A stretch of DNA of 53,696 nucleotides from Catajapyx aquilonaris (lineage: Eukaryota). This document shows, piece after piece, positions 1-53,696 of the stretch (position 1 is its first letter; each line of letters opens with the position of its first letter). The stretch is taken from the NCBI GenBank assembly GCA_000934665.2, contig JYFJ02002623.1, forward strand, positions 1-53,696, given 5' to 3'. Below the pieces are notes generated by a model. The model saw only the letters and a program-made list of their open reading frames with translations, searched no databases and had not been told where the DNA came from. The position numbers and the translations under genes are program-made.

Positions 1-3000
1 GCCGCAGTGGCGCTTTCCCATGTTAAACTCGCATAGACGGTGGCGCCACTGCGGAATTTTTCCATGAGGCTCCGTAAGCCGCCATGGACCACTACTGTGC
101 GCCTATACGTATGCCAAACTTGCTAATGAGATGCAGTGTCGTACAGTGAGTGTGACCCAAAACAGCTCAAAATCTATCGTATCATACAGTACCGTGCCGA
201 TTATGTAGGAGTTCGCGCACTGCGAGGGAAGCCGGATATTTCAAATAGCCCCACGGCACTCGCTTGCAATCATAATGTATCACAAAAAAGTGGATGAGTT
301 GGACCCGTTATTATAATTAATTATGCCTCAGGCCGTAGACAAAATAATCTTACTTACAGGTTACAGCAGACGTCCTATATGCCGATAATGGACAGAATTG
401 TTCGATTATTAAGTTCCTCACAAAAGATCAGAAACCTTGTGATTCTGTTTGCTCTACTGATAGTTTTACGCCATCAGCTTACATAACTTTATATTATTTT
501 ACTTACACATATTACAAATAAGAGTATTGGTTCAAAATTGTGTTGCATTGCTATACGATATGGATATGAAAATATTTCTACACGAAATTTTAGCAGAATG
601 GAAATGCGTGGGAAGCTCTTTTCCCCTACACTCTCATTGATGGAAACGTGCAATAATTACATTACCTCCTACTTCTTCAACAGCGCCCTTGATTTGATTA
701 TTAGTAGGAATTGGGTACCCCCAAAAGTGGGCCCTTCGAAACTCTATTTTGAGGGCTAAGTGGCCCGTTGAGTATTCATACCCTCCCTTATCAGAATCAA
801 CAAGTGAAAAAGATGTCCCAAGTTATTGACCCTAAATGCATTGTGAGTGGAGTAGCAATGGGATGCAGTGAATAAGCTTTATTGAACCATTTCACACTCC
901 CGAGTTGAAGTGTGTGCAACATTGCATTAGGAATTAGCACTGTGTGGAATGGGTATACATTCATGGTCGAAAATAGATCACCTGAACGCGAGCTAAATAG
1001 TTTTCTGATTTATACGCGATAAAACTTTCTGGAAAATTATTAATTCTTGTTAAGCACGAAAGCTTCCGGGAAAATCCGGAATTTCATGCATTCAATTATG
1101 ATTTGAAAGGGAGAAGTCCCTGTCTCTCGGCGAAAGCGATTCCCCATGCATATTCGAATTCTCTAATTAACTTTTTTGGGCCAAAAAAGAGTGCTCCAGG
1201 ACTTGATTAGTTTACCTTCCTTTTATATAAGTTGACCCTAAAGCAGAGTTGGAACTATAGTTTAAAGTAGGGGTCTAGATTGTTTTCGGCAAAACTTTGT
1301 GAGTGAATCATTTTTGTGTTTTAATAACCTGAATTGAAAAGGAAGTAATATATAGCATGATCTTCCTTCCTTTCAACACCAGTAAAATATCAAATAAGTT
1401 CCGCTGATTTTTTTAAAACGCAGTGCATAGGCTTAAACAGATGATATCTCAACACAACGGGATAACGTGTTGGTTAATGCTAAGCTATACGCGTGTTTGG
1501 ATAGTCATTACAACGTTTTTGACCGCAATTACACAATCACTCTTCCAGTCATTAGGTATAATGTTAATTTCTTATCATTCGCTGCATAGCAATGACCTGT
1601 TCATCGGGGTTCCAAGTTTACAGTTGATAATATTGTCCTATTGTAAGAGCTGCTTGTAGTTTTTTAAACGGCGATACTCCGAGCCAGAAAATCTGGACAT
1701 TCACCTGCATAAGCCGCAATGCAGGTGAAGTCCCTGTGGAGAAAGTTGAGATTGAACCGATTCTTTGACTTTCTGAAGTTGCATTCCCAAGACGTCACCT
1801 GCTTCCCAACACGTCGGATTGTTTTCGGTAATTGTATTTCCAGGAATATACTGCCATTCAGTTTTTGAACTACACAGAATTTTCTCGTCGCCGATTTTGA
1901 GCCAATAACACACCGCTGGTTGCAAACTAGGATTTCAGAGTATTACCTTTCATTAATCCTGGCTACATCCTCTTTCGCATTTCGATTCACTTTGGGTTGT
2001 GTTCAGCGAAACGGATTGATTTTTACCCCACAATTTTATAACGGGATTGGAATTTTCTTCATTTAAGTATGTGGTAATACTCTTAGTATTTTATTATCTA
2101 ATACTAACATCAGAATAATTAACTATTTCATACTATTTAATAAGCAACGTGATATTTGGCAGTAGCTCAATATCGAGTATAATTGCTTCATTTGTCGAAT
2201 GAAATACAGTACGGGAATATGCGACATTGTTAATTACATTACATATTCGATAGATATGCAAAATACTTGGGTATTAGAGATAATGCTGATTTTACTTGAA
2301 CCTATTCCACACCCACGGACAGTCGTTTATTTCATAATTTTATCGCCCTGGATGCGCTTGTAATTTACTCGTTTCGCATTTAATTGGGCTGAATATCCGG
2401 TTGAGATATACGGTAGATCCGTACAGTACCTCATTGAATGAGACCACAAACTTCCAGCAGCTTCCACCAACTACCAGTAAAATGGTTTTTGTGCAACTTA
2501 ATGCGGTTAGTCCTTCGTATACAGGATGGGATGCAATGCAGCCCACAGTGTCTGTGATCCAGCCCATCTATTGTAAAAGATCGGGTTCTGATGAATGATG
2601 GGAATATTACCAATGTATTTAATCACCCTTTTAACATTTATTGCATAAATAGCATAATAGTATAGAGTCGTTTGGTTAGTTTTAATAGCAACTCTTGCTG
2701 CATAGTATTAAGGTTTGTGAAAAATTCTCCTCATTGTTTGCCCCTGGCTTGGTTCAATGTGCTCGGTCGGATTTTTGCGCAGGAGCGCCATAATGCTTTC
2801 TTCCCTCTATATGAAAATTTTTATGCATCGTTTTTTTTCTTAACAACTTTTGGGTTTAATGGAAGTGGTGTAATAGCCTATCAATACCAGATAATCCCGG
2901 GGCGGTCATTATCCTAGAACCTAGATGATTCCTTTCCCTAAGTGGCTAACATGTCGCATAACCAACATCCAGTCTGCCCTTTCAGTAATACTGCGCATAT

Positions 3001-6000
3001 AAATTACGACACTGTAGGAGTTACGTACAGTACCACAGAGCATTTGGATGACTGTTAATAAAGATAGATTGTTCCATACGGTTCTGTTGAAGCCAAAGAT
3101 GGCGGTCATCCTAACTGTTCAGATCCACCCATGCGACTCTCTTGTGCAGAGGGCGGAGTAACTTCCAGGATGACAGTGGAACCCAAAGAATTACAATTTT
3201 GGATAAATTATTATAAAATTGTTAGGGCGCAAAACAAATCGGCATTTTAAGTGCCAACAAGATAAAAGCGTATTGGAAATCCATCGTTGAGAGATCTCGG
3301 GTTTACATTTTAATGCCGAATGCTTTCACCTCCTGGTTTATGCCTGGATGTTATTTTGGACCTGTGTGCCTGCCCCTTTGTAAATCGGATAACGAAGCTG
3401 GTTGATGCAGGCACCAGTGCACAGCAGTTAGCATTGGAAGGGCAAAAGTCTGGCAGGCAAAGGTAAAGTAAACAAGGTCTGGGAAAATGCACGTTTGCGC
3501 CCTGTACGATCTAGATCCGGATGAAGCGGGTACTGTATCCCCAAAAAAAGGCCAATCGCTTGTTACCAGCCTATAACGCATCCTTCCCTAAACTTGGCAA
3601 CTGAGCCTCTCTTTCCAGCTGTGAATCGTTAGTATGAGTGGAGGTAGGGATAAATTCGCTTAAATGAAATCTGTTGCGTGAGTGCTCAGTTGGGCTGCAT
3701 TAGGAGTGATGGATGGCGTTATGTCATTTTGTATGCTTCCGGAAGTGTCACCAAAGTAGGAGCAAGTCCCGTGGTTGACAAGACACGAGTTATTAAGGAC
3801 CCCGAGACACTTGTTCATATAAAATATTCGTCAATTAAGAAAAATAGTCACAAATTGCTACGAGTATTTTAATATCATTTCTACATATTGTATATTTTAA
3901 AGATGACGTTAGATTGTATTTTGTAAACTCAACATGGAATTTACGTTGTCAGACATTAGTGTAATCAGATATGCTAGTAAGGAAACTATGCTAATTATTA
4001 TTCATATGAAACTTTCAGCCGACAAACACCATGGATTCAGGATGCATTTGCATTTCAATATTTGTTTATATATCTAGTACGTATAGCCTACAGTACCTAT
4101 TTTCGTCCATTATAATGCGAATAGAAAACCAATTCAGTACTGCATGCTATATAATTATAAAAAGTTTGCACCAGAGTCGATAACAGTACGTTGCAGAATT
4201 TAGCTAGCAATTTTGCAGCTACCCAGTAGGTAGCTTTAGAAAATCTAAATAATTTTCTCGCAGTTCGTTTTTATGTGGTCAGTGAAAGGCGGCTAACCAA
4301 TTTTCCGTGCAATTTTCTGCCAACTGGGATTTTTTTTTGTATAGAGATGAAATACAGTAATAACCCCCCCCCCCGCATCATGCGTTACACAGTAATGGAT
4401 TATGCAGTAGCTTTGCGGTATTATACCTTTCTTCAATAACTAAGAAAAAGCATAGTGCAGCTGAACTGAGAGTACCTGCGTCAGTCGTATATGCCAGTAA
4501 TGCGTGTGCCATTATCCAATAGCTAAACTTGACTCCTCAACTACTAGTACCTGATGTAATGCCTCAATTTATTGGGCTTTAGAAGTGGGAAGAAAGAAGA
4601 GTGAGCTGGCAAAATCGTAGCCAAAAAGAACTTTTCGAACATTTTTCCAAGTAGAAATTAATCCTCTTTTAAGCATGGGGCATCCAGAGTGGGAGTCTGA
4701 TGCTCTTCAGACCATAAAGTGCACTTTTCTATTAGTACTGACGTCAGTACGGGTTATGGCAGCTTGTAAAACTTCTCTGCCGTACTTTAAAAAGATATTC
4801 CGTGTCTTCACTGTGCAGTAGAATAAGGAATTGTCCGGATCCACTATGCGCTACTGTTGTTTCAGTAGTCTAATGTGGACTCGACTTTATTGCACAGTAG
4901 CTACATCTTTTTCCTAAATGCAGATTATGCTACTCTGCAATGTAATCCGTCGATTCCTCTTACCCTCCTTCCTTTGAAGATCACCTCAAAGACGCAGAAA
5001 CTGCAAGATTGCGACACCACTTTGCTACTTTGCAGGCAATACTGTACTTAAACGAAGCAAAGATTACACGAGTATACTAAGGCCAACGCAACATCTTTGA
5101 CTCACTTCAAGAAGAGTTTTCGTGGCGGAATTAGTAGCAAAACAAGGAAAGTAAGCTGGATTACAGACTCAGGAGCAATTATCCGATTGGTGGTGGAGAG
5201 AATGGCGTAACGTTCTTAACATTTCAAAATGTTTCACTTTCCTTAGATAAACATGACGAGATATTATCAGTTAATTTAAATTAGAAACATTCTTGCTAAG
5301 CGTTAGCCTCATCATCTGAACATAATTCTCTGGCTTATTCGCATGTCTATCACTAGGTTTTCCAATTTCCTCCCGCAATTTAAGGAGACGGAAGCGATGT
5401 ATAGTAAAGCAGCGTCAATAAGATCCAATAAAAGCTCCCAAAGTATATCACCGTGTATCCTATTATTACACCATGTCTTTTTATGACCACACCTCACATC
5501 CACCTAAACCAGACTTTTCTTCCCATGGCAAGTCCGGAGTTGCAAGGCCCAACAGGTGTTTTTGTTCCGCCAACAGGTCCTTTTCTTTTCCTTCCCATCC
5601 TATTCCACACCAAACCTTTTCTTTCCCAGTTTCCATCATCTTACCTGCTTCGCTTCTCATCTTCAGTCGACCTCTTTTTTTTTCGACCTCCGACTTGCAG
5701 GCCCAGGTGGGGGCTTCAGAATAGGGTGCTTCCCTTGATTACTAGTTTTTGTGTGTGCGTGTGTAGGAGTGAAATGCTATTCAGAAGCTCCGGTACGTCT
5801 GTCTTCTTTGTGAGTGAGAGTTGGAAAGCAGGCTGGAGGAGATTAGGTGCTGTCGAAATATAGGGTAGTAAATTGCTAGGTTGGGATTTGATGTGGAACA
5901 GTCTGATTGCAGGTTGTGTCAAAAAGTTAGCTCAGTGGAAGTTTTTCAGGTGTTTTGAATAACGACCTAATAAAATGGGGGCGGTTTGTACAGGGTGGTG

Positions 6001-9000
6001 TACTGCCAAAGTTAACGATCTGTTGTGGTGGAGTGATGGATTGGTTCCTCCTAGCGATTTAAATAAAGTTAGGTCATGATAATAAAACCTTTGCACATTG
6101 AATTTAACGAGGTTATGACCTATGCAGTAACATTGAAACATTGGATGATTTACTACATTCTGAGACTATACTGACCAGAAAAATATATGAGGAAGAAAAC
6201 CTTCTACTGATGACAGATCTCATAATCTATACAAGTCACGTTACATTATAAATTTTGTTCACAATACAGCGAGGGAAGAAAATCGACCTACTCACCCAAC
6301 ATGCTGAGAAGAAAACTAAGTTAACCTTATCCCATTTCTCATTTTGCTTTGATCTCGAGTCTCTTGTCCTTCAAGCCTACAGAACCTTAGTGGAAATGTG
6401 TTGTCGCGTATCAAATTGACAACGGAGAGAAGTGGAGGTATATACAGCAGAATAACCAGAAACGAAAGGCAAAAGCACAATCAAATATCAGGGATGGCTA
6501 CGTGACTGTGCAGCTCGGGAGTAGATGATCATTTATTCATAATACAGGAATAAACAGCCATAAAACTAAAAATACAATAACAAAAAAAACTAAAACAGCT
6601 CTGGTGTCAGCCACAGATCCGTGTAAATGAAACCTTTTAAAATGTTTCACATTATTGTTCTGGCTTTATATTTCTATGTCTGCACTGTTTTGCTACATCC
6701 ATACACCCTGTAATTCATTATTGTGCAAGTTTATTACAGGCGAATGTGGTGTAGGTAGATGCTGTTGGGTAGCCCACTAGAACCTTGCGGTCTTGTTGCT
6801 GAACTCCTAGAATCCGACCGCGGTATGAAATAGTACCTCTATAATTGCCCTTTCAATTAACTCAGGTGCGGTTAGTTGGACTATGTGTTTTACCGTATCA
6901 CTGGTCTCACAAGTCAGACAAAGTGGCAAACAAGTTAATTAATTTGTGTTTTGTTGACTGAAAACACGCAGAAAACTTACCCAACAATTTTCGAAAGCAT
7001 CATCTCGTCATTTTGATCAGGGTTAATTTCAGTCGCTGTTACTATTATTTCCATCGATTATATCCTAGATTAACCATGCATTTTAGCTCCTGGTTAAATA
7101 TCGAATGGAAAAATCGGCTTGAACGGAGTACCGTCATTCCGCGCTAATGACTACACATTTCCCCACTTTTTTGTCGTATATGGAGGTTTCAGCAGAGATT
7201 GTGAGCCCAACCACTAACCAAAATCCGTTTTACATTAGCCCAAGTACTATTCCACCGGATAAATATTAAAATAAACGGCCAGAGTGTAAGCCTCACCGAG
7301 AAATACTTGCAAACGTAGCTGGAAAAGGCAAAGGATTTTGCGGTTTAAAACGGTCCAAAGCGGTTAACGAGAAGCAGTATTACAGCAGCATTAAAGTCCG
7401 TTTCAAGCTGATACACACCAAAGCAATTTTCACAGAATTTGTTCCAAGGATTCATTCGAAGATTGCATTCAGTTTTTGATATGATGGCAGTGTACCTTAT
7501 ACACTTTCGATTCGATCTGAAATACATATGAAGTATGTGGGTGTCGCAGTCAATTCCTCTCTTATGAAACTTTCCATCCAACCAGAAGTGCAAGGATGTG
7601 ATGCAGACTAAACGAGAAGGATCTGCAAACTTGGATCCCACAAGCAACATAGCACAACAGCCCACCCACCTCCATCGCCCCCGGAGCCTGAAACGCCCTG
7701 ATGCACACTACAAAGGGAGACCGATAAATCAATTCGGTCCTCGTCACGGATTACAGCCAGCCAGCATGCACCCCACCCACCCATCCAAAAAAAACCCCCA
7801 CCTCCTTTCAATTTCCAGGGGCACAAACCACCTATACCTGATGTACCTCAACTTTCTTGCCTCTTCCTGAACCAATGTGTAATTCATGCAGCTCAATCAG
7901 TTAGGAGCCCAGAATTTTCAATGCAGACCGCTCTAATTAGCGATCTCGCCCCCCCCCCTCCGCCCCCCCGGTAAACAGTGCAAATTGCTTGGGGCAGAAG
8001 GCAAAGCCTAGTGCTGACGGAGGCAGCCAAAGGGCGGCTGCACCCGATGCCGACGGCGACCTACTAATTATATTGCAAAACAGTACCTAGGTGTATTGCG
8101 GTGTTATTATTTCAGCAAATGAGGTGGACATGGGTGATACTGCACTAATAATAGTTGCGGACTAATTTTATTCCCGGTGCTAATTGCAAACATGGCCGGA
8201 AGATCAAGGCTCTTAATAAAAGTTATGCGGCAAAGGACTTTAATTATGACGAGTCGGGGGTGCAGAACAGCGGTGTATTCCACGCTGATTATTGTGGTTG
8301 ACGAAATTGTCTCATATATTTCGTGATTGACAGTTATGAAACATTTCTATATTCATTTTCCTTCAATTATAAGTTCGCATTTTTTGAAGAGTAATTAATC
8401 CACTTATCAACATGTCTAATGTCTAAATGTATACCATGTTTTATTACATTGCTCACAATAGCATATTCTCCTTGTAACCATACGGGATTGCCATCAGTGA
8501 TGATTGGATCACAGACTATATAACTTACCTCACCGTAAAGTAAACTGTATGAATAATAATTGATTTGAGTAATAATGCTTTGAAAATGATAATCATATAG
8601 CTTCCATGCAATGGGATTTACTTATGAGCGGTAGCATCGACAATCTGATCAATTGACCTAGGCACAAATTTGGAGCTTTTAATGGACCATATAACGCGAC
8701 AAATTACATCAGAAAGACGATGTTTCATCACAATACATCACAATAATGTGGAATAGAGAACGCAACATCACAATAAACTTACTCACTGAGGAATCTTGCC
8801 TGTTTCATTACGGTATTCTTTCACTGCAAGAGTCACGCCATTGCGTAGTAAACTGGATGGTAATTTATGTTTGCTTAGTAAGACGACATTAGGATATAGG
8901 AGCTAATCTTCTTAATACGCTGTTAATAAATACCCTCTTCGAAATTATCTGCATAAGAATTAATCGCATATGGGCAAAAATGGCTAATTGAAACTGGGAG

Positions 9001-12000
9001 TAACTTTTATTATGCAATCCCATTTGAGCGATCAACACTTTCACACTCATCCTATACGCCATGCACCGAGGCCCGACTCGGCCATGTAATATCGACAGGT
9101 CACTTTGCGACTGCAGTTGATGTTGGCAACCGCAAGGGACAGTGTATATAGTCCTTTTTAGTCACTAAGGCCACCGGCCCTGTTTGACTGATTGCGTTTG
9201 CATGCCGCCACGCTTTGTCGCTGCCTTGTTCCGATGCTTATGCGACACTGGCTTCAATCTGATAGCATTATGGGCCCAAGATGGAGTGCTCTGCTATATC
9301 AGGTGTGTGTGTGTAAGCATGGGGTAGCACCAGCAACAAGTTAGCAAGATGCTTCTGGGTATTATAAAGGGTGGTGGTCATCGATCCAGGTCTGGTTGGG
9401 GGTAGAATGGCTCAGAGGCGTGCAAGGAGTAGACCCCCCGCACTACACATAAATCTGATCTTTATGGGGCATCCCTGGGCCCTGCTCATCCATTTCACCA
9501 CTGGCTGCTGGACAACGAAGCAATTGGAGTGTGCTGCGGCCACGGGCAGTTCCAGGCCCACCCTTTGCTATCCTCGCGCCAATTCGGCTCCTTTATGCAC
9601 TCATCATGGTCATTATCACCTGGGAGTCTAAGCCTGGCTCCAAATGGCCTCGTCTTGCTATTCAGCACGTTGGGTATTCATTACGTGATGATTGTTTCCC
9701 GGGTTCTTATTTGCAGGGCAGGAGGAAATACGTGAGTATGAAGCAGTTTATACATGTTAATTCATTCCGGTCCAGATGTAGAGATGTGTCGTTTTTTAAA
9801 GGCACCGAATTGTGATGCCCACATGCCTGTCATTACAGGTTGGTGTCTCCATAATTATTTTTCGCCCCTACATTGCGCACTAGATTTAGAGCAAAAAAGA
9901 TCCATCCGGATCGGCCTGCTAGTTAGCATCACCTCTATTAGGATGATAAATACGGGGAGCTTTAACAAGATTAATCCAATTAATAGTGGGCATTGGGGCC
10001 ATACAAATCCCATGTCACTTAACCAAACGGGGCAGGGCAAACATTAATGAGAAAATGGACAATTTTTGATCAAAAATGAATGTAGCACTTCCATTAGCAT
10101 AGTTTTATAATTCTATTGAGGATTTGTAGGCTACATGTTTTTGCGTTGACATCAGCCAAGTAGCCCAGTTTTGATCAATACGCATAATGCACTACCGATT
10201 TTCACCCGATAAATTCACCCGCTCGTCTTGTCAGCTGCTGTACGTGAAAGCATGCGACGTATAGGGAAGAAGGGCCTTAATATTATGAAAGAGGCTCCTT
10301 TTAATTACAAGGGCGGATGGAGTGACCGTGGGAGTGAACGCAAATGATGGGCAACGCTGGCTGGAAGGAAGGTCGAGGCTCCGGCAACCTCGTCTCCAGC
10401 ACTTCGACTCGGCCTTTATCATGAAGTTCCAGCCGACGACTCCCCCAGCCCCTCAAGCACATCCACCACCATCCATCCGCACTACTATCCACTCAACAAT
10501 ATCCTTTTAGAAATTCACACCCACTTTTTTCCCCTCCCCTGTGTGCCACTATGCTAGCAAGCGGGTCATTGGCATGTGTGAAGGTGGATATTCCCATGAA
10601 TGCGATGTATCAGAACAACTGTGTCGGATGAAAACAGATTTCATAAATACTGTTTCCCCAAACCGTTGATATGGCATTTTAGAGATAGAAAAAACCGTTA
10701 TGTTCATTGTGTTGGAAGCTGACGTACAGTATATACGTGCCTAGTCCATTAAACAAATTTATGAATTTACAGCCTCTCTGGTAAATTTTGCTCGCTGATA
10801 CCGTATAATAGTTAACGTTATCAGCTAGTATACTAGAAGAACATCGTAAAGCTCACATTAGCACAAATTACTCTACTGGTCAGACATGCTTCCTTATAGT
10901 TGAGGACAATGTCCTGGCGACAAGCTTTTATAGCTCACGCGATATTTCCCACCAATGCAATGCAGTGAATCAAAGCATTTAATACCAGTGCAGCTTATTA
11001 ATGCTTTATTGCTGTACTCTGTACAGTATATTCGCATTGAACTGATGCGGTATAATGGTCTATGCATGAGCAGCATTACTTTTAGGAAGTAAACCGCTCT
11101 GACAAAGTCGACACTTGTGAAAGGAATTTTAGTGCCTGCTAACTGGACAATAAACGGTCAAAAAATAAACCTCGCGCAAGTCTATAGGAACATCCCGGGG
11201 ATGTATTCCATTTATTATACTTTCCAGTCTGAGATGCAGTGTACCATACATAGTGGGACAGAGAGCACAGCGGTCAATTTGGATGTTAGGCACGTTCATT
11301 ATGCTAATTAAGAGGTTTGGACCTCTTCACTTGGCGGTTTGCATGAACTTAAAGCGAGGAAGAAGTTAGTGTACTGTACTCGACAAATTAAGGCCGCAGA
11401 TAAAGTCAGGAACTTGATCGTGATGTGGGGATTCTCATTTTGACCGTTGTCATGAACGGTTGTCCTGTAAGTAAAGCGCATCCACGCAGAATTTCGGAAC
11501 ATCTCCCACCATCACCTATACGCTGAGTTTCTCGAGAGGTATTCCGGGGAGACCAGGAAGTTACAAGCTGCACATTAAAACTTCTAACCAGGGTTATACA
11601 CTATACAGTAAACAGTACATATTCGCCAACTTTTAGCAACATTAATCCCAAACAAGAATTTCAAGTTTGTATAAGTGCGTATCACACCACGACTTGATTG
11701 CCCATATACGAATCGAAAAAAGGAAGTGCTGGCTTGTTACCTCAGGAAACGATAGATGGTGTGTATTCAGCAATGTGTGCGTGCTGTGAGAGAAAGAGTT
11801 GAAAGGCGGAAGAGCGGTCCTTTCCCAATTAAGCCTGAAAGCCGCGGCCCAATTCACCCTCTTTACCCTCACCAAATCCGCTGCCCCAAAAGCAGCTCAA
11901 GATAATCCCTCAAAGGATTTCCGCACCATTTGCTCCGCTTTATTAACCCATGCCTCATTCGCACCATTTCCAAATTAACCCGTGCTTTACCCTGGGCCCA

Positions 12001-14855
12001 ACTTTGCTTAAGGCGGTCAGAAAGGTATAGCATCTGCATATAGTTAGTTGACCCCCATATAAATACCCAACAATTGGCAGACTTATACAGTGCAGATAAT
12101 TATCTGGCACACCATGAGAGGGCGCGGCCTTCCTTCGTTTTGCAGGCAGCTGATATCCGTGCAAGCTTTGAGGCAAAAATTTATTATCCGGACGAAATGC
12201 TTTGTTCTGATCCTCTGCACTTTCTTATGGCTTTTTGCAGTTTTCGAGTTGGCAGTGGGGCTCCGACGCTAAGCCCCTGCCTAAAGCTCCTTTCTTCTCT
12301 ATAACCTTGAATTAATACAGCCCTTCTGAAGGTATAGCCTCTAAAAAAACATCAAAGCTTGTATCATTTAAGTAGACTGTATTTCTATATGTGAAAGTAC
12401 ACTGCTATTTATGCCTTGCACAGAGTGAATTATACAACGGTAGTGATCATGTACGCTATCTTTCTACGTACGTACACTTGACTTGCGTGTAAACAAATAA
12501 TACACTAGCCTGCGCAAAAAAATCTGGGTATATTACAGACTAACACCACCTAACCGAAATTAATGTCTGAGCTAAATGAAAAGAGCAGAACAATTATTCG
12601 TGGTTATAATGTTAGTTATGAGGGAGTGCAGTAACCGGATTGGATTTGTTTCCATGAAAATATATAATAGCCTATCCCTAGTGAGACTCATAAGATCAGT
12701 TCTTGTAGGAATCCCGAAATGAAATAATACGGTATACCCGATGGAATATATTAATATACCCAGTTAAAATGGGGTCATGTGTGTGAATGACCTACAGCTG
12801 ATGGCCATTCTTTAGTGCCGGTTGAGAGAAGACTTTGAAATGAAAATGACTATTGTAAATGGCCATAACCGCGCATATAACTTTTTCAGAAGAAGCGCAT
12901 CACTTTTCTGGATGACAGCAGCTATGATGCCAAGCTTGTGGAACGACTCTCTTTCAACCGTCTATGGTAACCATTGTTAGGGTGATGCACTACTTGTCTT
13001 GTGCTGTTAATGGCTTATAAGACCTCCTGTTAGGTTTCAACAAAAGGCTTTTTTTTGTTTCCCTTTCCACTGTCCGTGTATACACGCAAGGGCATGGGTT
13101 GAATTATTATTCTAACTGTTCAAAGCAACAGAGCCGTCATCCCTCATTTAACCGTGATGCGCATAAATATTTAGTTCAATTAATGAATCCCATGATATAA
13201 AGGTAGTATACATAAAACATTTGGATCCATTCTGGTCCGGATGTTGAAACTGGTACAACAATGAATTCGCTAGTTCAAAGGAAATTTCAGCTTTTGAAGT
13301 TGTGGCATGTCATGCTTTGGAGGATGCAAATGGCAAGGACTAATTTAATGGGCATGCAATAATGATTTTTCGCAAGATGGATGTACAAAAACTGCAGTTA
13401 TTTTTTTTACCACTCGAGTAAAACATCAGTGAAATTCTGGGATTAAAATAAAATCTTCACTCTGCGATAACTTTTAGTTTGAGGAGAAAACTCATATATT
13501 GATTGATATCCGCTTTCGACGGGCAATTATTTCAGATGGAAACTGTACCTAATAATATCAGATGGAAATTGCATTTTCAGAATTTTCTTTTCAGGATCGC
13601 CTAAAGGAAGATATCGATTTTCAAACTGTGAAATAGCATTTTCATTCTTAGATTTCTCCTGTTGATGCTTGACAATCTTACTTAAAATTTCAAATTCTTG
13701 CCAAATAGGATAAAACACCCTTGATTTAACGCACAATTCAAGTTCAACGTAATTTTGTAGCCACACTCGACTGTTGCCAACAGAATAAGCAACAACTCCT
13801 TTCAAGGAGATTCTGCACCTACTTTGCATACTATGCGACACGCCGAATGCTTTCGGCAGCCTTCAACATCCCAATCACGGCACTGTGTAACATGGCAATC
13901 AATTTACAAACGCGGAGACTAACTGTAAGTGCTAATACCTGAATGGAATTAACCGTGAAGACCTTCTCATGCAAATGCGCGCCTCAGTCTTGAGAAACCG
14001 TAAATGAGATCTCAGGCAAGGAAAATGTCTTCCATTTTTTCTGTCTCCCTCCAGTTTCGGATGAATGGACGCTGGATTAACTCTAAGGCGACATTAGCAT
14101 CCCCAAATGAATCTCCGCACCCAACCCAGCACATGATTATATCCCTCGTGTCTTCCTGGCTCTCATTAAGGACGGATTTAGACTCCAGCACTCCAGGAGC
14201 TACGCAGTCTAGTCGCCTTCACCTCTCTCGGCTCAGTATGAGGAGGCTCATCCTCTCTGATCATATATTTGGGATCAGTCTAGGTCAGGTTGAATGTCTG
14301 AGTGCTGTGTATATGATGTGGTGTAGAGTGTTGAGGGGTTGGATTAATGTGGGTTTCATCATGGTGACTTGCGGGATGAGGATCGGATGTGATGTGGCTA
14401 GGAGGCAATCCATTAGGAAGGCACATCATCAGCAAGGATGAAAGTCACAAGCAGGTTGGGTGGCCATGTGTGATTGTTGCAATAATTTTTGTGAGCAGTT
14501 TTGATGTCAGGAGTTTGTGATTATTGCTCAAATATACACGTAAATAAAATGTGCTTAATCAAAGGCATAGTCATGAGAGTAATACATTTGACACCATAAA
14601 CTTTTTTCTGTAACGTGTATCATATTCGTGTCATCAAGAACTGAGTCGTTCGTCATAATATTTGTGAAAATTGTAGGTTATTGATTGGTTCATAATGAGC
14701 AAAATGAGCTGAATTAGTTTCATCATAAGTTCGTTATTCAATTAATCAGGATTATTTAAAGAGATTACGGCACAGGTATTTTGATAATATTCGTAATCTG
14801 CCTGACTGTCCATTAGTTGTCATGATTGTGTGCTTCAGTGTACTGTATATATATA

Positions 14856-15063
14856 CAGGGTGTCTCAACTTTTTTGTCTGAACAATTTAAATCGGGAAAT
14901 ATTGCACTAAGCTGCTTATTTTTAGAAGTGCAACCAGTGATGCTTCCCTGGCTTTATCAGTTGAGGGATGTGCCAGGAATGTTGGGGCATATTCTGGCTA
15001 CATAGCTAGAAGATACATAGGCTTTTCCGATAACTGTTGGGACAAAAAAGTTGAGACACCCTG
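14856..15063. mobile_element. Tc1/mariner-type MITE, 208 bp
   Basis: Perfect 23-bp terminal inverted repeats CAGGGTGTCTCAACTTTTTTGTC / GACAAAAAAGTTGAGACACCCTG, with TA on both sides and no ORF. Confidence 0.9.
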
Positions 15064-15519
15064 TATATGTACTTTAATGTAATGTACTATACACTATACA
15101 TCGAGAGAATCATCGGCATAATTATTTGCCGGATTATTTACTTGAAGTCTGTCAAACAGGAGATATAGTCCATCATATATGCTGCACTTTTGGATGCCAT
15201 GATTTGGCGGTTGCTCTTCAACTAGTTTAGGATAAATAAATTATCTTCGTCAGATAATATGACGTCACTGTGGACTTTGTCAACTTTATCAGTAATTATT
15301 GAAGGCTATGATAACCTAATGTAATCTAACTTCTAACACTGACTAACAACATAAACTATGATCAAACTCCCCGCCATTAGGAAAATTATGCCAAAGTTCA
15401 ATGGATAGCCCCAACTAAACTGACTAGCCAGAAACCTGTCTCCGCCAGACCATATTCGACGCTCTATAGAACAGAGTTCACTGAAAAGTTTTGTGTTACT
15501 GAAACTACATGCATAATTA

Positions 15520-15813
15520 CTAGAGATGTGACGGCAAGTAAATGACACAAACCACTAAGTTCACGGTAGATTATCAAAATATCCCAAGTGGATAATATGG
15601 AGCTCTCTCAGCCCTGTTCCCGGAGCTTGGCTTTACCTGCTTCCCCCACCAGGTTTTCGGTTCTGTTCATTATTAGTAAAACGTGCCACCCAAAAATCAA
15701 ATATTTTAAAAACTACATACATCGAATACCTTGAAAACGCAGTGTTTACCTCGTCGGGAAGTTGGGGAAAAGTGTTGGACAAACAAACAGACAGGTGTTT
15801 TATATGTATAGGA
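15520..15813 (-). mobile_element. Possible non-autonomous Helitron-like relic
   Basis: The minus strand begins TCCTATACATATAAAA...TGTCTGTTTGTTTGT (5' TC plus a TGTY microsatellite, as in arthropod Lep1-type Helitrons) and ends ...CTCTAG|T. The 5' flank is not the expected A and no clear subterminal hairpin is visible. Confidence 0.3.
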
Positions 15814-18800
15814 GTCGCATTTTCAATTCATACATGTAGATGGAGAAGTGACGCGTTTTTCCCCCGAAATTATGGGGCGATCAAAACAAAATAAGGAGAC
15901 ATTTTAATTTTTGTGGGAATATGTATTGTGAATACCTAGGCATAATATAAGAATTTTCTGATTTTGGTTTCATACAACTGGCACTTAGGTTCATCTCGCA
16001 TATCAAAATTTAAAAAATTAACAAAATCGGCACTTTGACTCCGTGACGGAGATAATACACTACACATTCTCGTTGCGCGTCATCATCGTTCAAGTCAGGA
16101 AATATCATACTTGTAACTGTAAAGACACTATAGTCTCCTGTGGATGGCTGGAGAATGGCATAATCCCACGAAACAAAAATGGGTCAGAGCTTATCTCCGT
16201 GTAATGGAGCCGAATCATATAAAATTGATTGCAGCCACCTCGTCTTAGAGAGAAAGAAACTTCTGGAAGAAAGTACTGGAGATACACATTTTCCACCACC
16301 TTGTACTTGCAAATGTGCACATTTTCATGCAGCAATACGCCCTAATAGTGAGCTAGAGCCGACTAGGTCTCAAATGATAACTATGAGAATCTCTTTTACA
16401 CCAGCTCATCATCGGCTTTCCCCTCTCAAATCCCAAGCCATATTATAACCTACCACAGCGATTATCCGAATTCGTTAACTTCCATCGCATCACAATGTCA
16501 GAACCCAAAGATTTAGTATCGCCCCCGCTCGCTGCAGCAATATCTGGTGTCAAACAAGCTGCCTATACACTCACTATCTAAAGTCTAAACTCAAGTGAAT
16601 ACGCCTCTATCTACACTATGCAGCAGTGAGGCTCATGAAATGGTTCCGCACATGCATGTATGCATACATGCGTGCGTGTGCTATAAACGAAAATGCGCCG
16701 CTTATCATCTCACTTTGTAAGATCCCTTTTTTGTCGACACTGGCTTATTCTCCACGTCATTGTCACTCTGCTATATATTTCAGAAAGGAAGCTGTGCACT
16801 ACACTACCCATGAGACATATTGCCTGCGGTGGGCTTCTGGAACCTGTAACTGGCGCACAAAGATGAAAGGAGAGCCTGGAGTGAGGCCTGGTCTGCCCGG
16901 ACACTTTATGAACTGCGTCCATACATAGCTGTCATTGTCGTTAGCGGCAGTCGAGCCCACAGGCTATATCGCTTGTGACCGAGCTCTTGGCTCTACAGTG
17001 CTTTGATGGGGAAACTGGGAACAACTACTACGTATGTAAGTGCATAAACATGTGATGGATTGAACAGTGTGTCTATTATACGTCACAACAATTGATATAT
17101 GGCGTAATGTATTTTGCAAAAATGGTGCTCAAGAGGAACACGACTACGTGCTTGTTGTGCAAATAGGAAATGAATGGGTGGACTGCAAAATGAATTATTA
17201 TTTCTACTTTTGACAATAATTGATTTAAAAAAAATATTGTTAAGTATTATGCAGCAGATAAAGCAAGAATTTTTTTTTGTCATTCACCCATTCCATTGTG
17301 GCTGATTATTTCTAACGTAGAATGCGGAGAAGGAGTGATGAAAGTGCTCTTCTGACTGTAATGAGGGAAGACGGGAGGTAGAACGCAGTCGGAGGTGAAG
17401 AAGGTAATTTATTGAGTGCGGGGTTTCCCACAAGACCCCTGGCTGGTGACCGCGACCACAGTTTGATCGAGACCACGGAAAGGTGGTGCGGGCCAGGGAA
17501 TGTGGCTGGCTGGTTGATCAACGATCGGTGGCAGAAAATGCCATGAGAGTAATGCATATAGGATTAGCTTCAAAGTATTAAAGTCGAAAATACATGCCCT
17601 TGGCCATTGTTATCCTATAGAGTAGGCCTATAGACAGTCTAGAGTATAGACTGAAGTAACTTTATAATCTGACCTTGTTTTCCAGTACAGAACTGGCTCT
17701 TGCAAAATTATGCCAATGTGTCCCATGTACTATACATGTACAGATTGGAAAGTGCAGTGCAATAGCAAAGTCGACTTTCACAAATCATTAGTTGCTAGAA
17801 GGCTTAAAACAGGTTCAATTAACTCCTTTGTGCAGTTAGGCCTTTCTCATATAACTTCAATTGTGGAGCGTGACTGCTGCAGGGAATAGAACCTGGACAA
17901 TTCAGTGACGCAGGTAGGTTTTTGTCCTCGTCCCTCTTTTGTATCTGCATTTGTCATTCGACTCACTACGGACTAGACTGACTCAAACTGCAAAGTCTGC
18001 AGGTATAGAGCCCATATGTAAAGTGCAGATGCAGGCAATAAGTTAGATGGAGAGTGACGGGATAAGAAGCGCAGGGAAGAAACGGGTCTATATTGGCGTC
18101 AAGGGAGGAAGGGCTGCTGGTGGAAAGGTTCATATCCGTGGCCATAACAGTATCATGGGATGTACCCTACATCCTCGTATAGGCCTTGCTGCAGGTACGT
18201 GCCCTGGAAGGACAATGAACGCCTGCCCGCTGCGATGGCTCTTTTACACTCTCTTATAGTAGCCCCAGCTTATTTCCGCCATCTCTTAAATTCTCTGTAT
18301 ATCATGATAGAGCTGGGCTGCCTGCTGTCACGCTTTATTCACTTAGAGCTGACTGTTGTCCGGAAATGGCGACAAAAAACGCCTCGGGATTTGTGTACAG
18401 CGTGATGGTTACATGGGATAATAAAGAGAATAAATGTAGCTTTGTAAAAATATGTTTGTCGTGTTCAAACATTGTCAACCGGCCTTTTTGTCGTAACTGG
18501 AAGCAATTTCCCTTTGTCGAAATAAACTGAAAGCTTTCAAAAGTGATGCAGTTCTCTGTTCTTCCGTTAGGCAAAATCGAAAGTAATTTCAGTTCTATTT
18601 GTGAAATCCGGGGTACAGTGTAGCTGTCATGCATGTTTTCTATTGTAGGAAAAGGGGGGAAATGTAAATGTAGCGAAAGCAGAAACATAAATGGGCCGGA
18701 AATGATAAAATCGTGTATAATGCCGACTTCCCATTGCAGATTATTGAAAATCCATAATGCAAATTGCAGTTGCCGAGTATGCTAATTACCTTAGCTGTAA

Positions 18801-21800
18801 AACATTAAGAAAAGTAACTGCTCCATGGATTAATTTTGTCAATAATTTCTCTAGGAATCCGCAATATTGTTATGCATTAAAATGACACGACCAAATTCCT
18901 GGTATGATTGGCATAATACCAACTAATTTTTCTTCAATTCAAAGCTCACTTGTTGATACCCAAGCCTCCTATCTCTAAATCCATTGTGGCTGGATGGACA
19001 TTGCATCCTCCTCCATCTCCCCGAATGACTTGGAGACAGACGATGTGGACACTACTAATGCAAGCTGTTCCGAAACCGACATTTACCTCTTGATAAGTTA
19101 ACCAACTTTGTAGTTATACTGGTGCCATTCACCGGCTGGTTGCACGTAGCATGGTGGTGCAAGAGACTTCTCAGCAGAATACGAGATGAGGATTCGGGAG
19201 AGTAGAGATGAAGAGATCGACAAGTTAGGGTGATTTCAGACCAAGTAGGGCAATGACGATCATCTAGTTTTCCAGCTGCTGAGCAGCAGCAGCATGCACA
19301 CCAAGCAGCCACCAAGCTCAATTGAGTGGCTTTCCCAAGCAATCAAGTCCAATTGAAGCTGCTGCCAATGCCAATTAGCTTTTGTAATTACTCTCATTAT
19401 CCGGATGGACGGTTTGATAGAGGGGTAGAATATGGTTCGGTGGATAGATGGATTCATGCCACCACTTGTTGTCGGCTTATGCCCTCCCACCACCTGCTCT
19501 ATACTGACATAAAAATAATTAGTTCAACGCGTTATGACTTGAGGAGTTAAAGGGTAGCTCGTTTATCTCTTTACAGTGGGAAAGTGTAAAACCAGTTATG
19601 TGGAGGGGCGAGAGCTATCGTGGTGTCCGGATCGTTTGTTAAGTATACGATAACTGATAGTGGTTAGGGGTAGGTGTTGCCCTCTCCAAATCCTCCAAAA
19701 GTGACACTTTGTGAGGAAAATATACGTATGCAAAAATGCTCTACGTGGTGATTCCTGAACTTCTTTCTAAAGATACAGTATGTTTTGCGGTTCCAGACCA
19801 GAATGGGGTGGGCTCGGAGCAGAAAACTTATATTTTATTAAGGAAAAGAAGAGTTAGTATCCTTGCAGCTGGAGAATATTGGGTACACTGTAATCCCTCT
19901 TGAGACAGTATACAGTATACGTGTCTTAAATATTTTGTGATGGCTGGAGTGGGATACAGATTTACAGTATAGTGCCATCCCCTGACGCTTCTGGTGCTAG
20001 GAATCATGTGTGCAGTATAATAACTTGAATGTATCACGTTGGCTATGCAGCCCAGTCAAATTGACTTAGCGAATGGTGCTCGTTGAATATGGTTGCTACG
20101 AACAATCGGCAAGTGACGTGCATGAAACGCGATATATCGCCGCTTTGTCCCAACACTCGTGGGCGGCGTATTGCATACTGCACAATAAGCCCATACATAA
20201 ATGGGAGAGAGAGTGAGAAAAAAACATACACGTGACACTGCTGGAAAACTCATCAATTTTGACGACCTAGTGAAAGGATGCCAACTAACAGGATGACCAC
20301 CGCATTACATTCTGTGACATGGATTGTTGCAGGTTTAAAAAAAACACCGCGGATCATGGAATTTTATTACTTCCAGCGCTCTAAACACCAACGGCGTACA
20401 CTATTATTCTCGTCGTTGAGCATGCAATTCAAGATATCGCTGATACTCCCCTTGCATATTCGAGCTTTATCGGAAACGGATCTGGGATCAAACCAGCGCA
20501 TTGTGATGCAGTCTACATCTAGCAATTAGAGGTAATAATAGGGCCAATATCGGTTCAGCTGAATGGTATAAGCATGAAGGTAAATCCCACCTTAAATTAA
20601 CGCAAACCCTGCTAATATTTCTGCACGCTGGTTTTAACAGTATGTAAAGAAATTTATAACGCACTTTTGCGCTTGTGTATGTTAATGAGGTATCAGTCTA
20701 CAGAGTACTTTGTGTAGATTTATGTACACCTAAACGGCCTGCTTTTAAAACTGAATCTGGGGGAATTGGTTTGGCCGGTTGTAAAACTCCATATATCATA
20801 ACCGCCAAGCTGCCCGTTAAAAAGAGTGTTGAACGGAGTAGTGAAGCAGTGTATATCTCTCACCCTCAGAACAACTGAAGTTAAAAAATGGCTGCCTGTT
20901 TGTTGCTGATTGATTGACTTAGGCCCAGGCATATCTGGTCCCAGTCCATCACAAAAATGTACAGTTCTCGCACATATAATCCGAATTCCAATACCAGCTC
21001 TTCTCCCCGTTCTTGAGTTATTGATTGGACCCATATACACCAATCACCCCCCAAGTCCATAACCCCCCCTCCCCCCTTTTTTTCACTCCAACCCTACTTC
21101 CAATAACTACCTCCAATCTGCTGACCAAACCCGGCCGCAAGCCACTCATTCTATTGGCTTCTTTTCTCCTTTGGTTCTTTCGAGTCATTAACCATCCTGT
21201 CGAGGCAGAAATGCAGGCAGGCAAAGCACGCATCGAGAGACCACGAAGACCAATCTAACCTGGCACACCCCACCCACTCACCTCCCAGCTTCCTATATAT
21301 CCCATGTACCTGATTTGTATGCCTCGTGTACTCTCTGCAAAAGCACTACTGTACGTGTATCCAGTGCGGTATAGGCGAAACAGTGGCATGATAGGCACAA
21401 AGGTCGATTCGGATAAAAACCGCTCCAGGAGGGTACAGCCATTCACCAGGCCCGTCACACATTCGCTGGAACAATATAACTGCAGAGTTCGTTCAAAATG
21501 CGTCGTTTTAAAGGGAGGGCTTGGTTTTTGTCTCTTCCGCCACATTTTGTTCACAGGAACGTTTAAGCCCAGCGGCATACATTGCGCTATGCCTTTCATT
21601 TGCATGTCAGTTGATATCAGATGTGGCCCTGAAAGTGTCGAAAGCAACTAATATGAGCGCTATAGGTGTACAGTACAGTATATATATACATTTCCATAGG
21701 ATGCTTCTTTGGCGAATAGCGTTATTTCTCGCACTGGGAATCATGTAGTGGAAAAATCCAAGTAAAAATCATGTTTAAGTGTGACATTATTGACACCGCA

Positions 21801-22211
21801 TGTTAAATGAATCTTTTACCGCGCATATGAATAAAAAGGAGCACTTTCAGATATGTAGATTGTGGAATGATATTTTTTTAATTTTTTTTATTTTTTATAG
21901 CAATATTTTAATTTTAAAATACGCTCACATTAACAGCTTCTTGCAAGAACAATACGCAGTCTTTTTTACTAAAATGTACTGTACAGTACATAATTATGGA
22001 CTATGACGAAAATGATAGTATCCTGCTGGTTAGGCAATACTGCTACCACGGAAGTTTGTGTGGCATAACCAGCAGGATATTTGTAATCATACAAGTGAAT
22101 GGTAATATTCTAGTTGGCTATTATCGACGCGATAGAACCGTACTGGAACCATTTAGTCTTGCAAAGAGCCAGAGTCCGAGAGGAATTTCTCATCTTTTCC
22201 GCCACCCTATA

Positions 22212-22635
22212 CAGGGTGTATCTGAACTCAGTGCCCCGACGTATATGACTGCCTTCCTAGCCACCAGAGGATCGATTTAAGTATAGGAGTCATATGTCTG
22301 GGCAGCCTCATTACTGAGATACACTCTTTAGCGATTTTTGCCTAATCGCTCCTTCTGACTTTTAAATAGAATTTTCTGGTGTAACTAGCCAAAGAGGCCT
22401 TACCACCTGTGGGCAACAAACCAACAAAGTCCGGCCCCCAGACCTTCCAGAGCCTTCTGACTGGGGGAGGGTTCGATGGGTGGCCTAACAGACAGGATAT
22501 TTTGTACTACATGTTTGCGGCCAATTATCTCCGTAATGCGGCGGCCAAACATAATGATTCCTATACTTAAATCGATCCTCTGGTGGCTAGGAAGGCAGTC
22601 ATATACGTCGGGGCACGGAGTTCAGATACACCCTG
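22212..22635. mobile_element. Tc1/mariner-type MITE with long TIRs, 424 bp
   Basis: 82-bp TIRs starting CAGGGTGTATCTGAACTC (2 mismatches) and TA target-site duplication. A second copy lies at 53504-53696. Confidence 0.93.
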
Positions 22636-22942
22636 TATAATGCACATTGACAGCCTCTAATGAGTTTTTGAGCTCTATAGCAAAGTACTGTTACGTTCGT
22701 TGACAGACGCTGGGATGATAAAACGGTGAAGATGAAAAAAATGGTCGCAACTCTCCCCTCCAGCTAGAGACATTGCCAACAATAGTGCAGGTCTGCATCA
22801 AAAAGGAAGGTTCATTGCGTACATGTAATGATACTGTAAACACCGACCACAAGTTCAGTTCAAACACTCGTGCGTTCGACAACTTCTGCATCATGCAGAA
22901 GTTGTCGAACTGCATGTCACTACATGAACAAACCGAGCTTAC

Positions 22943-23414
22943 CTTTGATGAAATCAACCGCCTGCTCCAAGCCGTACGTGTCGCGGTCGCAATCATCGAG
23001 CACATGCGCCCCGAGGCGGACCCCTGGCAGGAAATTGCCTTCGTTGAGCACATCCAGCGAGTACAGCATGGCTTCTAAAGCCTGTACTCCACCTTGAGGC
23101 ATGATAGGCCCACAGGTGTGGTTCTCTTCTCCTCTCTCGTGCACCATCATTAAACCACCCAGGACCAGATTACCATCCACCCAGGCCATCTTCTTGGGCG
23201 GCCTCTCTCTGTCGATCCAACTCTTGCTGTTGGGGTTGATGCTGCTCTGTCGCCTCCACCTGTTGTCCCGAGGTTTTCTCTCCATGAGTGACATCCTGGA
23301 CCACCCACTGTCTGGTGGCCACGACAGAAGACATCCTTGCTGCTTCTCAGGGAATGATATTGTCACCAAATCTGCTGCTAGCAGCACTGTCACTAACCAA
23401 GGTCTTACAAACAT
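22943..23414 (-). CDS. mtt: First coding exon of a mangetout/mXR-like metabotropic glutamate receptor family (class C) GPCR. Remaining exons not recognised in the window.
   Basis: MFVRPWLVTVLLAA signal-like start, then Venus-flytrap N-terminus GNLVLGGLMMVHER...CGPIMPQGGVQALEAMLYSLD...LGAHVLDDCDRDTYGLEQAVDFIK. GGLMMVHE, PQGGVQALEAML and LDDCD are mangetout-type rather than mGluRA-type (GGLFPVHE, RGVQRLEAML, LDTCS) as I recall them. Acceptor TTGCACTTTCAG ends at 23459 and donor AAG|GTAAGC starts at 22942 (phase 1). Confidence 0.88.
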
Positions 23415-26400
23415 TTCCACTATACTCAGCACGACTGCAGCATTGTTCGATTCACCAGCTGAAAGTGCAATAGGGATGAATTTGAAATATTGACAACATT
23501 CTGAATTCTTAGTTGGTTCGGTTTCATGAAACTGACCATCTCATGTAGTCAATTGGTTGAAAGTTTTGAGACCCACAAATATTTTGACAGTTTTATACTA
23601 CCTCGCAGATATGACAAAGCCAATTAGAAGTTGCACGAGTTGCTGAGAAATAATTCGTGCCTTCCCATTCGCCAGCTAATACCTAAAAAGGTATATGCTA
23701 ATGTCTTGCATCTTAACAAGGTACGGAAAGCAGACTGCGCGTAACTTTCTCTGACAATCCTGATAGCCTCCATTTATGTACGTCATGTTGTGCGCTCGAG
23801 AAAGGCTTCCTGAACGATGGATGGATGAAGGTATTAGTATACTATACCACCACACTGATGGGAGGAATGCATGAAAGATTTATTACCCGCTTAACTTTTA
23901 TCTCCCGAACCGAAGCTGACCATACAGACAGGTCTCGTGTATAACTGCTCTATTATCAGCAACCTACTAAAATTCCTCCACTTCTGCCATATGTGACACC
24001 TCTCTAGTACAAAAATGATGGATTTGTCGTTCCATCCGCTCTGTACTCCGACGCATGCGCGACTGGAGCGACTAATCCATCAAGTTTCCCCCTACGATTG
24101 TACACCTCCAGGTATCTGTATGCACTGCACATCTAGAGAAACCAAAGTGGCAGGCACTGCTTGCTTGTTTGCCTGTTGTCCTCAGCTCCGTCGCCACCTC
24201 GTCCAAGAGGAAAATCGTGTCCCTGGTCTGCCTGCCACTATCGTTCATACCAGCTTATCAATCTCCCCAAAAAGCTCATAAAAAAACTTGGCTCGCTCAG
24301 AATGATCGATCAGTTACTTGATTGGAAAGTTAATGCTTGCTTCTGACCTGCCACTATTTGTATCCCCCCTACCCCCCACCTCAAAACATTACCACCCGCA
24401 GGAATTGATCGGGAATTTCCTCGCCGGCTCGTAAAGTGATTTTCTTGGTCTTCGTGCCTTGTGGAGATGCAATCCATTCTTTTGCTTGTTGGAGAAAGAA
24501 TGTCTATTGTAACCTATCGTCCAAAATTGGACTGTGCTTATCTTGTTAGGTGCAGCAGTCTTGTCATCCGTGTCCATTTGGCGATCAAAACTGGTAGGAT
24601 GACCTCGGATGATAATAATTTCAGGCCATTCAGGGGTAATTAAAGATGCAAATTAACTATGAATTGTTGAAAAGGGAACAATTCGTAACTCTCCCAAGTC
24701 CACAGCTATTACGAGGTAATTGAAGGATACTTTTTATGTCGTCTTGGGAGCGTTACGACATTTTAACTACATTGGACGTTCAGTTGTGGCCATTAATGGC
24801 CGGTGGGAATGCATACATTTCCGTAAGGGTCAATACTTATCACGAGTGATCATTATCATTCAGTTGGGACGTTGTAATTCTCATAAAAGGTAACGATTTC
24901 TGCGCACGCAAATGAGGTGCTTTCCGGCAGAATTGGTCGCGAATAACGAATTTGTCAGAAGCGATTTTCTTTTCTTTCGAGCAGGATCAGATGCGATTAA
25001 ATTGCAAACTTATCCATTTATTTCCTCTTGGCACAGTCGCCTGATATATATGCAAGAGGGCTAAGAATTTTTCATCCCCTCCTAAAAATACAAAAACCAA
25101 TATTTGAAATATGATCAATTCTAACCAAAAGAGAGTCGTTAGACCAAAGAGCCGGAAGCAATCCAGACCTCGTTACAGAAGCATTGGTTTCGATTGATTA
25201 CACGAATTGTTCGCAAGTGGATTTAAAGGACCCCCCCCCCCCCCAAAAAAAAAAGAGAGGAGGGTTTCGTGTTATACCACCGGAATGCAATCTGCAGGTG
25301 AAATTAAAACTCGTGGGAAAGAATTCGACTCGTCTGAAAGGGTTTGAATCAATTATTTTTGGAGTGCCCCCCCTCGTTTGTGCCGATTCAATTGGGTCGG
25401 AAAATCCGCATTCCAATCTATTCAGCATCTGCTGCCATGGGTTCTCTCCTGGCCCCTTTTCCTATACCATCATGCAATGTTATCGTCAAATTGCGAGGAA
25501 AATGACTGTAATCAGCGTACTGTATGATTTGAGACGATTTTCAACAGGTCTATTACTCTAACTGGGTTTCTGCTTTCCATATGAATGAAAGCGAGTAGTA
25601 TTTATGGTGCAGGGTTGCTGGGCAAAACTCGGGGCGAGGGATTCACGCAAAGTACAGTCTGGTGTGCAATTCGGTACTACACTTGGATGGTTTTGAAAAG
25701 GGTAGGATGCAAAATAAAAAGGCAATGTTACGGGGGAGAGGGGTGTAAATTGGATGGGTGCGATGACGTACGGTTGTGTTGACGAGACCCAAATCTGTCT
25801 GGTTGATGCAGGGCGCCATTCATCAGTCAAAAGGGAGGGTTTGGAATGGAAAGCAACCTCCACCAAACTGAGCATCGTTGCATATATGCAATTTGGTACA
25901 GTGCTCGTTTGTAACCGTGGAATACTACGTGTGGGATATACACTATTACATATCTGAAATTTATAGCTGAATATTTTTGCGTGGATAGTAGTGAGATTAA
26001 AATAATGTTGCGGTGAGATCGACTTGTTAAGAAAGTTGGTAATGTCGACATGGTAAGCAGTGTATTTTGCAAAAAATGACCAAATTAAAAAAAAAACGCA
26101 TGCCTATTAGCTATTACAAATTCATCACGCTTTGGAAAGACCTCCTAGACTTGCAAGATCTTCTCATGCGTTACAATGAAGCTTGAGGTGAAATGGTTTC
26201 TCACCAAACAAGACGAGAAGAGGCTTGCTTTACAATTATGCAACTACATTAGAGCCGGTTGTTTGGTCAGGTGTTGTCAGAGAGGGTGGCCACAACTGGA
26301 TGTAACTACCAGAAATTTCCCAGTGTAGTGGCCGCAGGCCTCGGCCATTACTACATCACTGAATGCGCCAGTGTTGTGGACATTCATAACATTTTGAATA

Positions 26401-29400
26401 CAAAATGCAAGGCACAACTGTAATTTAATCTTAGGTATATAACGACCAAGACGAAAGAATTCATGGCATGCCTTTAATAATGGGAATAGCATATTAGTGG
26501 TACGCATAATGTAAGATCAACAGACACTCCAGCCCTAATAATACTTGTATATTGCATAGGTAATGGGCATTAGTAATAGCATGACTGAGGTAAGAATATT
26601 TTCCATCCCTTATTATTTTTTCGCATAACAATGAAGAAGTCCGACTTTTCAAGTAAGTTGTCTCCAAAAAGGGGGGGGGACTCTAAAAAACACCCTTAGC
26701 AGGATGTTATCAAGTGGATGAAAGGTTTCCATGGCTTGGGACTAAGGATATAAAAGGAGAAAGTCACATTTTAGAAAAAATGCGCAAGCAAAAAGTTTTT
26801 TTGGGAAAAAATAAGCGACGCACTGGCTCATTAGGAAGTGCCTGTATGAAACGCCCTAAGGAGTATACGGATAACGATGAAATTCGAGGCAATAAATAAG
26901 TTACGATCATTTGCTTGTCACTTTGTGTTTCCGTATAGCTTCGCAAAAAGAAGTAGGCCTAAATACGTCTGCCTATTATTTGAATCGGTTTGATTCAAAT
27001 TTAATGCTCAATAAATATCAGGTAGTTACTGTAATCCTATGGTTCTATCGCACAGAAATCTCATCATCGTCATCATTATCATCGTTGTTGATGTTGGTAT
27101 TGGTATCATCATCATAAGTAAATTTTTGCAGACATAAAATTATTTTTACTGTACTGAAATCGTATTATCACACCTTGTGTCGAGGACACTCAGGCCTACT
27201 TGGAGCCCCAGGTGTTGTTGTTGGAAAGCAGATAACTGGCTGCCGATCTATGGAAATCACTTTGCAACTTTCCAGCTGCGACTGGGACTCAACCGGGCTC
27301 ACTCTGGCTTTTCATTTCAAAGGAGAAGATTATAAAGCGGCTGAGAGTACAACGTAGAGAATGAGAATGCGATGGATAGAATTAGCCTGTATGGCGGGAA
27401 TCCTACAGGAAGGGTAATGGATGGCTGGATAAGTGATGAGACAGAAATGATTCGCAGATCTGTTACTTCCGGCTTCATACGTTCTCTGAAACATTACTCC
27501 CCATCATGCAATGTTTCTTTAAATCTTAAATCCTACTCCAGATTTTGTAACTTGGAATGAGTAGGCTTAGAGGATGACGTACAGTATTAGCATGTTAAAC
27601 ACACCATGTTATATACAGGGTGGTGCACTGGCCAAGAAGAGGGATGTGTTATGGATTGTTTGCTCTATCAACCAGTGTAAATAGAATTGATCCCGGCCTC
27701 CTCATTCTAGAAAGTGTGCGACTCTGCATACAGTAGCTCAGTATTGAAGGGACCAATCTTTATGACTATGGTCTAATATTTAGGCTAATCTGGACATTTG
27801 AAATTAGACTGATTTAAAAAAACATATTGATGACATATTTGTATGATTTATTTTACTTCTATTCCCATATTTTGATGAAATATGCAATTACTTATTGGAC
27901 AAATAGAAACAACTTCGAGGTATGTTAAATTTCCCTATGACATCATATAATATCCTAAATTTTGTATTATTTTCTGAACGTTATAGTTGTTCATTTGCAA
28001 TGTCATCACCTCATACTTGAGAAAATGAGCTTCTTTACCGGGACTTGCTATTTGCAATTTGATCCCGGTGACCAATTTCCTGCTCATTGGGACGGATTGC
28101 ATTGATTGGGACGTGATTGACGCGCGGCTTCAGTCGGATGAATGAAGGATTAAGGTGTTATCTTATAGGCAACCAGCTTTTGAAGGTGCATGGGGCCCAC
28201 TTTCTGCAGCAAGTTGGGCAGTATGGGCAAATTTATCGGCAGTAACGGCCACAGGTGGCCACTGAAATGGGCTACGTGTCCGAATTAAAAGGCGCCTTGG
28301 TCCCGGGCTGCTCAAGGGTCAAGAAAGATTTACGTTCTACTTCGGTTTCCCGCTAGCCACATCTGGCAAATCTTCCACCACCACAGGGAGAATTTTTGGT
28401 CATCTGTTACAAGAGGGAGGTGTGTTGCAGTCGCTGTCATACGTCAGGTTTAGTTTAAATACACAAAATATTACAGGGTGTTGATCAGTTGGGCTTGTTC
28501 ACACAAGGACCCTTTTAAAAAAATTCGGAATAGAAGGTGGCGTGATATGGGGTGTACAAGAGCAAGGGTCCTGAAATATCGGATACAGTTTTTATCAAAG
28601 GGCACAGTGCTTACTTATGGGTAATGGAAAAGTCAGCCAATCCGGAGAAGTAAGGTTTGCACTTCTGGTTTGGAGGCGTAGTGCAAAAATGGCTTAAAAT
28701 GATATATTTTCTCGAGGCTCTGAATGGTGAATTGGCCTGCCAAATATAATCTTCAGTGTACTCAGCACGACCCACTGAATCTGTCTAACGTGATCTTATG
28801 CAATATGACAGTTATGCCAAGTTGACATTTGCACCATTATACGGGGTGTTAATAGCAGACGAAATTTTCATCACTATGGATGATAGAATCGAATTTGACA
28901 CTATCAGCCACATGAACCGTAATTTGTGACGTGTTCTGTGACTGTTCACATTGCCCAATATTATAATTAACAGTAATATCGTTACATGTTATCCTTTGAA
29001 GTACTTTAATTGTATGGATATTTTAGTAAATCGCTGCCTAATTATTACGAGGAGTTCTTACTGGCTTTAATGTGTTATTTCAAATTACTGAACATGTAAT
29101 GCATTACTACAGATGTCCACTGAAATTTCAACTACAATAGCAACAATAAATCGGCGACAACCATTATACCTTTCGCTTTAAGTGGCTAATGAGATTATCT
29201 GATCGCCAGAAAGCCAAGCAGTAAACAATGCAGTAGGCCTAATGGATTCGGAATGTAAGTACACACGTATAATGTAACTTGGGCCCACCATATGCTATAG
29301 TGTCGACTATAGAGCTCTCCTACTTCGGTTCACAAACCTGACAAAAAATCTGGCAATTTGCAAGCCATTTTTAAAGGCTCAGGCAGCAGTCCACGTAATT

Positions 29401-29543
29401 CAGAGAAAGGAGTTTGCCTAGCTTTAATTATACTCATACAGTCACCTTTTAGCGCCATTATGAAATTTGACATGGCTAGAACCCTAGAATAGTACCACAT
29501 TGTATGAAGTACCATGTACAACTGGAGGAATATGGCTACTTAC

Positions 29544-29760
29544 CATCCTAAATTAACCAATAATTACGATTGGCACATTTTCACATGACGGTACAGTCAC
29601 ACTCGCCAATCACTCCCGGCGACACCACGACCACGTTTCGGACACGTACGTACCAACCTAACCGTCCCACTCTGTCTGCGCCTGTCTTCGGCTTCAGTCC
29701 CCGGATCCGACGGGGATCCTGATGGCCCTCCCTCCGCCCCCCATAACCCCCCCCCCCCTN
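29544..29760 (-). promoter_or_regulatory. Candidate upstream non-coding exon or promoter island of the mtt-like gene
   Basis: GC/CpG-rich island with a consensus minus-strand donor ATG|GTAAGT at 29543-29538. The mtt coding exon has an acceptor upstream of its ATG, so a 5' UTR exon should exist. The assignment is inference. Confidence 0.25.
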
Positions 29761-30587
29761 GGCGCCGACGCAACACACATACACACTTTTCTCTTAGCTT
29801 GTCCCTCTCTGGCTCTCGTTATTAGATTCCTCATTATGCTTCATTCCATTCGTTCCACTTCACCTGGGCCCAACTCAATCTGACTGGTGAGAAAGTAAGA
29901 AATGTGAAAGTCCACTCTCGCATACCATTTGCATTTTTATGTGGTCTTCAGAGGAGTTGGTTTTCCGTTTTTTTAAGGGGGGCATGCTAATTACTCTTTT
30001 CGCTCCCGTCTCTTGCAGGTTACATGGTGCAATCTAACTGCCTGAGGCAGCACTAATAAAAGGGCAAACTCGATATTCGCGATTGCCCAGTCGCTGGTGC
30101 GTGCTTTCATGCAAACTAGAATATGTCCGGATTCTGTCCATGTGAGCGAACTTTTTAAAATAATATGCAAATCTAGTATGGCACATCCAGAAAAAGTTCT
30201 GCAAATTGAAGAGACATCTCTTCTTTTCTTATAGAGTCGGTAATAACTTTATGCCACTTTTTTTCAAAAAGACTTTCATATTCCCTGTGTCAACATATCT
30301 GAAATGCGGAGCTGTAAGAGCCACATTGGAAGGATTTGTACGTGTGCTTTGAAGTTTGAAGACTCTCTTATGGAATTCCTTTTAAAAACATTTGAAAATC
30401 TGCAATGGAAAACGATCTGAGTTTATAAGACTGATTTCGAGATGTGAGAGTTTATATAGGTTTGAAGATTGCATTAGGTTTTAAGGGACCCTGTTTTCAA
30501 ACATTTATTCCGAGAGCTGCAATTGCTCCGTCAGGAAACTGACCCTATAAGAAAACAGGCGATATAGGCCTTCCATATCGTCCCAAT

Positions 30588-30615
30588 GTCATGGGTTCTA
30601 GTCCCACGTTGGGCG
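30588..30615 (+). pseudogene. 3' fragment (T arm and acceptor side) of a tRNA-Lys(CTT)-like sequence
   Basis: GTCATGGGTTCTAGTCCCACGTTGGGCG matches the remembered metazoan tRNA-Lys(CTT) 3' end GTCGTGGGTTCGAGCCCCACGTTGGGCG at 25/28. No 5' half is present. Confidence 0.45.
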
Positions 30616-32215
30616 GTGCTTTTCTTTTAAACACAATTTCATAACTAAATAAGCACAAGTGCATTGGACTGCGCGAAATTGGAAATCGCTAACTTTTCGG
30701 AAATTTTGTCTCTATAATATTATCAATGCATCATTACTTTTAAGACACTATTCGATAAATGTCTATAAACACATATTGGTAAAACATTGTAAAGAACTTG
30801 TCACTTTAACTAGTGAAGTTCGCAATTCTAACATATGTAAATGCGACCCGTTATAATAGCTGCAAATATAGAGCACATCAAATAGACACTTAATCCGTGT
30901 CATTGTATCCTTACCCAGGTCTATAGCAAAGCACAGAGAAAATCTAGAATCGATTACCTGCAACTATACTTCCCTGAAATTGGAACCTCTATAATGGTCA
31001 TACATGCCCTTGAATTTGAAACTGGACATGTGAATGAAAAATGGTGAGCCTGCATGCATGGGAAACCAGCAGGTGGAGCATACCAGCAATTTGAGCACAT
31101 AATACGTCAAAAACAGGCGGTCCATCTTTCTGGTACTAGTATATTTCATATTTTTTGCTCAAATGCATCTTCAGCAGTTGGACATGAGATCGGAAAGTTG
31201 TAAATTATTCCCTGCAATGCTGCATTATCTCACCCTTGCCTCGAATCGAAATGAGGGCCCCCATGATTAAAAATAATTCTTATCAAATTATTGTTCTGTG
31301 AAAACATTGTCATACGCGGTACAACAAATGTTAAATGCTAAGTCCAACTTTTTCTGACCCAGATGCAAGCATGTGATGACGAGTAATTTTCCCCACACAA
31401 CAGTGCCGACACAATAGTTGTAACATACTGTAATAACTCGAGACACTTTCTCTATTCACAACTAGAAGGGAAGCTCATGTAAAAAAATATTTGTAATATT
31501 TGCATGCATAGCAACTTTCGTCAGGCACTCTAAATGCAGTATATCCTGACGTTTTTTTTCGTAAATTGTTGAGAATAACTAAAAAACCAACAGAGCGAGT
31601 CGCACCATGTTTCCACAGTATATTTTTACCGCCCCTTTAATAAAAAGTTCGAGCATCAACGGAGTACGAGTATAAATAAGTGGAACAAAATTAATACTGT
31701 ACTTTATTAGGAAACGGTCCCTATTGGGTTTTACTGCACCCTCAACCTGCATACAAAGTATCACTTTGTGAACGCTCGTTCAAAAGTTATATTGCAATTC
31801 CTCGAGGGTAGAATTTGAGTTATTGATATTGGTTCCTTTATACTGTACATTCGATATTTTAACGTCGCTCAACTTTCTGCTCTCAAAATTGCATAAAAAC
31901 TACGCTATTTAATCTCAATAAAAGCAAAGGACCCTTGCAGCACATTAATATCGATGTCAGGCATTTTGTTGTATACGTGCAGTTCTGTAGTGTACATGTC
32001 AAAAAAAAAAGTTTCGCCTTGGTACTACAAGGTGGTCTAACTAAAATGTCCGTATTTTGGCAGCTGCTTGTTTTTAAGCGTCGGCTTTAGTGTTTGCCAA
32101 AAAATCAACTGCTGATATTAGTTTGCTTTAGAAAAAAAAAACAGGTTTTATCGCGTTCCAATAGGCCACTCCTAATTAGTAATTACTACAGTTTTCATAG
32201 TTGTTGTCCAGAGCC

Positions 32216-32447
32216 TGCTTCGGTACCGAAGCAGGTTGGCAGAGTGGATAGGGCGTCCGACTGCTAATCGGGAGGTCCTAGGTTCGAATCCCGGGGCCGG
32301 CAACCCTGACAGTGGTTTTCTGTGGTTTTCCACGGTCTTTCTAGGTTAATTCCGGGGTCGCTTCCGTATAATAGGCCACAGCCGCTTCCTTCCTTCCCTA
32401 TCCTTGGAGGTTGAAAGGCAATGCTGGGCCAGCCTCCTTATTATAAA
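32216..32447 (+). mobile_element. tRNA-derived SINE with 13-bp target-site duplication
   Basis: A box TGGCAGAGTGG, B box GGTTCGAATCC, cloverleaf-like head at 32231-32302, body GGTTTTCTGTGGTTTTCC...AGGCCACAGCCGCTTCCTTCC, and an AT-rich tail. Direct repeat GTTGTCCAGAGCC at 32203-32215 and 32448-32460. Confidence 0.9.
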
Positions 32448-32616
32448 GTTGTCCAGAGCCAGGATACGCTTCTCCAAAACTTTTTTTTTTTTGTCACAGC
32501 TACAGTGTACATACCAGTCGGTGAAAATGAAGTATAATTGAAAACACCTCGACACTGTAAAGCTCCCTAACCATTTGAATAACTCCCCTTTAGGCTGCGA
32601 AATTTATGTGTGGCCC

Positions 32617-35364
32617 CTAATGCCCATTCAGGGCGCGAGTGAATCCGGCCGAAGTGTTCTCCCCAGAGAAAGAAGGCCGGGGCAGCATGCAGAAGAGGAA
32701 TGTCGGTGGTACAAACACGTAGGTAGTGATGGGGGTGGTGGGTGAATCAATGAAGAGGAGGTGCCCCATGGCATCCATTTCAGTCGAGCTGGTTGCACTC
32801 ACAAAATAATGCATGTATATATACACGAGCGTATATATATATATACACCTGGCAGGTGCAGACCTCGAGTTTGGTGTGCGAAGGACGACGGTCCATTAGC
32901 GCTAGGAAGCAGGAAGGAGTTGATAAATGAGAGTAGAAGGCGGAGGCGGGACATAATTTATTGTGGTCGGGTCCCCGCATTGCAGGCGTGCTGCTGCTTC
33001 TTATTCAACCACCCTTGATCGTGACGAATGACAATGATGATGATGATGGAGGGGTTGCGGTCAGGCACCTCCAGATGTGGATGACTTGTGTAGACGCAGG
33101 GCGACTCACGAGGATTGCTCGGTCGGGTCTGTGGCCGGATCGGTGGTTGCTGAGGTGCTGTTGCCGTGGCCATCTTCCTCCAGCAGCTCCACTGATCCTT
33201 CACGGTACTGCCAGATAGAAACATGTTGGATGAGTTTTAGGAACTTATTCACAGGTATGAGGGTGTACACTATAAACAAATTCAAAAATAAATAATTAAA
33301 TCAGATGACACATAATTATACTGTAAATGCATAATGCAGCATATCCATACTGTACAGTAGGTTAAATAAATTTTATGATCCCCACCCCTGGAAACAAGCA
33401 ATCCCTTGATAGCGTGCGTTTCCGAATATTGCCCTGTATATGCGCGGTTTAACTCTGTACACGTTTTAGAAACGGACTGGAATTTAACCACCTTTGAAGT
33501 TGTTTTCAGGATAGCTTCACACGCCTTTATGATTCACGGTGGAGCTGGGATGGCTGAGTGCAAACACCTACACACGAATTGGTGAAAGTCCGTTTAGAAT
33601 TTTTATCGATTACTTTCAGAGGCTTCTGCCGACCAAAGCTATGGCGCTTCTCAGCCATTATTTTATTCCCCAGCTTCTCCTTTACTTCAATATGGCAAGC
33701 TTTAAAAAAAACCAATAGGCCTCTCCACAAGCTATATAGGAAAATGGATATCAGCATCAGACGTGGTCTGCGTTTAATATTTTTTTATTTGAAGTCGGAG
33801 CAAGCCGAAGATCCCTCTACTTTATTAATGATATGTAAACCTAATTCGTTGATTTTTTACGCTGGTTTCTGAACTCTTCGTAATTATCGGTTCGGTAACA
33901 CTGTATTTTTAATGAGGTTTTCTTTTGCACCCCAGAGGCTCACTGTTGATCTTACCGGCAGCGGATAGCATCGCAGGTCGTAGCTACACCATAGGCCAGG
34001 GCAGCAAGGCACAGCGAAGCACTAGTGATGGATGGGAAAAAATGAGGATATTACGGCATGTTTTTGATATCTGCTCTGCGGCTATATGAATATTTTAACA
34101 ATATTTTCCGGGCTACAAAGTCGAGTAGCCTTTGTAGGCCTACTACAGTATAGAAACAAGACTAACAGCAGACTGAGTTTACAAAAAAATTTATTCAAAT
34201 ACAGGAGTCAGTTAGAAAATCAACAAAACAGAAATTAGTTTGAAAAGTCTGTCAGCATTGAATTACTTAAACGAACTCGCTTTATTTTACATATCCCATT
34301 CGTGCCAGAGGACTTAAAAGTTTTTCGGAAAATCATGCTAACATTCATCAACGGAAATAAGACAATACTTTTGAGAGGAAAGTTATTTTTAGGCTACTTC
34401 TCCGGGCCATAATTCTGTTGGACCGCAGTAGCATTACTGTAACCTACTTTTTAATTGGAAATGTAATATTCACCAAGGTTTGGTTTCATGAAAAACAATG
34501 TTCTCTCTTTTTTTTTTTTACAAAAGCGACTGACTGGTGGAAGAACGTGAAGGTTGTTCCCAAGTCTACCGTCTAACAATGGAGGTGGGGAAGAAGTTAG
34601 AGATTTTTGTTTTTACCCCCAGCAACCCACTTAAAGAGAAGCAACAATCCAGATAAGTCAATGCGATCCTGATTAATGTTCCATCGGTTTTTCTTTCTCT
34701 CTTTAAACTGGTTTTCCATGGCGGTGTATACTGTACAGTCCGAACCTTCTCCAATAAAATGGGGATATGGACCTATATTCCACAAAAAAATTAGCTACTG
34801 CAAACCCACTTAAACTTTTTTCAATTAAAATTTACACCGTTCAAAACCCCAGTTAGCGTCGCATGTTGGCAAAATACAACAACTTTTATTTTACTATTAA
34901 TTGGCATGCCTGCACATAGAGTGGCGTGTCCTAGACCACTGTAATCAAATTGCACATGCTCACATGTCGTGAGCATACAAATGCAAATTTTACACTCCCA
35001 CTGCCAATTGAGACGCCCTGTAAAAGTCTACCGTACCAGACAGTTGAGTGTCTCAATCCCCAAATGCATGGCGGCCTTCTTTGAAGATGTGCCCCACGCA
35101 CGAGCTATTCTATTGACAACATGCATTGTCACGCGACTAATTTCACGCCCGTGCTAGTCGCGAATTTAGAAACTTCAACTTCAAGCCATGACTACAACTG
35201 ATAAAGTGTCTTACTGGGTCCATAGGTGTTCCGCACACGAAGACCTGCGGTTTGGCTTCAGTCACAGTTCCCATCCGTAGAGGGGAATCAGAGTCAAAGA
35301 AGGCCATTGCGATTACCAGAGCACCAAGCCAGCACCACGGCCTAAGGTCACTCTTGGAAGCCAT
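32617..35364 (-). CDS. Putative orphan secreted protein. Exons 35364-35215, 33207-33110 and 32788-32617 give 139 aa. If exon 2 is terminal (TGA just past 33110) the product is ~83 aa.
   Basis: MASKSDLRPWCWLGALVIAMAFF signal-like start; TATAAAA about 40 nt upstream; donor CCA|GTAAGA (phase 0); acceptor TTTCTATCTGGCAG; exon 2 YREGSVELLEEDGHGNSTSATTDPATDPTEQS; donor TC|GTGAGT (phase 2). A phase-2 acceptor joins an open frame to TAG, but that acceptor is weak. No family recognised. Confidence 0.5.
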
Positions 35365-35405
35365 CTTCTTGCACTCTGGAGGTGGAGGACCAGCAGTCTT
35401 TGTCC

Positions 35406-35412
35406 TTTTATA
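35406..35412 (-). promoter_or_regulatory. TATA box (TATAAAA) of the putative orphan secreted-protein gene
   Basis: The minus strand reads GGTTATAAAAGGAC about 40 nt upstream of the ATG at 35364. Confidence 0.45.
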
Positions 35413-36010
35413 ACCACTGTCTGCTGCCTCATACCTTGACCCTCAGTATCAAGAGCTGAATCAGCACTCACACCGTTCCATTTCAACGGAACTGAACCCT
35501 CGAGTAATAAGAAGTGACTCGGGGTTAGTTAAAAAGGTACTTAGTGCTGGAATTTCCCGGCTGGAGAGTGCCGTGGGCTACAACGGGCCTGGCTAAGGAT
35601 TCCATTTACATGAAGTGCCTATTGCTGTAGCGGGTGTAGAGCACAAGGTATGAGTCAGAAATGGCAGGCAAACATATATGGCTTGATGCAGAAGTAAAGT
35701 TGCACTATTTCAAATTGCATACATATTTGAGAGGCTGAATAGTGGCCTTCACATGACTGCTTCCATCAATGCAAAAGTAGACATGTGGCAAAGAATGAGT
35801 CTCATTCTATCTGGGTGAGTGGCGCTACTCTGAAATACGAATTGATGATTAATGGGATCGGAAGCGGAAGCACTGCCAACCGATATGCCATTATGTATGG
35901 AGAAATTATCAAATGGGTCAATTATCAAGTGGGGGAGGGGGATGGAGAGAGGGTGGGGGTTAAATATTCGACACGTGTGAGCTTCAATTCTGAGTGGACG
36001 CCATTTCGTG

Positions 36011-36205
36011 ATGGATGTAAAGTTAGCAGTGATGATCATAGCGATGGTAGTGAATGGACCTGTGGACTCTTTGAAAAGAGAGTTCACCTTTGGCTTCATG
36101 AAACATCAAATGCTGGAAACTAAAGTGTGGCTGGACAAGGGTAAGAAGGCCGATTGCTATTACTTGGATGTTCCGGAGAAGTCCAAGCTCAAAATACAGT
36201 TTCAG
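36011..36205 (+). CDS. Candidate alternative first coding exon of the logjam-like p24 gene (signal peptide plus N-terminal GOLD half). Gives a 228-aa isoform if spliced to 39167.
   Basis: MDVKLAVMIIAMVVNGPVDS signal-like start. LETKVWLDKGKKADCYYLDVPEKSKLKIQFQ aligns with LDYKVEVDAGK-EDCYYLYVHPQASFYVSFQ of the main exon 1 (14/31 identical, Cys kept). It ends at the equivalent phase-0 donor CAG|GTACAG. Confidence 0.7.
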
Positions 36206-38026
36206 GTACAGTACAGTTGGACCTTTTTGATTCTACTCGTTACATTTCCTCGGTCCCATCCAATCATTGAGGTCGAGTCAATTGGAGAACGAACGGATGT
36301 AATGTTAAGCTCACATTCGCGTTTGCAGAATCCTCGCAGATTGCACCACGAACTCAAATCCGTTCGCAGTTATCAGTTTTCAATCCTAATGCATTGGAAT
36401 AACAGCGTGCTCAGCTGTAGACCTGCAAGCATAGGATTTCCATAATATAATAGTCGGTTCCATATATACAGCACTGGGTCAATGCACCCAATATTGTGCA
36501 ACTGCTGTAGCCAAATCTGCAAGAGAAGTGATGGTCGACATTGGTTTTGCACACTTCAATATAGGCCTACATCTAACCCTGCAGCGGGTGTGATGCCGAC
36601 GTGTTCTTGACATCTCATTATCGCATTCCGGATTTTTAATATTAATAGTTATTATGTGGTTTACACTGCTGTATACTGTATTAGTGAGTAGCCTAATCTG
36701 TACCAGTATACATCAAGTGTATAACGGTGAGACAAAGTTTCATTTTGGTCTTACATCAACAATGAAGGCCGCCCAGGATGATCCTACAGTGGCTTCTGAA
36801 AAGGTGCATTAAAATTTCAGGTGAATTATAGCCAAAGAAAAATCGAGGCGTAAACTAGCTGATGCTCAAGCGCCTAATGCGATTAGTGAAGTGCTTTTAG
36901 TTTTCTTTCCCTCCCAATCCTCCCACTCTTAACCTCTCCGTTCAGCAAAGTTAGCGTTTTTAGTCAAGCCCTTCTGATCCATCATTTTCGACGTAAAGAC
37001 ACTTGGTGCACAATTACTCTATCTGTCATAGAGTGAAAAAATTATTTATCTTGGATTTGAATTAACTTATTTTTATGTCGGTACAGTACCATACTCATAA
37101 ATATTTAGCGCCACTAACTTGTTTATTTGAGCTATAACTTAAGTTTATCTTACTCAGAGCCTCAAAATGTCATGTTTTAGAGTGGATTTTGGAGGAGTCC
37201 TACATCATGACTGCGACATTATGATGCATCATGATGCGACAGGATTTCCAATTAGATTAGCCAACTACAGCAGATTTATTAGCATATATATATGTAGGCT
37301 AATATAACCAGATATAACTTAATACTTTTTTTATAATCGTGATAGGTAACTACAGCCTACTCCAAAGTAGCTGCTTAAAAATAACCGTGTTAGTGACAAA
37401 AATAGATACGGTAAGGGTAACTAAAAATGGCATTTCAATAATGAAGACGTCACTTTCCAAAGAGCCCAACTCCACAAGATGAAAGTTTTCAGGAGAGAGA
37501 GAAAAAACTGCTTCATTGATCCATATGGAGTTTTGCAGTTTATGATTCAATTTTAACCTATAGTTCTGGTTGACTTGGGCCCTTCATCTTCACCAGGGCT
37601 GTGAGGCCCGACTCCAAGAGTAGGAATCCGCAATAAAACGGTTTTTCGAAATTTTGGATTTGGGCCCTTTGGCAACAACATTATTCCGCAGACGTGTCGC
37701 TGTGTCGCTGGCGATCAGAGCGTGGCGAAGTTCATCTCTTGAGCCACAGGTGTCGCCCCTGTCAAGAACTGCAAGAAAGTGAAAGCTAGAGAAGGAAAAA
37801 AAAGAATGGGTTAAAAAAATGGATGCAGGCGATGGGGGTCAGCGGTCAGAGCACTGGAGGGGGGTTGGGAGGAAGGAAGGAAAGGCATGGTAATAAAGGG
37901 TACGTGGCGCAGGAGCCGAGCGGGAGAGAAAGGGACTCACTGAGGTGGGGGAGGGGGGATAGCAGCAGGGGAATCAAGCAGGTGGGAGCAACATCTGGTT
38001 GGAGTTGACAGGTGGAAGAAGGAACC

Positions 38027-40288
38027 ATGTGGAGACACACGCTGGCCCCTAGTCTGGTGCTGCTGCTCCTGATGGCCCACACCACACTGGAGCAAGGGCA
38101 GCAGTCAGACACATTCCACCAGGGAACACAGCAGCAACAGCCGCCACAGATGATGCACCAGCAGCCACCACCGCAAATGCACCAGCAGCCACCACCGCAA
38201 ATGCACCAGCAACCACCACCACAAATGCAGCAACCACCACCGCAAATGCAACAGCCACCGCCACAGATGCATCAGCCGTCACAGCAAGAGCAGCATTCAA
38301 CTATTGTGCAGTCGGGGACAGATTTTATGTATGACAATGTGCCTGGGATTGCATTGGACTACAAGGTTGAGGTGGACGCTGGGAAGGAAGACTGCTACTA
38401 CTTATATGTGCATCCGCAGGCGTCCTTCTACGTCAGCTTTCAGGTCACATGTTGTAATTAATAGTAGTTATAGAAGTGTCTCGTAATGAGCATCAGGCAT
38501 TTTTGGGTAGTGCTGGCTTGATTCAACTAGTGTGCTGTTCATGAATAATTTTGTGAAAGGCAGTTCAAGGGCGAAAACCCATTTGAACTCTGGCCAGATT
38601 AAAAGAAACCTAACAAAATATGCAGAAGTCGAATGCAGTTTCTGAGAGGTAAAGGTTGTGATATTAATCGTTACAGCACCTTGATGTCCAAGTCACACTT
38701 GATTAAGCTGCATCCTCACAGTGTGACCGTATAAACAGTGTAGTAAATGATGTAGGAGACCCAAGTCGGCTCCTGGCATTTGTGTTCATCCCCATTAAAG
38801 CCCAAGTATTACACATAAGAATAAGATATAAAATTTTATTGCTATGGCAGAACTACCCATGAAGGATCCTGCCTTGAGAGTACAGCATTGTTTGGATTGC
38901 TTATTTTCACTTGGTCATTATTCGTTTCTTTAAGCATTTTCCTTGTCTGTGCCTTTTAAAGAGCCCCTCTGTTCAGGGATTGTAGTGCAGTTGAGCAAAT
39001 CATTGATCCCATGAGTAAGTTAATGTCTGGTACACTGAATACCATGGTGTAGTGAATATCTTTGTTCAATTCTCATCCAGATGACTTTCACCAAGTGAAC
39101 TCAGCCACCTTTGTGTCCACAACTTGCTGCTTGGTGGAATCTCTCAATGTTGTCGTCTAATTTCAGGTGCTTCGAGGAGGAGATGGGATGGCAGGATTTG
39201 CAGTGAGACAGCCCAGCGGACAGATCGTGTTGCCTTACCAGTGGAGGGCATCTGCTGAGTATGAGGAAAAGTCTGCTCTTGGAGGATACTATGCTCTCTG
39301 CCTTGACAACCAATTCTCTAGATTTGCGTCCAAGCTTGTCAACTTTTATGTTACCACCTTCAGGTCAGGATACTAAAGTGTACTGATATTTCCCACCATT
39401 TTTAGGGTTTGGGCCACCAAACTCAATGTAATGAAATGAAAGGGTTTCTGCTTGTTATTAATTATTGCATGTTAGTTTTTGTTAACAATTAATAACAAGC
39501 GCAATCAGGCTGACAGTGAGTTTGGTGCTCACTGTCCTACTGCCATGTTCCTCCACTAAAGGCTGACTGACAATATTGAGGATGGTTGGCATTGTTGACA
39601 ACAATGAATAACAATAATAAATCCTCAGTCAACATGCGAATGGTGCAACCAGACCTTGGGCATGGCTTACAGTTTGCGCTTAAGGGAACTACTGCATGTA
39701 AGCACAGAATATATTAGGCATTCAATTGCAAATACTGCATTGTGCATTACTCATGTGTAATGATGATAATAATTCTGCCACCTGTCAGTAACATCCGGAA
39801 GGCTTTGCAAGCACCAAACTGTTTTTCCATATGTCAGATTTCTGTGCTTCAAGTGGTGGATCCAATAACAGGTGCAATTGAGATTCACAGACCAAGTCAT
39901 TGATAGCAACTATATCTACAATAATAATATACAATAGCTACTGCCATTGCATTCACCCCTTGCATATGTAGCTAAATATTATTTTTACTGCAGGTATGAT
40001 GAGTGGGAGAAATACACCAAAGAGGTGGAGGCACTTGACCTGGGTGTCCAGAATGTGACCAACTCTCTGGGAACAGTGGACCAGAAAGTACAGGTGATTC
40101 TCCAGGAGCAGCACCTCAGTCGATCCAGGAACTCCAGGGACTTCCACTTGCTGCAGAATAACAGGGACTATGTACAGTACTGGTCTCTGGCCCAGTGTGC
40201 CGTCATCCTGGCCACAGGGGCACTCCAGGTCTTCTTTGTGCGGAGATTGTTCATGATGCCCAGCACTTCTTCAAAGACTCGAGCGTAA
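38027..40288 (+). CDS. loj: p24/TMED gamma-subfamily cargo receptor, logjam-like. Exons 38027-38443, 39167-39363 and 39994-40288; 302 aa.
   Basis: Signal peptide, Q/P-rich linker, GOLD domain (DAGKEDCYY...VLRGGDGMAGFAVR...PYQWRASA...GGYYALCLDNQFSRFASKLVN), coiled coil, TM segment and QVFFVRRLF tail. GT-AG introns in phases 0 and 2 give a continuous frame. Confidence 0.92.
38130..38280 (+). repeat. Coding minisatellite, 21-24 bp unit encoding M(H)QQPPPQ, about 6 copies
   Basis: ATGCACCAGCAGCCACCACCGCAA-type units repeated in loj exon 1. Confidence 0.85.
39415..39527. repeat. Nested inverted repeat (foldback) in loj intron 2
   Basis: Outer arms CACCAAACTCAATGT / ACAGTGAGTTTGGTG (14/15) and perfect inner 14-bp arms GCTTGTTATTAATT (39450-39463) / AATTAATAACAAGC (39487-39500). 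Confidence 0.7.
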
Positions 40289-40600
40289 CCTGCTTCTCAC
40301 TCCCTCCTCTGCATTCCTGTATTCTGTGCCACACATTCCCAACCAGCTGTCTTATTTTTCTACTCCCACCATCCTTTCCTCGTTGCTTTGGATGCAATGA
40401 ATATCATTCAGTGGTGCTTTTAATTGTTGACCTATTCCGACTTGGAACGAGAATCAGGGTTATTTCAGTTGACATTGATGGTAATTATGTGTTGTGTGTA
40501 GTTTTTACATTTTTGGTTTGAAAAGTGCAATAACAAGATTTTATTCTTGCCATCCTGGAAGTGTGTTTTTTGTAGTTTCTTGCCATGTGCATCCATACAA

Positions 40601-40794
40601 AGGTGCATTTACATGTGAGCGATCTGATCGCTGAGTGGTGCATTTCCAAGACGGTAACCCGAGTAACCAATATTGTTTGAGGTGAAAGTAACAATCGATT
40701 TTCGCCTAAAACAATACTGTTACTGGGGTTACTCAGCAATGCACCCCTTGGCGATGACATTGTGCGATCAAATCACTCACATGTAAACGCACCT
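40601..40794. mobile_element. PIF/Harbinger (Tourist-like) MITE, 194 bp
   Basis: 31-bp TIRs AGGTGCATTTACATGTGAGCGATCTGATCGC with 3 mismatches. Flanks are CAA / TAA, consistent with a mutated 3-bp TAA TSD. Confidence 0.72.
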
Positions 40795-41028
40795 TAACAG
40801 TTGGTCTGTTGTTTATGGCCCAACATTGATTTTTGGATTATATATTTCACAGTAATGCTCATGGCATGATGTGGGCATGTTGTCTAACTCTAACAGATAA
40901 TTTCATGTTTAGGTTGTCACGTTTTACAGCAACATATTCTGCATTTAAGTTTATTCAAAGAATTCAATTCATGTATTTAAAAACAATTGGTTCCCAAAAC
41001 ACATTCTGAAGCACAGCCATTGTGAATG

Positions 41029-42816
41029 TCAATACAGAGGTGGGAACAGCATGATATTAACTGGAGGGGGACGCAAACTCTGAGTTGGGGAGGTGTAGAA
41101 TAATGTTCTGAGCATATGCCAGAAGAGAAGGTTGAATATTGAGTGTGCTCCAATCCTTCCCAGGCTAGCACTCCACCCTTTGTAAAAGCCACCTGGCCCC
41201 TCAGTCCTTATTATTCTATACACGCAGTTAAACCATCCGGAGTACAACTTTCCCTTACCGTCAGCACCAACTGGCTGCTGGTACAGCCTCGTGGCCACCA
41301 CATCAAAAGGCGTCATGGTAACTGAGTTGCTGAAGCCAGATGCAACTGAGCACAGGATGGGAGCTGCAAAAGGCCCATTGATCCACGCAACTGGATGCTT
41401 GTCCAAGTATTCCATTGTGGCTGAGAAAGTGGTCAGCTGGGTGGCAGATCCAACTGTCATTCGGCCAATGGCCCCATTAACACCCTTCCACAGCCCCTTT
41501 ATCCCGCCTACCCTCCACACTTCTCTCAGGAGGTGCACTGTTCCTGGATTCTTGTGATGTGTTGGGTCTGCTTGCAAGTTGGTCTTGACAAGGTAGAAAG
41601 GGCTGCCTAGGGATGTTCCCAGACATCCTGTAAATCCCGCTGCAATGATACTCTTCCACCCAACAATCTCGCCAGACTTGTCACCTGTACCATGGAGATA
41701 CCCCCGTGCCTCCATCCAGTGATACGCACCCAGTCTTGTCCCATTCATTATGAATTGATAACAGAGGGCAGGTGCCAGACCCTTTTGCACAGCACGTATT
41801 CCTTCCCCACTTGCAACGTGCCATACTGCCTGGAACACATTCTTGTATTCAATCTGTAAAATAATTTACAGTGTAATTATGTGAATTATTACGTCACTAA
41901 GTGTTTGCAGAAGGGCAGTCATTTTCTCCACAAAATTGACTGTTGTTGCAGGAGAAAGTAATTTGGTGACTGCTGAAATAAGTCCTTATTTATTCTGGGT
42001 GGTTACTTCCACCTCAGGTGTCAGATGTATCCTGCAGCATTGTGGCTATCGTGTACTCTTACATCTAGATGCACCTTTTCCAAGAGCCTTTTTCAGCTGG
42101 AAATCTGACAGAAAAATTGGAAATTTTATTGCTGTTTTTTTTGTTGACAAAACTAATACAGTAAAACCTCGATATAATGGTCGTCTCCAAGGGACCGCCC
42201 AAAAGTAGGGATATAGGAGGGATAGTGTTATAAACAGGAAAATTTACCTTATGGAAATGATCAAGGGAACAGAAAAAAGGGGGCGTTTTATCGAGGTTTT
42301 ACTGTATTACATTTTTCTTCTCCTTTTACAGCTGAAAAAGGCTTCCAGGAAGCAGGTACAACCTGGCTTTAGGGAGAAAACAAATGGGAAGCAACACTTC
42401 ATAGATAATAAGGCCTGAGAAGTCACAACTGATTGTGAGTGGATCTGGTTTGGAAATAGTACGTGAAATTTTCGTTGTACTACTAGTTACTTTTAAATTA
42501 GCAATACCAGTGTAATGCAATGGTACTGCTAAGTTAAAAGTCACTAGTAGTATGACGAAAATTCCCCCAATATGTTCAAAAGTTGACCGCTCTTCAGTTG
42601 CTTCAATCCATCCTACCCATGTGTTACTTTCCATGCTTGCTACGTACACAGTTGTCCCCCCTAGTACCGCTACTAGTAGTTCAGTAAAATATCTACCGCA
42701 TATTGTCCTTTGGCCTTCAGCTCCCCCTGCATCTGCAACCTCGTCTTGGCCACATCTAAGGGGTTGCTGATTACTCCAGCAGCCACTGACGCAGTGCCAG
42801 CCAATAGAAATTCCAT
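41029..42816 (-). CDS. SLC25A35: Mitochondrial carrier, SLC25A35/SLC25A34 (Oac1-like) family, copy A. Exons 42816-42697 and 41853-41029; 314 aa.
   Basis: [101 protein letters not shown]. Three carrier repeats and one phase-0 GT-AG intron. Confidence 0.92.
42159..42304. mobile_element. pogo/Tigger-like MITE, 146 bp, in the intron of SLC25A35 copy A
   Basis: 16-bp perfect TIRs CAGTAAAACCTCGATA / TATCGAGGTTTTACTG with TA on both sides. Confidence 0.85.
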
Positions 42817-43198
42817 CTCACACTGTGAAAATGTGCTTATTCATAAAAATCTAACAAATCAGTACCTAACTAACAATGAATAAGAGATTGTTTACTCCAG
42901 CTGCCAATGTTTGCGGAAGTCAAGTTTCAACAAATAATAGCAAGAATTATTACTAATTTGAGCCCCGCAGTCTGTCTGGATTGGTAAAATGACGCCTAAC
43001 AGATTAACCATCTGATCTGGAATAAATCCAGCCATTGATTGCATTGTGCAGAAAATATTGTTACGCACTTAACTACCTGCTACAAGATGAGGCGGCCTGC
43101 CGAAACATTCCCTCCCTACTGGCAGCGTTGGATTGTACTCGTTTTGTCTGACACAGTCATGCGATTTGCACCGACCGTGCGGGATCATCTGTCTTCGC

Positions 43199-43234
43199 AG
43201 TGTTTATGAATTTAAAAGTGTTTATGAATTTAAA
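43199..43234. repeat. 18-bp perfect tandem duplication in the divergent promoter interval
   Basis: AGTGTTTATGAATTTAAA x2. Confidence 0.85.
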
Positions 43235-43437
43235 ACACACACACATCCCGCCTCAACAATTGAATATGGTTTGCTTGTCCGTCGCCAGGTGGCAGAAATA
43301 TCAATCTGCCAGTGTCGCCACCTGTCATACGGATTAACGGATATGGTCTGTGATGCAGATGTGATCAGATCAGATGGTACTGTACGGGATGCTGCATGGA
43401 TGCGACACCAGCAACTAATAGTAGTTAGAAGCAAGCA

Positions 43438-46093
43438 ATGGCAAGGAAGAAGGCAAGCAGGGCTGGCAAGAAGAAAGGTGCTGTACCACACAGCGCAACT
43501 CCCCAGCAGGTGATTCAGTTGCTGCCGACGGCTCTCATGCACCTGGAGGCCTTCCTCCACAAGGTATATCCTACAGGGCTGCAGCACTGGATGTGAGGTC
43601 ACACTAATTGTTCTGTGCGTTGCAGGTTGCTTGCCTGGATGTGTTTGAAGTTCTGTCGTTCAAGTACAAGCTGCGTGATTCGTGTACAGAAGAATCGGAG
43701 GAGAAGGTCGTGACAGGTGGGGACGATGCGCTGCAGGATGGCCTGGGACAGCTGGTAGGAGACCTGGTTGGACAGCTGCAGATGATTCTGGCTCAGGTGC
43801 AGAGTTTGGATGGTGGGGACAAGGAAGGCGGGGATAGAAGGCCCGGACTGGATGGAGGGTGTGACAGCCCAGCAGGTGATTTAATACTGTGAGGGTTTGC
43901 ATCTGCAGTCTTCAGCCAGCCTGAATCAATGTCTTGAGTAGTAAAATTTCATTGCCAATATATGCAGCTTGTATTTCACGCCAGGAAAGTCAACCTCACA
44001 GGTTTATTTAGAGGAGCCAGTAAATACAGGGTGGCAGGGGATGGTGGGGGTGGGAGGAACAACAGTGGAGGGGAGGGCGGATGGAGGAGTGGATGGACAG
44101 GGGGGATGGGGGTCTTTGCTGGCGGGAATGGAATAGAGGGGCTGGGGGTGGTAGTGGGGAGAGGGCGATGTGACTCCTTCGGCCGTCAGAGAAGGAATGG
44201 ACAGTTTCCCCAGCAACTCAACAGAGGAGTTGGTTACACCCCATTGCGCATGATTAGAACGCGGGCCAATGTCCCATGTCCTTTTCGTCTCCTGCGGCCA
44301 AGGATGACCTCGGAGGTCAAGTGCAATGTGCTTATGACCTTCCCAGTAAAAAACTACCCCTGATCATTCCCCTGGGGCATAATATGTCAAGGCCTCTGTA
44401 TGGATTTGCATCGGGATCAGACAGACAGACATACATTGAGAAATATGTATTAGATTATATCCCAGCCTGTTGAGCAAAGTCTAGTGAGCGAGTATTGCTA
44501 CAAGAAAATGGCTTTAAAAGACAACTGGTTTCAAATAGTCGAGACTAATTTTGTATTTCCATTAGGTAATGAGGGCATCATTCAGGACGACGACCACATG
44601 TACAACGAGAGTGACAGCAACTTGTTTAGTGCCGTGCAAAATACTTTGAATGGGGCATTGCCAAGGAAGAAGGGGCGCAATAGCAGAAAGAAGAAAGTGG
44701 TGGAGGAAGAAGTAGCTGATGTTCCATCCACTTCTCCGCCACCATTCCTGTGCTGCCAGGCATGCCTTGGCTGCTTCCCTTCCTCAAGTGACTCAACATT
44801 CAGTTCCCATTCCTGCAAGGGCAATGGAGGAGATGCCTCTCTCCCTTCACCCATCCCAGTTTCCCTCTGTGCCTCCCGTCTTTTAAAGCTTCGTCGCCTA
44901 GTATGTGGAGTTTGTGGAGAGGAATACCGCAGTGTCTCACGCATGACCTACCACTTGTCCCATACTTGCACAGCTGGCCCTTACCCTTGTGAGCTGTGCC
45001 ACCTGCAATATCCAACTAGGAGGGAACTGAATTCCCATAAGAAGAGTTCACATTTGTCTGAGAGGAGCTTTTTGTGCTCTGAGTGCGGAAAAGGCTTCAA
45101 GTTCAGGGCTTCCTTGCAGAAGCATCAGGTATGGTGAAATGTAGTGAGTTCACAGCACTTACTGTTAGAGGGACAGTGGACAAGATACACTTGCATTGAA
45201 GTAATTCTCTTTTCAATCGTATTCATTAATTATTTTAAATGCCATAGTTTTAATTATTAATTTTTTGCTCTGATTGTATCCTAATGTAGTTCATTATGTA
45301 GGAGAATAGGGACTGATGGTAAAATGACATGGCAAATTCAGGCGATACTTTTTGTAACTATTCCCATCGCTTTTTCCATCATTTCCAGGTGAATAGACAT
45401 GAAACTACTGCTGCGACTGCAGGCCTCCCAACATGTCAGCCATGTGGCCGAACATTTGTGCGCAAGACCCAACTGCACGCACATTTATCACGAGTGCATG
45501 GCATTGATCATGAGTCAGAGAGGCGCTTCTTGTGCCAGCAGTGTGGACAGCGCTTCTACACAGGTGGAGCCTTGAAACAGCACCTGGCCTTTCACTTGCC
45601 TACAGCACCAGTGTTTCCCTGTCCCCACTGCTCCAAGTCATTTGGGCGAAGAGACAAACTCAAGTATCACATTCGCACCCATACTGGGGAGAGACCTCAT
45701 CCTTGTCCTGTGTGTGGGAAGGGTTTTGTGCGAAGGGCCAAAATGCAGGAACACTTGCGGAGGCACAGGGGTGAGAGACGACATGTGTGTCCCCACTGCA
45801 CCACCCCCACACACAGAAAGGCATATGCATCCTCCTGGGATCTCACTGTGCACCTCAGGAAGCACCATGGCCATCAGTCAGCCGCAAGCGATGGGAGTGA
45901 AGTCCAAGAGGAGCCCCCAGTCTTGCCACCAGAACCAATTCCTGCATCACTTCCACCTCCTCCTACTTACGTACAATTACTGCAGCTCCCTACCTACCAG
46001 CAGCAACAGCAACCAGCAGGGTTCTTGCTCACACCATCTGCAACTTCGCCTTTCAATATCCTCTCTGCCACTGTCAGTGGACTGCTTTACTAA
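43438..46093 (+). CDS. Multi-C2H2 zinc-finger protein. Exons 43438-43563, 43626-43875, 44566-45128 and 45389-46093; ~547 aa.
   Basis: About 8 fingers (e.g. CSECGKGFKFRASLQKHQ|VNRH split by an intron, and CPHCSKSFGRRDKLKYHIRTHTGERP). Basic NLS-like N-terminus MARKKASRAGKKK and a P/Q-rich C-terminus. Introns in phases 0, 1 and 0, the first two with CTAAT branch points. The first two exons are less certain than the finger exons. Confidence 0.85.
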
Positions 46094-46959
46094 CCCAGCA
46101 AAATAATGCATCATGAAGGTGCAATGGTGAAGATGTTATCTGCAATTCCTTCAGGTTGTACTGGTAAGCTATGAGTTCCTCTTTCACCTTGTTTGATAGT
46201 GTATGTCCTCGACAGTGAAACTTGTTTATAGGGGAAGAACTGTTCCACTGACGTTGTGAGACTTCAAGTGCCTTTATGTGCGATTCAAAATCAACAAGAA
46301 TAATTTTGCCTTTGAATCTCACCTTCTGACATGAGTGAGAGGAAGTGCACACCTTACTTACTGTACTGTACACATGATCACAAATTATGCTGCACAGTGG
46401 AGTTCAGGTTAGCAGATGCACAGCCATGATTGGGGTCACATTGAGCTATCATATTATTGACTTTATTAACCTGAACTACCTCTGTTGTCAGCATTGCGGT
46501 TACAATCCCTTAATTAACCTGTGCCCAAGTAGGTCACCATCTGTGAAGATCTGTGAATAACAAAATCCAGATATGGAGGTTACGCCTGGTCGATTTTCAC
46601 CTCATTTTATATCATTTCCTGTGTGTCACTGTGCATGAAATCAGTGCATCATTCGGGTTACCCCATTATTTGTATCATCTGCATGACTGCATGTGAGATT
46701 GAGTAGGCCATGCCCGCAATGACGCCTGCAATATTAGATTTTGCGCGCAAAATTGGATCCAAAATGGAATCCCCTCTGGCATGTGCCCAAACCTAGTTTG
46801 TGAAATTGGCAGACCATTGGATGAGTAGCTCAAGGTCATTTGGGGGTGTGGACAAGGAGTATATGTGTCATATCGCGAATCGCCGAGCAGACGAAATTGG
46901 CAGCACACGTGCCTCGCACTTACGGCTGTGAAGAGCACATGTGTGCAAATTGGTAGGCG

Positions 46960-48689
46960 ATGGAGTTCGTATTGGGCGGGTGCGCGGCCGTGGGGGCGGG
47001 AATATTGAGCAACCCGATGGAGGTGGCCAAGACAAGGATGCAGCTGCAGGGAGAGCTGCAGGCCAAAGGGAAATACCAGGTATCGGCAGACGGAGGAATT
47101 TGCCAATTTCGGGCGTAATCAGTGCACTTAATCGTTGACGTACTCACCTTGCCCGACAGTTACGTCACATTTCGCGGGTCCGGCAATGTTTTCGCATCCT
47201 ATTTGATATGTATGGTCATCCTCAAAGGTGTTGAGATATGTTTTGGCGTAATGTGCAGATAAATTTCTGGTTCATGCAGGAAATATTACTTGCTTGAGAG
47301 GATTATTCATTCATTCATTCATTACACTCACAGAATATTCCCAAGATGGGGGCTTGGGAGGATTATGAAATGTGTTAATGGGACTTGACTGTAATCAGTC
47401 TGAAACAGGATATACTCAGCTGTTCATTTTACAGAGAGCAAAGAAGGACACTGTCAAGTGAGGGCTGAAGGACATTTCCGTCCCGACACTGACAATGAGA
47501 CACATATTAAAATTTTGTTCGTGAAAGATTTCCTCTCATGTGTAAATTAATATTTACATGTTGACTGAATACACCAACATACTAACCTATATACTTCCCA
47601 GTATAGTATTTGCAAGTTGTCTTTAGCCTGCTAATGGTATATTCAAAAGATTAATTGTGGCCATTATGCCAAAATCGTCCCATTGGTTTTTATGTCACCA
47701 GTAAATCCTGACCATCCAGAGGCTCGTGACAAGATCTCGTTGCTAATGCTCAATTAGCTTTTCAGTTTTGGTTGTGACCTCTGTCCTGGCTCTTAAATTT
47801 ACAAACTATTGTGTAATGATTACAATCCCAAATTATCAAGGCTTCCTATGAAATCTGATATTAATGTGAGCTTCTTCTTCTTCAGATGCACTACAAAAAT
47901 GTGATTCAGGCCATGTGGCGCATTGGATCTGAGGAAGGACTGCGCTCCATACAGAAGGGTCTGGTTCCTGCCTTGTGGTACCAGTTCACAATGAATGGTG
48001 TGCGGTTGGGGGCATACCATTGGCTGCAGGCAAGGGGCTTCCTCCAAGGGGATGGAGAAAAGGTTGGAGGGATGCCTGGATGGAGGAGCGTTGTTGCTGG
48101 GGCAGTATCTGGTTGCATTGGGACAACCATAGGCAGCCCGTTCTACTTGATCAAGACTCATCTGCAGGCCGATGTTGGTAGAAAGAAGAATCCAGGGGTG
48201 ATTCAACTTCTCACATTAGAGTATAGGGAAGGAGGGAGAGGACTCGTGGGGCTCTGGAAGGGAGTTGGAGGAGCCATTCCTCGTGTGGCAGTTGGCTCAG
48301 CAACACAGTTAACCACCTTTGCAGCCACTATGGAGCTACTGAAGGAGTACCCAGTGCCTTGGGCTAGTGGACCCTGGGCAGCTCCCATCCTGTGCTCCAT
48401 GGCCTCAGGTGTGACTGTGTCTGTTTTCATGACGCCTTTGGATGTGGTGGCTACTAGGCTGTACCAGCAGCCACTGGATTCAAAGGGCAAAGGAATGTTG
48501 TATTCTGGTTGGTTTGACAGTGTCTGGAAGATTTTTAGGACTGAGGGACCTCCAGGGTTTTACAAGGGATGGACTGCTAATCTTGCAAGAGTAGGGCCAC
48601 ACACAGTTTTTACACTGGTGTTCTGGCACTGGCTTAGGACACTCTTCTATAACTCGGGTCCTAGTACCACCCAACCCTCTGCTACATGA
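46960..48689 (+). CDS. SLC25A35: Mitochondrial carrier, SLC25A35/SLC25A34 (Oac1-like) family, copy B. Exons 46960-47079 and 47886-48689; 307 aa.
   Basis: [102 protein letters not shown]. Same intron position as copy A; AATAAA at 48750-48755. Confidence 0.94.
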
Positions 48690-49426
48690 ACCACTTTCAT
48701 TCCAACACTTCATGGTCTTGTCAATTTTCTTAGGGTAAAAGTGCTTAAAAATAAATGATGCAAGTATTCCAAGTCATTGAATTTTATGATATCAAAAAGT
48801 GGTGTAGTGTTATGAATCATTCCAATCGGACAAAAAAGATCATGACTTGATCCCAAGGCAGGCATTTCTCCCCCATTGGTATGAAGTTAAAGCCTGAGTA
48901 AGAAGTCTATCCGAAGGTGAAATTTACACATGAATAGATATCCAGGGTAAGACAATGCTCAACAAGAGTTATTGTATATGCACCAGCATATTCTCTGTCC
49001 GTCACTTAATGCTTACTCATGGCTGAGCATTACTAAAAAGGACGAATTACATGTGTATTTGAAGCCAATAAAGGTTACATGGCATTTGCCCCTGTGGAAC
49101 AATGCATTATCTAACATAGGAGTAAAGAGGGGTGGTAGCAGTCCATGTCCAGTAGACTTCGGATATAACAGACTTCAAGGGAACAGGGAAGTGAGTCCAC
49201 TATAATCGAGGTCTGTTATAGCAGAGTACACAGGTTACAATAATTACTAGAATTTATCATGGCCCATGCTATACTTGTCTATGTGCAAGATTGAAGGGTG
49301 ATTTTGGAGCTACTCTCCTAATTAAATAAATCTGCTTTTACCTAATACCGACAATACCCATTTCATATCATTTTAAAAAGAGAGTCCATAACTTGAGTAA
49401 CCTAATCGCAGAAACTTCACTTATAT

Positions 49427-49733
49427 CAGCAGTTCTCAACCGGCGGGGCGTGGCCCTCTGGGGGACCGTGGAGGGGTGGTAGGAGGGATGCATGTACTTA
49501 CCCTCATGATGTAGCTTTGTACTGATTATGGCATGTAGTGTACTCGTGTACCCGTACCAAGCATAGCAGATTTGGTAAGTACAGTACTTCTGTACATTCC
49601 TAAACAAAAAACTACTTATTGGACTACTTGCTTGTAGTGAAGTAGTCATAGTGCCTAGATAGGTGGGGCATGGAGGGCGATATTTGAAATTACTTTCCCC
49701 TGTCCCCTGATATGGCATAGGTTGAGAACCATG
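49427..49733. mobile_element. hAT (Charlie-like) MITE, ~307 bp
   Basis: Termini CAGCAGTTCTCAACC / GGTTGAGAACCATG resemble the hAT-Charlie CAGTGGTTCTCAA end. The 8-bp flanks ACTTATAT / ACTTGTAT (7/8) fit a hAT TSD. Confidence 0.75.
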
Positions 49734-50025
49734 ACTTGTATGGAAGGACATGGTGCAGATGTGACAGGTGGGAGAGGTAAAGGATAATGATAATGAGAAG
49801 ATGCAATGAGGCAGGTGAAAGAAGTATTTTGAGGGCAAAAGCAATGGAGTAGTGAGTCATGAAATTTCTGTGGATACAAGATGGAATTTATTTATCAAAA
49901 TATGGAAACTAACTGAAGAATCTTGCAAGTATTTGGTTATGAAGCCTTCACTAATTGCATTCCTGGTTGCCTTGTACATTTTCCCAACACTGAACTTGTA
50001 TCTGATTATCATGCTGTCTGACAGT

Positions 50026-51798
50026 TCATGGCCGCCAGTCAGTAACCATGGAGCCAAGCAGTTCAAGAGTTTCATCGTAAGCAGCCATATCTGTAAGGAA
50101 TAGGGTAGGTGAACAATTTAGTTGAGTAGCATATTAAAATACGTATATCATGCCGCATCTCTTTAAAAAACGTGAGGTACCCACCAAAATTAGTGGTAAT
50201 TTCATCAGGGAAGGCAATGTACGAGTCGGCAACAATAGTATTCCTGGGCTGAGCTTTTCCCCTAACCTCCACCAGGCATCCATCATTGCTAGCCCGAAGG
50301 TCATCATCCAAAGGGTTCTTTAGACGTACTTGAACTGGCTTATTGTCACTTGCCATAAGCTCAAAACCCATGCCATTTCCTTCCACCTAAAACCACAATA
50401 TACGTTGTAAAACATCCTTCTTAAGGCTGGTTTCACCAAGCCCGGTCTTGATAAAACCGGGCTTGGTGAAACCGGCCCTTAAAATCACGATGAAAAGGGG
50501 GGAAAAACTGCCAGTATAGTTATTCAAAATGTACTTCACAAATTAGCTGAAGTATAAGATTGCATCTTGCTTTACAGCTAATATACGGCAATTGACGATG
50601 ACTTAAATATTCTTTTGCCTGTACAATTTATGCATGGTAACATTTTGACAGTTGGAAGTTGTAGAGAGAGGTATTTATGCAACAAATGATCCCAGCAGAT
50701 GGGGCTCATTGTTATTGCTCTGACCGACTAATAACAAAGACACATCATCCGTCTAAAATTGATATGCATTGAGGTGCGATCAAGTATTATACAGGGTGTT
50801 TACGACCTAACTTTACAAACTTCTAGGGGTAATAGAGGGGCCCAAGACAAACATATTTCACATAGGAACCCGTGTCCGGAAACGCCATCTCGAGGGGGTT
50901 CATAGACGAGGAACGGGTGCGCTCAGACACGTCAGGCGGGGGGCGTTGGCGGTCGGAGCTTTTAGTTGCTAGGTGGCACGTGGATTGTACACAACTTCGC
51001 AATTCGCAATAACCTGGCAACAACTATCAACTAAAGTCAGCATGCTACAGGCAAAGAGTTCTGCTATATTATATATACACCTAGAGGAGGTACTCGGCCT
51101 GAAATGTGAGGCAGGCAACCATGCAGGCAACAATATGACCTCCAACAAGATGGCGGACGCCTGACATTACTGAACTAATTGTCGCCCAGTTGTCATTATT
51201 GGTTGTTGTACCAGTTGCTAGACAACTGTTAGAACAACAATATGACCTCCAACAAGATGGCGGCTGCCTCAGCCTGTCTAATGGAAAAGGATAGGGAGTA
51301 CCTCCTCTAGGTATTATATTATATAATAGCAGAACTCTTTGGCTACAGGTAGCGCGCAGATAATAAAGAACAACTCTGTTGTTGCCAGGTTATGGCGAAT
51401 TGCTGAGTTGTGCACAATCTGCGCGCCACCTAGCAACTAAACGGTCTGCTCACTAATGCCGCCCGCCTGACGCATCTGAGCGCACCCATTCCTTGTCTAT
51501 GAACCCCCTCGAGATGGCGTTTCCGGACACGGGTTCCTATGTGAAATATGTTTGTCTTGGGCCCCTCTATTACCCCTAGAAGTTTGTAAAGTTAGGTCGT
51601 AAACACCCTGTATACCAAGTGAAGTATTGTACCACACTCCCAATAGAGACGCACCTTTGTAACCCTTCCAATGAGGATGACTTTCTTCCCAATCACTCGT
51701 CCCAAGTAGCCTGCATTGATTCTCAGTTGGAAGTCTAGGTCCTGGTCCATTCCAGGGCCATCGTACTCCATCTTCATATCACCAAAGTCGTCATCCAT
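50026..51798 (-). CDS. RPA3: Replication protein A 14 kDa subunit. Exons 51798-51655, 50386-50185 and 50090-50026; 136 aa.
   Basis: RINAGYLGRVIGKKVILIGRVTK|VEGNGMGFELMASDNKPVQV...LVEVRGKA...NF|DMAAYDETLELL fits the RPA3 OB-fold pattern. GT-AG introns in phases 0 and 1; minus-strand AATAAA at 49892-49887. Confidence 0.9.
50425..50477. mobile_element. Minimal hairpin element, probably a Harbinger-type MITE reduced to its TIRs
   Basis: 22-bp arms GGCTGGTTTCACCAAGCCCGGT / ACCGGGCTTGGTGAAACCGGCC (1 mismatch), 9-nt loop, TTAA nearby on both sides. Confidence 0.7.
50792..51610. mobile_element. Large foldback Tc1/mariner-type non-autonomous element, 819 bp, in RPA3 intron 1
   Basis: 116-bp perfect TIRs starting CAGGGTGTTTACGACC, imperfect inverted homology continuing to about 51090/51296, TA TSD, and a central 29-bp direct repeat. 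Confidence 0.93.
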
Positions 51799-52384
51799 CT
51801 TCAAATCCTATATGGCAACCACACTGCAACAATTCAGGTGAAAACACCAAGTGGCAGATTATCACAATGATTTCAGGTTACTGCAAACTGAAGCCGAACT
51901 GTACCAACGAAAATCAAGGCAAACTGCTGGCGATGAACTGTAATTAACCATGCATAATTTGAGATTTGCCTCTAATTTTCGTTTACTGCAGCATATTATT
52001 TTTAGGGCACTTCAAATTGACACAAAAATTGAAGTACTTCAACAGGTATGGCCATGTATTACATCTATTACAAAGTCAGCATGCCGCCCTGAAAATCTGC
52101 ACATGAAAAAGCAGCTTAGGCACGACATGAGCTTGCGAAAACCTACAAATTCATTCAAAAAAGTAGCAAAAACGTGCACAAACCTGTCAAAATATGAAGC
52201 AAACGTGACAAAGACGCCACTAGGCCTAGCGATGATTGCCGCCACTTTTATTTCCTTCCCCTTCAGTCAAGTATGGTTCATAACTTGATGTTATTTTTAT
52301 CACGATTTTGTTTACAAATACTTTTAAATATTAAATATTAGTGATAATTTTCATATCATGAAAAGTGCGTGTAAATGTAACTTG

Positions 52385-52445
52385 GTCGGTTTCCATTGGC
52401 TAGCTGAGTAACGTCAGCAATTCCTACAGCCAATCAGAGTGCAAT
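52385..52445. promoter_or_regulatory. Candidate RPA3 promoter module: two CCAAT boxes flanking a CRE-like site
   Basis: CCATTGGC...TAACGTCA...AGCCAATCAG about 600 bp upstream of the RPA3 ATG. A UTR acceptor (TATAG|GATTTGAAGATG) precedes that ATG. Function is inferred. Confidence 0.35.
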
Positions 52446-53503
52446 TGTGTCAGTGTTGAGCCGTGTAAAATCTATGCCGTGAGTCGTCATCAGGTGACAA
52501 TCGACTCTCGGGTTGCGTGTTATCGCAAAATATTTCACAAGAACAGGCGAAGGTTTTTTGGAGTTCGCACTTCGCAGTACGGAAGACTTGCCAAGAAAGC
52601 TGAAGTGATCTCTTGTGCGGAATTTTAGTGAGTATGTTTGCAGGGTGTAGTTCATAAGAGGCTCTTTATACTTGGCAACTTACTGCAGCACCTGGTTGCA
52701 ATGACAAAGTACTGCAAGATAGTTGCTGGGCCATCTGAAAAAATTAGAACGCATTGATGATTTATGCAAACAGGACGAACCAAAAATATAAGTTTGTGCA
52801 ACTCGTTGCAGTGATTAGTTACCTTTAGGATGAATAATGGTCCTGATGTAAGCCTTCTAAATTTGGCCTGTGCCACCTCCGCTTTTACCCAGAATGCCAT
52901 GCTAGACAGGTCCCTCACCCATCATTTTCACTTATATGATCGTACATCATCCACTGATAACTAAAGGATCTGTTGGGATGACCCCATGGAACTGGCCACC
53001 TCAAACCCCTTCCCTGCGTCTGCCCAGGGGCCTGCAGCGCTTTATTTCATAGATTTCAATTCCATTCCTTTATGGCATTATTCCACGACACCCAGTGATG
53101 ACCCGGTGCACATACCTGGCCATGTCTCCAGCAAACACACCTATAACCAGATGGGTTGCAGGAGAATTTTGGCAGGGTATAGGATAGAACTCCAAAGGCC
53201 CTTTGCCAGGAATAGCCTCGCAATTTGTTTCTGCTGTCTATAAGCCATACATTTGAAGATGTACAGTGTCATTTCTGCCTGAGAAAAATCGACGTTTGGT
53301 TCTGGGGTCAGAGTGGAGTAATCTGGTGGAGACTTGCTCTTGATCCAGGTTTACTCATCCTCATGATTTGAGCAGTCACTTTGTACACAGGTCTTAGACT
53401 CTTGAGTGTTTGGGAGTTCACTCTCAAGTAAACCTTGACCAGAATGAATTTTTGCATCGCCTTTCCATTTTCCTCCCTTCTCTATAGCACATGTTGCTGT
53501 ATA

Positions 53504-53696
53504 CAGGGTGTATCTGAACTCAGTGCCCCGACGTATATGACTGCCTTCCTAGCCACCAGAGGATCGATTTAAGTATAGGAGTCATTATGTTTGGCCGCTG
53601 CATTACGGAGATAATTGGCCGCAAACATGTAGTACAAAATATCCTATCGGTTAGGCCACCCATCGAACCCTCCCCCAGTCAGAAGGCTCTGGAAGG
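53504..53696. mobile_element. Second copy of the 22212-22635 MITE, inverted and truncated by the window end
   Basis: Matches the reverse complement of 22443-22635 with 5 mismatches in 193 nt (counted by eye) and is preceded by TA. Confidence 0.93.

Follow-up and report, generated by a model that had tools for sequence, protein, structure and literature searches.

A second, open first exon at a p24-gamma gene of Catajapyx aquilonaris: a candidate alternative exon for half of the GOLD domain

The p24-gamma gene and its upstream exon copy

The window, meaning the whole stretch of DNA analysed here, is 53,696 nucleotides long. At positions 38027-40288 it contains a three-exon p24-gamma gene of the Logjam/TMED5 type, together with an extra, open copy of the first exon, exon 1A, some 2 kb upstream at 36011-36205; all exons lie on the + strand. 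The coding part of exon 1A specifies 65 aa, from the initial M to a final FQ, and is followed by a GT at 36206 in a phase-0 donor, CAG/GTACAG. It encodes a signal-peptide-like N-terminus and GOLD strands beta1-beta3, with the first Cys. The coding part of exon 1B (38027-38443) specifies 139 aa and also ends in FQ at a phase-0 donor (CAG/GTCACA; GT at 38444). It encodes a signal peptide, a Q/P-rich linker formed by a 24-nt tandem repeat at 38131-38274, and GOLD strands beta1-beta3 with the first Cys, which lies within DCYYL in both exons.

The shared exon 2 (39167-39363) encodes the remaining half of the GOLD domain and, in YYALCLDNQ, the second Cys, while the shared exon 3 (39994-40288) encodes the coiled coil, transmembrane helix and cytoplasmic tail up to the stop TAA at 40286-40288. 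The junction between them, ...TTF/RYDEWEK, is identical in orthologues, and the translation of exon 3 reads as a transmembrane helix and tail (YWSLAQCAVILATGALQVFFV, then RRLF...) that align with those of the orthologues. The predicted isoforms are 228 aa (from 1A) and 302 aa (from 1B) in length. Translations and donor GTs bear out the coordinates and features that the first-pass annotation gave for the four exons, including the ending of both first exons in FQ at a phase-0 donor, and its description of 1A as Lys-rich (10 Lys in 65 residues) and devoid of the Q/P linker. Its statement that a single set of downstream exons exists also held: exons 2 and 3 were searched against the whole window by tblastn (E up to 10, word size 2), and the best match other than themselves had E 0.12. 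This match, of exon 3 to 45204-45112 near a zinc-finger gene, was taken as chance, as was a candidate for a third p24-like exon (51018-51110, E 2.4), which is without a Cys. The single N of the window is at 29760 and none lies between 1A and 1B, so there is no assembly gap between the two exons.

Pfam EMP24_GP25L (PF01105) matches exon 2 with 27.6 bits (E 3.5e-6) against a cutoff of 25.9 and exon 3 with 53 bits (E 5.7e-14), with no Pfam match for exon 1A or 1B taken alone. When compared with solved proteins, a 21-sequence family profile scored best with TMED5 (2.7e-26), followed by TMED2 (5e-14) and TMED9 (2e-9). Exon 2 alone gave TMED1 at 8.6e-4 and TMED5 at 0.033, and is 68-78% identical to arthropod proteins named TMED5 by NCBI. 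The Pfam matches, the TMED5 profile score and the TMED5-named arthropod orthologues support the p24/logjam identity proposed earlier; judged by these comparisons, it encodes a gamma/Logjam-type p24, closer to the gamma subfamily, to which TMED1/3/5/6/7 and Logjam belong, than to alpha, beta or delta. Logjam is counted among the gamma members in an excerpt of PMC10932740. The encoded protein has the layout of a p24, with a hydrophobic N-terminus, two GOLD cysteines, type I topology, a C-terminal transmembrane helix and a short tail, and it has in common with Drosophila Logjam and human TMED5 and TMED1 the domain order signal peptide, two-Cys GOLD, coiled coil, transmembrane helix, short tail. 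The nearest proteins of the gene are arthropod, crustacean-like ones.

A single 1B-type core is present in 33/33 orthologue sequences, a count which leaves out P0011 (an intron read-through with no exon 1 core) and includes near-duplicates (P0004/L001; P0014/P0015/P0017; L006/L009/L011). A second type of first exon occurs in 0/33 of these recovered sequences, and no second first-exon copy was found within 0.7-2.2 kb of upstream flank in the orthologue genomic loci. Intron position is conserved at the end of exon 1, where insect genomic ORF calls (P0006, P0011) break exactly before VLRGGDG. A Q/P linker of varying length is present in L001, L002 and P0008, which are crustacean-like orthologues, and absent in L005 and in insects.

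Homology and first-exon signals of exon 1A

BLASTP of 1A against 1B reproduces the identity of 14/31 reported for their core in the first-pass annotation, with one gap and an E of 2e-6 for the pair; tblastn inside the window gives E 3e-4. Against the 21-sequence family profile, hhalign assigns 1A a probability of 69% (E 4.3e-5), pairing its residues 33-65 with profile columns 35-66 and stopping exactly at the exon boundary, where the 1A donor GT stands at a codon boundary homologous to that of 1B. On these alignments, 1A is a homologue of the p24-gamma first exon with the same intron position and phase.

At the ATG that opens 1A, position -3 is a purine and position +4 is G. The 10-residue hydrophobic stretch at its N-terminus has a KD value of 3.28, reached only by 1A among the window's 461 ATG-started frames of 35 codons or more (0.2% of frames, the top of the ranking); 1B has 2.64, a value reached by 2.2% of the frames. 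The description of both N-termini as signal-peptide-like rests on this KD hydropathy ranking. The consensus for splice donors is CAG/GTAAGT, and by hand count the 1A donor matches it at 6/9 positions, as does the 1B donor, which is validated by orthologues. As read from its sequence, 1A retains all the signals required of a first exon: ATG, signal-peptide-like segment, Cys, hydrophobic strands and donor. Its codon usage, scored by log-odds trained on 1,287 codons of the window's other exons, is 0.044 against a null of -0.036 +/- 0.096 and is not significant (P = 0.18). Capture of 1A by a transposon was also considered and rejected; the sole flanking inverted repeat is 21 nt long with 86% identity (35070-35090 / 36753-36773) and probably arose by chance.

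A G-rich 13-mer, GTGGGGGAGGGGG, lies at 35929-35941 (+), 82 nt before the 1A ATG, and again at 37945-37957 (+), 82 nt before the 1B ATG; it is a candidate promoter or 5'-UTR element. The 300-nt regions upstream of 1A and 1B are 28.7% identical in register, which is the random level, and apart from the 13-mer they share no exact run of that length in register. The probability of a run of at least 13 is 1.5e-4 in 20,000 block shuffles, a post hoc value for a motif first noticed by eye. Beyond the 13-mer, DNA homology of the flanks is not significant (local alignment score 26 against 23.2 +/- 2.5 in shuffles, maximum 36). A 15-mer search with up to 2 mismatches recovers these two sites only, in 53.7 kb on both strands. 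G-runs are over-represented in the window, where an 11-mer with up to 1 mismatch has 14 matches against 0.39 expected; in the orthologue loci this 11-mer has three matches, each of them on the minus strand and downstream of the gene, and so irrelevant here. That the 13-mer precedes either ATG by exactly 82 nt suggests that the two exons have an element in common and would fit two separate promoters.

Age, retention and possible uses of exon 1A

Two residue states are common to 1A and 1B and occur in 0/33 orthologue sequences, namely an L in place of M at core position 1 and another in place of Q at position 17. Because 1A shares these residues otherwise found only in 1B, the duplication is lineage-specific. 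By the NG86 method, pS between 1A and 1B is 0.777 (13.3/17.2 synonymous sites) and pN is 0.352; since the synonymous sites are saturated, 1A is an old duplicate. It retains 14/30 identical aligned residues, has no stop, and differs by a single indel of 3 nt. At 11/14 hydrophobic positions it is still hydrophobic, the three losses all being of Tyr. Sites conserved among arthropods have been replaced in 1A (by hand: Y3T, E12 in the indel region, Y18D, P21E, T24K, Y26K, S28Q), and it departs from the family consensus at roughly 19/30 positions, against about 6 for 1B. The evolution of 1A has been far faster than that of 1B. Such residue losses are also what relaxed constraint would give, and differences at first and second codon positions (22/60) are not clearly below the neutral expectation given saturated third positions (17/30). 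In the earlier description of 1A as an old, maintained exon duplication, the age stands on the saturated pS, whereas maintenance was overstated in the light of the fast change and the conserved residues now gone.

The arrangement is best explained by a tandem duplication, in this lineage, of the promoter-proximal region and first coding exon of the p24-gamma gene. Exons 1A and 1B would then be alternative first exons, each with its own promoter, and the CAG/GT phase-0 donor of either would be spliced to the one acceptor of exon 2, at 39167. A 1B transcript would encode the longer, orthologue-like protein, in which an acidic beta1-beta3 stands behind the Q/P linker; a 1A transcript would encode the shorter protein, which is without a linker and whose beta1-beta3 is basic and rich in Lys. 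The isoforms would have in common the remainder of the GOLD fold as well as coiled coil, membrane helix and sorting tail. Since 1A encodes half a domain and presumably needs a partner, only 39167-39363 and 39994-40288 could complete its GOLD domain. On this explanation 1A would be transcribed and spliced to exon 2, and its product may differ in function from that of 1B. The sequence tips the balance modestly towards 1A being an alternative first exon that swaps GOLD strands beta1-beta3.

A serious rival, of distinctly lower probability, is that 1A is a silent relic, out of productive use or never in it and not yet disrupted, of a tandem duplication of the 5' end, or of the whole p24 gene with exons 2 and 3 later deleted. 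Since 1A changed fast and is without residues that are invariant or nearly so in the 33 orthologue sequences, relaxed constraint or a dead relic is a possible outcome of its history; the near-neutral differences at first and second positions and the non-significant codon usage point the same way. Other old duplications occur at the locus, among them an inverted SLC25 pair with 62% identity in protein and 70% in DNA. A relic would also fit the lack of a 1A-like protein in the databases searched: none was found at E <= 0.01 among 5.8 billion clustered proteins (longer forms; 4 candidates), none was accepted among 1.84 billion representatives, 91 pattern matches in metagenome contigs left 0 confirmed, and the named clusters of the ESM Atlas gave no usable match. 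The one match among the 1.84 billion representatives, P0005, aligned with 1A at E 8.5e-4 (26% identity over residues 12-34, in six stretches), outside the GOLD core, and was judged spurious. These blanks carry little weight, because the same collections are without this organism's own 1B protein.

Against a relic stands the rarity with which drift, once synonymous sites are saturated and flanks are at random level, keeps an open frame, the Cys and the hydrophobic pattern together. Neutral drift was simulated from a 1B-like ancestor, and the joint outcome of at least 11/14 hydrophobic positions, no stop, a retained Cys and at least 14 identities appeared at frequencies of 0.109, 0.022, 0.0013 and 3e-5 at d = 0.3, 0.45, 0.65 and 0.9 substitutions per site. 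The observed difference of 37% at first and second positions corresponds to d of approximately 0.5, so that drift matched to it would give the outcome in about 1-2% of cases. The simulation ignores indels, as well as the ATG, the signal-peptide-like segment (top of 461) and the donor GT, all of which 1A has also kept, and a 13-mer at an unchanged -82 offset would be unexpected in dead DNA. Recent death of 1A after long use looks the same here as a live exon.

It is improbable that 1A is expressed without exon 2, either unspliced, as a small secreted or membrane protein of 145 codons, or spliced to an acceptor at 38010-38011 and on through 1B. The unspliced form would use a stop-to-stop frame at 35981-36445 of 154 codons, 80 of them past the donor, with its ATG at 36011 and stop at 36443-36445. 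However, the part after the donor is without a Pfam match and has a codon score of -0.064, at the null level; the p24 homology ends exactly at FQ/GT, and a lone half of a GOLD domain would presumably not fold. As regards splicing of 1A to 1B, which the first-pass annotation considered formally possible, the AG at 38010-38011 (+) is indeed in frame with the 1B ATG, but its pyrimidine tract is poor (by hand count, 9/20 pyrimidines upstream against 13/20 at each of the exon 2 and exon 3 acceptors), and the 1B signal peptide would be buried behind half a GOLD domain. Chance resemblance, or a separate paralogue collapsed or misplaced in assembly, might be entertained for an alignable core of just 31 residues but is very improbable in view of the BLASTP and profile E values, the end of the alignment at the same exon boundary and phase, the two states shared with 1B against all 33 orthologue sequences, the lack of any N in 36206-38026, and the lack of a repeated copy of 35000-38026 elsewhere in the window.

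The GOLD surface and known variable-first-exon loci

In passages of 10.1101/2021.02.13.431076, beta1/beta2 is the dimer interface in TMED1's GOLD domain, a disulfide links beta2 to beta7, and an acidic convex face, which may be exclusive to the gamma subfamily, is described; beta1-beta3 thus includes strands of the gamma GOLD homodimer interface and contributes to the acidic face. Since the dimer interface, the beta2 Cys and the acidic convex face are all involved, a swap of 1A for 1B should change partner or cargo specificity and surface charge. The pI is 9.4 for the mature part of 1A and 4.1 for the corresponding segment of 1B.

Residues 21-65 of 1A, its mature piece, and the exon 2 piece were co-folded as two unaltered pieces and not as the spliced product, giving a score of 0.60 against 0.30 for the best of 3 controls. 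Agreement between runs covers at least 98% of contacts, with a partner pLDDT of 73 or more. The mark for a co-fold is reached by 51/78 solved complexes and 2/108 mismatched pairs, while a score of 0.60 or below occurs in only 5/78 solved complexes and in all 4 passing mismatches (of 180). The co-fold thus lends weak support to a pairing of 1A with exon 2, and because the pieces are halves of one known fold, it may reflect their likeness to solved GOLD structures. The chances seem about even that the GOLD domain is modular at the gene level, with acidic and basic beta1-beta3 modules linked to separate promoters and co-folding with one beta4-beta8 half. Two receptors with different dimer interfaces and luminal charge, but identical coat-binding and membrane parts, would form part of this modular organisation.

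UGT1A and the clustered protocadherins are variable-first-exon loci, in which first exons that are tandem paralogues, each presumably with a promoter of its own, encode the signal peptide and the N-terminal, ligand-facing part, and shared constant exons encode the anchor and tail. The tandem first exons 1A and 1B, placed before one shared set of anchor and tail exons, would by analogy resemble these loci. Unlike them, the p24 locus has only two first exons, and the split falls inside one small domain, so its halves must co-fold. Alternative exons are reportedly also born by tandem exon duplication, as Kondrashov and Koonin in 2001 and Letunic et al. in 2002 are said to have described. As in such cases, 1A is a diverged tandem exon with unchanged phase and length class, for which mutually exclusive use is possible; it differs in that first exons are concerned, so that the promoter would choose and not the spliceosome. 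It also lost, or never had, the linker, and at 65 against 139 codons the pair is unlike duplicates of equal length.

Proteins of the p24 family are thought to diversify by whole-gene duplication. Nine p24 genes, four of them gamma, are given for Drosophila in an excerpt of PMC10932740. A p24 diversified through a duplicated first exon was not found in the literature searched, which agrees with the earlier remark that no described case was known. If 1A is used, duplication of only the promoter and the first three GOLD strands would offer a cheaper route, and a natural split-domain swap would be a way of diversifying cargo or partner specificity in the early secretory pathway. The 1A/1B pair would then offer a natural experiment for finding which half of the GOLD domain determines the choice of partner and cargo, and a test of how far the two parts of one small beta-sandwich may diverge without losing the ability to co-fold. 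If 1A is unused, the locus is an ordinary old partial duplication of little interest. The sole isoform pair seen, X1/X2 of Anabrus simplex, varies at the C-terminus, outside the GOLD domain.

The p24 gene and its orthologue-like first exon

The p24 gene lies on the forward strand and consists of three exons. Exon 1B (38027–38443) encodes 139 residues, in which a signal peptide and a Q/P-rich linker precede the start of the GOLD domain, and ends in ...VSFQ before a GT. Exon 2 (39167–39363) and exon 3 (39994–40288, with the stop codon at 40286–40288), both on the same strand, match the Pfam family EMP24_GP25L (E 3.5e-6 and 5.7e-14, respectively). The gene model 1B-2-3 is sound, because both splice joins, VSFQ|VLRGGDG and TTF|RYDEWEK, match sequence that is uninterrupted in arthropod orthologues. 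Among 98 candidates, a search with exon 2 yielded 26 proteins at E <= 0.001; those with a named organism are from insects and crustaceans, and several are TMED5 according to NCBI. When a profile of 21 orthologues was compared with solved structures, the best match was TMED5 (2.7e-26), with TMED2 at 5e-14 and TMED9 at 2e-9. Logjam is included in gamma-p24 by PMC10932740. With TMED5 as best profile match and Logjam a gamma-p24, the gene can be assigned from its sequence to p24-gamma, Logjam/TMED5 type, within an arthropod-like genome.

The DNA of the 1B linker is a 24-nt tandem repeat (38131–38274), in which five overlapping 48-nt copies of 60–100% identity encode QQPPPQM(H). At the corresponding site, two orthologues on cDNA-like metagenome contigs (L001 and L002) have QQVPM-type repeats that are much longer; the linker is short in other cDNA-like contigs and absent from the orthologue locus L005 and from insects. 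Judging from these sequences, linker length is highly variable in the orthologue family, and a linker-less form is therefore not unusual.

An upstream copy of the first exon

About 2 kb upstream of 1B lies exon 1A (36011–36205, forward strand), which begins with ATG, has 65 open codons and ends in ...IQFQ before a GT. The first-pass annotation had described two candidate first exons, each ending in FQ| at a phase-0 donor and sharing one set of downstream exons, to give proteins of 228 residues (1A-2-3) and 302 residues (1B-2-3). All that was observed there is borne out, exon ends and protein lengths included. In tblastn of the window with all four exon peptides, neither exon 2 nor exon 3 had a second copy, the top matches other than self having E values of 0.25 (exon 2) and 0.12 (exon 3). 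The only N in the window, at 29760, ends a long C-run (29720–29760); homopolymer runs of G or C are common across the window.

The last 31 residues of 1A align with the end of 1B with one gap, and the 14 identities that had been counted are significant (E 2e-6); 1A is also Lys-rich as claimed (10 of 65 residues). Against the 21-orthologue profile, hhalign gave 1A a probability of 69% (E 4.3e-5), with the alignment ending exactly at the exon end, compared with 99.3% (2e-20) for 1B. It is very unlikely, and the least likely of the readings weighed here, that 1A is a chance resemblance or an assembly artefact. Beyond the donor, the frame of 1A continues without a stop for another 80 codons (35981–36445, forward strand, 154 codons from stop to stop); this is long for non-coding DNA here, and the frame has no Pfam match and a codon score at null level. 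A 21-nt inverted repeat, 86% complementary (35070–35090 and 36753–36773), flanks 1A at 1.66 kb spacing. It is probably due to chance, but a mobile element that brought in the copied exon could also have left it.

The core of the GOLD start, the 30 residues before VLRGGDG that include the first Cys, is very uniform among 33 orthologues (M[DE]YKVH[IV]D.GKE[DE]CY[YF]Q[YF]V..GAT.YVSFQ). These comprise nine loci and 24 proteins, some of them near-duplicates; one orthologue protein with intron read-through (P0011) was excluded. Position 1 is M and position 17 is Q in 33/33, and both 1A and 1B have L at each. This pair of residues, found in 1A and 1B alone, indicates that 1A was copied from a 1B-like exon in its own lineage, after the split from every sampled relative. 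No second first-exon copy was found in the relatives, all distant, including four genomic loci with 0.7–2.2 kb of upstream flank. Several relatives lack the intron at FQ|V.

By codon position, 1A and 1B differ at 14, 8 and 17 of 30 sites, with an NG86 pS of 0.777 (13.3/17.2 sites, saturated) and a pN of 0.352. In register, the 300 nt upstream of the two exons share 28.7% identity, and gapped local alignment of the flanks did not rise above shuffles. The saturated pS and the divergence of the flanks show the duplication to be old.

Retention and possible use of exon 1A

The annotation had suggested an old, maintained duplication; its age stands, and "maintained" says too much. In exon 1A the frame is still open and the Cys and the 14 identities are kept; of 14 hydrophobic positions, 11 have stayed hydrophobic, the other three having been Tyr. 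When neutral drift was simulated with a 1B-like ancestor as the starting point, this whole set of features was retained at frequencies of 0.109, 0.022, 0.0013 and 3e-5 at 0.3, 0.45, 0.65 and 0.9 substitutions per site, respectively; the simulation covers neither indels, ATG and donor GT nor the N-terminal 34 codons. The observed divergence at first and second positions corresponds to about 0.5 substitutions per site. The window has 461 open frames that start with ATG and run to 35 codons or more, and the N-terminal 34 codons of 1A encode the most hydrophobic N-terminal segment of them all. Against selection, about 19 of the 30 core positions are changed from the family consensus in 1A, compared with about six in 1B (hand count), and several of those changed in 1A are constant or nearly so in orthologues. 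Neutrality was not rejected by the 1A–1B nucleotide counts alone, and codon usage in 1A was uninformative (P = 0.18). The fairest reading of the sequence is that for much of its existence 1A was a working, fast-evolving coding exon.

Upstream of the two exons, GTGGGGGAGGGGG occurs at 35929 and 37945, in each case exactly 82 nt before the exon's own ATG. With up to two mismatches allowed, the 15-mer matches only these two sites on both strands of the window. An exact run of at least 13 in register arose in 3 of 20,000 block shuffles, which keep local composition and allowed shifts of +/-3, for a motif picked out by eye before its test; a G-rich 11-mer has 14 near-matches in the window against 0.39 expected, and three exact occurrences. 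If real, the motif would be a footprint common to two otherwise randomised upstream regions, as expected of two active promoters descended from one.

Against the donor consensus CAG|GTAAGT, hand counts give 6/9 for 1A (CAG|GTACAG), 6/9 for 1B (CAG|GTCACA) and 7/9 for exon 2. As a first exon, 1B has no acceptor; the sole candidate is the in-frame AG at 38010–38011 noted in the annotation, which is preceded by 9/20 pyrimidines, compared with 13/20 at both real acceptors (hand count). With this acceptor in use, the signal peptide of 1B would come after half a GOLD domain. If 1A is transcribed, the simple expectation would be direct splicing to exon 2 over a 2.96-kb intron.

Overall, we lean towards 1A being an alternative first exon of the p24 gene. 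That it is instead a silent relic of duplication, as the many changed core positions would suggest and the rarity of its retained features under drift would not, is less likely, though a serious rival; some other use for 1A is improbable. In full-text literature searches (p24, logjam, TMED, emp24), no p24 gene turned up that is described as having duplicated exons or alternative first exons, in agreement with the annotation. UGT1A and the clustered protocadherins are variable-first-exon loci, which the p24 locus resembles in architecture, as it does alternative exons derived from tandem exon duplication. If used, 1A would be a new variation on these known architectures; if unused, an ordinary partial duplication.

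As an alternative first exon, 1A would alter the GOLD domain. The TMED1 GOLD study 10.1101/2021.02.13.431076 describes a homodimer interface of strands beta1 and beta2, as in TMED5, and an acidic convex face that, it suggests, only the gamma subfamily may have. Judged by its Cys and its pattern of strands, exon 1 would, in our own mapping, encode beta1–beta3. The mature part of 1A has a pI of 9.4, versus 4.1 for the corresponding part of 1B, so a swap would be expected to change the interface strands and flip the local charge, with CYYL in beta2 retained. Co-folding of the mature 1A piece with the exon 2 piece scored 0.60, versus 0.30 for the best control, with contact agreement between runs of at least 98% and partner pLDDT of at least 73. 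The calibration mark was reached by 51/78 solved complexes and 2/108 mismatches, and scores of 0.60 or below belonged to only 5/78 solved complexes and to all four mismatches that passed (of 180). The support is weak and shows at best that the two pieces are compatible; since each is one half of a fold already known, passing may reflect memory of GOLD structures.

Neighbouring features

The nearest recognisable gene upstream of 1A is marked by an open frame at 22923–23540 (reverse strand), probably the first coding exon of a leftward-running receptor gene, since the beginning of Pfam ANF_receptor is matched by its end (E 5.8e-7). Adjoining the p24 gene, two inverted exons match the mitochondrial-carrier family Mito_carr (41032–41865, reverse; 47865–48686, forward), with 62% protein identity and 70% complementary DNA over 408 nt, a C2H2 zinc-finger gene lying between them. 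Their sequences point to an old inverted gene duplication. The two large open frames between the carrier genes (44454–45134 and 45323–46090, forward) each encode multiple C2H2 zinc fingers and probably belong, as exons, to a single gene. Finally, the arms of a 237-nt inverted repeat (50788–51024 and 51378–51614) are 92% complementary and 353 nt apart; the repeat may be a foldback, or a small mobile element may have these arms as its terminal inverted repeats.
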